This document shows positions 1-64,000 of a stretch of DNA of 64,000 bases, one piece after another. The notes beneath the pieces were generated by a model that was not told the origin of the DNA, did not search any database, and saw only the letters and a list, made by a program, of their open reading frames with translations. A program made the translations under genes and the position numbers. Each line of letters starts with the position of its first letter. Within the stretch, counting starts at the first letter, position 1. Origin of the DNA: an uncultured Chloroflexia bacterium (lineage in GTDB: Bacteria; Chloroflexota; Anaerolineae; CG2-30-64-16); NCBI GenBank assembly GCA_963774265.1, contig CAVZDU010000009.1, forward strand, positions 75,144-139,143, in the 5' to 3' direction.

Positions 1-133
1 GTATCTCGTCTATCACGACGTGATCGGTCAACGATTCTGCCCGCGCCAGGTGGAGCTTGCCGGCTTTCGGCCTGTGGGTGCGATGCGGATCGAAATCCTC
101 ATCCAGCCAGTCGTCAATTCGATAACGAGCCAC
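1..133 (-). CDS. 5' part of a gene running off the window (MARYRIDDWLDEDFDPHRTHRPK...); possibly a RIO1-like kinase N-terminus (tentative)
   Basis: GTG at 133-131 with GAGG upstream; frame open to the window edge; only 44 codons visible. Confidence 0.4.
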   Translation of the reverse strand, partial: MARYRIDDWLDEDFDPHRTHRPKAGKLHLARAESLTDHVVIDEI

Positions 134-154
134 AGTAGCAACCTCATCAGAGTT

Positions 155-192
155 AAAAAGGCGGCCGCAAGCTCTCATGCGCTTGCGGCCGC
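155..192 (-). terminator. Intrinsic terminator/attenuator in the leader of the gene at 1-133
   Basis: 12-bp perfect stem GCGGCCGCAAGC/GCTTGCGGCCGC followed by CTTTTT on the minus strand. Confidence 0.8.
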
Positions 193-226
193 GCGGTTTA
201 CGATGGTCTCGTCAGGACAAACTGAC

Positions 227-307
227 CTACACCGCTGTTCCGGAGCGCGCACGAGGGCCCGTATTGGACGAAGCACCTGCCACTACATAGCCGGGTATGG
301 TCACCAT
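227..307 (-). CDS. Putative 26-aa leader peptide MVTIPGYVVAGASSNTGPRARSGTAV
   Basis: ATG 307-305, TAG 229-227, AGGAGAGGAGG upstream; lies between a promoter and the terminator. Confidence 0.45.
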   Translation of the reverse strand: MVTIPGYVVAGASSNTGPRARSGTAV

Positions 308-352
308 AGGCTTCGTGCGCCTCCTCTCCTGGATGAATGACTTTCGGTCGAT

Positions 353-381
353 ACAGTATCACACGTGGTGTGACCTGTCAA
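353..381 (-). promoter_or_regulatory. Sigma70-type promoter for the leader
   Basis: TTGACA (381-376)-17 nt-TACTGT (358-353). Confidence 0.6.
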
Positions 382-430
382 GGAAAAACTGCCGGCGGTC
401 TGGACGCGGTATTCCCATTGGGTTTCAACG

Positions 431-700
431 CTACACCTCGTCATGGCTGCCGACATCGAGCAGGATGATCTCTTTCTCCGTGACCTGCAGCGTGAAGGTG
501 ATGCGATAGTTGTAGGTTACGCTGACCGCCGGGATGCCCTTGAGGTTGCCGCCAAACAGATGATATTTCAGGTGCGGCTGAAAGGGATCCTCCTCCAGGT
601 CGCGCAAGACCGCAACGAAACGCTCCTGGAGCTCCGGATGCTGCTGCACGAACTTCTTGGCTGCGCGAACGAACGCGGCTGTCCAAACAACTTCATACAT
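431..700 (-). CDS. Type II TA toxin, RelE/YafQ-like mRNA interferase
   Basis: 89 aa, F.RAAKK...LKYH...YRITF...LLDVGSHDEV C-terminal pattern; immediately downstream of an antitoxin. Confidence 0.8.
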   Translation of the reverse strand: MYEVVWTAAFVRAAKKFVQQHPELQERFVAVLRDLEEDPFQPHLKYHLFGGNLKGIPAVSVTYNYRITFTLQVTEKEIILLDVGSHDEV

Positions 701-703
701 GCA

Positions 704-974
704 TCACTCCGCCAGATTCAGTTCGCGCAACAGGTCCTCCACGGTGCCTCGCTTCACCCTCCCCGCCTTCAGGTCTTCAAGAGAGGCCAGTACCGCGCGC
801 TTCGTAGGCCTCTTCCTGCACCTCGAGCAACTGCTGATAACGTTCCTGGGACAAGACAACGTACTGCGGCCGGTTATCGCGGATGATGTGTACATCGCCC
901 TTGGCGAGCAGCTCGTCCACCGCGCCGATCCCGCGACGCTTGATCTCTTGAGCTGGTATGGTGTTGATGGCCAC
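704..974 (-). CDS. Phd/YefM-family antitoxin (one frameshift near 797)
   Basis: Joined frames give VAINTIPAQEIKRRG...VHIIRDNRPQYVVLSQERYQQL...ASLEDLKAGRV; AGGAGG RBS. Confidence 0.75.
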
Positions 975-996
975 ACGTTCCTCCTGGTACTGATTT

Positions 997-1047
997 GGGT
1001 ACTGAAAAGATGCTATTTTTAGTACCACATTTCGTGCTGTCTGTCAA
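997..1047 (-). promoter_or_regulatory. TA promoter with overlapping operator palindrome
   Basis: TTGACA-17-TACTAA; inverted repeat GGTACTGAAAA...TTTTAGTACC over the -10/+1 region, typical of TA autorepression. Confidence 0.55.
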
Positions 1048-1059
1048 GCCAGAAAACCA

Positions 1060-1249
1060 TCAGTAGGCTCGGGCGGCGCGTTCCATGTAGGTGTAGTCTT
1101 CGTCGACCGCGGTGACCCGAAAGTCGAGCTTCTCATAGAAGCTTCTCGCCGGGTTCACCATACGAGCGCATGGTGCGGTCAATCACATCGTAAAAGAGCT
1201 GTGCGTCGTCGGCCGTGGACGGACGGAGTGTGATGGGCAGCGACATCAT
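1060..1249 (-). pseudogene. GNAT acetyltransferase remnant (internally deleted)
   Basis: N-terminal ITLRPSTADDAQLFYDVI joined to a C-terminal ...EKLDFRVTAVDEDYTYMER segment; far too short for a full GNAT. Confidence 0.4.
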
Positions 1250-1327
1250 GGATGCACTTTCCTCGCCCCCGGCTAGCCGTCGTCGGTCGCTTCGGCCGCG
1301 GCTGCAGCCGCGGCCCCGTACGCCCCC

Positions 1328-1540
1328 TCAAGCGGGCAGAGACCGCTCCCGCCGCGCGGACCGGCTGAGCGGACGCTTGGCCACCAGTGTGACCTTGCCG
1401 CTGTTCTCAGGCGGGAAGGCGCTCACCAGCTCCCACCCCTCTTCGCCCCACTCGTTCAAGATCGCATCGACCACCTCATCCTTGGTGTTGAAGAAGCTGC
1501 CGACGGTCTGGACGCGGTACTCCCATTGGGTTTCTGCCAT
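1328..1540 (-). CDS. DUF4177-family small protein
   Basis: QWEYRV...LNEWGEEGWELVS motif. Confidence 0.75.
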   Translation of the reverse strand: MAETQWEYRVQTVGSFFNTKDEVVDAILNEWGEEGWELVSAFPPENSGKVTLVAKRPLSRSARRERSLPA

Positions 1541-1572
1541 ACGGCCTCCTCACCCGCCGATCAGGCGTCGGG

Positions 1573-2509
1573 TTACGATGACCCCTTCCCTGTCTGCTGC
1601 GCCAGCGCCACCAGCCCCGGCATCGCGCCCAGGTTCATGCTGTCCACCGCGCTGCTGGGAACGATCACCATCGCGCCGCGCTCCTTCAAGCCCTCGAAGA
1701 GCATGTTCATCGCCCGCAGGTGCAACGCGGTGGGGTTGTTCACATACGCTTCGGCCGCCTCAGCGAAGCTGGACGCAATCTGCTTCTCAGACTCGCCCAG
1801 GATCACGCGCGCCTGGCGCTCGCGCTCGGCTTGCGCCTGCCGGCTCATCGCGTTTTCCAGATCCGCCGGGATCACCACGTCGCGGATCTCGACCGACTGC
1901 ACCGTGATGCCCCACGGCGTGGTGCGCTCGTCGATGATCTTCTGAAGCTGGGCATCCATCGTCGCGCGGCCCACCAGGATGTCGGCCAGGGACATCTGGC
2001 CGATGACCTCGCGCAGCGCGGTCTGGGCGGCCCACGCGATCGCCGTGCGGTAGTCCTGCACCTCGAGCGCGGCCTTCTGCGCATCCCACACCATCCAGAA
2101 AAGCACCGCGTCCACGTCCGTCGGCACGGTGTCCCGGGTCAGCGTCTTCTCTGCGTTGAACGGCGTCACCATTACCCGATGGTCGATCCACGATGAGGCC
2201 GTATCCACGATCGGGATGATCCAGAACAGGCCCGGCCCGCGCAGCCCATGGAACTTGCCCATCCGCAGGATCGACGGCCTTCTCCCACTGGCGGGCAATT
2301 TGCAGAGCGAACAGAAAATACACGCCGATCAGTATCAGCACGGTGACCGCGGCGGCAGTGATGCCGGCACTGACAGCCTGGCCGTCCAACCACACGGCCA
2401 GCCCGACGGCCGCGGCGATCCATAGGATGAAGATCACCAACGCAACGGCGTTCGGCCCGCGGCCCGCAGCCCGCGGCTCCAGGTTCTGTTTTTGCCATTT
2501 GGTAGCCAT
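1573..2509 (-). CDS. SPFH/stomatin (slipin) family membrane protein (frameshift near 2270)
   Basis: Two N-terminal TM helices, then GPGLFWIIP...AQTALREVIG...WGITVQSVEIRDV...QAQAERERQA. Confidence 0.85.
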
Positions 2510-2529
2510 ACTTTCCTTCCTTTGTCGGG

Positions 2530-2946
2530 TTATGTCCCTTGCCCCTTTTCGCGGTCGTCCGTTTGGCGCGTCCAATCGCCAAATGCTGCCGTCCAGGCCG
2601 CGGCCACTTCAACCGGATCGTAACCCAGACGCTCGGCCTCGGCCAGCCACCCGGCCATCAGCTGCACCAGGCGCGCCTCCCACGGTGCGCCTGGTTCGCC
2701 AGGCGGCGACAGCTCCACCACGAAGGTGCCGCGGCCCTGCTGCGTCGAGATGATCCGATCTTCGTGCAGCAGGCGATAAGCCCGCGCGACGGTGTTGAAG
2801 TTGATCCGCAGCTCGGCCGCGACCTCACGCACGGTAGGGAGCTGCTCGCCCGGCGCCAACACGCCCGCGGCCACCTGCCCGCGCACCTGCTCCACGATCT
2901 GGCTGTAGATGGGAACCTTGCTCTGAAAATCCAGGCTAAGTTGCAT
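2530..2946 (-). CDS. GntR-family (YtrA-like) transcriptional regulator
   Basis: PIYSQI...LPTVREVA..L.INFNTVARAY...QGRGTFV; 138 aa. Confidence 0.9.
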   Translation of the reverse strand: MQLSLDFQSKVPIYSQIVEQVRGQVAAGVLAPGEQLPTVREVAAELRINFNTVARAYRLLHEDRIISTQQGRGTFVVELSPPGEPGAPWEARLVQLMAGWLAEAERLGYDPVEVAAAWTAAFGDWTRQTDDREKGQGT

Positions 2947-2959
2947 TGGCCCATCTCAT

Positions 2960-3012
2960 TGAATGAATTGTATCAATGAATGAATTGTATCATGTGTTTG
3001 GGGATTTGTCAA
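2960..3012 (-). promoter_or_regulatory. GntR operon promoter with tandem operator repeats
   Basis: TTGACA-17-TACAAT; direct repeat TGAATGAATTGTATCA at 2960-2975 and 2977-2992. Confidence 0.7.
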
Positions 3013-3040
3013 GAGGAAAAATGCAGGGGAGGCCAGTCTC

Positions 3041-3238
3041 CTACAACCCTGCAAACTGGGTCGCGATGCGCTCGAGGGCTTCCTGCAGCACCGCGTCCGC
3101 GGTGAACATGGCAATCGTGTCATCATCGATGGTGTCGGCACCGAGCATCCCCGCGAGCAGCGGGCTAACGGCCCATTTCACGCTGTAGCTGTATTCTGCA
3201 TGGCGGCGATCGATGATTTCGTCGAAATCGTAGTGCAT
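3041..3238 (-). pseudogene. MalY/PatB-type PLP enzyme remnant (N- and C-termini fused)
   Basis: MHYDFDEIIDRR..SVKW...IAMFTAD joined directly to the family C-terminus AVLQEALERI. Confidence 0.6.
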
Positions 3239-3439
3239 CGTGATCCCCTTTCATCTGTCGTGCTGAGTGTAGCACAGGGAAATGAGTGACTCCAACCCGT
3301 TTCGGATCGCAGTTTTGGAGACCCGCCTACAGACCTCGCGTTGACTATTGATGCTTTAGTATTATATTAGTTTTATTATTGTACCGTTGTCAGATTAGCC
3401 AGCGACGACTGCGATACAGGATGGAAGGCATACGCCACA

Positions 3440-4852
3440 ATGACGCAGGGTTTCGAAACCAGGCTTGACCCGAAGGCCTTCGATGAGCTTCGGGCACACG
3501 TGCGGGGTCCGCTCCTGCTCCCGGGCAATCCCGCCTACGATGAGTCACGCTCCATCTGGAATGCTATGATAGACCGGCGTCCGGCGCTCATCTTGCGCTG
3601 CGCCGGCGTTGCCGACGTCGTGGCGGGCGTGAACTTCACGCGCGAGCGTGGCCTCAGCCTGTCCATCAAAGGCGGCGGCCACAATATCTCCGGGCTAGCC
3701 GTAAGCGACGGAGGACTGATGCTCGACATGTCGCTCATGCGCGGCGTGTGGGTGGATCCGGTCAGGCGTGTCGCTCGCGCCCAGGCCGGCTGCCTTCTGG
3801 GCGACCTGGATCGCGAGACCCAGGTCCACGGGCTTGCCGCTGTGCTGGGCTTCGTCTCCAACACGGGCATCGCGGGGCTCACGCTGGGCGGCGGGTTTGG
3901 TTACCTCACGCGCGGGTTCGGCTGGACGTGCGATAATCTTGAGTCAGTCGAGCTGGTCACGGCTGACGGGCGCCTGGTGACCGCGAGCGAGATAGAGAAC
4001 AGCGACCTGTTTTGGGGCTTGCGCGGAGGCGGCGGCAATTTCGGGGTAGTAACGAGCTTTGAGTACAAGCTATACCCCGTCGGACCTGAGGTGATGGGCG
4101 GCTTAATCGCCTGGCATGCCGAGGATGCCCCTGACGTGCTTGAGATGGTCCGCACCTTCACCGAGCAGGCGCCGCCCGAACTGACCTGCGCTGCGATCCT
4201 GCGGATGGCACCGCCGGCACCCTGGCTGCCAAGAGAGATCCACGGCAAACCTATCGTCGCGCTGGTCGTTTGCCATTCGGGATCTCTTGAGACGGCAGCG
4301 AAGCAGGTGGCGCCGATGAAGGCCTTCGGCTCGCCGCTGGGCGACATCATCCAGCGGCGGTCCTACGTGTCGCAACAGAGCATCCTTGATGCAACCCAGC
4401 CGGCGGGTCGGCGCTACTACTGGAAGTCAGAGTACCTGCCGAGGCTCGAGCCCGAGATGTTGAGCCAGGCCATCCAGCATGCCGGGCGCATCGTATCACC
4501 CCACTCGGCAATCGTCCTCTTCCCCATCGACGGACCGCTGAACCGGCTCCCTGCAGACCACTCTCCGGCGGGCAACCGTGACGCGGTCAGCGTGCTCAAC
4601 ATCACTGCATCCTGGGAGCGGGCCGAGGACGACAGACCAAATATCCAATGGGCGCGTGCCGCATGGCAAGACATGCGCCGTTTCTCTACGGGTGGCACCT
4701 ACGTGAATTTCCTGACGGAGGAAGAAGGGGTCGAACGTATTCGCGCCGCCTATGGAGGGAACTATGACCGGCTTGTCGAGGTCAAGGCAAGGTGGGATCC
4801 GGGGAACCTGTTCCGGATGAACAAAAACATTCCTACGACCTCATCAGGGTAG
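3440..4852 (+). CDS. FAD-linked oxidoreductase (berberine-bridge/6-HDNO-like)
   Basis: KGGGHN flavinylation motif, DLFWGLRGGGGNFGVVT, YVNF...RLVEVKARWDPGNLF. Confidence 0.9.
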   Translation: MTQGFETRLDPKAFDELRAHVRGPLLLPGNPAYDESRSIWNAMIDRRPALILRCAGVADVVAGVNFTRERGLSLSIKGGGHNISGLAVSDGGLMLDMSLMRGVWVDPVRRVARAQAGCLLGDLDRETQVHGLAAVLGFVSNTGIAGLTLGGGFGYLTRGFGWTCDNLESVELVTADGRLVTASEIENSDLFWGLRGGGGNFGVVTSFEYKLYPVGPEVMGGLIAWHAEDAPDVLEMVRTFTEQAPPELTCAAILRMAPPAPWLPREIHGKPIVALVVCHSGSLETAAKQVAPMKAFGSPLGDIIQRRSYVSQQSILDATQPAGRRYYWKSEYLPRLEPEMLSQAIQHAGRIVSPHSAIVLFPIDGPLNRLPADHSPAGNRDAVSVLNITASWERAEDDRPNIQWARAAWQDMRRFSTGGTYVNFLTEEEGVERIRAAYGGNYDRLVEVKARWDPGNLFRMNKNIPTTSSG

Positions 4853-4918
4853 ACCGCAAAGCCGAACACCACGTCATTCGCCGAACGGGCTGCTGCATCA
4901 CTTCTGCCGCGGGGCGGA

Positions 4919-5843
4919 TCAGCCAGCCCGTTCGGCCAGGTACACGCACCACTCCGGCGCATCCTTGAGCGCGAGACCGTCCCACGCAGGATGCACGGTC
5001 ATCTTCCCGAAACCCGCCTCGGCCAGCATCTCCCCGATCATCTCGACGGTGTACGCCTGGTCGGACAGTCCGTAGGACCTCATCTCGCCGGTCTCCAGGT
5101 TGAACACGTGGAACCGCTCGATGATGGCGCGCAGCTCGGGATCCCACGTGCGCTCGCCGAGGTGCAAGAACGGGAAATCGCCCCACAGGCCGCCCTGGTC
5201 GGTGTACCACCACGTGCTGTTCTGCTTATCGACTCGCGCGTCATCCAGGATCTCCAGCAGGAGCCTGGCGCCGGGCCGCAGGCCGGCGTGAATGCGCCGC
5301 AGCACGTCCAGCGATTCGTCCGGGCCGGAGCACGGTGAACTGGCCGTAGAGGTAGATGGCCGCATCGAACCCGCGCCCCGAGAAATCCATCTGCCGCACA
5401 TCGCCCTGGTGGATCTCGACGGGCAAGCCCGCGCACAACTCGCGCGCGTAGCGGACGGAGGCCGGACCGAAGTCGATGCCGGTGACCGCGACGCCCCGCC
5501 GCGCAAACTCAGCCGCATACAACCCCGGCCCACACGTTATATCGAATAGCCGGCTTCCCTCGCCCAGGGCCAGCCAGTCCGTCATGATCTGCACCAGGGC
5601 GCGCACCTCCGGCAGGCGGCGCGTGGCTGCGCCGTGGCTCTGGTCCAGGTGCTCGGCCAGCATGCGCTCGCTGAACTCCGGCTCATCCCACGGCAGGTTC
5701 CCCCCATCCCGCCAGGGGACGGGGGGTTGGGGTCGATCGTAAAGGGATTGCAGCGCCGCGGCAAGTCGTTCCGCGGCAGAAGGGGTATAAGACCTTCGAG
5801 GACTAGCGGTCCTCGAAGGTCGGTCAGTCGTTGCAGGAGGCAC
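4919..5843 (-). CDS. Class I SAM-dependent methyltransferase (frameshift near 5325)
   Basis: LPWDEPEFSERML..HLDQ, DITCGPGLY, GIDF, GDVR motifs; probable GTG start overlapping the upstream stop. Confidence 0.75.
5791..5821. repeat. REP-like palindrome within the methyltransferase 5' end
   Basis: GACCTTCGAGGAC-TAGCG-GTCCTCGAAGGTC, perfect 13-bp stem. Confidence 0.6.
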
Positions 5844-7004
5844 TAGCGCTCCGGCTCGGCGGCCGGCGCGTCCGGATCCAGTACAGGCGGCGCCGGCTCG
5901 GGATCTGGCTCCGGCACGAACGGAGCTAAGTCGGGCTCCGCCTCTGGCACGAAGGGCGCCAGGTCCGGGATCTGCCTCCGGGACAAGAGGCGCCGGGTCC
6001 GGGCTCGGCTCCGGCACGATGGGCTCCGGCTCGGGTGCAGGCGGCAACGTGGGCCGGGTCACCTGCCGGTAGGCCAGCGTCCATGCGCTGGATGTGAAGA
6101 CCTTGTACAGCCCACCGATCAGGCTCAGCGGGATGAGCATGATGATCAGGAAGATGGGCAGTCCCACCGCAACCGCCCACGGCACGGATCGGGTCGCCTC
6201 GTGGACTACATATCCCAGACCACCCCCCAGCCCGGCGGACAGCGCGATAACGGCCAGCACGATGGGGATCATTAGCAGGCCGAACCCGATGCCGATGCCC
6301 AGCATCACCAACCACATGCCGCCGATGTCGCGAACGCGGCTGCGCACGAGCGCGTAGCCCGAGCTCAGCGCATCTCCGATGCCCCTGTCCGCCAGCAGCA
6401 CCTCCCGGGACCAGAACTCCTGGAGCACAGACAGGATGATCGCCACGACAATGAGCACCAGGAGAACCAGCAGGCCGAGCATGACGGTCAGCACAATGCC
6501 GACGACGCGGCCGCCGTCGGTGTTGGTGAGCAGAAGCAACAGCGGCGCGGCTGCCAGCAGGAGCAACACGAGCGCGCCAAGCCCGACGATGATCCCGACG
6601 ATCAGCTCGAGCAGCCACAAGCGAAAAGTGCGATGGGTCCAGCCCAGCCGCAGGGCTTCCCGCCACGTGGGCGCGGCCCCCGTCTCCTCGATCTGGTCGA
6701 CGCTGCGGATCAGGGCCGCGCGCGACACGAACTGGACGATGGCGGACGCGATCACAACAAGGAAAAGCAGGCAGCAGCACAAGGCCACAATCCCCACCAG
6801 CCTCTCCGGCCGCAGAACGTCCCTAAGCCAGGGCATGTTCTGGAATTGCGGGCGATTGAAGTCGTTCCCGTTGAATCTGTAGCCGCTCCCGCCGCCTCCC
6901 CCGCCCCCTCCGCTGGTGAGCGCGATCAAGATGCCGAAGAGCCACAGCACCTTGTAGCGCCACACGATCGTCCACGCACGCTTGACAATGGCAATCTGAT
7001 CCAT
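5843..7004 (-). CDS. Multi-pass membrane protein with Pro-rich repetitive tail (frameshift near 5967; not fused to the methyltransferase)
   Basis: About 5-6 TM helices; corrected tail ...PDLAPFVPEAEPDLAPFVPEPDPEP...ER* ends at 5843. Confidence 0.7.
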
Positions 7005-7071
7005 GATCCCTCCTAAACGGTGATATCTCTCACAAACTACTACGCAGAACCGGGGTCGCTGGTTTCGGCCG

Positions 7072-8235
7072 CTAGAGCAGTGCGGTGTACCGCACCATCA
7101 CCTGGGCAAACAGCGGCGAAGACGATGCGATGCCGGTGACTTCGGACGCGACCTTCTCGATGCCGTCCGCACTGATGCGCGCCTGGAGCGCTTGCGCGAC
7201 AGGGTCGTCAGGGTGCGCGAACCGCAATCCGGCCGCGATGCCGGTGACGAGGTGGACGGGCGTGACGCCCTGCGCCAGCGCGTTGACGGCCGCGCCGGCC
7301 AGCCGGTCGCCCGGACTGAGCTTGCGCAACGGGTCGCGGCCGAGGCGCAGGATCGTATCGCCCAGCGCCCGGTTGCCGAACCGGTGCAACAGGTCGTCGA
7401 TGTTGGCGAGCAGCGCGCCCTGGGGCGGTCGGAATTTGCGCGTCAGGGCCAGCGCAGATTCTTCCATCGCGCCCCGCGCCTGGAAGTAGATCTCGTCATC
7501 CGCGAGCGCCTCATAACCGTACTCGAGACCCCTCAGATAACCGAGATAGCCGAGGGTGGCATGGCCCGCGTTGTGGATGTACAGCTTGCGCTCGGTGAAG
7601 AAGGCGAAGGGAGCATACGGAATCATGCCGGCGATGGTCGGAATAGGCCCGACGAATGCATCCCGGTCGACCGGCAGCTCCTTGTATGGCTCGACGAGGA
7701 TCAGGCTGGGGTCTTCGGCGCGCAGCTCAGGCGTGAGCGGCGGCACCATGCGCGCAATGACCGTGTCGACGAATCCGATGTGCCCGGCCACGAACGCGTG
7801 TAGCGCCTGGGGCAGGTGCGACAGCACCATGCCGCGAAAGATTTGGGCCGCGCCGTGGAGATTCTCACACAGGATCAGGTTGAAAGGTTCGTGGTTGCCG
7901 ATCTCCGCGCGGCGGCTGATGCCCCGCGCCACCACGGGCGCGATATGCTTCAAGACGCCTGCGCCAACGGCCGTCGCGCCGACTTCGGCGCGGGCCAGTA
8001 CGTCGGCCACCGCGTCGACCTCGCCGCTGTGCAGCGCGGTCACCGGCCCGACCTGCACCTCTTCCGTCCGCTCGTTGGTGACCAGGCGGATGGTGTAGCT
8101 TCGCCGTGCGTTGAGCGCGTCGAGCAACGTCCGGTCCACGTCAGCAAAGGTGACCGCGTAACCCGACTCGCTGAAGAGCTGGCCCATAAACCCGCGGCCG
8201 ATATTGCCCGCGCCGAAAATGATTGCCTGTTTCAT
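7072..8235 (-). CDS. mtlD: Mannitol-1-phosphate 5-dehydrogenase family
   Basis: FGAGNIGRGFMG, TAVG, CEN, ERKLYIHNAGHA, RLGRDPLRKL. Confidence 0.85.
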   Translation of the reverse strand: MKQAIIFGAGNIGRGFMGQLFSESGYAVTFADVDRTLLDALNARRSYTIRLVTNERTEEVQVGPVTALHSGEVDAVADVLARAEVGATAVGAGVLKHIAPVVARGISRRAEIGNHEPFNLILCENLHGAAQIFRGMVLSHLPQALHAFVAGHIGFVDTVIARMVPPLTPELRAEDPSLILVEPYKELPVDRDAFVGPIPTIAGMIPYAPFAFFTERKLYIHNAGHATLGYLGYLRGLEYGYEALADDEIYFQARGAMEESALALTRKFRPPQGALLANIDDLLHRFGNRALGDTILRLGRDPLRKLSPGDRLAGAAVNALAQGVTPVHLVTGIAAGLRFAHPDDPVAQALQARISADGIEKVASEVTGIASSSPLFAQVMVRYTALL

Positions 8236-10020
8236 TCGTACACATGCCCCGCATAGCGCCGCAAGAACTCCGCTTCCGCCTCCCGCGTCCAGGCGCCGCG
8301 CGGGCCGAGCAGGTCATGGACCGATGGCGCCGCGGACTTGAGATCTGCCAGCGCGGTCAACGGGAACGACTCCACCTGTGGGTAGATGACCATCTTGCCC
8401 GGGAAACGGCCGTCCATCAGGCCTTGCATCCCGTCGCGCGCCGCGTCGATGCCGCCGATGGCCGCAACCGCGGCTGCGGTGGAGAGCTGGGCGGTGAAGA
8501 CCTTGTCGAGCACCAGGCCCTGGTCGCGGATCGTCGAGCCGGCGGACCCGGTGATCTGGCTGCCGCCGAGATACACGTTTGAAAGGTCCAGTTGCGCGAT
8601 CGTGCCGCGCGCCAGCCCACCGAAGATCTGCAGCATCCCGTCAGGGGCCAGGTGCGGCATGGCGCTCTCGATCGCGGGCACACTGGCGACGATGACAATG
8701 ATGTCGTCAAAACCTCCTGAGCGGAGCCCGGAGGCGGAGTCGAAGGAACCGCGCGCTCCGCGCACCGCGGCTTCATATTCATCGGCGGGCATCTGCTTTG
8801 GATTCAACACGGTCAGCTCGACGCCGCGCTCCGCAGCAAGCGGCCCAAAATCGGCCGTGATCTCGGGGTTGCGCACGAGGTTCGACTCACTCACCAGGAT
8901 GCGCCGCGGGCCATCCCGCATCTCCAGCATGCGCTGCAGGTGCATCCGTCCCATGGGACCGCCGCCGCCGATGATCCACGCGGCGCCCGCGCGGGCGAAT
9001 CTCCGCACGGTTGGCCGCGTCTCCGTAGGCCGCACCGATATCGGGGCCGCGCGTGCCGATGTAAACCACATAGTCATAGTGCACGCGACCCGCGTCGACC
9101 CGCACAGGCCGCCCCAGCGGCCGCTCACCCACCAGGTTGACCACCGCGCCCGGCGCGAGGATGGCGGGCAGTGCATCGAGAATGTCGGGAGTGGGGTCGA
9201 GCACAATGACGTCGTCGAACCCGCCCGGGGCCTCCGTTGCGGCGAAGTCCGCAAAGCGGTCAGCCGCGATGCCATCGTGCATCTCCACGGGCGGCCAGGT
9301 GAATTGGTCGATGAGCGATTGGGGGACGTTGGTCGCCAGAATCTTGCGCGGCAGGCCGCAGCACAGGGTGTCGCCGAGTTGATAGTCGACCGCGCGCGGT
9401 TGAGCGTCCTTCGACTCCGCCGCTGCGCGGCTCCGCTCAGGATGCTTCGCCCCCACGATCCACAACACGCCGTCCTTCTTCACATGGAGCCGGCGCCGCG
9501 GGGTGTAGGCCGCCTCGACGCACGCCCACGGCTCGGTCAGCGCCACCTCCGCATACCCCATTCCCTCGGGCACCGGGATGGCATAGCAGCCCTCATCGCC
9601 GTCCAAAGCCGCGGGACCGAGCAGGCTGTACTGCGCCAGGCCGCCCACAAAAACATAGCCATAGGCCAGGTTCATGCCGCGGTAATAGATATCTGCCTGA
9701 AGCACAAGCCGCTGTCCGGGCTGGAAGCGGTCGCGCCACGCCTCGCCCACCTCGACCACCGTCATGGTGACCTCATGCCCCTGCACCACCGGGTGGCACG
9801 CCAGGTCGCGGTTGTAGAGCCGCGGATGCCCCGAACCCTGGCGGATGACCTTCACGTCGGAATAGCACAGCCCGACCGCGTCGGAGCGGACAAGAATCTG
9901 ATCGGGCGCGGGGCGGGGCGTGGTCCAGCGGGCCGGCTTACCGTCCAGGCCAAAATTCTCGATGCCCGCGCCGTAAAGCGGCCAGGCGAGCATGGTGTCA
10001 GGGATATCGCAGATGGGCAT
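8232..10020 (-). CDS. Extended Zn-dependent dehydrogenase, L-sorbose-1-phosphate reductase-like (frameshift near 9000)
   Basis: AWPLYGAG, GLCYSD, GHE, LTEPWACV, IIGGGGPMG, FPGKMVIYP. Confidence 0.75.
8715..8747 (+). repeat. Palindromic element copy A (in frame within the dehydrogenase)
   Basis: TCCTGAGCGGAG-CCCGGAGGCGG-AGTCGAAGGA. Confidence 0.7.
9404..9445 (-). repeat. Palindromic element copy B (in frame within the dehydrogenase)
   Basis: GCATCCTGAGCGGAG-CCGCGCAGCGGCGG-AGTCGAAGGACGC, encodes HPERSRAAAESKDA. Confidence 0.75.
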
Positions 10021-10203
10021 CTTTCTATTCCAAATTGAAGATTGAAGATCGATGAACGGCCCGAACTTCCTTCTTTCGTATTTCTTCTTCCTTGCGTAGT
10101 CACGTCCGCGCGATGATAACCTCAATCCCGGTTTTACTCAACTCCAGACGCGCGGCGTCGGGGAGCGCGTTGCCAGAGGTCAGCAACTTCCCTGCAAAAA
10201 CAC

Positions 10204-10266
10204 TTTACAACCCACGGGTTTTGTGATAGACTGGGTCATCTAATCGATTGGACAATCGATTAGATG
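10204..10266 (+). promoter_or_regulatory. Promoter and LacI-type operator palindrome
   Basis: TTTACA-17-TAGACT; CATCTAATCGATTG-GA-CAATCGATTAGATG at 10237-10266. Confidence 0.7.
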
Positions 10267-10302
10267 GGGTCGAACCCCTTTTTCAAGAAAGCGACGAGCG
10301 CC

Positions 10303-11322
10303 GTGCCCACCATCAAAGATGTTGCGAAACAAGCTGGCGTATCCCCGACGACGGTCTCCTACGTGCTGACCGGCAGCCGCTTTGTCAGCCCCGGCACCAA
10401 GGCGCGCATCCTCGGCGTCATCGCTGAACTCAATTACCAGCCCGACCAGATCGCGCGCAGCCTGCGCGCGAAGCGCACGATGACCGTCGGCATGATCGTC
10501 TCCGATATCACGAACTCGTTCTATGCCGACATAGTGCGCGGCGTAGAGGATATGCTGCGCGACCGCCATTACAGCCTGATTCTGTGCAACAGCGACGAAG
10601 CGCCGGAGCGCGAGCTAGCCACGCTGCAACTGCTCAGCCGCAAGAAGATCGACGGGCTGATCCTTGTCGCCACCGGCTCGAATGTCGACGCGTTGCGCGC
10701 GGCCAGCTTGTCCGGGCTGCCGATTGTCCTGGTCGACCGCCGGTTGCCCGGTGACTGGCTCGACACCGTCCTGGTCGACGACCGTCAGGGCGCCGAGATC
10801 GCCGTGCGGCACCTGCTGCAGCGAGGGCACCGCCGCATAGGCGCGATCATCGGCCGGCCGGGCATCAGCACGACCGATTCGCGCCGGCTCGGCTACGAAG
10901 CGGCCTTGCACGAGTTCGGCGTAGCCTATGACCCGGCCCTGGTTCAGAGCGGCCAATCCACGGCACGGGGTGGTGCAGCGGCGGCAAAAGCGCTGCTCGC
11001 CCTCCTCCCGCGGCCCAGTGCCATCTTCGCCTCTAACAACCTGATGACGGTCGGGCTGTTCCTGACGATCAAGGAACACGGCCTGCGCTGCCCGCAAGAT
11101 CTCGCCGTCATCGGTTTCGACGACGCGGACTGGCTGTCGGCTTTCACGCCCAGCGTAACCACCCTTGCCCAGCCGAGCTACGAGCTGGGCGAGAGGGCTG
11201 CCGGATTGCTGCTGGACCGGATGACCGGCCAGCCGCCCGCAAGCCCACGCGTGATCGTATTGCCCGCCACTCTGATCGAACGCGAGTCGTGCGGCTGCCA
11301 GATCATGCGCCACACCGAATAA
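10303..11322 (+). CDS. LacI-family transcriptional regulator
   Basis: TIKDVAKQAGVSPTTVSYVL HTH; PQDLAVIGFDD. Confidence 0.95.
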   Translation: MPTIKDVAKQAGVSPTTVSYVLTGSRFVSPGTKARILGVIAELNYQPDQIARSLRAKRTMTVGMIVSDITNSFYADIVRGVEDMLRDRHYSLILCNSDEAPERELATLQLLSRKKIDGLILVATGSNVDALRAASLSGLPIVLVDRRLPGDWLDTVLVDDRQGAEIAVRHLLQRGHRRIGAIIGRPGISTTDSRRLGYEAALHEFGVAYDPALVQSGQSTARGGAAAAKALLALLPRPSAIFASNNLMTVGLFLTIKEHGLRCPQDLAVIGFDDADWLSAFTPSVTTLAQPSYELGERAAGLLLDRMTGQPPASPRVIVLPATLIERESCGCQIMRHTE

Positions 11323-11448
11323 GTGGGAACAACGCCGGCCATTGCCGCAGGGCGCAGCGCCCGGAAGGAGGTATTGCGACTGAAATTGAAAATCGACCAC
11401 TCTCACGCGATGCCGTTTCCAATCCAAGCTTTAAAGAAGAGGAGAACC

Positions 11449-13514
11449 ATGAAAGCCAAACGTGTCCTTCAACTGTGCAGTATCGTGCTCGTGCTGGCGA
11501 TGGCGTTGACCGCGTGCGCGCCCGTCACGGCGCCGTCCGCGCCCGTCCCAGCTGCCACCCAGGCGCCGGCCGCCGTGCAAGCGCCCGCAGCCACCGCAGC
11601 GCCCGCCGCCGTGCAAGCGCCCGCAGCCACCGCAGCCCCGGCAGCCGCCGCGCCAGCCGCGACTGAAGCCCCGGCAGCCGCCGCCCCGGTCGCCCAAAAG
11701 AGCTACAAGATCGGTTTCCTGGCGGGTGTCCAAGACCCGTTCTACTTTACGATGCAGCGCGGCGCGCAACAGGCCGCGGCTGATCTGGGCGTGGAGCTGG
11801 TGGTGCAGATCCCCAAGAACTGGAATGTCACCGACCAGACGCCCATGCTCGATGCCATGGTCGCACGGGGCGACCTGGATTTCCTGTTCCTGGCCCCGGT
11901 TGACAAGGACGCCATGATCGCGCCGCTCAAGAAGGCCAACGACGCGGGCATGCCGATCCTCACCGTGGACACCTTCATCGGCGATGGCGACTATGTGAAC
12001 GGACCGGTCACCTTCCCGCTCTCCTTCATCGCATCTGATAACAAAGAAGGCGGCGTGATCGCCTGCACCGCGCTGGCGGAGTCGCTGGGTAAGAAGGGCT
12101 CGATCTACATCCAGAACGTCAAGCGCGGCATCAGCTCCACCGACGCCCGCGAAGACGGCTGCAAGGAAGCGCTCAAGAACTACCCGGATGTCAAGCTGGT
12201 GGCCGTCGACTACAACGACGATGACCCCTCCAAGGCGCAGGCGCAGGTCGAGGCCATGCTGCAGAAGACCCCCGACCTGGGCGGCATCTTCGGAACGAAC
12301 GTGTTCAGCGCCCAGGGTGCGGGCACGGTCGTCAAGAACAAGGGCCTCAGCGGCAAGGTGAAGGTCGTCGCCTTTGACGCGACCGCGGATGCGATCAGCA
12401 TGCTCAAGGGCAACACGGTTGACCTCGTCATCGCCCAAAAGCCTTCCGACATGGGTTATCTCGCGGTCGAGATGGCCGTCGCGTATCTTGACGGCGTGAC
12501 CAGCGTCCCGAAGCACATCCCGACGGGCTATGCGATCATCACGCGCGACAACATGAACGACCCCAACGTCTCCCAGTTCTTCTACACGGCCGACGTGCCT
12601 GCCGCGCAAGTCCAAGACCAAGGACTTCAAGCTCGGCTTCCTGGCGGGCGTCCAAGACCCGTTCTACTTCACGATGCAACGCGGCGCGGAACCGGCCTCA
12701 AGCCGTTTCGGCAATGAACTGGTGGTGCAAATCCCCAAGAACTGGAATGTCACCGACCAGACGCCCATGCTCGATGCCATGGTCGCACGCGGCGATCTGA
12801 AGCTCCTGTTCCTGGCCCCGGTTGACAAGGACGCCATGATCGCGCCGCTCAAGAAAGCCAACGATGCCGGCATGCCCATCATCACGGTGGACACCTTCAT
12901 CGGCGATGGCGACTATGTGAACGGACCGGTCACCTTCCCGCTCTCCTTCATCGCATCCGATAACAAAGAGGGCGGCGTGATCGCCTGCAGCGCGCTGGCG
13001 GAATCGCTGGGCAAGAAGGGCTCGATCTACATCCAGAACGTCAAGCGCGGCATCAGCACCACCGACGCCCGCGAAGACGGCTGCAAGGAAGCGCTCAAGA
13101 ACTACCCGGATGTCACAGCTGGTGGCCGTCGACTACAACGACGATGACCCCTCCAAGGCGCAGGCGCAGGTCGAGGCCATGCTCCAGAAGACCCCCGACC
13201 TGGGCGGCATCTTCGGAACGAACGTGTTCAGCGCCCAGGGCGCGGGCACGGTCGTCAAGAACAAGGGCCTCAGCGGCAAGGTGAAGGTCGTCGCCTTTGA
13301 CGCGACCGCGGACGCCATCGACATGCTCAAGGGCGGCACCGTCGACCTCGTCATCGCCCAAAAGCCGGGCGATATGGGCTACATGGCTGTCGAGATGGCC
13401 ATGGCATATCTGAACGGCGTGACGAGCTACCCGCGGCACATCCCGACGGGCTATGCGATCATCACGCGCGACAACATGAACGACCCCAACATCTCCAAGT
13501 TCTTCTACCAGTAA
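11449..13514 (+). CDS. Sugar ABC substrate-binding lipoprotein with two tandem RbsB-like domains (frameshifts near 12608 and 13115)
   Basis: Lipobox LTAC, Ala/Pro linker, two near-identical domains starting GFLAGVQDPFYFTMQRGA. Confidence 0.8.
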
Positions 13515-13522
13515 CGGAACGG

Positions 13523-13553
13523 TTGGGCCAGGGAGGCGATCTCCCTGGCCCAA
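13523..13553 (+). other. Intergenic stem-loop after the SBP gene (likely mRNA stabiliser)
   Basis: TTGGGCCAGGGAG-GCGAT-CTCCCTGGCCCAA. Confidence 0.6.
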
Positions 13554-13684
13554 CGGATGGCACGTGGGTCACGCACCACCTGCATGATTTGCGATTCTCG
13601 CACGCTCAACCTAAAATTTATTATCTGGCCGTTCGCAGCATTTCTGAAGTCTAGTCATCCATCACGTGACAGGGAGGTCCACCC

Positions 13685-14800
13685 ATGGCGGTAGCATCGA
13701 ACAAAGACGCTCAGCAGACCGCCCGCAAGTCCAGCCGAACCCGGGCCGAGAACCTGGAGCGAATCCGTATGGCCTGGCCCTGGGTATTCCTCATTCTGCT
13801 GGTGTTGGCGTTCACCATTACATCCAAACAGCTCAACAATGTAAACTTCCTCAGCCCCCGGGCCATCCAGGGCATCCTGGTCTACACAACACAAATCCTG
13901 CTCATCGGCCTGGCCGAAACATTCATCATCATCACCGCCGGGATTGACCTGTCGGTCGGGTGGACGCTGGGCTTTGCCTCGGTGGTTGCCGCCATGGTGA
14001 TGAAGGCGCTCAATCAAACCGCAGCGCCGCCCGTTGTGGTGATCGGCGCCGGCGCTCTGGCCGGCATTCTCATCACCGTCATACCCGGTCTGGTCAGCGG
14101 CGTCCTGATCGCCCGCCTCAAGGTGCCGTCCTTCATTACCACGCTGGGCGTGGGCATCCTGGTGGAAGGCGCGGCGCTCTTGCTGAGCAAAGGCTATCCC
14201 ATCGCAAATCAGCCGGACTACCTGGGCCAATTGGGGAATGGCTCGATCATCAACTGGAACCCGGGAAAGTGGTTCACCTTCTTCAACGTCCCGTCCACGG
14301 CCGTCCAGGCCGATTTGCAGAAAAACATCCCGCTGATCCCCAATATCGTCTTCGTCACCATTATCGTCACGGCGGTGTGTTGGTTCATCCTTGCCAAGAC
14401 GCAGTTTGGCCAGCATCTGTACGCCATCGGCGGCAACTTCGAGGCGGCCATGCGCGCCGGCATCCCGGTTCGGCGTACGCTGATCAAGGTCTACATTCTT
14501 GCGTCGGTGTTGGCCGGCATCGCCGGCGTGGTGTGGGCCGCCCGCTTCACCAGCGGCGCGTACAACGGTGGCGAGACGACGCCGATGACCGCCATCGCTG
14601 CAACCGTGATCGGTGGGGCCAGCCTGTTCGGCGGCGAGGGCCGGGTGATCGGCACGATTGTCGGCGCGCTCATTATCGCCACGATTCAATACGGGCTGGT
14701 GGTGCTGGGTGTCCTGCCCTTCTGGCAGTATATCGCGGTAGGCATTGTCTTGATCATCGCCGTCGTGGTGGAGCAGTTCGGCCGCGGCTTGGGCAAATGA
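13685..14800 (+). CDS. Sugar ABC transporter permease (RbsC-like)
   Basis: IITAGIDLSVG, YAIGGNFEAA, IAATVIGGASLFGG. Confidence 0.9.
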   Translation: MAVASNKDAQQTARKSSRTRAENLERIRMAWPWVFLILLVLAFTITSKQLNNVNFLSPRAIQGILVYTTQILLIGLAETFIIITAGIDLSVGWTLGFASVVAAMVMKALNQTAAPPVVVIGAGALAGILITVIPGLVSGVLIARLKVPSFITTLGVGILVEGAALLLSKGYPIANQPDYLGQLGNGSIINWNPGKWFTFFNVPSTAVQADLQKNIPLIPNIVFVTIIVTAVCWFILAKTQFGQHLYAIGGNFEAAMRAGIPVRRTLIKVYILASVLAGIAGVVWAARFTSGAYNGGETTPMTAIAATVIGGASLFGGEGRVIGTIVGALIIATIQYGLVVLGVLPFWQYIAVGIVLIIAVVVEQFGRGLGK

Positions 14801-14813
14801 GGGAGGGATCAGC

Positions 14814-15614
14814 GTGACGACACTTTTGCAGGCAGTCAACCTCACCAAGCGCTTTGGCGGCCTGACCGCCGTGGATCAGGTGAGCCTCGATGTCAACACC
14901 GGCGAAGTGATCGGGCTGGTGGGCGACAACGGCGCGGGCAAATCCACACTGATCAAGATGATCGCCGGCGTCTATCAACCCGACGACGGCGAGATCTTCT
15001 TCGACGGCAAGAAGGTGGAATTTGGCAGCCCGCGTGCGGCGCGCGACCTGGGCATCGAGACGATTTACCAGGACCTGGCGCTGGCCGAAAATCTGGACGT
15101 CGGCTCGAACATTTTCCTGGGTCGCGAGATCAAACGGCCCTACCTGGGCGGTCTGGTCCACACGCTCGACAGACCCAAGATGCGCACCGAGTCGGCGGGC
15201 ATCCTGGACCGGCTGGACATTCGCATCCCCTCCCTCACCCAGCAGATTCGCAACCTGTCCGGCGGCCAGCGGCAGGCCGTCGCCATTGCGCGCACGATCT
15301 ACTGGAACGCCAAGCTCGTCATCATGGACGAACCGACCGCGGCGCTGGGCGTGGCCGAGCAGCGCAAAGTGCTGACGTTGGTGCGGACACTTTGCGAGCA
15401 GGGTGTGCCGGTGGTCATCATCAGCCACAACATGCAAGACGTCTTCGCCGTTTCGGATCGCATCATCGTCATGCGGCGCGGCAAAAAGGTGGGCGAGTTA
15501 ATCGCCAAGAAGACCACGCCGGACGAAGTGGTGAGCCTCATGGTCGGCGCCGAGGCCGTCCACGAGATGGGCGTCATCCCGCAAGGATTGGAGAACGAAG
15601 CGCTTTCGGCCTGA
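14814..15614 (+). CDS. Sugar ABC transporter ATP-binding protein (single NBD)
   Basis: GDNGAGKST, LSGGQRQ, IMDEPT. Confidence 0.92.
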   Translation: MTTLLQAVNLTKRFGGLTAVDQVSLDVNTGEVIGLVGDNGAGKSTLIKMIAGVYQPDDGEIFFDGKKVEFGSPRAARDLGIETIYQDLALAENLDVGSNIFLGREIKRPYLGGLVHTLDRPKMRTESAGILDRLDIRIPSLTQQIRNLSGGQRQAVAIARTIYWNAKLVIMDEPTAALGVAEQRKVLTLVRTLCEQGVPVVIISHNMQDVFAVSDRIIVMRRGKKVGELIAKKTTPDEVVSLMVGAEAVHEMGVIPQGLENEALSA

Positions 15615-15652
15615 CAACCAGAATTAACTTGGTCCTATGGATTAAAACGTTC

Positions 15653-15681
15653 TTGACAACTGCCACGGGGCATCCTACAAT
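15653..15681 (+). promoter_or_regulatory. Sigma70-type promoter
   Basis: TTGACA-17-TACAAT about 325 bp upstream of the next SBP gene. Confidence 0.6.
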
Positions 15682-16006
15682 AGCACTCGTGGCAATTTCG
15701 CCGCACGGTCGTCGGCGTCTGACGGCTAGAACACTTGTGGCGGCTCCGGCAGTCGCCCTCACGTCGCCGTCACCTCCGATCCCCGTGCACAGCCTCCTAT
15801 CTCGATATTGCGTCGATGCTATCATCACCGCGGCCACTGCCCGCCGACTGGTCCGCGCAAACCGATCGACGCAGACACCGATGTTGATGGAAAGGGGGTG
15901 GTCACGCCGGAACGCGCTCTGGTCTCCTGGGTTCACGCAGGGTACATGAGGTCTCCATCAAGGCGAAGCGGAGGCCGACAGCGTCTATGTCAAGGAGGAC
16001 TCTCTA

Positions 16007-17791
16007 ATGAAGCGCATCGCCGCATCCATCAGTCTCATCGTCATCCTCAGCATGCTCCTCACTTCCTGCGCCACACCTACCCCGCAGGTCGTCGAGAAGG
16101 TCGTCGAGAAGGTCGTCACCCAGGTGGTGGAGAAGGAAGTCAAGGTCGTCGAGACCCAGGTGGTGACCCAGGAGAAGATCGTCGAGAAGCAGGTGGAGGT
16201 AACGCCTACGCCTGCACCGACCGCAGCTCCGCAGGTATTCAATGGCTGGCCCGCGATTGATGAGGCCGAGGCCAAGACCGCCCAAGCCGCCTGGGATGCC
16301 GTCGATAAGGGCAAGCCCGACCCGGCCTGGAAGGGCAAAAAGTTCACCATCGGTGTTTACTCGGCCGGCCAACGCGGCGCTATCTCCGGACCCACCTACT
16401 TCTTCCGCCAGAAGTTCGAAGAACTAACCGGCGCGACCTACGACATCGTAGAGATTCCCTTCGCCGAAATGCGCGAGAAGATCTTCACCGACTTCCAGAC
16501 CGGCGCGCACAAGTACGACATGATCATCAACTGCTCGAACTACTACGGCGACTACATCGCCAACGATTTCGTCCAGTCCATCGACCCATTCTTGACCGAC
16601 CCCCGTATGCCCAAGCAAGATTTGGAGTCCATCGGTCCTGCCGTGCGAAACCTGTATCAATGGAATGGCAAGTACTACGGCACCAGTTACGATCACGACG
16701 CCATGATCCTGTACTGGCGCAAGGACATCTTGGACGATCCCAAGTGGCAGGCCGAGTACAAGAAGGAAACGGGCAAGGATATGCCCGTAGCTATGGACAC
16801 CTGGGAGGACCTGATCTCCATCGCCCAGTTCTTCAACGGCAAGGACTGGAACGGCGATGGCGACCCGGATGATGGCATCACGCTGCACCTGAAGGTCGGC
16901 GGTCAGGGCTACTTCCACTATATGGCGTTCGCCGCACCCTACGTAGTACTTCCCGCGCCCGGCGACGATCCCACGAAAGTCACCAAGTACAACAACATCT
17001 TCTACTTCGATCCCGATACCATGGAAGTGCTGATCAACTCGCCCGGTCACGTCAAGGCACTGGAACAATTGATTGCACTGTCCAAGAACGGCCCCAGCGC
17101 CATGTGGGGCTGGAGCCTCGGCGAAGCCTGGGCGGACTTCCTCTCCGGCAACGCGATCATGACCTTCTCCTGGGGCGATGTCGGCGCACTCGCGCAGGAC
17201 CTGACCCAGTCAAAGGTCCAAGGTCTGATCGGAGCACGCGGTCTCCCCGGCACCAAGCAACCCTACGACAGAGAAACGAAGCAGTTCCTGAATCTGGACA
17301 AGGCCAACATGGTCGGCAACCAGGTGGGCTGCTCGTGGCATCCGGTCCTCAGCAAGTTCGCCAAGGACCCAGATTTGACCTACTACTGGATGGCACTCAT
17401 GGGTGCGCAGCCGATCAACCACTGGATGGTCGAATACGGCTGGACGGGCGTGAACCCGGGCACCAGCTATGACTGGCTCCAGCCCACCGGCAAAGCGACC
17501 ATCGAAGATTACACCCAGGCAGGCTGGAACGCGGTGGACGCCAAGTCCTACGTCGACGCGTACACCGACGATTTCTTCAACTATCCGATCTTCCAGACCT
17601 ACATCCGCATCCCCGGCACCACCGAGATGATGACCTCCTGGGATATCCACCTCTCCGAGGCGATCACCGGTCAGATCACGCCGCAGGAAGCGTTGGATCG
17701 CACCAAGGCAGACTGGGAGGCGATCATCGACGAGCAGGGCAAAGATAATCTACTGAAGCTGTACCAGGATTCGATCGGCTACAAGCCGTAA
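16007..17791 (+). CDS. Carbohydrate ABC (CUT1) extracellular solute-binding lipoprotein
   Basis: Lipobox LTSC, VVEK-repeat linker, family-1 SBP features. Confidence 0.85.
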   Translation: MKRIAASISLIVILSMLLTSCATPTPQVVEKVVEKVVTQVVEKEVKVVETQVVTQEKIVEKQVEVTPTPAPTAAPQVFNGWPAIDEAEAKTAQAAWDAVDKGKPDPAWKGKKFTIGVYSAGQRGAISGPTYFFRQKFEELTGATYDIVEIPFAEMREKIFTDFQTGAHKYDMIINCSNYYGDYIANDFVQSIDPFLTDPRMPKQDLESIGPAVRNLYQWNGKYYGTSYDHDAMILYWRKDILDDPKWQAEYKKETGKDMPVAMDTWEDLISIAQFFNGKDWNGDGDPDDGITLHLKVGGQGYFHYMAFAAPYVVLPAPGDDPTKVTKYNNIFYFDPDTMEVLINSPGHVKALEQLIALSKNGPSAMWGWSLGEAWADFLSGNAIMTFSWGDVGALAQDLTQSKVQGLIGARGLPGTKQPYDRETKQFLNLDKANMVGNQVGCSWHPVLSKFAKDPDLTYYWMALMGAQPINHWMVEYGWTGVNPGTSYDWLQPTGKATIEDYTQAGWNAVDAKSYVDAYTDDFFNYPIFQTYIRIPGTTEMMTSWDIHLSEAITGQITPQEALDRTKADWEAIIDEQGKDNLLKLYQDSIGYKP

Positions 17792-17810
17792 CTCTCGCTC
17801 GTCTGTCCCT

Positions 17811-17852
17811 GCGGTAACGACTTCAGCCATGAAGGACTGAAGTCGTTACCGC
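17811..17852. repeat. REP-like hairpin between SBP and permease genes
   Basis: GCGGTAACGACTTCAG-N10-CTGAAGTCGTTACCGC, 16-bp perfect stem. Confidence 0.7.
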
Positions 17853-17882
17853 GCACCAGGTGCGATGTCCGCGAGGTGAGTC

Positions 17883-18749
17883 ATGCTCCAGCGAAACCGT
17901 ATCAGATATCTCTTCGTGCTGCCGGGCATCATCTGGGTCCTGATGCTTTACCGTGTTTCCGCTGCTCTATTCGCTGCGACTCAGCTTCATGCAGGCGAAG
18001 ATGGGCACACCCTCGCGCTTCATCGGCCTGAACAACTACATTCGCGCGTTCAAGGATTATCGCGTGCTGGATTCAGCCCAGGTGACCCTGTTCTTTGTGG
18101 TCTGCCAGTGTCCTCCTGACCGTGCTGACCGGATTGGGGCTCGCGCTCCTCTTCCATCGGTCGATCCGAGGGCAGAAGGCCTTTCGTGCTCTCTTCACCA
18201 TGCCCATGTTCACTGCGCCGATCGCGCTCGGGTTACCTGGGGCTGACGATTTTCCATGAGCAAGTAGGCGCCATCAACACGATCTTGCGCGCGCTGGGCG
18301 TCGAGCACCTTCCCGCATGGTTCTCCGCAGTGTGGCCGGCTCGCATCGCGATCGTGCTGGTCGACATGTGGCAGTGGACACCATTCTGCTTCCTCGTGCT
18401 GCTCGCTGGACTTCAGGCGCTGCCCGACGAGATCTACGAAGCGGCAGTCCTCGACACATCTTCGTCTTGGGATACATTCCGCTGGGTGACGCTTCCGCTG
18501 CTCAGCCCGGTGCTTTTCACTGTGACAATCCTGCGCCTTGTCGAAGCGTTCAAGGTGCTTGATATACCTTTCAGCATGACCAGCGGCGGTCCAGGCGCCG
18601 CGACGCAAACCTACTCGTTTTATGTCTATCTAACGGGCTTGCGTAATTTCAACCAGGGTTACGCCTCCGCGCTGGCTTATTTGTTGCTGATCGTCATGAT
18701 GATCATCGCGACGTTCTTCTTCAGCCGCATGCGGGCCAACTACGAATAA
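17883..18749 (+). CDS. CUT1 sugar ABC permease (frameshifted)
   Basis: DMWQWTPF...LAGLQALPDEIYEAAVLD EAA motif. Confidence 0.85.
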
Positions 18750-18759
18750 GGAGGGTCCT

Positions 18760-19617
18760 GTGTATCAGCGCAAAAACTCACCTATCGTCAACGCCTTGCT
18801 GTGGCTGGTGATCCTGGTCGCAACAGTTTGGTGCGTATTCCCCTTCTATTGGGCCTTGGTGACGTCGTTCAAGCCGCGCGAGGTCATCCTGACCCGCCCA
18901 GCGATCATCCCTTGGCTTGACTTCAAGCCGACCTTGTTCAACTGGGCCAACGAATTCGGCACTCGCTGGCCGGAGATCAGCACGGCGCGTTGGCCAACAG
19001 CCTGATCATCGCAATCGGCGCGTCAATCATTGCGGTCGGCCTCGGCACCATGGCCGGGTATGGGCTGGCCCGCTTCAAGTACCGGCGCTGGAACAACCGC
19101 AACCTGACCGTCTGGTTCCTTTCTCAGCGGTTCCTGCCGCCCGTGGTCACCGTGATTCCATTCTTCCTGTTGATCCAGGTTCTCGATCTGACCGATACAC
19201 ACCTGGCCTTGATCCTGGCAAACGCGACGTTCACCATGCCCTTCGCGGTGCTGAACGCTGCGGGACGTGTTCAAGGATCTGCCCATCGAGTTGGAGGAGT
19301 CGGCCTGGGTCGATGGCGCTTCGCCGTGGCAGGCGTTCTGGATGATCGCTCTGCCGTTGGCCGCGCCTGCGGTTGCTGCGGCCGCCGTCATCTGCTTTGC
19401 GTTCGCCTGGAACGAGTTCCTGTTCGGTCTGATCTTGAGCTATCAGAACGCACAACCGATTACCGTCATTATCGCCGGGATGGAGCACACCCAAGGCATC
19501 CAGTTCCACCAGGTAGCCACCCGCCTGTTGCTGGCCATCCTCCCGCCTGCGCTGCTGGCCCTGACCGCACAACGCTACATCGTGCGCGGCCTGACCTTCG
19601 GCGCAGTCAAAGGCTAA
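18760..19617 (+). CDS. CUT1 sugar ABC permease (frameshifted)
   Basis: NSLIIA, LPIELEESAWVDGA, FAWNEFLF. Confidence 0.85.
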
Positions 19618-19641
19618 ATGTAGGCGGTCAGAGGTTACGCT

Positions 19642-20763
19642 GTGACAAGAGACCTGACGGCAGTGGTCGCAGGACACATCTGCCTGGACATCATTCCGCA
19701 GATCACCGGGATCACCCCGGAGCAGTTTCGCCAGAATTTCCAGCCGGGCCGGCTGATGGTCGTTGGTCCGGCGGTCTTCGCAACCGGCGGCGCCGTGTCG
19801 AACACCGGGCTGGCCCTGGCTCGGCTGGGCATCGACGTCCGCCTGATGGGTAAGGTCGGCGACGATTTCATCGGCGAGATGATCCGCCAGATCGTCGACA
19901 ACCGCAGCCCCGGGTCCGCGGCCGGCATGATCGTCGACCCCGCGGTCCACTCCTCCTACACGGTCGTGATCAGCCCGCCCGGCATCGACCGCCTTTTTCT
20001 CCATGACCCGGGCGCAAACGACACGTTCACCGCTGACGACGTGCGCTACGGCGTGGTCGAGGCCGCCAGCCTGTTCCACTTCGGCTACCCGCCCCTCATG
20101 GCGCGCATGTTTTTGGACGATGGGATCGAGCTATCTGAGCTGGTTCGGCGTGCCAGGGCCACGGGCGTCACGACTTCACTCGACACCGCCGCGCCCGACC
20201 CGGCGGCCCCCGCGGGCCGTGCGAACTGGCCGCTGATCCTGCGCCGCGCCCTGCCGTATGTCGATGCCTTCCTGCCCAGCGTCGAAGAATTGGTCTACAT
20301 GCTGCACCGGCCTGAATACGACCGGCTGCAGGCCGAGACGGGCGGCGAACTGCTCGATGCGGTGACGCCGGAGATGCTCCATGACCTGAGCGACGAGCTG
20401 CTGGCCCTGGGGCCAAAGGTGGTGGGCATCAAGCTCGGGCATCGCGGGTTCTACCTGCGCACCGCAGGCCGGGCCGCGCTGGCGGACATGGGCCGCGCCC
20501 GGCCGACAGCCCTCGACGCCTGGGCGGATCACGAATCGTGGGCGCCGTGCTTCCGGGTGGACGTCGTGGGCACCGCCGGCTCAGGCGATAGCGCGATCGC
20601 CGGGTTCCTGGCCGCGCTGCTGCGCGATCTCCCGCCGGACGAGGCGGTCACCATGGCCGTGGCGGTCGGCGCGTGCAATGTGGAGGCCGCGGACACCCTG
20701 AGCGGCGTGCGCACGTGGGATGAGACCCGCGCCCGCATCGCCGCCGGCTGGCCGCGGCGGTAG
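19642..20763 (+). CDS. PfkB-family carbohydrate kinase
   Basis: GGAVSNTG...GKVGDD; VGTAGSGDSAIAGFL. Confidence 0.9.
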   Translation: MTRDLTAVVAGHICLDIIPQITGITPEQFRQNFQPGRLMVVGPAVFATGGAVSNTGLALARLGIDVRLMGKVGDDFIGEMIRQIVDNRSPGSAAGMIVDPAVHSSYTVVISPPGIDRLFLHDPGANDTFTADDVRYGVVEAASLFHFGYPPLMARMFLDDGIELSELVRRARATGVTTSLDTAAPDPAAPAGRANWPLILRRALPYVDAFLPSVEELVYMLHRPEYDRLQAETGGELLDAVTPEMLHDLSDELLALGPKVVGIKLGHRGFYLRTAGRAALADMGRARPTALDAWADHESWAPCFRVDVVGTAGSGDSAIAGFLAALLRDLPPDEAVTMAVAVGACNVEAADTLSGVRTWDETRARIAAGWPRR

Positions 20764-20828
20764 GCCCAAGATCGACCGCAAAGCGCCTGGGATTTCAATC
20801 CCGGGCCTCCCACCGTTATAATCCACGC

Positions 20829-23800
20829 GTGTCCCGTTTCTTTGACGCCCGGCTGCTCCGCGCCGCCGGGCCCGAGCGCACCTTCCTCCTCCTGGCCGTC
20901 GCGGGTGGCGCAGCCTCCGGCATCCTGACCGTCCTCCAGGCATACAGCCTGGCCCAGCGCGGTGGATGGCGCGTTCCTCCGTGGGCTGGACCTGGCCGGC
21001 GTGCAGCCCCTCCTCCTCATGTTGCTCCTCTTCACCGCGGGCCGCGCAACGGCCACATGGATCGGCGAATTGGCGGCAGCCCGCGTGGCGCAGCGCGTCA
21101 AGGATGACCTGCGCAGCCGGTTGACCGCACATATCCTGGCGCTGGGACCCGCCTTCGCCCGCGGGGAGCGCACCGGCGAGCTGGCGAACACCGCGTTGGA
21201 AGGAGTGGACAGCCTCGACGCATACTTCGGCCAGTACCTGCCTCAGCTTGCGCTCGCGGCCATCGTCCCCCTCACCTTCCTGATCTTCGTCATCCCAATT
21301 GACCCGCTCTCGGGTCTCGTCCTGCTCCTGACCGCACCGCTCATCCCCCTGTTCATGGTCCTGATCGGCGCGCTGGCCGATTCCCTGACCCGCCGGCAGT
21401 GGGGCACGCTGAGCCGGATGAGCGCGCACTTTCTCGATGTGTTGCAAGGCCTGGCCACGCTCAAGCTGTTCAATCGCAGCCGCGACCAGATCGTCCTGAT
21501 CCGGCGCATCAGCGACGAGCATTGCGACGCCACCCTGCAGGTGCTGCGAGTGGCGTTCCTGTCGGCCCTGGTGCTCGAGATGGTCGGGACCCTCTCCACC
21601 GCGATCGTCGCGGTGGAAGTCGGGCTGCGGCTGCTGGCGGGAAGGCTCACGTTCGAGCCGGCTTTCTTCGTGCTGATCCTCGCGCCCGAGTTCTACCTGC
21701 CCCTGCGCCAGTTGGGCGTGCGCTTCCACGCCGGCATCTCGGGCGTGAGCGCGGCAGGGCGTATCTTCGAAGTGCTGGACCAGCCTTTGCCCCCCGAGGC
21801 CGTGCACGCCGGCCCCACACTCGCGTCGCGCAGCGAACGCCCGCCGCACATCAGCCTGAGCCACGTGACGGTCGCGTATGAGGACCGCAGCCTGCCCGCG
21901 CTCTCCGATGTCACCTTCGAGATCGGTCCGGCCGAGCACGTCGCGCTCGTCGGGCCCACCGGGGCCGGGAAGAGCACCGTCGCCGCGCTGCTCCTGCGCT
22001 TCATCGATCCGCAAGGCGGCCAAATCACCGTCGATGGCGCAGCCCTGACCGGCCTGCCGCTGGATGCGTGGCGCGGCCAGGTGGCCTACGTGCCCCAGGC
22101 GCCCACCCTTTTCGATCTGCCGGCCGCCGACAACATCCGGCTTGGGCGGCCCGATGCGACCCTCGACCAGGTCATCGCCACAGCCCAGGCCGCCGGCGCG
22201 CACGCGTTCATCAGCGAGCTGCCCGACGGCTACGACACGGTCATCGGCGAGCGCGGCGCGCGACTGTCCGGCGGGCAGGCGCAGCGCATCGCGCTCGCCC
22301 GCGGCCTCCTGGTCGATGCGCCCCTGGTCATCCTCGATGAAGCCACCGCCAACCTGGACCCCCAAACCGACGCCGAAATCCAGGCTTCGCTGGGCCGCCT
22401 TCTCCACGGTCGCAGTGCGCTCATCATCGCGCACCGCCTGAGCACCCTACGCGCCGCGGACAAGATCGTCGTGCTCGACGCCGGCCGCGTGGCGGAGCAA
22501 GGCAGCCACGATTCGCTCCTGGCCCAGGGCGGGAAATACGCGCAAATGGTCGCCAGCCAAGGGCCATCGGCGCTGGGGCCACGAAAAAAGCATCCTGAGC
22601 GGAGCAGCGCATCGGTTTGCGCTGCGCAGTCGAAGGATGCCGACCGGACGCCGCGTCAAGCCGCATCCTCACCTGCGGCTGCGCCCACAGGTGCAGGCAC
22701 AGGTGTCGACTACACTCCGCTCAAGATGCCTGGGCCTTGGCTCTCTCCTTCAGGCGCGAGACCGGCCTCTCCGTTGCATGCCCTCCTCGCCTTCCTCGCG
22801 CCCTTCTCCAAATGGGTCGCGCTCTCCGTGCTCCTCGGGTTCCTCACCGTGGGCAGCAGCATCGGCCTCCTGGCCACGTCCGCATGGGTCATCGCGACGG
22901 CCGCGCTCCAACCGTCGATCGCGGTGCTCCAGGTGGCGATTGTCGGTGTGCGCTTTTTCGGCATCGCCCGCGGGCTGTTCCGATATCTCGAACGCCTGGC
23001 CTCACATCAGGTCACGTTTCGCGTGCTGGGCGCACTGCGCGTGTGGTTCTACTCAGCCATCGAGCCGCTGGCTCCTGGCCGGCTCAGCCGGTTCCGCAGC
23101 GGTGACCTGCTCGGCCGCGTGATGTCCGATGTGGCCGGCCTGGACAACTTCTACGTGCGAGCGGTCGCGCCGCCCCTGGTCGCGGTGCTGGTGGGCCTGC
23201 TCACCACCGTCCTGCTCGCCGCACGTAGTCCCGCGCTGGTGTGGCCGGTGCTCACCCTGCAGATCACGGCCGGCGTTGGCTTGCCCCTGCTGACCCTCCG
23301 GGCTGGACGCGGGCCGGGAACGCGTCTCACCGAGAGCCGCGGCCGGCTGAGCCGCGGCACTGGTCGACGGCATCCAGGGTGCGGCGGACCTCCTGGCGTT
23401 CGGCGCGGGGGGACGCCACCTGGACCGCGTCCGCGCATGTGGGGCCGAGGTCAGTCGGGCGCAGCGCAGCATGGCCGGCCTGGCGGCCGCGGGCAATGCT
23501 GCGGGCACGGTGCTGGCCTGGTTGGCCGTCATCCTCGTGCTGGCAATCGCCGTTCCCCTGGTGCGGGCCGGCCAGCTTGACGGCGTCAGCCTCGCGGTGC
23601 TTGCCCTGCTCACCGTGGCCAGTTTCGAGGCGGTCGCGCCCCTGTCCGCGGCCGCGCAGCACCTGGAGGCGTCATCGGCCACGGCGCGGCGCCTGTTCGA
23701 GGTGGCTGGCCGCGCACCGACGACGCAGGAGGTGGCTCTAGCGCTGCACGCCAGCGATACGGATATTCCCCCACCGCCCGCGCCGCGTCCCCTATGGCCA

Positions 23801-24553
23801 CCCGGCGCGACGCCGCCCGCCATCACGTTTTCCGGCGTCACGCTCCGCTACGCGCCCCATGAGCCGCCCGCCCTCGACGCCGCAGACCTGGTCATTCCCG
23901 GAGGCACGCTCCTGACCGTCGTCGGTCCCAGCGGCGCGGGAAAATCGACGCTGGCGAACGCGCTGCTGCGCTTCTGGGACTATGAATCGGGCCAGATCCG
24001 CCTGGGCGACCATGACTTGCGCGACCTGGAGGGCGAAGCTGTCCGCAGCCTGGTTGGGGTCGTCAGCCAGCAGACCCACCTGTTCAACGCGTCGATTCGA
24101 ACGAACCTGCTGCTGGCCCGGCCGGCCGCGACCCAGGGGGAGATCGAAGCGGCCGCGCGGCGCGCTCAGATTCATGATTTCATCGCCGGCCAGCCCCAGG
24201 GATACGATACGCCTATCGGTGAAGGCGGCTTGAAGCTCAGCGGCGGCGAGCGCCAACGGTTGGCCATCGCGCGGGCGCTGCTGAAGGACGCCCCGGTCCT
24301 GATCCTCGACGAGCCGGCCGCCAACCTGGACAGCACAACCGAGGCAGCCTTGTGGGGGGCATTGGAACCCCTCATCGACCGCCGCACCGTCCTGCTCATC
24401 ACCCACCGCCTTGGCGGCCCGGCCGCGCAGGGGCAGATCGCCGTGATGGACCGCGGGAAAATTGTCGAAAGCGGCGACCACGCGTCGCTGCTCGGTCAAT
24501 GGGGCTTGTATCGACGGCTGTGGGACCAGCAGCACAACACCACAGCCCCGTAG
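20829..24553 (+). CDS. Fused CydD-CydC thiol/heme ABC exporter (frameshifts near 20955 and 23355)
   Basis: Two TMD-NBD halves (APEFYLPLRQLG, GPTGAGKST, LSGGQAQ; RYLERLASH, GPSGAGKST, LSGGERQ) with no stop between them. Confidence 0.8.
22590..22640 (+). repeat. Palindromic element copy C (in frame in the CydD-CydC linker)
   Basis: GCATCCTGAGCGGAG-CAGCGCATCGGTTTGCGCTG-CGC-AGTCGAAGGATGC, encodes HPERSSASVCAAQSKDA. Confidence 0.75.
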
Positions 24554-24718
24554 AGGCCGCGAACCACCCTCTCCACAGCAGCCGGGTCGAATTCTTGCCG
24601 CCTCCGGCGCCTGATGATATAATTCATAACTTGTCGGACTCCTGCGGACGGGTTCCGCTGGGGTTATACGCGATTTCATTACGCTCTCATTACGCTATCA
24701 TTACGGAGGAAGCTTCCC

Positions 24719-24942
24719 GTGCAGATTTACCTGTATATCGCGCAGATCATCCTGGCGCTCACAATCATCGTGCTTGTGCTCCTGCAGGCCAAGGATGCCG
24801 GCCTGAGCAACATGTTCGGCGGCAGCGACATGGGGGTGTACAAGACCCGACGTGGCGTCGAGAAGACGCTGTTCAATGCCACCATCGTCCTCGGCATCGT
24901 TTTCTGGTGCTGTGCCTGGTGACCGTCATCGTCGCAGGCTAA
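24719..24942 (+). CDS. secG: Preprotein translocase subunit SecG (frameshift near 24905)
   Basis: VLLQAKDAGLSNMFGG...YKTRRGVEKTLFNAT. Confidence 0.88.
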
Positions 24943-24943
24943 C

Positions 24944-26635
24944 TTGGGCAGATATCTTCGCTGGCAGGCCGTCATTGCCCTCCTGGGCATCGTGCTGCTG
25001 GCTGCCCTGCTGCGCTATGCCGCCTACAACTTCACGACGCGTGACCGTTCCCGAACCGGGGCGGGACCTGTGTCGAAGGGGTGGCCGGCAATCCCCAATA
25101 CCTGAACCCGCTCCTCAGCCAGTACAACCAGGTGGATGGGGTCCTGTGCAGCCCTGCTCTTCAACGGCCTGACCCGGCTGGATGAGCAGGGCAATGTCGT
25201 TCCCGACCTGGCTGAGAGTGGACCGTCAGCCCGGACGGCCTGACGTACGACTTCCGCTTGCGCTCGGGCCTCTACTGGCATGACGGCGCGCCGGTGACCG
25301 CGGCCGACGTGCTGTACACGGTCGGCGCGATGCAGGCCGAGGATTTCCCCGGCATGCCCTGGCTCAGCACGCTCTGGCGCGACGGTCGAAGTCGAGCGCA
25401 CCGGACGGCCCCGAGGGTCTGACCGTGCGCTTCAAGCTCAAGCAGCCGCTTGCGCCGTTCCTCGACTACACCACCATCGGCCTGCTGCCGGCCCACCTGT
25501 GGGAGCAGGTGCCGGTCGCCGAGATGATGAGCTCGCAGCTCAACACCCGGCCGATCGGCACCGGCCCGTTCCAGCTCGCCCAGATCAGCGCCACGCGCGC
25601 CGATCTGTCGCCGTCAATCCGCGCTATCACGGCGCATCGCGCCTTACCTCGACCGGGCTGACCTTCCGCTTCTATCCCGACCACCAGAGCCTGCTGCCCG
25701 CCTACGACCGCGAGGAGATCGACGGCATCAGTTGGATCTGGCCCGAGGAGATGCCGGACGCGACGGCCGCACGAGGACCTGCAGCTGTTCTCCGCGCCCG
25801 CTGTCGGGCTACACGCTGATCTACCTGAACCAGCACAATCCCAACGTGCCGTTCTTCAAGGAGACGTGCCGTGCGCCAGGCGCTGCTGTACGCGCTCGAT
25901 CGCCAGGCGCTGATCGACACCGTCCTGCACGGCCAGGGTCTCGTCGCGCATTCCCCGATCCTGCCCGGCACCTGGGCCTACGATCGCCGATGTCACGCAG
26001 TACGCCTACGATCCCGAGCGCGGCGCGCCAGCTGCTGGATGAGGCCGGCTGGAAGGATAGCGACGGCGACGGCGTGCGCGATCAGGACGGCATGAAGCTG
26101 GCCTTCGTCCTGCTGGGCAACGACAAGGCCATGATCGAGGCGATCTCCGCGGCCTGGGCGAGCATCGGCGTCCAGGCGGCGCCGCAGCCGGTCACGCCTG
26201 CCCGGCCTGACCAGCCGACTTCCTGGTCCCGCGCACCTTCGACGCCGCGTTGGTCGACTGGGAGCTGACCGGCGATCCCGATCCGTATCCGCTCTGGCAT
26301 TCGACGCAGATCAAGGACGGGCAGAACTACGCCGGCTGGGAGAACCGCGCACGCCGACGAGGCCATCGAGCAGGCGCGCTGCGCTCACCGATCGCGAAGC
26401 CGTCGCCGCAGCTTACTACCTGGAGTTCCAGCGCATCTTCGCAGAGGAGGTGCCGGCGCTGCTGCTCTACTACCCGGTCTACACCTACGGCGTGCGCGAA
26501 CAAGATCCACGACGTGCAGATCGGGCCCGCTCAACACGCCCGGCGACCGCTTCCGCAGCATCGCGAACTGGTACATCGTCACCAAGCGGATTACGGTCAG
26601 CACCGGCAAGTGCACCGACCGCGCGCACGACTTGA
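24944..26635 (+). CDS. Peptide ABC substrate-binding protein (OppA/DppA family), many indels
   Basis: Fragments LFNGLTR, PDLAE, WHDGAPVTAADV, PIGTGPF, RQALLYALDR, LDEAGWKD. Confidence 0.75.
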
Positions 26636-26661
26636 CAGCCGACCGGGAATAGTGGTATAAA
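26632..26661 (+). promoter_or_regulatory. tRNA-Leu promoter
   Basis: TTGACA ... extended -10 TGGTATAAA. Confidence 0.55.
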
Positions 26662-26683
26662 TCGGTCACAATCGAACAGCCGA

Positions 26684-26768
26684 GCCGAAGTGGCGGAATG
26701 GCAGACGCGCTAGGTTCAGGACCTAGTGAGGATTATCCCTCGTGAGGGTTCAAATCCCTCCTTCGGCA
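26684..26768 (+). tRNA. tRNA-Leu(CAG)
   Basis: GCCGAAG/CTTCGGC acceptor stem, CTAGG-TTCAGGA-CCTAG anticodon arm, long variable arm, GGTTCAAATCC. Confidence 0.95.
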
Positions 26769-26844
26769 CTGGAACGTCGAGAATCCCACGGCACTTCGTC
26801 GTGGGATTCTGTGCCTCAGGGCCTGAACGAGGAGTGTCCCTGTC

Positions 26845-27253
26845 ATGGTCACCAGGAGGCAAGCGGTGTCCTGCCTGGTCCGTTCAGCCAACTGCATGCT
26901 GCTGGCCGATCGTAGCTGATCGCGCTGGTTGCGCTTGTGGCTGCGGTCTTCTTCACAGCTGGCTTCATCGAGCTAACGGTAGCACGGCGTCAGTTGGAAG
27001 CGCATTACCAGCAAGCCCAGCAGCCAGGTCGGAGCGCACACGCCGGCAGAACGACGCTGCTGCAGGTCGATCTGGAGCGTGCGCAGCGGGGTCGAGATCA
27101 CTGCCCTGGCAGGCGTGGGACATGCTTCGGCAAGCTGCCCAAGGGACACGGGCGTCATCGCAGGCCGCGCCGGGCACGGACGACACACCGACTGTCGAGC
27201 AGCGCCAAAACGCCCATCTGGGACGGACTGGTGGCTGAAGTCCTTGGGCATAA
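26845..27253 (+). CDS. Probable FtsB/DivIC-like septum formation initiator (frameshifted; ends approximate)
   Basis: Single TM helix followed by a Gln-rich coiled coil and a short C-terminus ending PIW. Confidence 0.45.
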
Positions 27254-27255
27254 CC

Positions 27256-27283
27256 TTGACAAAGGGCCACAAACAGGTATAAT
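27256..27283 (+). promoter_or_regulatory. Consensus promoter for tRNA-fMet
   Basis: TTGACA-16-TATAAT. Confidence 0.8.
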
Positions 27284-27294
27284 AACTTATACGT

Positions 27295-27643
27295 CGCGGG
27301 GTGGAGCAGTGGCAGCTCGTTGGGCTCAATCCCCGAAACTGACAGCAGGTCGGGCAAGCAATGCCGCACAATGTTTGCCGGAGAGTCAGATTCGGAGAGG
27401 GCTGCACGCAGAGTAATCTGCGTGTGATCACCTGTCAAAGTCGGGGAAGCCGTTAGCGGGGTAACCCCGAGCCAAGCTCCGGTGTAAGCTGGAGAAGGTG
27501 TAGAGACTTGATGGCAGGCGCCCTACCGGGTCAAGCCGGGGGCGAAGGGAAAGTCCAGACCACAAAGCCGGGTGACCGGTGCAGCAAAAGCTGTAGTGGT
27601 AAGCATAACCCAAAGGTCGCAGGTTCGAATCCTGCCCCCGCAA
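27295..27643 (+). tRNA. Initiator tRNA-fMet(CAT), split by an intron (exons 27295-27326 and 27604-27643)
   Basis: Spliced product CGCGGGG...TTGGG-CTCATAA-CCCAA...GGTTCGAATCC...CCCCGCAA; C1:A72 mismatch and three G-C pairs in the anticodon stem. Confidence 0.92.
27327..27603 (+). ncRNA. Group I self-splicing intron (IC3-like), inserted between U33 and C34
   Basis: Follows U, ends in G; core motifs AAAGTCGGGGAAGCC, GGTAACCCCGAGCCAAG, GGTGTAGAGACT, AAAGTCC; P2 CACGCAGA-GTAA-TCTGCGTG. Confidence 0.92.
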
Positions 27644-27652
27644 CCTTGAGAG

Positions 27653-27686
27653 ACCTGGCAGCGATCAGCTGCCAGGTTTTTCTTTT
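27653..27686 (+). terminator. Intrinsic terminator after tRNA-fMet
   Basis: ACCTGGCAGC-GATCA-GCTGCCAGGT + T-tract. Confidence 0.85.
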
Positions 27687-27753
27687 GTCCTCATCTGCGT
27701 GTCGCGAGGCGATCATGGATACCGGCACCACCGGAGGTCGAATCGAGCACAAT

Positions 27754-27782
27754 TTGACCGGGCAGCGTCACCCGCATATAAT
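27754..27782 (+). promoter_or_regulatory. tRNA-Met promoter
   Basis: TTGACC-17-TATAAT. Confidence 0.7.
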
Positions 27783-27797
27783 AGCCGGGTTGTGAAC

Positions 27798-27869
27798 GGC
27801 GACGTAGCTCAGTGGCAGAGCAAGCGGCTCATAATCGCTGGGTCCTCAGTTCGAGTCTGAGCGTCGCCA
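27798..27869 (+). tRNA. tRNA with CAT anticodon, most likely elongator tRNA-Met
   Basis: GGCGACG/CGTCGCC acceptor stem, AGCGG-CTCATAA-TCGCT arm, CTCAG-TTCGAGT-CTGAG T arm; Ile2 not fully excluded. Confidence 0.9.
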
Positions 27870-27979
27870 CCTAAGCCGGTGGCCCGAGGCTGCGATAGTA
27901 GCACGGTCACCTCTTAACCCGATAACGCCTTCCGGTGAGCGTGCTCCTTGGGAGCCTTGCGCTGCCGTAAGGCGTTTTT
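27803..27979 (+). repeat. Left 177-bp direct repeat (att-like) of the island
   Basis: Identical to 39102-39278 except one base (27892 G vs 39191 A). Confidence 0.93.
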
Positions 27980-27981
27980 TT

Positions 27982-28120
27982 GTGGCAAGCACACAGGCGA
28001 TTCCCATTCGAGGTCATTCGCAGAAGGAAATCCCCACCCTGCGCAGCCTGGCGGAGGTGTTGCCCGTTTTCGCTGGCTTTGGCGAACTTAACCATTGTCC
28101 CCAGACTGTGAGGTGGAAGC
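27982..28120 (+). pseudogene. Possible N-terminal remnant of a tyrosine integrase
   Basis: LAEVLPVF...LNHCPQTVRW resembles the SAM-like N-terminal S/CP.T..WY helix; position right after the att repeat. Confidence 0.3.
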
Positions 28121-28231
28121 GCTGCCGGAGGAGCGCGACTACCTTGCGCACTCGGCGGCATTCATGCTATATTCCCTGCGACGTCAACAACCGCAATTTT
28201 CTCTCTTCGTGCAACAACGGGGTTGTCTGGC

Positions 28232-30604
28232 ATGACCACTGAAGCCGATACCTGCCGCAAATACGTCCTGCCCAAGCTCGTCAGCGCGGGCTGGGACGAA
28301 GAGCCCCACTCCTTCACCGAGCAGCGGACCTTCACCGATGGCCGGATTGTCGTCATCGGCGAGAAGGTAAGGCGCCGCCCACAGAAGCGGGCCGACTACC
28401 TGCTCCGCTACACCCGGGACTTCACCATCGCCGTGGTCGAGGCCAAGCCCGAGTACAAGACCGCCGGCGAAGGGCTCCAGCAGGCCAAGGACTACGCCGA
28501 GATCCTCGGCCTCAAGTTCGCCTACTCCACGAACGGTCACGGCATCGTCGAGTTCGACTACTTCACCGGACAGGAGCGCCTGCTCATCGCCTTCCCAACG
28601 CCCGACGAGCTGTGGCAGCGCTGGCAGGCCGGCCAGCAGGTGACGCGATGACGTCGGCAAGTCCCTGCTGACCCCCGCGCACCACCTCAGCGGCAAGACT
28701 CCTCGCTACTACCAGGAGATCGCCATCAACCGCACGGTGCAGGCCATTCTGCAGGGCAAGCGGCGCATCCTGCTGACGATGGCGACCGGCACCGGCAAGA
28801 CGGTGGTGGCCTTCCAGATCTGCTGGAAGCTGTGGAACGCCCGCTGGAACCGCACCGGCGAGTACCGGCGCCCCCGCATCCTCTACCTGGCCGACCGCAA
28901 CATCCTGGTCGATGACCCGAAGGACAAGATATTCGCTGCCTTCGGCGACGCCCGCTGGAAGATCGAGAACGGCGAAGCCAACAAGAGCCGGGAGATGTAC
29001 TTCGCCATCTACCAGGCCATCGCTCAGGACGAGCGCCGTCCTGGCCTGTACCGGGAGTATCCGCCCGACTTCTTTGACCTGATCATCGTGGACGAGTGCC
29101 ACCGCGGCAGCGCTCGGGATGAGAGCAACTGGCGGGAAATCCTGGAATACTTCCAACCGGCGTTCCAACTGGGCATGACCGCCACGCCGCTGCGCGAGGA
29201 CAACCGGGACACCTACGCCTACTTCGGCAACCCGCTCTACACCTACAGCCTGCGCCAGGGCATCGAGGACGGCTTCCTGGCTCCCTACCGGGTCCATCGC
29301 GTGTTGACGACCTACGACGCCGTGGGCTGGCGGCCAAGCAAGGGCGAGCTGGACCGGTTCCTGCGGGAAGTGCCGGACCGGGAGTACTCGACCCCGGACT
29401 TCGAGCGCATCGTTGCCCTGCGGGCGCGCACCGAGGCCATCGCCCGCCACCTGGCCGAGTTCATGCGCAAGACCGACCGCTTTGCCAAGACCATCGTCTT
29501 CTGCGTGGACCAGGAGCACGCCGACGAGATGCGCCGCGCAGCTCAACAACCTGAACGCCGACCTGGTGCAGAAGTATCCCGACTACGTGTGCCGGGTGAC
29601 CGCCGACGAAGGCGAGATTGGCCGGGGCCACCTGTCGCGCTTCCAGGAACTGGAGACCAGGACGCCGGTCATCCTGACCACGTCGCAGCTGCTGACGACC
29701 GGCGTGGACGTGCCGACCTGCAAGAACATCGTCATCGCCCGCGTGGTCGGCGGCATGACCGAGTTCAAGCAAATCATCGGCCGCGGCACCCGTGTCCGCG
29801 ACGACTACGGCAAGCTCTTCTTCAACATCCTGGACTACACCGGCAGCGCCACGCGGCTGTTCGCCGACCCCGAGTTCGACGGCTGGCCGGCCATGGCCGA
29901 CGAAGTGACGATTGATGAGCAGGGCCAGGTGGTCGCAGGGCACCGAGAAGGTGGTGCAGCCGGAAGAGACCGAGCACGGACGATAGCGAGGGCGGGACGG
30001 AGATCGGAGGCGACGACACGGCACAACTGCCGCGCAAGTACTACGTCGATGAGCGGCCAGGTCGAGGTCGTCGCCCACCTCGTCTACGAGCTGGACCCCG
30101 ATGGCAAGCAACTGCGCGTCGTCAAGTTCACGGACTACACGGCCGAGAAGGTCCGCACCATGTACACATCGGCGGCCGAGCTGCGGCGCCAATGGGCCGA
30201 CCCGGCGCTGCGAGCGGATATCATCGCCAGGCTGGAAGAGCGAGGCATCAGCTTCGATGAGCTGCGCACGGTGACCAACCAGCCCGACGCCGACCCGTTC
30301 GACCTGCTGTGCCACGTGGCGTTCAACGCGCCGCTGCGCACCCGCCGGGAACGGGCCGACCGTCTCCGCAAAGAGGAGCGCGCCTTCTTCGAGCAGTATG
30401 GGGCTCGAGGCCCGAGAAGTGCTGGACGAGCTGCTGGAGAAGTACGCCGAGCACGGCACTGCTCAGTTCGCCATCCCTGACGTGCTGAAGGTGCCGCCCA
30501 TCTCCAAGCATGGCAATGTGATTGAGATTGCGAGCCTGTTCGGCGGGGCGGCGCAGCTGCGCGAGGCGGTCAACCAGCTGCAGTCACTGCTCTATGCCGC
30601 CTAA
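28232..30604 (+). CDS. hsdR: Type I restriction subunit (EcoAI/EcoEI-like), frameshifted
   Basis: ADYLL..AVVEAK nuclease, MATGTGKT, DECHRG, GMTATP, QIIGRGTR; EcoEI-type C-terminus DPFDLLCHVAF. Confidence 0.9.
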
Positions 30605-30616
30605 GGAGACGCAGTG

Positions 30617-32162
30617 ATGGCAATCACGCTGAAGACGGCAGCTGAACGACGACGAGAAGGCAGCGCATTCTCGAAATCCATGGGCGCAGTGTGCTTCGCC
30701 ACAGGCCATGCGATTCCCGATGGGCGAACCGGTTCAGTTCGACCACATTCGACGCGTTTACGCTGATGGCGGCGCTAGCGAACTGGACAATATCGCTCCG
30801 ATGTGCGAGGACCCATAACAAGGCGAAAGGCACGCTGCCGCTTGGCGGACTTCAGGGTGAAGCTGCGTCTTGCAGGAGCTTCTTCTACCAGGGCGACAGC
30901 GCTGACCCTGAAGGACCTACTGGCATACTTGACAGTCGCAGGGTGACATCGAGTCCTACGGGCAGCCTGTGGCGGTCACTGAAGCTACGACGAGCAAGGC
31001 TGGATCGATTCGAGACGCTGGCACGGTAACTTCGACTATCCGCTCTACACGTGCCCGACGACCGGGTGGAAGTACTTCTACGCGACCCTACCTATCGAGC
31101 TCTGGATAGCGACGATGATGCCGACCACGAAGCTGGCCTGCAGCCTCGCTATCTGATCTTCGACAAGGTGTTTGAGCTTGTACCGGCACTTTCAGCGACA
31201 TCCCGTGCTGCAGCCTTCGATTGGCAGAATTCGACAACAATCGGATTCTGCTGTTCGACGGCCAGCATAAGATGGCTGCTCTGCTGTGGACTGGACGACG
31301 AGTATTCGAATGCAAGATCTATCTCTCGCCGACCTGCGCCTGCTTAATCAGACGAACATCGCGGCCCATGACAAGTTCGCTCAGACGCGATTCTACACTT
31401 CGGTCATGGTCATGAAACTGGGAGCCGAGTTCGGCGCGGACTTCGAGAAGTACAAGAACCTGGAGGACGGCGCAGCCAAGAGCGAGGCCGGTTTCATGCG
31501 TTTCCTGGAGCAGAGACCGCGCAACCAGACGATGAGCGAGCGACATCAAGAGCGCTTCCGCAGCTACCTGTACAACTCGTGTACTGGAGAGCCGCCGACA
31601 ACCGATGCCGCTCAGCTATCGTCTCGAACGCGAACCGCAGTACGGACGAGAAGCCGCTGACCATGGACATGCTTGAGCAAGTCGCTGTTTGCCTGCTTCC
31701 TGTACACCGAGCCCGTCGAAGACGACATGGCGACCGACGCGTACAAGCGTGACAAGGAGATCGCGAACAACATCGCTCTGATGAACATGCTATACGACCT
31801 CGCGTCTCGGCGCCTGGAATCCGAAGGCGGGCCCGAATGACGGCACGCAGAGGAAGCTCAACCGGATGTTCCGGTCGAAGTCGATCATGGCTTGGTCCGA
31901 GCTGCTGCAGGGACGCGATCTGCGGCAAGCTGGAACTGCAGGATAGCGAGGACCGGGCACGACCTTTCTACCGCGACCTTACTGGCGAGGACCTTGGACC
32001 GAGTGAAGAAGTCTGTCGAACGGCTAGTGAACTGGAAGCTGTGGGCAGTCTCCACGCAGACGGCGAGATCGACCGGATCCTGTCGGACAATAAGAGTGCG
32101 GTAAGGATTGGTTCAAGGACCACGGCCTGACCACCGGGTATCTTATGGGGGCACCCGAATGA
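30617..32162 (+). CDS. HNH endonuclease fused to a DGQH(K/R)/ParB-like domain, many indels
   Basis: Reconstructed FDHI..GGASELDNIAPMCE.HNKAK near 30735-30835; LLFDGQHKMAALL near 31250-31290; AAGGAG RBS; stop overlaps the hsdM ATG (ATGA). Confidence 0.7.
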
Positions 32163-33738
32163 GCAGGCACAAGCGGCAAGACCGCAGCACCCTCACCACC
32201 GCCCAGCAGCTCGGCAGCATCATCAAGTCGGCGCGCGACATCATGCGCAAGGACAAGGGGCTGAACGGCGACCTCGACCGCCTGCCGATGCTCACCTGGA
32301 TCATGTTCCTCAAGTTCCTGGACGACATGGAGCGGATCGCGCGAGGCAGGAGGCGATCCTGGCGGGCGAGCGCTTCCGCCCGGCCATCGAGCCGCCCTAC
32401 CGCTGGCGCGACTGGGCGGCCAACGAGACGACGGCATCACCGGCGACGACCTGATCGCCTTCATCAACAACGACGAGGCCATGCGGCCCGACGGCACGCG
32501 CGGCCCGGGCCTGTTCGCCTACCTGCGCGGCCTGCAGGGCGCCAACGGCGGCGACCGGCGCGACGTGATCGCCACCGTCTTCCGGGCGTCGTCAACCGCA
32601 TGATCAACGGCTACCTGCTGCGCGACGTCATCAACAAGGTCAACGGCATCCACTTCACCGTCATCGGACGAGATCCACACCCTGGGCGCGCTGTACGAGT
32701 CGATGCTCAAGGAGATGCGCGACGCGGCCGGCGACTCCGGCGAGTTCTACACGCCCGCGCGCCGGTGGTCCGCTTCATGGTCGAGGTGATCGACCCGCGG
32801 CTGGGCGAGACCGTGCTCGACCCGGCCTGCGGCACCGGCGGCTTCCTGGTCGAGGCGTACAAGCACCTGGAGACGCAGTGCCAGACGGTCGAGGACCGCG
32901 AGACGCTGCAGGCAGCAGAGCATCTTCGGCGGCGAGGCCAAGCCGCTGCCCTACCTGCTGGCGCAGATGAACCTGCTGCTGCACGGGCTGGAGTACCCGC
33001 AGGATCGACCCGGACAACAGCCTGCGCTTCCCGCTGCGCGAGATCGGCGACCGGGACCGGGTGGACGTCATCCTGACCAACCCACCCTTCGGCGGCGAGG
33101 AGGAGCGCGGCATCCTCGGCAACTTCCCCGACGACAAGCAGACCGCCGAGACGGCGCTGCTGTTCCTGCAGCTCATCATGCGCAAGCTGCGCCGCCAGCC
33201 CGAAGCCGGGCCGGGCCGCCGTGGTCGTGCCCAACGGCACGCTCTTCGGCGACGGCGTGTGCGGCGCGCATCAAGGAGGAGCTGCTGAAGGAGTTCAACC
33301 TGCACACCATCGTGCGGCTGCCCAACGGCGTCTTCGCGCCCTACACCAGCATCCCGACCAACCTGCTGTTCTTCGACCGCTCCGGCCCGACGCAGGACGA
33401 TCTGGTACTACGAGCAGCCGCTGCCCGAGGGCCGCAAGAAGTACACCAAGACGCAGCCGCTGCAGTACGAGGAGTTCGCCGACTGCCTGGCGTGGTGGAA
33501 GGACCGGCAGGAGAACGAGCGGGCGTGGAAGGTGAAGGCCGCCGACGTGCTGCAAGCTACGACGCGGCCGGCAACCTGGTCTCGGTCAACCTGGACATCA
33601 AGAACCCCAACGCCGCAGCAGGACCTGGAGCACCTGCCGCCGGAGCAGTTGGTCGAGGACATCCTGCGAGAAGGAGCAGCGGATTGCGGAGATAATGATG
33701 GAAATCAAGCAAGCGCTGACGGAGACGGCTCACGGTGA
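32159..33738 (+). CDS. hsdM: Type I RM N6-adenine methyltransferase, frameshifted
   Basis: IKSARDIMRKDKGLNGD, GEFYTPR, DPACGTGGFL, ILTNPPFGG. Confidence 0.92.
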
Positions 33739-34927
33739 ACAGACGCGTTTGGCCCGCGTCACGCTGGGCTCGTTGCTAGCGCCAGTCGAGCGACCAGGAG
33801 TACATCGATTCCAGGTCAGAGCTCTATCGGCAGCTGGGCGTTAGGTTGTGGGGTGAAGGCGCGTACGAACGCGGAATCACTGGACAGGATAGTCAGAGCT
33901 GCGACTACACTTCAGTTGTCGCGGTGCAGAGGATGACCTTGTCGTAAACAAGATCTGGGCTCGCAACGGCAGCGTTGCCATTGTTCCGGCCGAAGTCTAG
34001 ACGGTGCGTTACGTCTCAGGTGAGTTCCCCACATTCGACATCGACCAATCCGAGCTTCTGCCTCGCTGGTTCCACTTGGCTGACCAAGACACAGTGGCTT
34101 TTGGCAGCAGTGTGACCAGGACTATCACGAGGTACCAGCGGCAAGAATCGCATCCGACCCGAGCCATTTCCTCGCAGTCACCATACCCTTGCCACCACTC
34201 GACGAGCAGCGCCGCATCGTGGCACGCATCGAGGAACTGGCGGCCAAGATTGAGGAGGCGCGGGGGCTGCGGCGCGAGGCTACGTTGGAGACCGCCTCGC
34301 TCATTCCAAGCCTGCTACATATATTCTTCGAATGTGACACTAGCCTTTGGACCACCATATCGATGGCAGATGCAGTCAGCATCAACGACCGTCAAGTTGA
34401 CCCGACCGTCATGCCCTATTCAGCCCTTCCCCATATAAGCGGCGAAAACATGGAGAGCCAAACGTGTAGGTTGCTGTCCTACAGGACGGCGGAGGAGGAC
34501 GGCATCAAGAGCGGGAACTATCTCTTCTCATCTGGCACTATCCTCTATTCGAAGATTCGTCCTTATCTCCGAAAAGCCGTATACGTGGACTTTGACGGCG
34601 TCTGCAGCGCCGACGTGTACCCCATAAAGATAGTCAACGACAGTCTCGACCCTAGGTTTGTGATGTGGGCTTTAGTGGCAGGTCCGTTCACAGAATATGC
34701 CAACCGACTATCGGGACGCACCAGAATGCCCAAGCTGAATCGAAGGCAGTTGTTCGACTTCCGTTGAGGTATCCGCCGCTTGAAGAACAGCATCGAATAG
34801 TCACGCTTTGGAGAAGCTGCGGAGCAGTGTGCAGTCAGTCAAACAGACGCAGGCCGAAATCTCTGCCGAACTCGACGCCCTGCTGCCGTCCATCCTGGAC
34901 AGGGCATTCAAGGAAGAGTTGGTCTGA
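33735..34927 (+). CDS. hsdS: Type I RM specificity subunit, frameshifted
   Basis: Two TRDs with repeats PPLDEQRRIV and PPLEEQHRIV; ends SILDRAFKEELV. Confidence 0.88.
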
Positions 34928-34985
34928 TGTCGGCTGTTCCGGCAACAGGTGTGCATTCTAAGAACTCCTTTTCGTGAGGTGTCCA

Positions 34986-35666
34986 ATGGCCTCTGATTGG
35001 CCGCTAGTAATTGTCACCCTCTTGGTGGCAGTCACCGCCCTCCTAGTTCCTCTCGTCGCGGAATGGCTGAAACGAAGGGTCTATGCTCCAAGGCTGCAGG
35101 TGACGTACCGGCACGCTCCTCCTTGTAGCATACGTACCGGATGGCGCTCCCCCGTCAATCCTGCGCTCCGCGAACCCGTCCACTACTTCAGGTAGTAGGT
35201 TGTCAACACAAGTGAATCGCGAGCAGAGCATTGCGAGGCCGTCCTCGAGGAGTTGTTCGTATATGATGCATCCGGGACGGCACGTAAGTTACCGGATTTC
35301 TCGTCACAGAACTTGCGCTGGGCAGGAACCGGGGAGACACTTGTGCAAATCAACCCCCGTCGGACAATGTATTGCGACATCGGCCATATCTCGTCTCCCA
35401 CATATCAAGCCAGGGAGGAGCATGCCGTTTTCCTAGACGTTCCTGGTCGCGGCGATAATGCGCTGCGTATGCTGTTGGACGAGGTGTCGTACCCGTATTC
35501 TCAACCCAATTGTCTCGCGCCGGGCAAGTATCGTCTAAAGATTGTAGTCTACTCCCAAAATGCACCCACCGTTGTCGCATGGTTGGAAGTTGATTGGACG
35601 GGAAGATGGCAGGACGCGCAGTCCGATATGCTGCGAGAACTGGTCATCACGGCCAAGAAGGGGTAA
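34986..35666 (+). CDS. Hypothetical protein, N-terminal TM helix and beta-rich body (disrupted near 35195)
   Basis: MASDWPLVIVTLLVAVTALLVPLV...; LAPGKYRLKIVVYSQN at the C-terminus; GAGGTG RBS. Confidence 0.55.
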
Positions 35667-35682
35667 GGGTTTCACGAAATCC

Positions 35683-37443
35683 ATGGACGAAGTGGAGTTG
35701 ATGGTGCTTATCGCCGAAGGCGAGAGCGAACGGCTCGATTTCAAGCGAGAGCTTCGGCTCGACACGGGGCGAATGAAGGCTGAGTTCATCAAAGACGTCA
35801 TATCTCTTGCCAATTCGGCCTCGGGCGTCGGCTACCTTTTAATCGGTGTCGATGATGAAAAACTAATTGTAGGAGCCGCGGAGGTCTCGGAGGAGCAAAT
35901 TCAGAGTGTCTGCGACAGTTACATTACTCCACCGATTGCAGTCAAATACTATGCAGTGCCTTTTTCCACTCCCATCGTGCCCCCAGTTGGGGTCTTGGAG
36001 GTTAGGGCTCGTCGGCGTCCTCACCGGGTCGCTCGACCAATAGAGAACCTGAGCAAAGAAAACGTCTATGTGAGACACGGGTCCGTGGTAGCACGGGCTG
36101 GACCTGACGAAATAATCAAGTTGGATGAAGGCTGGCTGCGAGAGGCAGCAAAGAACCAACGACGGCTGACTGTGGCTGGAGGGAAGCTAACGCGGGGTAA
36201 CTGGACGGAAGCCATAAAGGGATTCTCCAGAGTCATCGACGCGGAACCAAGTGGAGAGGTTTATCTGGAGCGCTGTGAAGGCGTTTACTGAGGCTTACAA
36301 AATCACGCAGCCGCAGGAAAACGCCACTGACGCTGGAAGACTTCTCCGTAGTGCCTATGAGGACTACTGCCATGCAGTGGACCTGGCCGATTCCGTGGAG
36401 TTGGAGAGGAAAGCGCGGAAGGGGCGCCTACGCTTTGACTTTGGCCGCGGTCCCGAAGGGGAATGGGACACCGATTTGGCGTGGCTCAAATCGCGCTCGG
36501 AGGGACGCGAATACGGGGAAGTCCTCGTCTGCGAGCAGCAAGTCTATTACAATCGTTCAGGCGAGGTCGGTCACGACGCGGTCCCTCTGCTTACACAGGC
36601 AATTGAGCTGGGATGTGACAGCGCTCAGGCATATTTCCTCCGTGCAATAGGACATCGAGCTGGCTTCAACTACGGTCTTGCTCTGAATGATTTGGATGAA
36701 GCAGTTCGTCGCTTGAAGCAGGGCGACGCGAAGACTTTCGCTGAGTATCTCACATATCAAGCTGAGGTGCTGGCTTCGATGGAGAGATTTGGAGAGGCGT
36801 ACAGGGCATTGGAGCAAGCGAGCAAAGCTGACTCAAGAACCATGCGAGTGACAACTTGGCTCACGTGGAACCAATCCATGGTGCTTTGTCTTGAAGTATG
36901 CCCTGCAAGCCGGTTTCCCTGGCTGCGAGCCATATGAGACTGCTCAAATCGCTGCAGCGAAGGTACTGGCGCTGAGTTTGGACCCCTCGGCGGTCCGCGA
37001 AACATACGCCGATTGCCCGGAGCTGAGAGCACTTGTGGAGAGACTGCTGGGCGAAGACTTTGCTGAACTCGTGCGGAATGATCTCAACCAGTACACTGTC
37101 GAGATACAGGCGGAGAGTATTATTGACCGTGCCGACATCTATCGAATCTGGCCTCGAACATCCCGAGCGCCAGGTGATTGAGTGATGGGCGAGAGCTTTC
37201 GAGGTGTGCTTCCACTGGGTCCGGACCATCAACCAGCACGGCGGAGTTCGGTCGCTGGCGTTCGGATGTGTCCAAGCAGCCGGGGGACATACTGGACATT
37301 CTTGCGCAGCACGTCACATATGGACAGGAGTGATGGAGATGCAGCACCTCGGCATCGCATACGCGGGCAGCGTTTCTATCGATGCGAACCGTTTTGCCAC
37401 AACAAGTGACCGCCGTATAGCGAGCAAACTATGGATGCCATAA
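35683..37443 (+). CDS. Schlafen/AlbA_2 domain + TPR-repeat protein (frameshifted; 3' end approximate)
   Basis: GESERLDFKRE...KDVISLANS..GYLLIGVDD...VYVRHGS, then TPR-like helices (AYFLRAIGH...ALNDLDEAV; EAYRALEQA). Confidence 0.75.
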
Positions 37444-39106
37444 TTGCCGGTCTACATCATTGGCTTCGCTCTCTTCACAGTGGTCTTCACTGTGTTGATA
37501 GTTCGTAGGGCGAGGGAGCAAGAGGCGCGGGGCGGCGGACGAGCAGGTGAGGGTATTACGCGAGGCGGAGGGGCAGCGGAAAGAACAGGAGAGGAGATCG
37601 CGAGGCGGAGGGGCGGCGGAAAGAACAGTACGAGAGGATGAGGGAAGGGCTGGAAAGGCACAGGAAGCAGGAGAGGGAGCAGAAGGAGATGCGGGAGAAG
37701 CAGGAGAGGGAGCAGAAGGAGATGTGGGAGAGGCAACTGCGGGAGGCGGAGGAGAAACGCAAAGAGTACCAAACTCGCTGGAACGCAGTGCAGGCAAACG
37801 TGCGAAGCGCCACCCAGCTGAGGGAGTTCGTGCCCCGGATTCTTACTGACGCCGCTCTATTTCCTCGCTCAACCTCTGGTTCCCTGGACCCAGAGAGCAC
37901 GCTTTTTCGACCCGAGTAGGCATCGTTGACCTGCAAGGCCACTTCAAGCAGGTCCTTCTCAGCGGTCGCTACCCCTCCGCGTTTCCCATCTCCCATGACC
38001 TATTCCTCGATTCCGGCACTGGAATCCTGGTCGTCGACTACACCCTGCCTGCGCCGAGTGACCTTCCGACGCTCAAGGAGGTTCTTGAGAAGCGCAGCAC
38101 TGGTGAAACAGTGGAGAAGCACATAAGCACCACCGAACACAGTCGGCTCTACGATACTCTCGTTTACAGTATAGCGTTGCGCACCATCCATGAGCTGTTT
38201 GCAGCGGATGTCCAAAAGGTAGTGACCGCGGTGGTATTCAACGGGTATGTACAGACGGTGAACCCCGCCACGGGCCAACCCGCGCGTCCGTGCATCATTT
38301 CCGTGCACGCCGGCAAGGACCAGTTCCAAGCCATCAATCTCGCCAACGTCGAGCCGAAAGCTTGCTTCCGACTTCTCAAGGGGGTTGGAAGCTCAAAGCT
38401 GCACACGATAACCCCCATAGTGCCCATCTTCAGCGTTTCGATGGAGGATAAGCGATTCGTCACGTCTCGGCCCATCGTCGAGGCAGTGCAAGGGGACCAG
38501 AATCTTGCCAGCATGGATTGGGAGGACTTCGAGCACCTTGTCCGCGAGGTTCTTGAAACGGAGTTTGCTGGAAACGGGGGCGAGGTGAAGGTGACCCGTG
38601 CCAGTCGCGACGGTGGGATTGACGCCATAGCATTTGACCCGGACCCGATTCGCGGCGGCAAGATTGCCATCCAAGCCAAGCGGTATACAAATACGGTTGG
38701 TGTGGCAGCGGTGCGCGACCTGTATGGCACCGTCATCAATGAGGGGGCCATGAAAGGAATCCTGGTCACCACTGCAGACTATGGCCCCGACGCCTATGAA
38801 TTTGCGAAAGGCAAGCCCATTACGTTACTCAACGGGGGCCACTTGCTGTATTTGCTGGAGAAGCACGGTCACCGGGCCCGCATCGACCTGGAGGAGGCCA
38901 AACGTACCCTTGCTGAGTCCCAAACTGCGACAGGGTCGTCAACTGCTCGACCGCGCAGTCGTGAGACTCGACAATGCTGTGACGGTAATCATGCGACAGC
39001 AGCGGCAGAGCTCGAGTGCGGAGTCTTTTCGTCAGCGAGAGGACCTTCGAAGCCGGGGAAGCTCACATCCGCAGCTAGCCCGAACATGAACGGGCAAGTA
39101 TCGTAG
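37444..39106 (+). CDS. Mrr-like restriction endonuclease with N-terminal TM helix and coiled coil (frameshifted)
   Basis: C-terminal FEHLVRE...SRDGGIDAI...IQAKRY...VRDLYG...GILVTT Mrr_cat motif; N-terminal YIIGFALFTVVFTVLIV. Confidence 0.8.
37664..37729 (+). repeat. 33-bp coding tandem repeat (KQEREQKEMRE-type)
   Basis: GAAGCAGGAGAGGGAGCAGAAGGAGATG(C/T)GGGA x2; a second duplicated segment near 37558-37628. Confidence 0.8.
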
Positions 39107-39278
39107 CTCAGTGGCAGAGCAAGCGGCTCATAATCGCTGGGTCCTCAGTTCGAGTCTGAGCGTCGCCACCTAAGCCGGTGGCCCGAGGCTACGATAGTAG
39201 CACGGTCACCTCTTAACCCGATAACGCCTTCCGGTGAGCGTGCTCCTTGGGAGCCTTGCGCTGCCGTAAGGCGTTTTT
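39102..39278 (+). repeat. Right 177-bp direct repeat; includes a 5'-truncated tRNA-Met copy
   Basis: tRNA positions 6-73 plus 110 nt of trailer; first 5 acceptor-stem bases replaced. Confidence 0.93.
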
Positions 39279-39303
39279 GCTTCTCACAGCAGGGGACCTT
39301 TGT

Positions 39304-40476
39304 ATGGCTCAAACCTTCCGCCGCGACCGTTTCACCTGGCTCGCGTACTGCTTACTGGCCTTCTATAGTTACTTCATCAACGGTCTCGGCCCCATCACGC
39401 CCTTCCTCAAAGACGAATTAGGACTCTCCTATACCGTCAGCAGCCTGCACTTCACTGCCTTCGCGGCCGGCATCCTGGGGGCCGGCCTGGGCAGCCCCTG
39501 GCTGGTCCGCCGCGTCGGGCGCATGTCAGCAGTGTGGATCGGCACAGCCGGGCTGAGCCTCGGCGCGCTGTTTCTCCTGCTTGGGCGGACCCCTCTCCTG
39601 ACGATCGGCGCATCCTTCGTCATGGGATTGATCGGCTCGCTGATCCTCGCCATCGTGCCGGGCGCATTGTCGGACCGGCATGGCGACATGCGCGCGGTGG
39701 CCCTGTCAGAGGCGAACGTGCTCTCGTCGCTCCTGGGCGCCGTCGTGCCCTTGCTGGTGGGGTGGTTCGCGCGTTCGCTCGGCCAATGGCGTTGGGCGCT
39801 GGGCATTGCGCTGCTGACCCCGATTCTGCTCTGGCTGTGGCTGGGTCGTGATGGCGCATCTGGGGAGAAGACCGTCCCCGAAACACGGAGCGGAGACGAT
39901 CGCAACCTTCCGCTTCGCTACTGGGTTCACTGGGCCGCGCTCGTGCTCGCGATTGCGGTGGAGTTCTGCATGATCCTGTGGAGCGCAGACTACCTGGAGC
40001 ATGTTCTGGGGCTCCAAAGGGCAAACGCAGCGCAGGCCGTGAGCCTGTTCCTGGGCGCGATGATCATCGGGCGATGGGCGGGCAGCCGGCTGGTCCGGCG
40101 GCTCTCCGCGCGCCTGCTCGTCACCGTCACGATCCTGGTGGCGGGGGTCGGATTCCTGGCCTTCTGGCGAGCAGAGAGTCCCCTCGTCGGGTTGAGCGGC
40201 CTGTTCCTCACCGGACTGGGGGTGGCCAGCCTGTACCCCTTGCTGCTCTCCCTGGCGATCGCATCCGCAAGGGACAAGACCGTCGAGGCGAGCAGTCGCG
40301 CAACGCTGGCGTCAGGCGTCGCCATCATGACGCTGCCCCTCGTCTTGGGACGCATCGCCGATGCCGTCGGCATCCAACTCGCCTACGGGGTCGTCCTCGT
40401 GCTGATCGTGGGCCTCTTCTTCGTCAGTTGGGTGGCGGGGAGCGACCGAATCTGGAACGCAAAGCCAGGTCTATGA
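39304..40476 (+). CDS. MFS transporter
   Basis: About 12 TM helices, LVRRVGR loop motif. Confidence 0.85.
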   Translation: MAQTFRRDRFTWLAYCLLAFYSYFINGLGPITPFLKDELGLSYTVSSLHFTAFAAGILGAGLGSPWLVRRVGRMSAVWIGTAGLSLGALFLLLGRTPLLTIGASFVMGLIGSLILAIVPGALSDRHGDMRAVALSEANVLSSLLGAVVPLLVGWFARSLGQWRWALGIALLTPILLWLWLGRDGASGEKTVPETRSGDDRNLPLRYWVHWAALVLAIAVEFCMILWSADYLEHVLGLQRANAAQAVSLFLGAMIIGRWAGSRLVRRLSARLLVTVTILVAGVGFLAFWRAESPLVGLSGLFLTGLGVASLYPLLLSLAIASARDKTVEASSRATLASGVAIMTLPLVLGRIADAVGIQLAYGVVLVLIVGLFFVSWVAGSDRIWNAKPGL

Positions 40477-40509
40477 TTGACTTGACGGCGGCCGCTCCCC
40501 CCCGCCGGC

Positions 40510-42071
40510 CTACACCCTTTCGCTGATCACCTTCGCCTGCAGGAACAGCTGCAGGTAGTCAGTCCCGCCCGCCTTCGAATCGGTGCCGCTCATGTTGAAG
40601 CCGCCGAACGGATGCACCCCCACCAGCGCATGCGTGCACTTGCGGTTCAGGTACAGGTTGCCGGCGTGAAACTCCTGGCGCGCGCACTCCAGCCGATCGC
40701 GACGCATGGAATAGAGGCTGCCCGTCAGCCCATAGTCGGTGTTGTTGGCAATCTCCAGGCCCTCGACGAAGTCCTCGGCCTTCAGGACCGCCAACACCGG
40801 TCCGAACACTTCTTCCTGCGCCAGCCGCGCATCGGGCGCCACATCGGCGATCACGGTCGGCTGCAGGTAGTAGCCTCCGGCCCGGTTGGGGATCACCTCG
40901 CCGCCCGCAACCAGCCTGCCTTCAGCCTTGCCGATCTCAATGTACTCCAGATGCTTCTTGAGCGCCTTCTCGTCGATCACCGGCCCCATCTCGACGCGCC
41001 GGGACCCAACGCCGGATCGCCGACGTTCAGCCTGCCGGTCCGCTCGACAATCTTCGCCAGCAGCTCATCGTAGACCGCCTCCACAATGATGGCACGCGAA
41101 CAGGCGGAACACTTCTGGCCGGCGTAGCCAAACGCAGCCGAGACGATGCCCGCGGCGGCCTCGTCCAGATCCGCGGTTTCGTCCACCAGGATCGCATCCT
41201 TGCCGCCCATCTCCAGGATCGTGCGCTTGAGCCACTTCTGGCCCCCCTGCACCACCGCGGCGCGCTGGTGGATGCGGAGGCCCACTTCCTTGCTGCCGGT
41301 GAACGCGATGAAGCGCGTCAACGGGTGATCCACTAGCACGTCGCCTACTGTGCCGCCGGGGCCGGGCAGGAAGTTGAGCACGCCCGCGGGGAGATGCAGC
41401 TCGTCCACAAAGAGCGCGGCGAGCCACGCCGCAATGACGGGCGTCGCGCTGGCCGGCTTCAGCACCGCGGTGTTGCCTGTGACGATGGTTGCGGTCGTCA
41501 TGCCGGTCATGATCGCGTTCGGGAAGTTCCACGGCGGGATCACGACGCCCACGCCCAGCGGGATGTAGTGGAGCTCGGTCTCATGGTTCGGCTCGGGATG
41601 TGTCGGGTGCGGCTCGCCCAGCCGCAACATCTCACGGCCGTAGAATTCCATGAAGTCGATGGCCTCGGCGGTGTCCGCATCCGCCTCGCCCCACGGCTTG
41701 CCGGCCTCAAAGACCATCAACGCGCTGAACTCATGCTTGCGCTCGCGCATGATCTTTGCCGCGCTGAACAGGTAACGCGCCCGCTCGGTGTAGGGAATGC
41801 GACGCCAATGCTCGAACGCCCTGGCAGCTTCCCGCACCGCGCGGTCCGCCAGCTCGGGCGTGGCCTGGCTCACGCGACCGATGACCTGCGCCGGCTCCGC
41901 CGGATTCCGGCTCTCCAGAACCTCGTCCGTAAAAACCTTCTCCCCGCCGATAATCAGGGGATAGGTGCGGCCCATTTGCCCGCGGACCCTGTCCAGGGCG
42001 GCGTGAAAGGCCTGCACATTCTGGGTGAGGCTGAAATCGGTTAACGGCTCATTGACAAAGGGCTTCTTCAT
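40510..42071 (-). CDS. pruA: L-glutamate gamma-semialdehyde (P5C) dehydrogenase (frameshift near 41005)
   Basis: [51 protein letters not shown]. Confidence 0.9.
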
Positions 42072-42161
42072 CGCGCGACTCCACTTCGGATGACTCGTAT
42101 GACTTGCGCATCACTATCGCACAAGGCGGGGCAGGCGTCTGTAACTGGTTCCCCAGTGGAG

Positions 42162-42191
42162 AAAAAGAGGCCGGCCCCTTGCGGGGCCGGC
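42162..42191 (-). terminator. Intrinsic terminator after the fdhD/DinB-like pair
   Basis: GCCGGCCCC-GCAA-GGGGCCGGC + CTCTTTTT. Confidence 0.75.
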
Positions 42192-42221
42192 GCTGAGGAG
42201 ATCAGGGGGAGATAGTATGAA

Positions 42222-42707
42222 TCAGTCGCAGCCGTCCAGGCAGCGCTCCTGATAATTCTTCAAATCGGTCGCATGCTCCTGGTAGTGTTTTGACATAGAG
42301 TAGTAGAAATCCACCAGGGACATCTCAACGCCCCTGGGCTCCTTGCCCTTCTCGGTCAGCGCCTCATCCTCGGTCCGGTCCAGCTCGCGCATCAGGCGCC
42401 GATGCGCGGCCTTCAGGCCATCCACCACGCTGAGGAGGGGCAGCGTGGACCGCGCCTCCACTTGCTTCTCGTTCCACGCGTCATCGTACGTGACGCCTTC
42501 CTGCCATGGTCGTTTGCCATTCCAGGCGCCGGCCGTCACCACCGCTTCATCCACCCACACCCACACGTGGGCGACCACATCCTTCGCTGACCACTTTCCC
42601 ACCACTTCCGTGGCGGTCAATTCTTCTACGGTGAGGTGTCCCAGAGAGTCCATGAACAACTTGAAGCTGCGGTCAAGGGCCATCCAGGCATCATCACGGG
42701 TGTGCAT
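42222..42707 (-). CDS. DinB/DfsB-like four-helix bundle protein
   Basis: KWSAKDVVAHVWVW...HYQEHATDL. Confidence 0.75.
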   Translation of the reverse strand: MHTRDDAWMALDRSFKLFMDSLGHLTVEELTATEVVGKWSAKDVVAHVWVWVDEAVVTAGAWNGKRPWQEGVTYDDAWNEKQVEARSTLPLLSVVDGLKAAHRRLMRELDRTEDEALTEKGKEPRGVEMSLVDFYYSMSKHYQEHATDLKNYQERCLDGCD

Positions 42708-43482
42708 TGATCCCCACCTCCTCACTCTCGTCAAGTACACGGTCCAGCCCGGCGTACACGTTCAGGCTGTCTCGTCGTACATAACCCACAAGCGTCACGT
42801 TCCAGGCTGCGGCCAACGCGATGGACAGGGTCGTCGGCGAACTACGGCTGACGACTACCGGTGTCCGCATCTGGGCCGCCTTGTTAAGCATCTCCGAGCT
42901 GACGCGCCCTGTCGTAATCAGGATGCGCCCCTCGGTCGGAATCCCGTCGATCAGGCATCGCCCATACAGCTTGTCCAACGTATTATGCCGGCCCACATCC
43001 TCGCTGATTGCGAGCAATGATCCCCCCTCGGCCAGGGCGGACGTGTGACAGCCTCGAATACGCTGGCGTTGCTGCAATTGGAACAGCAATCCTCCCAGCT
43101 GCCGAACGGTGACCCGCAGATCGCTGATCAGCGGCTCACGCTCGGCCAACAAATCCGAAAAGGTGACGCCGCCGCCGCATCCGCTGGTGATGGTCATTTG
43201 CGGCGGCCGTTGCACCCCTGCATCCTTCAACCAGACCTCGACGCACGCGCCGCTGGGACAGACCACGATACGGCGCACGTCCGCCGGTCCGGCGATGATG
43301 CCCTCGCTCGCCAGAAAACCTAGTGCCAGGGCATCCAGGTCCTGGGGCGTGGCCATCATGCTGGCCCACTCGGCGCCATTGACGTGCAGGCGCACCAACC
43401 CCTCGTGCACGACGCCCCCGCTGGTCCCCATCAGGCGGCCATTCTCGTACCGCCGGAAAGAAACTTCGCGGCTTATCCCCAT
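42694..43482 (-). CDS. fdhD: Formate dehydrogenase accessory sulfurtransferase
   Basis: MMATPQDL..LALGFLASEG, TSGCGG, EDVGRHNTLDK, TGRVSSEM. Confidence 0.9.
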   Translation of the reverse strand: MGISREVSFRRYENGRLMGTSGGVVHEGLVRLHVNGAEWASMMATPQDLDALALGFLASEGIIAGPADVRRIVVCPSGACVEVWLKDAGVQRPPQMTITSGCGGGVTFSDLLAEREPLISDLRVTVRQLGGLLFQLQQRQRIRGCHTSALAEGGSLLAISEDVGRHNTLDKLYGRCLIDGIPTEGRILITTGRVSSEMLNKAAQMRTPVVVSRSSPTTLSIALAAAWNVTLVGYVRRDSLNVYAGLDRVLDESEEVGINAHP

Positions 43483-43665
43483 GCGCAGCAACTCGCGAAC
43501 ACGAACATGGGGCCATTATAGTCGCAAGCCCGGGGTTTCGCAAGAGATCACCCGATAATTTGACACAAGCGGTCAGGTTCGGGTATTAAAAAAGTGCAAT
43601 CCTGCGATACTGCCGGTTCTGCAATTGCGGCATGGATTGCCATTGACAGGAAAGGTGTAATAATC

Positions 43666-43956
43666 GTGAAGAAAGAGAAAGTCGCGAAGAGCAACAAATC
43701 ATCGGTGACGTTCGAGTTGCCCGCGGTGGAAGCGGGGACCGTATCCGTGGTCGGTGATTTCAACAAGTGGGATGCGGAGAGCGGGCTGATGAAGCAGCGC
43801 AAGGATGGCGCCTGGACAAAAGCCATCCGTCTGGACCCGGGCACGTACCGGTACCGCTTCGTGGCCGATGGGAACACATGGCACAACGACCCGGCCGCGG
43901 ATGGCTACGAGCCATCGGAGTTCGGCCAGGACAACTGCGTCGTAATCGTAGACTGA
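43666..43956 (+). CDS. Glycogen-binding (isoamylase early set/AMPK-beta CBM) protein
   Basis: VSVVGDFNKW...LDPGTYRYRFVADG.TWHNDP. Confidence 0.85.
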   Translation: MKKEKVAKSNKSSVTFELPAVEAGTVSVVGDFNKWDAESGLMKQRKDGAWTKAIRLDPGTYRYRFVADGNTWHNDPAADGYEPSEFGQDNCVVIVD

Positions 43957-43963
43957 TTCAGAC

Positions 43964-43996
43964 GATGACGGGCGGGCTTGTGTCCCGCCCGTCATC
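43964..43996. terminator. Hairpin between convergent genes
   Basis: GATGACGGGCGGG-N7-CCCGCCCGTCATC. Confidence 0.6.
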
Positions 43997-44005
43997 CTAG
44001 ATCCA

Positions 44006-44759
44006 CTACTTCTTCACCGCGCCCTGGGCCGCCACGGCCGCCGCGGCTTTCGCCACCGCCTCGGGATCGCCCAGGTAGTAGTGGCGGATCGGCTTCAGGT
44101 CATCGTCCAGCTCGTACACCAGCGGGATGCCGGTCGGGATGTTCAGCTCGACGATCTCATCGTCCGAGATGTTGTCCAGGTACTTGACCAGCGCGCGCAG
44201 GCTGTTGCCGTGCGCAGCGATGATCACACGCTTGCCCGACTTGAGCGCCGGCACGACGGTCTCGGCTGCCAGTAGGGCAGGAAGCGCGCCACCGTGTCCT
44301 TCAGACACTCGGTCAGGGGCAGCTCGTCCGGGGCCACATCAGCATAGCGCGGGTCATGGCCGGGCCAGCGTGGTCATCCTCGCGCGTCAGCGGCGGCGGC
44401 GGCACGTCGTACGAACGGCGCCACAGCTTCACCTGCTTCTCGCCGTACTGCTCGGCGGTCTGCGCCTTGTTCAGCCCCTGCAGCGCGCCATAGTGGCGCT
44501 CGTTGAGGCGCCAGGTCTTGATGACCGGGATCCACATCTGGTCCATCTCGTCGAGCGCGATCCACAGCGTGCGGATGGCGCGCTTGAGGACGGAGGTGTA
44601 GGCCACGTCGAACACGTAGCCGCCCTCGCGGAGCAGCTGGCCGGCCTCGTGCGCCTCGTGCACGCCCTTCTCCGAAAGATCGACGTCGGTCCAACCGGTG
44701 TACAGGTTCTCCTTGTTCCAGGTGCTCTCGCCGTGGCGGAGCAGCACAAGCTTGATCAT
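44006..44759 (-). CDS. gpmA: 2,3-BPG-dependent phosphoglycerate mutase (frameshifted)
   Basis: [42 protein letters not shown]. Confidence 0.95.
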
Positions 44760-44844
44760 GGTGATTCCATCCTGATCGTATGCAATGAAAATGCGGAAGG
44801 CTCAATGATCCGATTTCTGCCTTCCGCATTCTGACTTCTCCGAG

Positions 44845-44918
44845 TACCCCCGACTGGACTCGAACCAGTGGCCTAGGCGTTAGGAGTGCCTCGCTCTATC
44901 CACCTGAGCTACGGGGGC
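44845..44918 (-). tRNA. tRNA-Arg(CCT)
   Basis: GCCCCCG/CGGGGGT acceptor stem, CT-CCT-AA loop, ACTGG-TTCGAGT-CCAGT T arm. Confidence 0.9.
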
Positions 44919-44965
44919 GTGACCAGATCATAGCATACCGCGGCAACTGAGGCAATTTCGCGGCA

Positions 44966-45559
44966 CTACAGGACCTTGGACCCGGTCTTCGGCTGCGGCA
45001 CGGGCGATCGCAGATACCTCCGCACGCGCACAAATACAAACCCTCCGATGGCGCCCAGGACGAGGCCGTACCCGATGATGGAAGCCAGGGCGAAACCGTT
45101 CACCCACGAAAAGCTGCGCTGCCATTTCCAGATCGAGCCGTCGTCCAGGATGACAAGCTTGGCGTAGGTCTTCGACTCCTGGCACTGACCGACCGCCAGT
45201 GAGTGGGCAATGCCTCCGGGCAGGGGCGGCAATTGGGGCAGCTCCGGCGCGCACGTCAGCCAGCGCGGGGGCACCTTGTTCACCGGAATCTCGGCCGCGG
45301 TTACCTGCTCACACTTGTCGCGCCACGTCCCCCCGCTGCAGAAGAAAAGGTTGCCCGACTCCGTTCGCACGTACGGCTGCAGAAGGCGCGTGACGGCCAC
45401 GATCTCCACGGCTTTCTCGTCCGTAGGCGAAATGATCCTGAACCAGCGGTTGTCCCGGTTGAGGTACGCGTTCATAGCCGCCCCACAAAGGGCGGTGAAC
45501 GCCAATGTAACAAGGACAATAGTGAGGATCTCACCGCGGGTGAACGGGGTCTTCTTCAT
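44966..45559 (-). CDS. Hypothetical membrane protein (two TM helices, Cys-containing external loop)
   Basis: Clean ORF with AAGGA RBS. Confidence 0.6.
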   Translation of the reverse strand: MKKTPFTRGEILTIVLVTLAFTALCGAAMNAYLNRDNRWFRIISPTDEKAVEIVAVTRLLQPYVRTESGNLFFCSGGTWRDKCEQVTAAEIPVNKVPPRWLTCAPELPQLPPLPGGIAHSLAVGQCQESKTYAKLVILDDGSIWKWQRSFSWVNGFALASIIGYGLVLGAIGGFVFVRVRRYLRSPVPQPKTGSKVL

Positions 45560-45647
45560 CGGCGGTCCTTTCATGTCAGAGCGTGCCAATCATACCATAT
45601 GGCACGAAGTTGGCAACTCGAACATGACCGCCGTCACGTTCCCCCCA

Positions 45648-46628
45648 TCACGAGTGTTTTTTCCTCATGTAGAACAGGCTCTGAATTCCGATGAAGATCA
45701 GCGTGAGAACGCCCACGCCGATGCGGGTCCACCACGAACTCAGGGTGCCATTGAATTGGAGGATAGACACGATGGTGCCGTTGATCAAGACCCCGAACAG
45801 CGTGCCAATGACGTTCCCTACGCCGCCTGTCAACAGCGTGCCGCCGATCACCACCGAGGCAATCGCGTCCAGTTCCATTCCGGGGGCATAGCCTCCATAG
45901 CCTGAGAGCAGCGAAATACTCCATACAATCCCGGCTAAGGCCGAACAAAAACCGCTGAAGGCATAAACGATGATCTTTGTGCGCCCGACCGCCAAACCCA
46001 TCAACCTGGCGGATTGTTCGTTGTTGCCGATCGCATAGACCGTTCGACCGAAGCGTGTGAAAAATGACAGGTAGATCACCACTAACAGCAGCAGCGGGCC
46101 AACGAGGGAAGGAAGATACACATACGCTTTGGCAAACAAGGGAATCGGCACTTTCGTCAATGCCAGCATGCGATAAAACGGATTATTGATGGGCAAGCCT
46201 TCAAGGGTGATCACATAGGCCATGCCGCGAGCGAAAAAGAGGCCCATCAGGGTCACAATGAAGGGTTCCACTTTCAAGAAGTGGATGATGCACCCCAGGG
46301 TGAACCCAAAAGCGATGCCCATCAACAGCATCAAGGGCATCACGACCGCAGGACTTGTTCCCTTCGCCAGCAACGCGGCGGAGGCGGCGGAGGTCAGGGC
46401 GATCATGCCTGCCACGGAAAGGTCGATCCCTTTCGTCAGGATCACGAAAGTCATCCCGATGGAGACAATCATCAGGCTGGCCGTGTTGATGAACAGGTTG
46501 AAAAACACCTGCGGCTTCTGCATGGCCGGATACAAGCGGGTCCCCACAAAGTAGACCAGAATAAAGATGACGATCGTGGTCAGCATGGGGCCATTTTTCA
46601 GCAGGAAAGGCTTAATTCGCTGCGCCAT
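45648..46628 (-). CDS. Sugar ABC permease, YjfF-like
   Basis: VILTKGIDLSV, ELDAIASVVIGGTLLTGG, LSSWWTRI. Confidence 0.88.
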   Translation of the reverse strand: MAQRIKPFLLKNGPMLTTIVIFILVYFVGTRLYPAMQKPQVFFNLFINTASLMIVSIGMTFVILTKGIDLSVAGMIALTSAASAALLAKGTSPAVVMPLMLLMGIAFGFTLGCIIHFLKVEPFIVTLMGLFFARGMAYVITLEGLPINNPFYRMLALTKVPIPLFAKAYVYLPSLVGPLLLLVVIYLSFFTRFGRTVYAIGNNEQSARLMGLAVGRTKIIVYAFSGFCSALAGIVWSISLLSGYGGYAPGMELDAIASVVIGGTLLTGGVGNVIGTLFGVLINGTIVSILQFNGTLSSWWTRIGVGVLTLIFIGIQSLFYMRKKHS

Positions 46629-47692
46629 GTTGGGGCCCTTTCCGTTCAAGCAATCGATTCACAAGGCGACGGGCGTAATCGGAATAGAGCAGGATCACCA
46701 CCAGAACCAGCACGGCTCTGCCGGCCAATAGGGCATTCGCAGGCACCCCGAAGGTGTACATGGTGATGGTGAAGGTCCAAATGATCAGCGCGCCGATGAT
46801 GCTCGCGAAGAGTGAAAATCGCCCGCCCGTCATCAGCGTCCCGCCGATGACAACTGCTAGGATGGCATCCAGCTCATAGTTGAGGCCGTTGTTGTTGCCG
46901 TCTGCACTGTGGACGTAGGAGCTGAGTATCAAGCCCGGCGATGGCAGCGCAAAAGCCGCAGAAGGCATAAGCGAGCAATTTGACGTTCTTCTCGCTGATG
47001 CCGCTGTAATAGGTCGATTTGGCGTTGATTCCGACTGCTTCGATAAACAGGCCGATCGAGGTTTTTCGAACCAGCACCCAGGCCAGGACGAACACAAGGG
47101 CCACGATGTAGATAGATACTGGCAGCCCCAATATGAAACCATTTCCGAACCAGAAGTAGGGCGTGTAATAGATGGTCATGATTTGCCCATTCGTGATGAG
47201 TTGGGCGATGCCGCGGCCGGCCACCATCAGGATCAGCGTGGCCACCATCGGTTGGATCTTTCCCCTCGAAACCAGCAGCCCATTCCACAAACCACACAAA
47301 GTGCCGGCCGCCAGATCAGCCAGGATGATTAACGGCAATGGGGTATTGGTCATGTCTTTCGTGAGAATCTCATTGGAGATCAGTTTGTTGCCCAGGGCCG
47401 GATTGATCAGCACCGCACCCATGGCGGCTGAAATCGCGATCACCGCGCCAACCGAGAGGTCGATGCCTCCCGTAGCAATCACCAGGGTCATTCCGATCGC
47501 CACCAGCATCAGGGGCGCGGCATTGTTAACAACGTCAATCAGATTTCCGTATAGATGACCATCCAGGATTCCGACTTTGAAGAAGCCGGGGGCGAAAATG
47601 GCATCGGCAACGAAAATCAAAGCCAGCGCAACGAGGGGCCAGAACAGACGGTTCTCCCGAATACGTTTCAGCAAAGTGGTGTTAGCTTTCAT
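46612..47692 (-). CDS. Sugar ABC permease, YtfT-like (frameshift near 46930)
   Basis: GHLYGNLID, ATGGIDLSVG, ADGNNNGLNYELDAI. Confidence 0.88.
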
Positions 47693-49206
47693 AGATTGCC
47701 CGCCATTGTCTGAATGATGGTCTGGTCATCAACGTCGCCGGGGTACTCGGCAGCCTTCTTCTGGTCTCGCAGGACAATGATCCGATGGCTGGTGCGCAAC
47801 ACCTCTTCCAACTCCGAGGAGATGAATAAGCACGACTTGCCTTCGTCCGCCAGGTCCAGCACCAGCTTCTGGATTTCTGCTTTTGCTCCCACATCAATGC
47901 CTTTGGTGGGTTCATCCAGGATCAGGAATTGCGGGTTCGTGGCCAGCCAGCGCGCCAGAATGACCTTCTGCTGGTTTCCACCGCTCAGGTTCTTCACCAG
48001 TTGATCCGGTGAGGGGGTGCTGATCGCCAGCAGTTGAATGTATTTCTCGGCGATTTCGTATTGTTTTTGGATATTCAGATATTTGAACCATCCATAGCGC
48101 GCCTGCAGGGCCAGGATGATATTCTCGCGAATCGTCAGATCGCCAACGACCCCTTCCGCCTTGCGGTCTTCGGGGCACAAGGCAATCCCATTGCGGAGGG
48201 ATTCCAGGGGCGAGAAACGTTCGATCTTTTTGCCGCTCATCGTGAGCGAACCGGTGTCGGGAGTGTCCACGCCAAACAGCAGATTGGCCAATTCGGTGCG
48301 GCCGGAGCCCAACAGGCCAGCCACCCCCACTACCTCGCCGACGTTCAGCGCCACATCCACCGGTTCGAGGGAGCCCGCGCGGCCCAACCCCTTCGCCTCA
48401 AGCAGCGGCTCTTCTTCTTCGCCCTGCCCGCGCATAACCTTCGCCTTTGACACGGCGGCCAAATCGGTCAGGCTGCGTCCAAGCATTTTGGCAACCAGCT
48501 CGACGCGTGGCAGAGAGGCCGTATCATACGTGCCCACCAGTTTGCCGTTGCGGAGAACCGTGATTCGGTCGGCGATGCGGTAGACTTGATCCAAAAAGTG
48601 AGTGATGAATATGATGCCGATTCCTTCGGCCTTTAGTTTCCGCATCACATCAAAGAGCAGGTTGGTTTCTTTGGCGTCGAGACTGGACGTTGGCTCATCG
48701 AGGATCAGGATCTTGGCTGAGGAGATTTCCAGCGACCGGGCAATGGCCGTCATTTGCTGGATAGCGATTGAATAATTCCCGAGCGGCTGGGTCACATCGA
48801 TATCGACGGACAGTCTTTGCAGCGCCTGCCTGGCCTGGGCGTTGAGCTGTTTCCAATGGATGCTGCCAAAACGGCGAGGCTCATGCCCGAGCATGATGTT
48901 CTCGGCGACGGAGATATTGGTGCAGAGGTTGACTTCCTGGTAGACCGTTGAAATCCCAATCTCCTGGGCATGCTGAGGAGATTTCACCTCCACTATTTTT
49001 CCGTCATACTCAATGGAGCCTGTATCCGGGTGCTCCACCCCGGTCAGAGCCTTGATAAGCGTCGATTTTCCGGCCCCGTTCTCGCCGATCAGGGCATGGA
49101 TCTCACCCCGTTTCAAGGAGAAATCCACATTTTCCAGGGCCTGGACACCCGGGAAGCTTTTTGAAATGGCCTTCATGGTCAAGACAAAATCGTCTGCATT
49201 TGTCAT
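47689..49206 (-). CDS. Sugar ABC ATP-binding protein, YtfR-like (two NBDs)
   Basis: GENGAGKST, CPEDRKAEG, LSGGNQQK. Confidence 0.92.
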   Translation of the reverse strand: MTNADDFVLTMKAISKSFPGVQALENVDFSLKRGEIHALIGENGAGKSTLIKALTGVEHPDTGSIEYDGKIVEVKSPQHAQEIGISTVYQEVNLCTNISVAENIMLGHEPRRFGSIHWKQLNAQARQALQRLSVDIDVTQPLGNYSIAIQQMTAIARSLEISSAKILILDEPTSSLDAKETNLLFDVMRKLKAEGIGIIFITHFLDQVYRIADRITVLRNGKLVGTYDTASLPRVELVAKMLGRSLTDLAAVSKAKVMRGQGEEEEPLLEAKGLGRAGSLEPVDVALNVGEVVGVAGLLGSGRTELANLLFGVDTPDTGSLTMSGKKIERFSPLESLRNGIALCPEDRKAEGVVGDLTIRENIILALQARYGWFKYLNIQKQYEIAEKYIQLLAISTPSPDQLVKNLSGGNQQKVILARWLATNPQFLILDEPTKGIDVGAKAEIQKLVLDLADEGKSCLFISSELEEVLRTSHRIIVLRDQKKAAEYPGDVDDQTIIQTMAGNL

Positions 49207-49248
49207 GGGATCTACCCCTTGTGAAGGGTTTTACGCGGGTCTCTTAGC

Positions 49249-49280
49249 TGAGAAGCGGCGTCCTGGAACGCCGCTTCTCA
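49249..49280. other. Stem-loop after the SBP gene
   Basis: TGAGAAGCGGCGT-CCTGGA-ACGCCGCTTCTCA. Confidence 0.6.
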
Positions 49281-49333
49281 TTATAGTCCTCTTACATGCT
49301 GAGTGTCACGCGAAGCGCCGGAGCGCCGGGGCC

Positions 49334-50371
49334 CTAGTACTTGCGGGACGGCAGCAGTTCCGCGGCCTTGTCAGGGTAGTAGACGCTCTCGTCGGTGAGC
49401 GCTTCCTTGACAATTGTTTCACCGTTCATCAGCTTGAGGGCCAGATCCATGACCTGCGGGCCAAGCAGCGGGTTGCATTCGACGTCAGCCTGCAGCCAGC
49501 CGTCGATCATGAGCTGGAAGCCGCCACGGGTACCGTCAACCGAAACCATCTTGAGCTCGCCGGGTTTGATGCCGGCAGCCTTGATGGCTTCGACAGCGCC
49601 GATGGCCATGTCATCATTGTGGAAGAACACACCCTGGATCTGGCCGGCGTATTTCTTCAGGAAGGCTTCCATAACAGGCTTGCCTTCAGCACGGGTGAAG
49701 TTGCCGGTCTGGGAGTCCAGGATCTTGATGTTGGGGTTGAGGGCTTCGCGGAAACCCTTGGCGCGGCCGACTGCGGCGCCGGAACCGGTGGTGCCGGAGA
49801 GTTCAAGGATGTTGCCGCCGTTGGGGAGCATCTTGTTGAATTCTGCGGCAGCGCGTTTGCCTTCGATGACCATGTCAGAGCCAATGTGCGAGGCATACAT
49901 CGAGGGATCTGCCGTGACGGAGCGGTCGACAACGATGACCGGGATACCGGCATCCTTGGCTTCCTGAAGAACAGCATCCCAGCCGGTTTCAACCACGGGG
50001 GGCAGAGCGATGACATTCACACCCTGCTGGATGCAGGAACGAATGGCGGAGATCTGGTTTTCCTGCTTCTGCTGAGCATCGGAGAAGATCAGCTTGACGC
50101 CCAACTTTGCGGCGGTTTCTTTGAATGAAGCCGAGTTGGCAGTTCGCCAGTCGCTCTCCGCTCCCAATTGCGGGTAGCACAGAGTCATGTCTTTATAGGT
50201 CTTGGCGGCGGAGGCCACAGGGGCGGCGGAGGCCACAGGGGCTGCGGCTGCGGGCGCCTTGGTCGGCGCAGCGGCAGGCGCGGGCGCGGGCGCCACGGCT
50301 GGCGCGCATCCTGCCAATGTGCCGAAGATCAGTAGCGCTGCGATGAAAAACGTGACGGCTGAGGGTTTCAC
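49334..50371 (-). CDS. YtfQ-like (galactofuranose/arabinose-type) sugar-binding lipoprotein
   Basis: QLGAESDWRTAN, SDAQQKQENQI, VECNPLLGPQ, RKY end. Confidence 0.88.
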   Translation of the reverse strand: MKPSAVTFFIAALLIFGTLAGCAPAVAPAPAPAAAPTKAPAAAAPVASAAPVASAAKTYKDMTLCYPQLGAESDWRTANSASFKETAAKLGVKLIFSDAQQKQENQISAIRSCIQQGVNVIALPPVVETGWDAVLQEAKDAGIPVIVVDRSVTADPSMYASHIGSDMVIEGKRAAAEFNKMLPNGGNILELSGTTGSGAAVGRAKGFREALNPNIKILDSQTGNFTRAEGKPVMEAFLKKYAGQIQGVFFHNDDMAIGAVEAIKAAGIKPGELKMVSVDGTRGGFQLMIDGWLQADVECNPLLGPQVMDLALKLMNGETIVKEALTDESVYYPDKAAELLPSRKY

Positions 50372-50615
50372 TTCATTGTCTCCTTCTGTCTGCTTTTCTT
50401 GCTTGGGCTGTTTGCAGGGCGCATTTCTCCCGGTATGAAATGCAGTTCCCTTACATACATCGTACGCCTCCATCATAAGGAGAGTCAATGCTTTTTCTTT
50501 GGGAGGAAGGTGAGATTTATGCTGCGCCACACGATGAAGACCCAGGTCCTCAATTGAACCGGGTGAATATTCTTCAGGAGAAGTTAAATTTCTTTCGACC
50601 GGAACGCCGGGAAAC

Positions 50616-51623
50616 TCAATACTTACGAGTGGGCAGGATCTCTTTGGCGTTCTCCGGGAAAAACACGCCCTCCTCTGAGGGCACCCACTTGGGAACGGGT
50701 TCATCGTTGGCCACCTTTAGGGCCAGCTCCAGGAACTTGGGGCCCAGCAGCGGATTACACTCAACCGTGGCGTTCAACTTGCCGGCGATCATCGCCTCAA
50801 ATGCGCCGCGCGCTGCGTCGACCGAAACAATCTTGATGTCCACACCCGGCCTGAGGCCGTACGCTTCGATCGCCTTGATCGCCCCCAGCGCCATGTCGTC
50901 GTTATGCGCGTAAAGCGCGGTGATTGAGCTTGCCGTGCTTCTTCAAGAAGGACACCATCACCTCCTTGCCCTGGGCAACCGTAAAATCACCGGAACGCGA
51001 ATCGATGATCTCCATACCCGGATGGTCCTGCAGGATCTCCCTGAAACCCTTGTAGCGATCGTTGGCGGGCGCGGAATCGATCGTGCCCACCAGTTCGACG
51101 ATGCGGGCCTGGCCGTTTGTCAGTTCGGCCATGATCCGCGCCGCCTTGCGGCCCTCTTCGAGGAAGTCCGAGCCCATCAGAGTCGCGTAGAGGTCCGGGG
51201 GGACGTCCGCGCGGCGGTCGACCAGGATAATCGGGATGCCCGCGTCCTTGGCTTCCCTGAACACCTCATCCCACCCGGTCTCCGTCAACGGCGCAACCCC
51301 GATCACGTCCACTCTTTGGGCGATCAACGAGCGAATGGCCCTGATCTGGTTTTCCTGCTTCTGTTGCGCGTCCGAGAATTTGAGCTCGACCCCCAACGCT
51401 TCCGCGGCTTCCTTGACAGAGACGGTGTTGGCAGAGCGCCATTCGCTCTCGGCACCAAGCTGGACATACCCAACGATCAGGTCCTGATAGGTCATTTGGG
51501 GCTTGGTTTGCGCTGGGGTCGTGGCCTGTCCGGCGGTGGGCGGCGGAGCGCCGCGCTCACAGCCCGCGACCGCAAGAAGCATGGCGAGTATCGCTGCCCA
51601 GACAAGCCCTTCGCGCCCTTCAT
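50616..51623 (-). CDS. Second YtfQ-like binding lipoprotein co-transcribed with the two-component system (frameshifted)
   Basis: QLGAESEWRSAN, SDAQQKQENQI, VECNPLLGPK. Confidence 0.82.
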
Positions 51624-51639
51624 CGCCCCCACCTCGCCC

Positions 51640-53214
51640 TTACTCCCCTTCTCGTCGCGCCGGAATGACGATGGAGACACACGTTCCGGCCTGGTAGTCG
51701 CTCTCGATGGAAACTCCGTACTGTTTGCCGTAGTACAACCGGATTCGCTTGTTGACGTTGTCGATCCCAAACCCGCTTTCCAACCTGATATCGCCGGAAT
51801 CGTCATTCAGCTCCTCCTGGAGCTGCGCCAGCTTTTCGGGGGTGAAGCCGATCCCGTTGTCCTCGACTTGGAGCAGGACCTCGTCCCGGCTCCTCTGCTT
51901 GGCGCGCACCACGATGGTGCCACCCTGCCGCTTGTTCTTGATGCCGTGATACAACGCGTTCTCGACGAGCGGCTGCAGGATCAGCTTCAGGATCGAATTG
52001 CTCGCCACACCTTCATCCATCTCGATTCGGAAGTCCAGGATGTCGCGATAGCGCATCTTCTGGATTGTCAGATAGCTCCTGGTCCGCTCGACTTCCTCCC
52101 CGACGGTAATCCAATCTCGACCCTTGCTGAGGCTGAGCCTGAAGAAACTCGACAGCGCCCTGACGATCTCAATCACCTGATCGGTCTTCTTGGACTCCGC
52201 CATCCAGATGATCGTGTCCAGGGTGTTGTAGAGAAAATGCGGGTTGATCTGCGCTTGCAGCGCTCGCAGCTCGGCCTTCTTCAGGTTCTCTTGCTCCTTA
52301 ACCTTGGCATCGAGCAGCTCCCGGATTCTGCCGACCATGATGTTGAAGCTCAAGCCCAGCTCAGTGATCTCATCCACGTTGTCATGCGTCACCAGCGCCT
52401 GCAAGTCGTTCCTGGTGATGGTCGTGGTCATGTCGTGGAGCTTCTTGATGGGGATGTAAATACCTCTGGAGATGACCCAGGCGGCCACAACAGAAAAAAC
52501 AATCGCCGCGGACATCAAGACAAAGTAGAGGATCTCCCATTGCCTGAAACCTTCGCGCACCTGTTGGTATTGGGTGCTGGTTCGCTGCACCTCGAACAGG
52601 GCATAGTCCTGGACTACCTCCTCCACCACGCCTGAGACAAACCGGATATTTTCCAGGACCGCCTCGTTTTCTGCTGTTGTGCTGCCCCTTACGATCTGCT
52701 GCCCCATTCGGTTGACTTCGTAGGTCAGCGTCAGCATGGTCCTCAGGATTCCCTCCAGCTTGACCCTGGCGCGTGGCGAGTCGGTGTTCTCCATCATCTG
52801 CCGCAGCGTGGCGTTCACATCATTGATGACATCGTACTGCTTGCCTGCCGTGAACTCGATCTTGCCGGCCACGATCCGCCACATTTCGGTGTCGATATCA
52901 GCTTTGATGTGTCCGCTGATGCTGTTCGCGGCTGTAATGTTGGCGATGATCGCGTCATACTGGCGGCTGTAGTTCAACACCTGCACCACCAGCAAGACAT
53001 TGGTGATGCTCATGATCAGGATCACGATGCCCAGTGAAAGCAGAATCTTTGACCGCACGGACAGATTGATCCTGGAAGCCAGATTCACAAGTGGGCCAGA
53101 AAACCCGCGCAGAGTCCGGCGCACCAAACCCAGCGTCGCATCCGGCCGGGAGGACGTATCGGTATAGACTGTCGCAGCGGCTTTTCTCACCGTACCAGGT
53201 CCCTCACACCGCAT
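51640..53214 (-). CDS. LytS/YesM-type sensor histidine kinase (start uncertain)
   Basis: Two TM helices, HAMP, ALQAQINPHFLYNTL, LQPLVENAL, DNGIGF. Confidence 0.9.
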   Translation of the reverse strand: MRCEGPGTVRKAAATVYTDTSSRPDATLGLVRRTLRGFSGPLVNLASRINLSVRSKILLSLGIVILIMSITNVLLVVQVLNYSRQYDAIIANITAANSISGHIKADIDTEMWRIVAGKIEFTAGKQYDVINDVNATLRQMMENTDSPRARVKLEGILRTMLTLTYEVNRMGQQIVRGSTTAENEAVLENIRFVSGVVEEVVQDYALFEVQRTSTQYQQVREGFRQWEILYFVLMSAAIVFSVVAAWVISRGIYIPIKKLHDMTTTITRNDLQALVTHDNVDEITELGLSFNIMVGRIRELLDAKVKEQENLKKAELRALQAQINPHFLYNTLDTIIWMAESKKTDQVIEIVRALSSFFRLSLSKGRDWITVGEEVERTRSYLTIQKMRYRDILDFRIEMDEGVASNSILKLILQPLVENALYHGIKNKRQGGTIVVRAKQRSRDEVLLQVEDNGIGFTPEKLAQLQEELNDDSGDIRLESGFGIDNVNKRIRLYYGKQYGVSIESDYQAGTCVSIVIPARREGE

Positions 53215-54793
53215 GGACCTGCGCCCGAAACTCCATCGGCGTCAGGCCCGTGTTCTTGTGGAAAACATGGCTGAAATAGTGCGGGTCTTTGTACCCGACC
53301 TGATAGCCAATCTCGAACGCCTTCAGGGTCGTCGTCCGCAGCAGCTCCTTGGCTTTCTTGATCCTGATTTCAGTCAGGTGCTCTTTGAACGTGTGGCCGG
53401 TCTCCTGGCTGAACAGGGTGCTGAAGTGGGACGCGCTGTGGCTGACCTGGCCGGCGACGTCATTGAGCGACAACTCCGGATCCATGTAGTGGCGCTCCAG
53501 ATACTCCTGGGCCTGCTTGATGATGCCGGCGTATTGATGAGTCACCAGGTTATCTCTGAAGGCCAACGCGGCCGCCAGGATACTGCGGACCCGTTCGCGG
53601 AGCTGTCCGATGGTCGCGATGCCGGCCAGAACGGTCTCGATGTTGCCCAGCTCGGGAACGATCTGATCGACATCTCCTCCCAGCTCGTCCACGAACCTCG
53701 CGGATGCCAGGACGACATCTGTGAAGACATAGCTCTTGGCGACCGGCGACCTGAGCGCCCTCTCGCCCAACGGACGGCTGAAGGTCTCAAAGAAGGTGTC
53801 GAAGCCCTCCGCACCTCCGGACCTCAGATAGTCCTCGACCGCTGATTTGTCCACCTTGAGGAGACTGGCTTCATCGAAACCGTCGCTGGCGCCACCTGCG
53901 CTCTTGCGGCCGCTCGCCGCAGCCTCGAGCCCGTCCGCGGCGTCCAGGAAGGACTGGCAAATCTCGGTAATTCGATTCTGGGGCGTGCCAGACCTGGCAA
54001 TCAGCTCGCACTGGGCGCCTTTCGCCGCTTGCCGCATCCGCTCCAGGAGCAGATCACGCTCTTCGTGGAGGGTCTCCGGTGAGCTGCCCTTCAGCAGCAA
54101 CACCAATTCGTGCAGGCCCTTACGCAGCAGGAAGGCATCCGGGTTGTTTTCCGCGAGGGTAGTGGCGTGCTGCTGGGCGCGCCGGAGCCTGTGGACGTCA
54201 AGTGGCTCTGAGCGGTCGGAGGGCTCGATTCTGATTGCGACGACGAGATAGCACCGGGCAATGAGATCGATGCCCAACAACTGACTCTTCTCGATCGCCT
54301 CCGCCGGCGAAGCCGCGCCGGTCACCAGCCTGAGCAGAAACCGCTCTCTGAGCGCGGCGCGGTTCTCTTCGACCTGGTCCCGCAGCTTCTGCAGTGCCTG
54401 CTGTTCGCCGCGTTCCTGCTCCAGCTCCGAGGCGACCTTCTGGAGGACATGATGCAGGTCCTGCAAGGACACGGGCTTGAGGAGATATTCGAACACCCCG
54501 AGCTTGATGGCCCTTTGGGCATATTCGAACTCATCGTGGCCGCTGAGAATGATGATCTTGGTCGCGGGCAGGCGGTCCCGGACGATCTGGCTGAGTTGCA
54601 GGCCGTCCATGAACGGCATCCTGATATCCGTGATCAGAACATCTGGCTTGGCCGCGTACAGGAGCGGCAGGGCCATCTCGCCGTCCGGGGCTTCACCGCA
54701 GAACTCAAAGCCGCAGGCCTTCCAGTCTACGTTATCCCGGATCCCTTCACGGATCGCGATCTCGTCCTCGACGAAAAAGACCTTGTACGGCAC
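53204..54793 (-). CDS. YesN-type response regulator (REC + AraC)
   Basis: ITDIRMPFMDG; SHFSTLFSQETG...GYKDPHYFS. Confidence 0.92.
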   Translation of the reverse strand: MPYKVFFVEDEIAIREGIRDNVDWKACGFEFCGEAPDGEMALPLLYAAKPDVLITDIRMPFMDGLQLSQIVRDRLPATKIIILSGHDEFEYAQRAIKLGVFEYLLKPVSLQDLHHVLQKVASELEQERGEQQALQKLRDQVEENRAALRERFLLRLVTGAASPAEAIEKSQLLGIDLIARCYLVVAIRIEPSDRSEPLDVHRLRRAQQHATTLAENNPDAFLLRKGLHELVLLLKGSSPETLHEERDLLLERMRQAAKGAQCELIARSGTPQNRITEICQSFLDAADGLEAAASGRKSAGGASDGFDEASLLKVDKSAVEDYLRSGGAEGFDTFFETFSRPLGERALRSPVAKSYVFTDVVLASARFVDELGGDVDQIVPELGNIETVLAGIATIGQLRERVRSILAAALAFRDNLVTHQYAGIIKQAQEYLERHYMDPELSLNDVAGQVSHSASHFSTLFSQETGHTFKEHLTEIRIKKAKELLRTTTLKAFEIGYQVGYKDPHYFSHVFHKNTGLTPMEFRAQVHAV

Positions 54794-54902
54794 AGTGGCT
54801 CCTCTTCGAGCTCGGGCGGGGGCTGCGAAAGGACCGCCAGATTCGTTCCCTTCCAGTATAACCAGATGCCCCCGCCCGTCAATCCGGCGGATTGACATCC
54901 GT

Positions 54903-55937
54903 TCAGCCATTCGGCAACATCACCGCCTTGATCGCCGGCGCGCTCCCGTCAAGAATGGACGCCAGCGTGGGCACCGCATCCGCCATACCAAAGGTGTGCG
55001 TCACGATTTTCGACGCATCCACAAGCCCCTCCTTCAGCAGCCGGTTCGAAATCGGAAAGTTGATGGCCGGCTCCGCGAAGGTAGGCACAAGGGTGATCTT
55101 GCGGAAGATCAAGTCATTGATGTCGATAGGAATTTCGCTCTGGCCGCCCAGGTGAAGCCCCAAAAAGGTGATCAGCCCGCCGTAGCGGACGGCTTTCAGC
55201 GCGTCGAGCATGCTCCTGGGCGGCGATGTGACGATCACCCGGTCCACCCCTTTCGGGAACCGGTGCTTGATCTCCTCCTCCACATCCTGCGGGCCGACCT
55301 CGATGACCATGTCGCAGCCCAGGTCCCGCGCGGCATCCAACCGCGCCTTCTCGCGCGGATTGTTTGCGGCCAGCCCACTGATCGCGACGAAGCCCGCTCC
55401 GCGCAGCCTGGCGAGCCGCGCGGCCATCAGCCCCAGCGGACCAGGCCCCAGCACCAATACCGAGCCCCCCAGGGGAATGTTCGCGTTCAGCACCGCAGTC
55501 AGGGATACGGCCAGCGGCTCGGTCAGGCTTGCCGAGACGTAATCCAGTCCTTCGAACCTGAGGAGCGAGTTGTAGCGCACTGACATGAACTGGCCCATCC
55601 CGGGCTGTCCCTCGATGCTGTACAGGTTGCGGCAAAACTCGGGGTGACCGCTCTTGCAGTCCTCGCAGGTGCCGCACATGCTGACATCTTCGACGATCAC
55701 CCGGTCGCCCGGCGCCACGGTGGTGACGTTCTTGCCCACCTCCATGACCTCCGCGGCGATCTCGTGCCCCAGGGGCACAGCCTCATCGTCCCAGTCCCTG
55801 ACAAAGTTGAGATCGGTGCCACACACCCCACAGGCGTGCACCTTGACGATCACGTGGTCTTCGTCCGGCGGTGCGATCTCGCGTTCGCGCACCTGGACAT
55901 CCAGGTATTTCTTCCCGTATAGCCCTTTGCTGTTCAC
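54903..55937 (-). CDS. Zn-dependent sugar/cyclitol dehydrogenase
   Basis: ACGVCGTD, LGHE, CGTCEDC...C, LGPGPLG. Confidence 0.88.
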   Translation of the reverse strand: MNSKGLYGKKYLDVQVREREIAPPDEDHVIVKVHACGVCGTDLNFVRDWDDEAVPLGHEIAAEVMEVGKNVTTVAPGDRVIVEDVSMCGTCEDCKSGHPEFCRNLYSIEGQPGMGQFMSVRYNSLLRFEGLDYVSASLTEPLAVSLTAVLNANIPLGGSVLVLGPGPLGLMAARLARLRGAGFVAISGLAANNPREKARLDAARDLGCDMVIEVGPQDVEEEIKHRFPKGVDRVIVTSPPRSMLDALKAVRYGGLITFLGLHLGGQSEIPIDINDLIFRKITLVPTFAEPAINFPISNRLLKEGLVDASKIVTHTFGMADAVPTLASILDGSAPAIKAVMLPNG

Positions 55938-55987
55938 GATCGACTCCTTCGCTGCGGCTGGGTCCAGCGCGCGCCGGCGCACCCCGC

Positions 55988-57319
55988 TCACCCTGCGCCG
56001 TAAAGCTTACCGTCTGCGCCCGGATAGATCACGTCATCCACATGGGACATGGCCTGGTCCAGGTTCGCAAAGACCTTGTGGAATGCGTCGATGATCTTGT
56101 TCATCAGCGCCGGACCGTTCGGGGCATGGACGCCATGCACGATGGTGTAAGTGTCGCAGAGCATCCTGGCCACCGGATAATCGTCCACATTGTAGTCGTA
56201 AGTGATGCCCTTTGCCTCGTTGACGGCCCAGGGAAAGCTGGAGCCACCGTAGCCGAGCTTGCTCTGGAAGATGTCCTGGGCGGGCACCGGCATGGTCTGC
56301 CACTGGCCGGCGAGCAACCCTTCCTTGTACAGCGCCTTTTCAACCGCAATGCGGAACCGCCGCGGCGCCACGTCTACTCCGGCCGCCACGGGATCGAAGC
56401 GCACGTTATACATGAAGTACACGTGTCCGCACCCCGGCGGGCAGTACGGCGGGATGACGCCCGGTATCTTCCCGAGCTCGCGACTCAAGGTCTCGGCGTT
56501 GGCAATGCGCACGGCGTTGCGCTCATCCAGGTGCATGAGCTGTCCGCGGGCCAGGGCGGCGGGCAGCTCCTGATTGCGATACATGTAGCCCAGGATGGAG
56601 GCATTGTAGACGCGACGGCGCGAAACCTCGTCGACCTCGTCGCCAAAGCATCGGACGAGGGTGCCCTTCTGGAGGTAGCTCTCATCGTCTGTGATGAAGA
56701 GGCCGCCCTCGCCGCCACACAGGTTCTTGAAGTTGTTCAGGCTGAAAGTGCCGATATCGCCGATCGTCCCGACCTTCTGACCGTTGTAGGTCGCGCCATG
56801 CGCCTGGCAGGCGTCCTCGATGACATACAGGTTGTGCTTTCGCGCAATCGCCATGATCGGGTCCATATCGGCGGATAGCCCCTGGATGTGAACGGGGATG
56901 ATCGCCTTCGTGCGCTCCGTGATCGCTGCTTCCAGCTTGTTGGGATCCATGTTGTAGGTGCGCGGATCAATGTCTACGAACATGGGGATGGCGTTCTGGT
57001 GCAGCGCGCACGAGGCCGAGGCGAGGAACGTGAACGCGGAAGTAATGATCTCGTCTCCCGGCCCCACCCCGACCGCGGCGAGGGCCATGTGCAGGGCCGC
57101 AGTGCCACTGGTGGTTGTCAGGCAGTACTTGGAGCCGGTGTACTGTGCCCAGTCCTTCTCAAACGCTGCGACCTGGGGCGCCGTGCCACCCGCGACAATC
57201 CCGCTGTCCAGCACCTCGTTGATAAACCTGCGGTCATCGTCGGTGATGATCGGCCAGTTGGCATAATCACTGCGTTTCAGGACCGGAGTCCCACCCTCGA
57301 TTGCCAGCTTCTCAGACAT
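55988..57319 (-). CDS. DegT/DnrJ/EryC1/StrS aminotransferase (aminocyclitol-type N-terminus)
   Basis: KLAIEGGTP...WP, SGTAAL, IEDACQAHG, FSLNNFKNL.GGEGG. Confidence 0.9.
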   Translation of the reverse strand: MSEKLAIEGGTPVLKRSDYANWPIITDDDRRFINEVLDSGIVAGGTAPQVAAFEKDWAQYTGSKYCLTTTSGTAALHMALAAVGVGPGDEIITSAFTFLASASCALHQNAIPMFVDIDPRTYNMDPNKLEAAITERTKAIIPVHIQGLSADMDPIMAIARKHNLYVIEDACQAHGATYNGQKVGTIGDIGTFSLNNFKNLCGGEGGLFITDDESYLQKGTLVRCFGDEVDEVSRRRVYNASILGYMYRNQELPAALARGQLMHLDERNAVRIANAETLSRELGKIPGVIPPYCPPGCGHVYFMYNVRFDPVAAGVDVAPRRFRIAVEKALYKEGLLAGQWQTMPVPAQDIFQSKLGYGGSSFPWAVNEAKGITYDYNVDDYPVARMLCDTYTIVHGVHAPNGPALMNKIIDAFHKVFANLDQAMSHVDDVIYPGADGKLYGAG

Positions 57320-57439
57320 GCCTCTCTCCTTTTGGGGATGGATTGGACGTCCATCCGGACTTACCATAGCCTTTCCGTTTTGTCAATCGGTCCGACGATA
57401 CATCGGCGCCGACGATACCTCGGCTGGTCCAAAAATGTC

Positions 57440-57488
57440 TTGACAGCGGCCTGGTTACTTGATATACTTTCTTTCAGTCAGGAAAGAA
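57440..57488 (+). promoter_or_regulatory. Promoter with ROK-type operator
   Basis: TTGACA-17-TATACT followed by TTCTTTC-N6-GAAAGAA. Confidence 0.7.
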
Positions 57489-57535
57489 CTCCCCTGACCC
57501 GCCAGCTGCTGAACATCCCTGCCGTGGACGTACAG

Positions 57536-58753
57536 GTGAGCACCAACGACGTAGGCCACACCGGTGACTCCACTCTCTTGCGCAAGGTAAACGAGTCGGC
57601 TGTTCTCGAGCTGATCCGCGAGAATGGGCCGTTGACCCGCGCAGAGCTCGCGCGTGGCTTGAACCTCAGTCTCCCCACGATCACCCGCATCGTCTCTGGC
57701 TTCTTCGAAAGCGGCCTGGTGCACGAGCTGCGCCTGGCCACCTCACGCGGTGGGCGCAGGCCCACCCTCCTGGAGTTCAACTACCGTGCCAATCTCATCA
57801 TCGGCGTCTATGTTGGCCGGGAGATGCTTGGCGCGTTGGTCGATTTGCGCGGCGAGATCCTGGAGCGGCGCTCTTTACCCTCTGCGCCAGGCGATCTGGG
57901 CATTCAGCGACTGGCAGAACTGATCGATGATCTTCGTCGCGCGGCTGATCGCATCGGCACGCCGGTGCGCGGGGTCGGCGTGGGAGTTCCGTCGATTATC
58001 GACTATCAGAGCGGGGTTGTTCACTTCGCTCCCGGCCTCGACTGGGTTGCACTGCCCCTGCGGGCGCGGTTGGCTGAGCTCATAGACCTGCCCATCATTA
58101 TCGAGAACTCGGTCCGGTTGTTGGCGCTCGGCGAGCGTTGGCAGGGCGCTGGACGTGGCATCGACAATCTCGCGTGCATGGCGCTCGGCGCCGGGATCGG
58201 CGCAGGCATCATCCTGGAGGGCCAGCTCTATCGCGGCGCCCAACAAGCCGCCGGCGAGATGGGCTACATGGTGCCCAATGAGCGCTTCCTCGGCACGAGC
58301 TACGCAACATACGGCTGCCTGGAGAGTCTGGCAGGGAGCGATGGCATCGTGCAGCGGACGATGGCGCGTCTGGCCGCCGGTCACCCGTCATGCCTCGCCG
58401 CAGAAGCAAGCACCAACGGTGCACGTTTGACTGCGGAGCGAGTCCTGACCGCCGCACGCGCGAACGATCCCCTGGCCAAGGTCATCGTCCAGGAAACAGT
58501 CGACTATCTCAGCACCGCCATCCTGAACCTGACATGCATTCTCAATCCCGAGCGCGTCATCATCACCGGGGACCTGGCGGAATTCGGCGACCTGTTCCTG
58601 GAGCCGATCCGCTGCCGCATCCGGGGCATGATCCCGAAAATACCGGACCTGGTCATCTCAGACCTGAAGACTGATGCTGCAGTGCTGGGCGCCGTCGCCA
58701 TCGTCCTGCGGGAAACCAGCGGCGCCGTCGTCATACACCCGTCGCGCGCCTGA
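57536..58753 (+). CDS. ROK-family transcriptional regulator
   Basis: N-terminal HTH (LTRAELA...LSLPTITRIV), SRGGRRP, GIGAGII...AGEMGY, GCLESLA. Confidence 0.9.
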   Translation: MSTNDVGHTGDSTLLRKVNESAVLELIRENGPLTRAELARGLNLSLPTITRIVSGFFESGLVHELRLATSRGGRRPTLLEFNYRANLIIGVYVGREMLGALVDLRGEILERRSLPSAPGDLGIQRLAELIDDLRRAADRIGTPVRGVGVGVPSIIDYQSGVVHFAPGLDWVALPLRARLAELIDLPIIIENSVRLLALGERWQGAGRGIDNLACMALGAGIGAGIILEGQLYRGAQQAAGEMGYMVPNERFLGTSYATYGCLESLAGSDGIVQRTMARLAAGHPSCLAAEASTNGARLTAERVLTAARANDPLAKVIVQETVDYLSTAILNLTCILNPERVIITGDLAEFGDLFLEPIRCRIRGMIPKIPDLVISDLKTDAAVLGAVAIVLRETSGAVVIHPSRA

Positions 58754-58787
58754 GGCTCGCGCTACCCGCAAGAACATAGGGAGGAGC

Positions 58788-59615
58788 ATGGGAAATCAAC
58801 CTGTCATCACCGTCGAGAACGCCGTCAAAATCTTCGAAAGCGCCCGCGGGCCGGTGCAGGCGTTGGACGGGTTTAGCATGTATGTCAACCAGGGCGAGTT
58901 CGTCTCGATCGTCGGCCCATCCGGCTGCGGCAAAAGCACGCTGCTCTGGGCCATGGCCGCGCTTTGGCCGTTGAACGGCGGCAGCATCAAGATCAACGAC
59001 AAAGAAGTGACCGGCCCGCGACGCGAAGTCGGCATGGTCTTTCAGAGCGCCAACCTCCTGCCCTGGCGCAACCTGATGCAGAACATCTACTTCCCGTTCG
59101 AAATCATGCACGACGACCCCAAAAAAGCCCAAACGCGCATCGATGAGCTGATCAAGCTGACGAACCTGACCGGGTTCGAGCGCCACTTTCCAGGGGAGCT
59201 CTCCGGAGGCATGCAGCAGCGCGCATCCATCGTGCGCGCCCTCTCCTATGACCCGGATGTGCTGTTGATGGACGAGCCGTTCGGCGCGCTCGATGCGTTC
59301 ACCCGTGATGAGATGAACGTCATGCTGCTGGACATCTGGATGCGGTCCGGCAAGACCATCGCCTTCGTCACACACCAGATTCCAGAGGCGGTCTTCCTCT
59401 CCGACCGGGTCTATGTGATGACCCCGCGGCCGGGCCGCAACTCCAAGGTCTACACGATCGACCTGCCGAGACCGAGGCCCCTCTCCATCACCACCGAGCG
59501 CCGCTTCTTCGACATTGTCGCCGAGATCAAGCGCACGATCTATGAGGATGTCCAGCACGTCGCCGAGGCCGGTGACTACGAAATTGATCGCTTCTCGCGG
59601 GTCAGCGGCAGCTAA
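58788..59615 (+). CDS. NitT/TauT-family ABC ATP-binding protein
   Basis: GPSGCGKST, LLPWR, LSGGMQQR, DEPFGALD. Confidence 0.92.
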   Translation: MGNQPVITVENAVKIFESARGPVQALDGFSMYVNQGEFVSIVGPSGCGKSTLLWAMAALWPLNGGSIKINDKEVTGPRREVGMVFQSANLLPWRNLMQNIYFPFEIMHDDPKKAQTRIDELIKLTNLTGFERHFPGELSGGMQQRASIVRALSYDPDVLLMDEPFGALDAFTRDEMNVMLLDIWMRSGKTIAFVTHQIPEAVFLSDRVYVMTPRPGRNSKVYTIDLPRPRPLSITTERRFFDIVAEIKRTIYEDVQHVAEAGDYEIDRFSRVSGS

Positions 59616-59646
59616 GCGCGACCCGCCTGCCATCAGGAGACAGACA

Positions 59647-60459
59647 GTGGCACAGGATAAGGTAACCCTCAAGGAAGAACGGTTCATGGATTGGTCGGCT
59701 TTGACTTCCGTACGGTTTGCAGGCCGGGATACCCTGATCATTGTCGGCGTGGCAGTGGCGGTCATTGGCGGCCTGGAGCTGATTATCCGGGCCTTCCAGA
59801 TCCCGACCTACGTGCTGCCCAAACCCAGCGAGATTGCGGCGGCGCTGGTCAGCGGTTTCCCCGTTCTTTGGCCGCACCTGCTGCTGACCCTGGAGGAGCT
59901 TGTGATCGGCTACCTGATCGGCGCCAGCATCGGGATCGTGCTCGCTGCGCTCGTGACACAGGTGCCGTCGATTGAAAAGATCATCACCCCCTACATTCTC
60001 ATCCTGGTCACGACGCCCATGATCGCATTGGTGCCGCTGCTGATGCTGAAACTCGGCTTCGGTTCGAGCCCGCGCATCATCGCGACCGCGTTGGCGGTGG
60101 GTCCGATGGTGATGATCAACGCGTCCACCGGCTTCCGCCGGACGGATGCGGCCAAGATCGCCCTGGCCCGGTCGTATGGCGCCACGACCCTGCAGATTTT
60201 CACGAAGGTCCGCTTCCCCATCGCCCTGCCGATGATCATCGTCGGGCTGATGGTGGGCGGCATCTTCGGCCTGTTGACCTGCGTCGGCGCGGAAATGGTC
60301 GGCGGCGGCGCCGGCCTCGGCACCCGGCTGCAGTACTACTCGGCCCTGGCCCGCATGCCCAGCTTTTTCGCCGTCATCATCATCGTGGCTGCCATCGGCG
60401 TCAGCTTATACGTCCTGTTCTATTTCGTCGGGAAGAAGTGGGCGAGCTGGGAAGCGTAG
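59647..60459 (+). CDS. NitT/TauT-family ABC permease
   Basis: YVLPKPS, TPMIALVPL, KVRFPIALP. Confidence 0.88.
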   Translation: MAQDKVTLKEERFMDWSALTSVRFAGRDTLIIVGVAVAVIGGLELIIRAFQIPTYVLPKPSEIAAALVSGFPVLWPHLLLTLEELVIGYLIGASIGIVLAALVTQVPSIEKIITPYILILVTTPMIALVPLLMLKLGFGSSPRIIATALAVGPMVMINASTGFRRTDAAKIALARSYGATTLQIFTKVRFPIALPMIIVGLMVGGIFGLLTCVGAEMVGGGAGLGTRLQYYSALARMPSFFAVIIIVAAIGVSLYVLFYFVGKKWASWEA

Positions 60460-60600
60460 GCCGGCTCCATCCCGCCCACTGGCGCGACCGGCCCCGCGAC
60501 AAGGACCGGATCGGCTGAGGGGAGGTGATTCGCACAAACCAACCGCGCGACTCGACTTGTAGTTAAGCCAATGCCAGGTCTATCCAAAGGAGGAACACTC

Positions 60601-61740
60601 GTGGATCGCAATATCAAACCACAGATCACCCGTCGCCAGTTCCTGGTTGGGACGTTGGGCGTGGCCTCAATGGCTGCGGCCAATGGCATCCTGGTCAGCT
60701 GTGCGCCGGCGCCGGCAGCAAAAGCCCCGGATAAAGTCATCTGGGTGACGCCTCGCGGCACGTTGGACGTGATGGACGACTACAACATGTGGGTCTCCCA
60801 GAAGCTGGGCTACTTCAAGGATGCTAACCTGACGGTTGAGCTCCAGGGTGGCCCATCCGACGGGTCCGGCCACAAGCTCGTCGCCGAGGGAACCGCGGAC
60901 GTAGGCTACCCCTCGCCCGGTGTGCTCCTCTCCGGCATCGACGCCGGCATGCCCATCATCATGGCGTGGGAAATGATGATGAAGCAGGTGTTCGATTTCG
61001 CCCTGCCCGAAAACTCCCCGATCACCAAGGTCCAGGACCTGGCCGGCAAGACCATCGCGCTGGGCAGCGAGGGGTGGATCCCCATCGTTGACCCGATCCT
61101 GGTGGAGGCCGGCGTCGATCCAAAGAGCGTGAAGTACGTCAACTTCGGCTTTGCGCAGTGGGGCCAGGCCATAGCACTCGGCCAGGCCGACGCTGGCCTG
61201 GCCTGGCGCGGCCTGCAGACGGAGTGGGGCGCGGCGGGCATGAAGCTGAAGTTCCTGGTGGGCAAGACCTTCTCCAAGCACCCGGCGAACGGGTATATCA
61301 TCAAGAGAGCTGATCTCAAGGATCCCGCCCGCCGGGACATCATGAATCGGTTCTTCAAGGCCGTGGCCATGGGCCTGCATTTCGGCCGGACCAACCCGCA
61401 GGCGGCCTGCCAGATCACCTACGAGGCGCTGCCGGCCGTGCAAGAGAAGTTCAAGGACCCGCAGGTGGCGCTGGATTCGATGTGGGAGCTGGGCGGCAAC
61501 TACTTCGACGGCGACAAGCTGGGCAAGGGGTACGGCTACAGCGACGTGGATAACTGGAACGCGTATATCGACACCATCTTCAAGCTGGGCCAGATCAAGA
61601 CCCGCCCCAAGACGGAGGACGTGGTCACGAACGATTTCATCGCGGACGCCAACAAGTTCGACAAGGCGAAAGTCGAGAAAGACGCCAAGGGCTACGCGGT
61701 CGGCGACAAATTCAAGAACCTGGTCGTGCACGAGACGTAA
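60601..61740 (+). CDS. NMT1/THI5-like substrate-binding protein with Tat signal and lipobox
   Basis: ITRRQFL, LVSC, GYFKDANL.V, DLAGKTI. Confidence 0.85.
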   Translation: MDRNIKPQITRRQFLVGTLGVASMAAANGILVSCAPAPAAKAPDKVIWVTPRGTLDVMDDYNMWVSQKLGYFKDANLTVELQGGPSDGSGHKLVAEGTADVGYPSPGVLLSGIDAGMPIIMAWEMMMKQVFDFALPENSPITKVQDLAGKTIALGSEGWIPIVDPILVEAGVDPKSVKYVNFGFAQWGQAIALGQADAGLAWRGLQTEWGAAGMKLKFLVGKTFSKHPANGYIIKRADLKDPARRDIMNRFFKAVAMGLHFGRTNPQAACQITYEALPAVQEKFKDPQVALDSMWELGGNYFDGDKLGKGYGYSDVDNWNAYIDTIFKLGQIKTRPKTEDVVTNDFIADANKFDKAKVEKDAKGYAVGDKFKNLVVHET

Positions 61741-61806
61741 GAGAGGGTTGCCTGGTCGGGGCAGGACGGATGCGCTCCGCCTGCCCCTTCTTGAAAGGAG
61801 GACGCA

Positions 61807-62612
61807 GTGCAGAACATACTCGCGGGTCACACCAATAGCTACCACACCTACACCCTGGATGACGCCCTGGAAGGGATCGCCAAGGCCGGTTTCAAATACG
61901 TCGAGCTGACCGCGGTGCGCGGCTGGACCGAGCACATCCCGTTGGAGGCGACCCCGCAGGACATCGCAGAGATCAAGGCGAAGCTGTCCAGGTGGGGGCT
62001 CGACCGCGTCGGCGCTCAGCGGCCATTCCGACCTGACAACGGCCGAAGGGGTCGTTGACGGCAAGAAGGCGGTCGACCTCTGTGTTCAATTCGGTCTGAA
62101 CTTTGATGAATACCGCTGTGGGCGGCCATTACAGCGAGGACGAAAACAAAGACGCATTCATGGCGAATATCCATGACCTCGCCGACTACGCCGCGGCGCG
62201 CGGCATAGCCATCGCGCTCGAAGTTCACGGGGACATTATGGCAACCGGCCAGATTTCGATCCCCTTGATTCGCGAGATCGATCGCGAAAACGTCGGCATC
62301 AACTATGACACCGCCAATTGTGTGTTCTACGGCGGGGTCGAGGCGGTGGACGACATCCGTCCCGTGGTTCCTTACCTTAAACACGTACACCTCAAGGACA
62401 CGCGCGGCGGCCTCAAGGTGTGGGACTTCCCCGCGGTGGGCGAGGGACACGTCGACTTCGCCGGCGTGCTGAAGATCCTGGCCGAGGAGAACTACACAGC
62501 GCCGTTCAGCGTGGAGATAGAGTTCACCGGGCTGCCCTGGCCGCCCGTGGAAGAGGTGCACCGATCCATGAAGGTGTCCTATGCGACACTCAGTGGCTTG
62601 GGCCTCAAATAG
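61807..62612 (+). CDS. Sugar phosphate isomerase/epimerase (IolE/AP-endo2 TIM barrel), frameshifted
   Basis: AGFKYVEL, ALEVHG, NYDTAN, HVHLKD, GEGHVDF, SVEIE. Confidence 0.85.
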
Positions 62613-62636
62613 CCCGCACCGCGCGAGGAGGATCAC

Positions 62637-63638
62637 ATGCTCAGAGTTGCCGTGCTCGGCGCCGGGTTTATGGGCGGCACGCATGTGCGCGGCTTTGCGG
62701 CCGCTCCAGGAGTCCAGGTCGTCGGCGTTTTCGGGCGCACGCTTGAAAAGACGCAGGCGCTGGCACAAGAAGTCGGCGCGCGCGCGGTCTCGGATCCCAT
62801 GACGCTCATCCAGGACCCGGCGGTCGATGCTATCAGCATCACGCTGCCGACGCATCTGCACAAACAATACACCATCCTGGCACTTGAAGCGGGCAAGCCC
62901 GTCTTCGTCGAGAAACCGATGGCCTTGTCCGTGGCGGACTGCGACGAGATGATCGCCGTGTCACAGCGCACGGGCAAGCTGCTGATGGTGGCGCACGTCC
63001 TGCGTTTCTGGCCCGATTATGTCACCCTCAAGAAGTTCCTGGACAGCGGCGAGATCGGACAACCGTTGTCGGCCGTGGCCACCCGGCTGGCAGAACTGCC
63101 CGCCTGGTCCGAATGGTTCAGCCACCCCGAATGGACGGGCGGTGAGGTGCTGGACCTGCACATCCACGACCTGGACACGCTCAACTGGCTGTTCGGCAAA
63201 CCACAAAGCGTCTACTCCCTGGGCCAGCGCAGCGGCCGCGGCGGCTGGGATCATGCGCTCAGCCTGGTGGACTACGGCAATGTCAAGGCATTTGCTGAGG
63301 GCAGCGCCATCATGCCCGCCGGCTACCCCTTCACGATGACCCTCTGGGTTACCTGCCAACAGGGCACTGTGGAGTTCACCTTCCGCGCCGGCGGCGAACA
63401 GGTCGACTCGCGTGACTCGGCAGCCACGAATCTCGTCGTTCATAAGCCGGGCGGCGAGGAGGTCTTCCTCCAGCCGGAGCCGGGTGATGGCTACGCCAAC
63501 GAGTGCGCCGAGTTTGCCCACTGCGTCATTGAGGGCCGCACGCCGGTCGACGGCACGATGGAACAGGGCCGGCTGGCCGTGCAGACCGCGCTCGCGGCGC
63601 GCACCTCCATCGAGAGCGGGCGTGTGATCACGCTCTGA
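62637..63638 (+). CDS. Gfo/Idh/MocA-family oxidoreductase
   Basis: LGAGFMG, VFVEKPMA, DLHIHDLD. Confidence 0.92.
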   Translation: MLRVAVLGAGFMGGTHVRGFAAAPGVQVVGVFGRTLEKTQALAQEVGARAVSDPMTLIQDPAVDAISITLPTHLHKQYTILALEAGKPVFVEKPMALSVADCDEMIAVSQRTGKLLMVAHVLRFWPDYVTLKKFLDSGEIGQPLSAVATRLAELPAWSEWFSHPEWTGGEVLDLHIHDLDTLNWLFGKPQSVYSLGQRSGRGGWDHALSLVDYGNVKAFAEGSAIMPAGYPFTMTLWVTCQQGTVEFTFRAGGEQVDSRDSAATNLVVHKPGGEEVFLQPEPGDGYANECAEFAHCVIEGRTPVDGTMEQGRLAVQTALAARTSIESGRVITL

Positions 63639-63655
63639 AGGAAGGAAGACTGCTC

Positions 63656-63997
63656 ATGAGAGAGTTCGATCATATCGGGCTGACGTCCGACGTCAAGCGC
63701 CCCGGCGAAATGTGGGTGGAAGCAACACGCGTCTGGGTGACCAGCCCGACCGACAGCCCGGACATGATTGAGTATCTGCGGTACGAACCGGACAGCCCGG
63801 TCACGGGTCCGCTGCGGACGGGGCCGCATCTCAGTTTTCGGGTCGAAGACCTGGACAAGGAGATCGAAGGAGCGGAAGTCCTCCTTGGCCCCTTCAAACC
63901 GAACGAATATCTGCGCGTCGTCTTCATCTATCGCGAAGGCGTCGTGTGGGAGTTCATGGAAAGCAGCGCGGGCAAGGACTGGCACAAGGACAACTGA
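63656..63997 (+). CDS. Small VOC/glyoxalase-fold protein
   Basis: FDHIGL...PHLSFRVEDLD...VWEFME. Confidence 0.65.
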   Translation: MREFDHIGLTSDVKRPGEMWVEATRVWVTSPTDSPDMIEYLRYEPDSPVTGPLRTGPHLSFRVEDLDKEIEGAEVLLGPFKPNEYLRVVFIYREGVVWEFMESSAGKDWHKDN

Positions 63998-64000
63998 GGA

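What the first reader, a model, noticed from the sequence alone, without database searches (positions are those of the whole stretch)
27295..27643. Self-splicing group I intron in the initiator tRNA of an apparently non-cyanobacterial host
Seen: tRNA-fMet halves separated by 277 nt inserted at U33/C34. The intron has a U.G splice-site pair (exon GGCT|C with guide GGGCT at 27399-27403), P2 with a GUAA loop (27405-27424), P3 CACCTGTCA/TGGCAGGCG, P4 TCGGGG/CCCCGA, P6a CTCCGG/CTGGAG, P7 GAGACT/AGTC, P9 hairpins and a terminal G at 27603. It has its own consensus promoter and terminator. Known: fMet introns at this position are best described from cyanobacteria, and standard tRNA finders often miss such split genes. 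Inference: if this is the only fMet gene, translation initiation depends on ribozyme splicing. It is also a compact GC-rich ribozyme candidate.
Basis: partly seen in the sequence, partly recalled or inferred. Interest (0 to 1): 0.78.

Follow-up and report, generated by a model that had tools for sequence, protein, structure and literature searches.

The report
Group I intron splitting initiator tRNA
The only initiator tRNA gene found in this Chloroflexota (Anaerolineales-like) genome is interrupted by a 277-base self-splicing-type group I intron of a long-known class that turns out to be spread over many bacterial phyla, so it is a sound but fairly ordinary find.

Summary
Window 27295-27645 is a tRNA-fMet gene split between U33 and C34 by a 277-nt intron (27327-27603). 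It has a U.G splice-site pair, a terminal G, helices P1-P9, a 12/12 sigma-70 promoter and an intrinsic terminator. Rfam's group I model matches only the P3-P7 core, below its cut-off (32.3 bits against 50). An alignment of 50 homologous introns supports the fold: 93.8% of cells paired and 38 pairs with changes on both sides. It is the classical "fMet.2Ug" IC3 intron, first described in cyanobacteria. One capped scan of species genomes found at least 96 split fMet genes, 61 of them in records titled as non-cyanobacteria. Twenty-two carry an I-Ssp6803I-like endonuclease gene in P1. This copy has no such ORF and has a covarying 69-nt P1 extension instead. The host is Anaerolineales-like. The intron occurs in 7 of 37 family genomes, at a syntenic site that is uninterrupted in close relatives. 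No uninterrupted initiator gene was found in this genome or in five intron-bearing relatives. Splicing itself was not shown. Verdict: real, a new member of a known kind, of modest interest.

The parts
27256..27283 (+). sigma-70-type promoter TTGACA-16-TATAAT, 11 nt upstream of tRNA position 1
   Evidence: 12 of 12 hexamer matches. Two such sites were found in 26500-28100, against a mean of 0.3 in shuffles.
27295..27326 (+). 5' exon of tRNA-fMet (positions 1-33, ends in U33)
   Evidence: It is 100% identical to the 5' half of uninterrupted fMet genes of relatives.
27327..27603 (+). group I intron, 277 nt, class fMet.2Ug (IC3 according to the literature)
27330..27398 (+). P1 extension. A long imperfect hairpin sits where related introns carry the endonuclease ORF. 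The apical loop is conserved among the six family copies.
   Evidence: the same hairpin appears in the MFE folds of 6 of 6 family copies, with compensatory changes seen by eye. One search gives the ORF position in long forms; no endonuclease-domain similarity.
27399..27403 (+). internal guide sequence GGGCU. G27400 pairs with U33 (U.G wobble), G27401-C32, C27402-G31, and G27399 pairs with the first intron base C27327.
   Evidence: U.G in 50 of 50 aligned introns; the other three P1 pairs in 49-50 of 50.
27405..27424 (+). P2, 8 bp with a GUAA tetraloop
   Evidence: all 8 pairs show changes on both sides among the 50 sequences. L2 is GAAA in 36 of 50 and GUAA in 4.
27431..27556 (+). catalytic core. 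P3 (27431-27437 / 27512-27518), P4 (27441-27446 / 27465-27470), P5 (27449-27451 / 27460-27462), P6 (27471-27473 / 27497-27499), P6a (27477-27482 / 27489-27494), P7 (27503-27508 with a bulged A / 27552-27556), P8 and P8a (27519-27529 / 27536-27544).
   Evidence: RF00028 model positions 49-158; positions; pair counts; P7 invariant; P3, P6a and P8 covary
27560..27599 (+). P9 domain. The closing stem CCAC/GUGG encloses a hairpin with a GUGA loop (27567-27580) and a hairpin 27582-27593 whose loop reads AAAA here.
   Evidence: that loop is GAAA in 48 of 50 aligned introns and in the 5 other family copies.
27603..27603 (+). terminal (omega) G before the 3' splice site
   Evidence: the intron ends in G and the exon starts with CATAACCC in 96 of 96 resolved homologues (this is partly how they were selected)..
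27604..27645 (+). 3' exon of tRNA-fMet (C34 to discriminator A at 27643, then CC; the final A of CCA is not encoded)
27648..27692 (+). intrinsic terminator: hairpin, then a T run
   Evidence: hairpin at 27648-27682 (15 pairs counted, 8 G-C, loop of 5), followed by a T-rich tail.

Best explanation
Window 27295-27645 is the initiator tRNA gene of an Anaerolineales-like (Chloroflexota) bacterium. A 277-nt group I intron of the classical fMet.2Ug (IC3) class interrupts it between U33 and C34.

The gene is transcribed from its own promoter as a roughly 370-nt precursor. The intron then folds. P1 pairs the end of the 5' exon (G31-C32-U33) with the guide GGGCU, giving the U.G wobble. P3-P8 form the core with the guanosine site in P7. 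An external guanosine attacks after U33. The terminal G27603 then takes the same site and the exons are ligated, restoring the CUCAUAA anticodon loop.

This copy is an ORF-less descendant of a mobile intron family. Full-length members of that family carry an I-Ssp6803I-type PD-(D/E)XK homing endonuclease gene in the P1 loop. The endonuclease target is the almost invariant DNA of the initiator anticodon arm, which would explain the spread over many phyla. In this lineage a structured P1 extension occupies the ORF's place.

No uninterrupted initiator gene is detected, so translation initiation in this organism very probably depends on the splicing.

Shown here: the gene structure, the fold with covariation, homology, distribution, and absence of a second copy in the assemblies. 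Inferred: transcription, self-splicing, the homing history, and dependence.
For: - Split gene and canonical spliced initiator tRNA.
- RF00028 hit on the P3-P7 core: E = 1.6e-6 in the local search and 4e-6 genome-wide.
- Alignment A3 of 50 fMet introns from several phyla. Of 64 proposed pairs, 93.8% of cells are paired, against 32-42% when the partner column is slid. There are 38 pairs and 372 cells with changes on both sides, and 0 of 500 shuffles reach any of the measures. The U.G is invariant in 50 of 50 and P7 is essentially invariant.
- MFE z-score of -6.17; the centroid fold recovers P2, P3, P4, P5, P6a, P8, P9 and the P1 extension.
- blastn of the intron hits 96 of 120 scan loci at E < 1e-5. 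These include Scytonema, Nostoc and Trichodesmium records at 76-79% identity over about 200 nt.
- 22 of the 96 resolved homologues are over 400 nt. Of these, 21 (635-695 nt) have an open frame of 132-190 residues and L036 (514 nt) a shorter one of 103, all in the P1 loop. Two full ORFs were tested. L129 matches PDB 2OST at E = 3.8e-62, and both L129 and L060 match Pfam PDDEXK_5 at about 1e-50. The literature places the Synechocystis ORF in P1 too (PMC3073962, passage seen).
- The tRNA-Leu(CAG) - fMet - tRNA-Met order is conserved. The fMet gene is interrupted in G000, G004 and G006. G014's locus ends before the third gene, and G005 is partial at a contig end. The gene is uninterrupted in the 9 relatives' loci checked by ARAGORN.
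- The exons occur nowhere else in the 5.5-Mb assembly. ARAGORN finds no other initiator. An uninterrupted initiator anticodon arm is absent, allowing up to 1 mismatch, from 5 of 5 intron-bearing relatives that are 87-96% complete.
- Consensus promoter and terminator.
Against: - RF00028 scores 32.3 bits, below its gathering score of 50, and covers only model positions 49-158.
- No splicing was observed. The one RNA-library contig that joins 27326 to 27604 differs from the window at 3 places in exon 2, so it may be another organism's uninterrupted gene. RNA libraries may also hold DNA.
- The assembly is 84% complete with 5.65% contamination, so a second initiator gene cannot be excluded for this genome alone.
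- The P9a loop reads AAAA in this copy, where 48 of 50 aligned introns and all 5 other family copies read GAAA. This could weaken a tertiary contact, or it could be an assembly error.
- The own genome has one 1-mismatch hit to the uninterrupted anticodon-arm motif at C7:54685. ARAGORN calls no tRNA there.
Confidence: 0.9

Rival explanations
1. The intron is a decayed, non-splicing relic and this locus is a pseudogene. The working initiator gene would lie in the unassembled part of the genome.
For: The assembly is 84% complete. RF00028 scores below its gathering score. The P9a loop reads AAAA instead of the near-invariant GAAA. There is no endonuclease ORF.
Against: Both exons are 100% identical to the uninterrupted genes of relatives. 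All core pairs are intact and the U.G and omega G are kept. The promoter and terminator are perfect. Five other intron-bearing genomes (87-96% complete) also lack an uninterrupted initiator arm, 0 of 5. The four family introns in the tree are 83-90% identical by blastn yet keep the fold.
Confidence: 0.04
2. The intron is spliced in vivo but not autonomously. It would need a host protein or chaperone, so 'self-splicing ribozyme' overstates it.
For: Nothing was tested at the bench. The deviant P9a loop and the large P1 extension could call for help in folding. This reading is compatible with all the sequence evidence.
Against: As I recall from the 1994 EMBO J paper (cited in PMC8450103, reference list seen, paper not read here), cyanobacterial members of the same family were reported as self-splicing in vitro. 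The core here is 76-84% identical to homologues in other phyla.
Confidence: 0.1
3. The contig is a contaminant or a mis-binned piece of another phylum (for example a cyanobacterium), so the host assignment is wrong.
For: Contamination is 5.65%. Mis-binning does occur: a record titled Acetobacteraceae nests inside a Nostoc clade of introns.
Against: The window's contig has 63% G+C, like the other nine contigs at 61-64%. The tRNA-Leu(CAG)-fMet-tRNA-Met neighbourhood is shared with genomes of the same genus and family, with or without the intron. The four family introns form their own clade with 98% support.
Confidence: 0.02
4. The fMet intron arose inside this lineage by transposition of the related intron that sits at the same loop position in the tRNA-Ile2(CAU) gene of the same genome (C7:102209-102502).
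For: The two genes share the insertion position and the same 11 letters around it. The introns share the same guide and are clearly homologous. The Ile2 intron is commoner in the family, at 18 of 37 genomes against 7 of 37.
Against: In the tree the 12 Ile2 introns and the 99 fMet introns are separated by a branch with 96% SH-aLRT support. The family's fMet introns nest among fMet introns of other phyla. By blastn the window's intron is 80-84% identical to fMet introns of Rhodothermales, Nitrospirota and Actinomycetota records over 176-216 nt. Against the own Ile2 intron it gives only short blastn-short matches of 23-30 nt and about 70% identity over positions 104-272.
Confidence: 0.03

Closest known systems
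Cyanobacterial tRNA-fMet group I intron (Biniszkiewicz, Cesnaviciene and Shub 1994; type 'fMet.2Ug' in Williams 2020, bioRxiv 10.1101/2020.01.27.920355)
   Same: It shares the host gene, the insertion point (CU|CAUAA) and the U-1/omega-G pair. It has the same core sequence and the same 3' end...GUAGUGGUAAG|CAUAACC. Scytonema, Nostoc and Trichodesmium records match the window's intron at 76-79% over about 200 nt, and all fall in one family in the tree.
   Different: The host is Anaerolineales-like (Chloroflexota). This copy has a 69-nt structured P1 extension found only in the six family copies, a GUAA rather than GAAA L2 loop, and an AAAA L9a loop.
Synechocystis PCC 6803 tRNA-fMet intron with the homing endonuclease I-Ssp6803I (PDB 2OST)
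   Same: It belongs to the same intron family. In 22 of 96 homologues from many phyla there is an open frame in the P1 loop that runs into P2 and beyond. The L129 ORF matches 2OST at E = 3.8e-62.
   Different: The window's intron has no ORF and no trace of the endonuclease domain. The only tblastn similarity is to the ORF tail that overlaps the ribozyme core. It is therefore presumably no longer mobile by homing.
Azoarcus pre-tRNA-Ile(CAU) intron (type Ile2.5Ug, IC3)
   Same: It is a compact, G+C-rich IC3-type tRNA intron. From memory only, the P4-P6 and P7-P3 core strings are nearly the same; no Azoarcus sequence was fetched here. The window's genome also has an intron in its tRNA-Ile2(CAU) gene.
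   Different: The Azoarcus intron sits after the anticodon, at loop position 5 (Williams 2020). The fMet intron and this genome's Ile2 intron both sit before the anticodon, at position 2.

Membership tests
Group I intron (Rfam RF00028 Intron_gpI) | 5' splice site after a U that forms a U.G wobble with an internal guide sequence in P1 | tested here: met
   U33.G27400 is flanked by C32-G27401, G31-C27402 and C27327-G27399. The U.G is present in 50 of 50 aligned homologues.
Group I intron (Rfam RF00028 Intron_gpI) | terminal guanosine (omega G) before the 3' splice site | tested here: met
   G27603 precedes CAUAACCC. The base before it varies among homologues while the G stays.
Group I intron (Rfam RF00028 Intron_gpI) | conserved core P3-P4-P5-P6-P7-P8 with the P3/P7 pseudoknot and a bulged base in P7 | tested here: met
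   helices are 85-100% paired. P3, P4, P6a and P8 show changes on both sides. P7 has 5 pairs, 4 of them invariant and 1 with a single one-sided change. Slid controls give 32-42% paired.
Group I intron (Rfam RF00028 Intron_gpI) | score at or above Rfam's gathering threshold (50 bits) | tested here: not met
   32.3 bits over model positions 49-158 only. The sister intron in tRNA-Ile2 scores 48.1 bits. Williams 2020 states that none of the 12 Rfam seeds were bacterial and used cut-offs of 18-20 bits.
Group I intron (Rfam RF00028 Intron_gpI) | guanosine-dependent self-splicing | not testable with these tools
   The RNA-library contigs were inconclusive.
fMet.2Ug class of bacterial tRNA introns (subgroup IC3 according to the literature) | inserted between loop nucleotides 2 and 3 (U33/C34) of an initiator tRNA | tested here: met
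   The initiator hallmarks are C1xA72, three G-C pairs in the anticodon stem and A11-U24. The hallmarks are recalled knowledge; the bases themselves are seen.
fMet.2Ug class of bacterial tRNA introns (subgroup IC3 according to the literature) | sequence homology to the cyanobacterial fMet introns | tested here: met
fMet.2Ug class of bacterial tRNA introns (subgroup IC3 according to the literature) | IC3 subgroup signature | not tested
   The subgroup label comes from Williams 2020, which cites a group I intron database. No subgroup classifier was run here.
Mobile intron with an I-Ssp6803I-type homing endonuclease | PD-(D/E)XK endonuclease ORF in the P1 loop | tested here: not met
   There is no ORF and no endonuclease-domain similarity in the intron or elsewhere in the genome. 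22 of 96 homologues carry such an open frame.

The most novel reading that the evidence does not exclude
In this Anaerolineales family the endonuclease gene has been replaced by a new, covarying P1 peripheral domain with a conserved apical loop (27330-27398). The only initiator tRNA gene and the only detected tRNA-Ile2(CAU) gene of the genome are both split at the same loop position by sister introns. Production of the two special CAU tRNAs, and hence both translation initiation and AUA decoding, could then be gated together by ribozyme folding or guanosine supply. That would make these domesticated regulatory introns rather than passive remnants.
Probability: 0.1. Interest if true: 0.55.

Novelty: new member of a known kind. 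Interest (0 to 1): 0.3.

Why it matters
It explains why standard annotation reports no initiator tRNA, and no tRNA-Ile2, for this genome and its relatives. It adds a well-supported Chloroflexota example to a classical intron class. It also shows that the fMet intron, with its I-Ssp6803I-type endonuclease, occurs in records titled as at least 15 non-cyanobacterial groups. A 2012 review (PMC3384342, passages seen) still describes that endonuclease and its close homologues as generally cyanobacterial. The presence/absence polymorphism inside one genus, at a syntenic site, is a clean natural case for studying intron gain and loss. The 277-nt G+C-rich ORF-less form is a convenient ribozyme to test.

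Tried and rejected
- Rfam at gathering threshold finds no intron in the window. Only the E-value mode shows the core.
- The protein-atlas search on a neighbouring ABC transporter gave no usable taxonomy.
- Pfam scans of large window ORFs gave no taxonomic marker.
- blastn of the 3' exon of the second split tRNA against E. coli genomes hit only a tRNA-Arg T-arm. The Ile2 assignment therefore rests on three things: the CAU anticodon, the C4-G69/C5-G68 acceptor pairs (a recalled TilS determinant), and the absence of any other tRNA-Ile2 call.
- Sequencing runs. No run holds more than 0.27 of the sampled words. The laid contigs are mostly uninterrupted fMet genes of other organisms. One RNA-library contig (207 nt, 4 differences) covers 27396-27569 and then diverges, so it is a close relative's intron. 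One 97-nt RNA-library contig joins 27326 to 27604 but has 3 differences in exon 2. Neither shows splicing of this gene. Parts without cover prove nothing, and I draw no habitat conclusion.
- A viral-contig scan with the omega-G plus exon-2 pattern found 0 stretches.
- 24 of the 120 scan loci gave no ARAGORN split gene and were not followed up. Several lie at contig ends. Others are in records titled Acidobacteria, Gaiellaceae, Thermoleophilia, Bifidobacterium and Sporobacter.
- The script stopped with an error because a regular expression was too strict. It was rerun.
- No covariance model of my own was built, because alignment A3 has 446 columns, over the 400-column limit. I used the count of structure pairs instead.
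- Table 1 and Figure 3 of Williams 2020 are images, and its supplementary files (its model and seed alignment) are closed. I could not see whether Chloroflexi fMet.2Ug introns or an Ile2 intron at position 2 are among its counts. This bears directly on the novelty claim.
- No positive control for the exon-2 pattern (the same pattern with an uninterrupted loop) was run over the class sample. The 0 of 379 outside the family may therefore partly reflect exon variants that the pattern misses.

Full report
**1. What is there.**
Reading 27100-27850 shows a canonical 5' half of an initiator tRNA at 27295-27326, ending GGGCU. A 3' half begins with CAUAACCC at 27604 and runs to the discriminator A at 27643, followed by CC. 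ARAGORN in its default mode and Rfam at gathering thresholds see only the neighbouring genes: tRNA-Leu(CAG) at 26684, elongator tRNA-Met at 27798, a partial tRNA-Met copy at 39098 and tRNA-Arg at 44844. With introns allowed, ARAGORN calls tRNA-Met(cat) at 27295-27645 with a 277-nt intron placed gggct|cataa. Joining the exons in a script gives a 74-nt cloverleaf. It has the C1xA72 mismatch, three G-C pairs closing the anticodon loop and A11-U24. I recall these as the hallmarks of bacterial initiators.

The gene has a 12/12 TTGACA-16-TATAAT promoter at 27256-27283 and a hairpin plus T-run terminator at 27648-27682.

**2. Is the insert a group I intron?**
Rfam RF00028 matches 27430-27519 (model positions 49-158, P3 to the 3' strand of P3). 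The E-value is 1.6e-6 in the local search and 4e-6 over the whole genome. The score is only 32.3 bits, against a gathering score of 50. I therefore tested the fold with homologues.

I aligned fifty fMet introns: the window's, three from its own family, and 46 from other phyla (alignment A3). I placed a hand-drawn P1-P9 structure on the window's sequence and counted pairs.
- Of 64 pairs, 93.8% of cells are paired, against 32-42% with the partner column slid by 1-3 positions.
- 38 pairs and 372 cells have changes on both sides, and 0 of 500 shuffles reach any measure.
- The splice-site U.G is present in 50 of 50 and P7 is essentially invariant.
- P2, P6a, P8, P9 and P9a covary throughout.

The caveat is that the structure was drawn on one of the aligned sequences. 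This favours it over the slid versions on 'cells paired', though not on compensatory changes.

The single-sequence fold has z = -6.17, and its centroid recovers most helices. The terminal G27603 and U33 delimit the intron. By every sequence-level criterion except Rfam's cut-off this is a group I intron. Williams (2020) notes that no Rfam seed was bacterial and worked at 18-20 bits.

**3. Which intron is it?**
Williams' preprint (whole text read; Table 1 and the figures are images I could not see) lists four classical bacterial tRNA intron settings: Leu.3Ug, Arg.5Ug, fMet.2Ug and Ile2.5Ug. All are IC3. The window's intron is fMet.2Ug, the setting first described in cyanobacteria. The 1994 EMBO J paper is cited in the tRNAscan-SE 2.0 paper, whose passage and reference list I saw.

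I ran one scan of the species-representative genome collection for 'G + CATAACCC..GGTC..GGTTC.AATCC', that is, an initiator 3' half preceded by G instead of U33.
- ARAGORN resolves 96 of the 120 as split fMet genes with U-1 and omega G.
- blastn with the window's intron hits 96 of the 120 loci at E < 1e-5. I did not check that these are the same 96.
- By record title, 35 of the ARAGORN-resolved 96 are cyanobacterial and 61 are not.
- The 61 include 19 Nitrospirota, 7 Omnitrophota, 6 Acidobacteriota, 5 Rhodothermales and 3 Planctomycetia.
- The rest are titled Chloroflexia, Ktedonobacterales, Actinomycetota, Methylomirabilota, Patescibacteria, Elusimicrobiota, proteobacterial groups and others.
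- Most are MAGs, so some titles may be wrong. A record titled Acetobacteraceae nests inside a Nostoc clade.

Intron lengths are 193-344 nt in 74 cases, 514 nt in one, and 635-695 nt in 21. The 22 long ones have an open frame in the P1 loop, starting about 20 nt after the 5' splice site in the full-length cases examined, and running into the core. The L129 ORF matches PDB 2OST at E = 3.8e-62. The L129 and L060 ORFs match Pfam PDDEXK_5 at about 1e-50. I recall 2OST as I-Ssp6803I; the entry itself is titled 'putative endonuclease'. A 2011 review tabulates the Synechocystis ORF as inserted in P1 and overlapping P1/P2.

The window's intron is therefore an ORF-less member of the I-Ssp6803I intron family. 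tblastn finds no endonuclease-domain remnant in it or elsewhere in the genome.

**4. Host and distribution.**
The genome is 5.5 Mb in 10 contigs, 61-64% G+C, 84% complete, with 5.65% contamination. The closest named record is L133, 87% identical over intron positions 7-277. It is titled 'uncultured Anaerolineales bacterium'. I take the host to be Anaerolineales-like Chloroflexota.
- In the family, 7 of 37 genomes (own included) carry the split gene: 4 of 8 in the own genus, 2 of 2 in a second genus and 1 of 3 in a third.
- In a class-wide sample, 4 of 401 genomes match, all in this family. None of the 379 genomes in the other families sampled matches. No positive control for the pattern was run.
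- The site is syntenic. tRNA-Leu(CAG), fMet and tRNA-Met lie in the same order in 3 intron-bearing loci. Among the 9 uninterrupted loci checked with ARAGORN, 6 show the full order and all 9 show an uninterrupted initiator-like gene.
- By my reading of the match table, the two exon matches abut on one contig in 24 of the 40 relatives. Three of these are in the same genus.

A quick maximum-likelihood tree was built from 111 rows and 213 columns, with SH-aLRT support only. It separates the 99 fMet introns from 12 Ile2 introns of the family with 96% support. The four family fMet introns form one clade with 98% support. That clade lies among fMet introns of other phyla; its nearest rows are an unclassified ORF-bearing one and an Actinomycetota one. 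Resolution deeper in the tree is poor, with 47 of 108 branches open.

The simplest reading is a single acquisition of an fMet intron by this family, or few acquisitions, followed by loss of the ORF, then either precise intron loss in some species or later spread within the family. I cannot tell gain from loss.

**5. Dependence.**
Neither exon occurs elsewhere in the assembly. ARAGORN finds no other initiator gene. The uninterrupted anticodon-arm motif, allowing up to 1 mismatch, is absent from the five other intron-bearing genomes tested, 0 of 5 at 87-96% completeness. In the own genome it has one mismatched hit at a place where ARAGORN calls no tRNA. Splicing is thus very probably required for translation initiation in these organisms. 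Bench proof is lacking, and the sequencing-run evidence is inconclusive (see Tried and rejected).

**6. Peculiarities of this copy.**
Between the 5' splice site and the guide lies a 69-nt hairpin (27330-27398). It is present in all six family copies, with compensatory changes seen by eye in both of its stems, and it has a conserved apical GCCGCACAAUG. Introns of other phyla have shorter and unrelated P1 loops, or the ORF.

L2 is GUAA here, against GAAA in 36 of 50. L9a is AAAA here, against GAAA in 48 of 50 and in all five other family copies. The latter is either a real weakening of a tetraloop contact or an assembly error.

**7. Verdict.**
This is a genuine group I intron of the classical fMet.2Ug class in a Chloroflexota host, and it is the only initiator gene detected. 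It is a new member of a known kind. The cross-phylum spread of this class is visible in public genomes and was counted by phylum in a 2020 preprint whose table I could not read. Interest is modest. The most novel reading left open is that the P1 domain, together with the parallel splitting of the fMet and Ile2 CAU tRNAs, has a regulatory role.

Noticed in passing
own genome C7:102176-102544 (locus L001:1465-1833), outside the window: A second group I intron of 294 nt (RF00028 48.1 bits, full model length) splits a CAU-anticodon tRNA with a GGGCCCC acceptor stem, most likely tRNA-Ile2. It sits at the same U33/C34 position, not the Azoarcus position after the anticodon. It carries CCUAAG...UAUGG, which I recall as the 11-nt GAAA-tetraloop receptor. 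It is present in 18 of 37 family genomes. I could not see whether this 'Ile2 position 2' setting is among the 17 new ones in Williams 2020.
   Followed up: partly
window 27803-27979 and 39102-39278: A 177-nt direct repeat (99% identical) covers most of the elongator tRNA-Met plus about 110 nt downstream. It brackets an 11.3-kb stretch with lower G+C near its end (55-58%). The stretch holds pieces of a type I restriction-modification system, apparently frameshifted: ResIII at 28737-29915, EcoEI_R_C at 29413-30480, and N6_Mtase split over 32108-33076 and 32967-33695. It also holds a Schlafen AlbA_2 protein (35560-36291) and an Mrr-type endonuclease (38111-39106). This looks like a defence island integrated at tRNA-Met. 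No integrase was seen.
   Followed up: partly
loci L030 (G015:C121) and L031 (G018:C81); possibly also L029, L032, L033: Other genomes of the same family carry core-matching introns in tRNA-Tyr(GTA), with a 337-nt intron, and in tRNA-Leu(UAA), with a 300-nt intron at the classical position. The window's own genome has uninterrupted tRNA-Tyr and tRNA-Leu(UAA) genes. The family is rich in tRNA group I introns.
   Followed up: no
locus L009 (G018:C321:1-2333), about 560-870: An Ile2-type intron with a normal 3' exon, but no recognisable 5' tRNA half upstream of it. It may be a degenerate or rearranged gene.
   Followed up: no
loci L058, L076 and unresolved L075, L096, L104, L108 (records titled Acidobacteria): These initiator 3' halves are preceded by ...GUGAGUCAGAUCG instead of the usual ...GUAGUGGUAAG. 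The two that ARAGORN resolved (238 and 260 nt) sit on a very long branch (1.68) in the tree. They may be a divergent intron subtype at the same site.
   Followed up: no
locus L105 (record titled Acetobacteraceae): Its fMet intron nests inside a clade of Nostoc introns with very short branches. This looks like a mis-binned cyanobacterial contig rather than a transfer.
   Followed up: no
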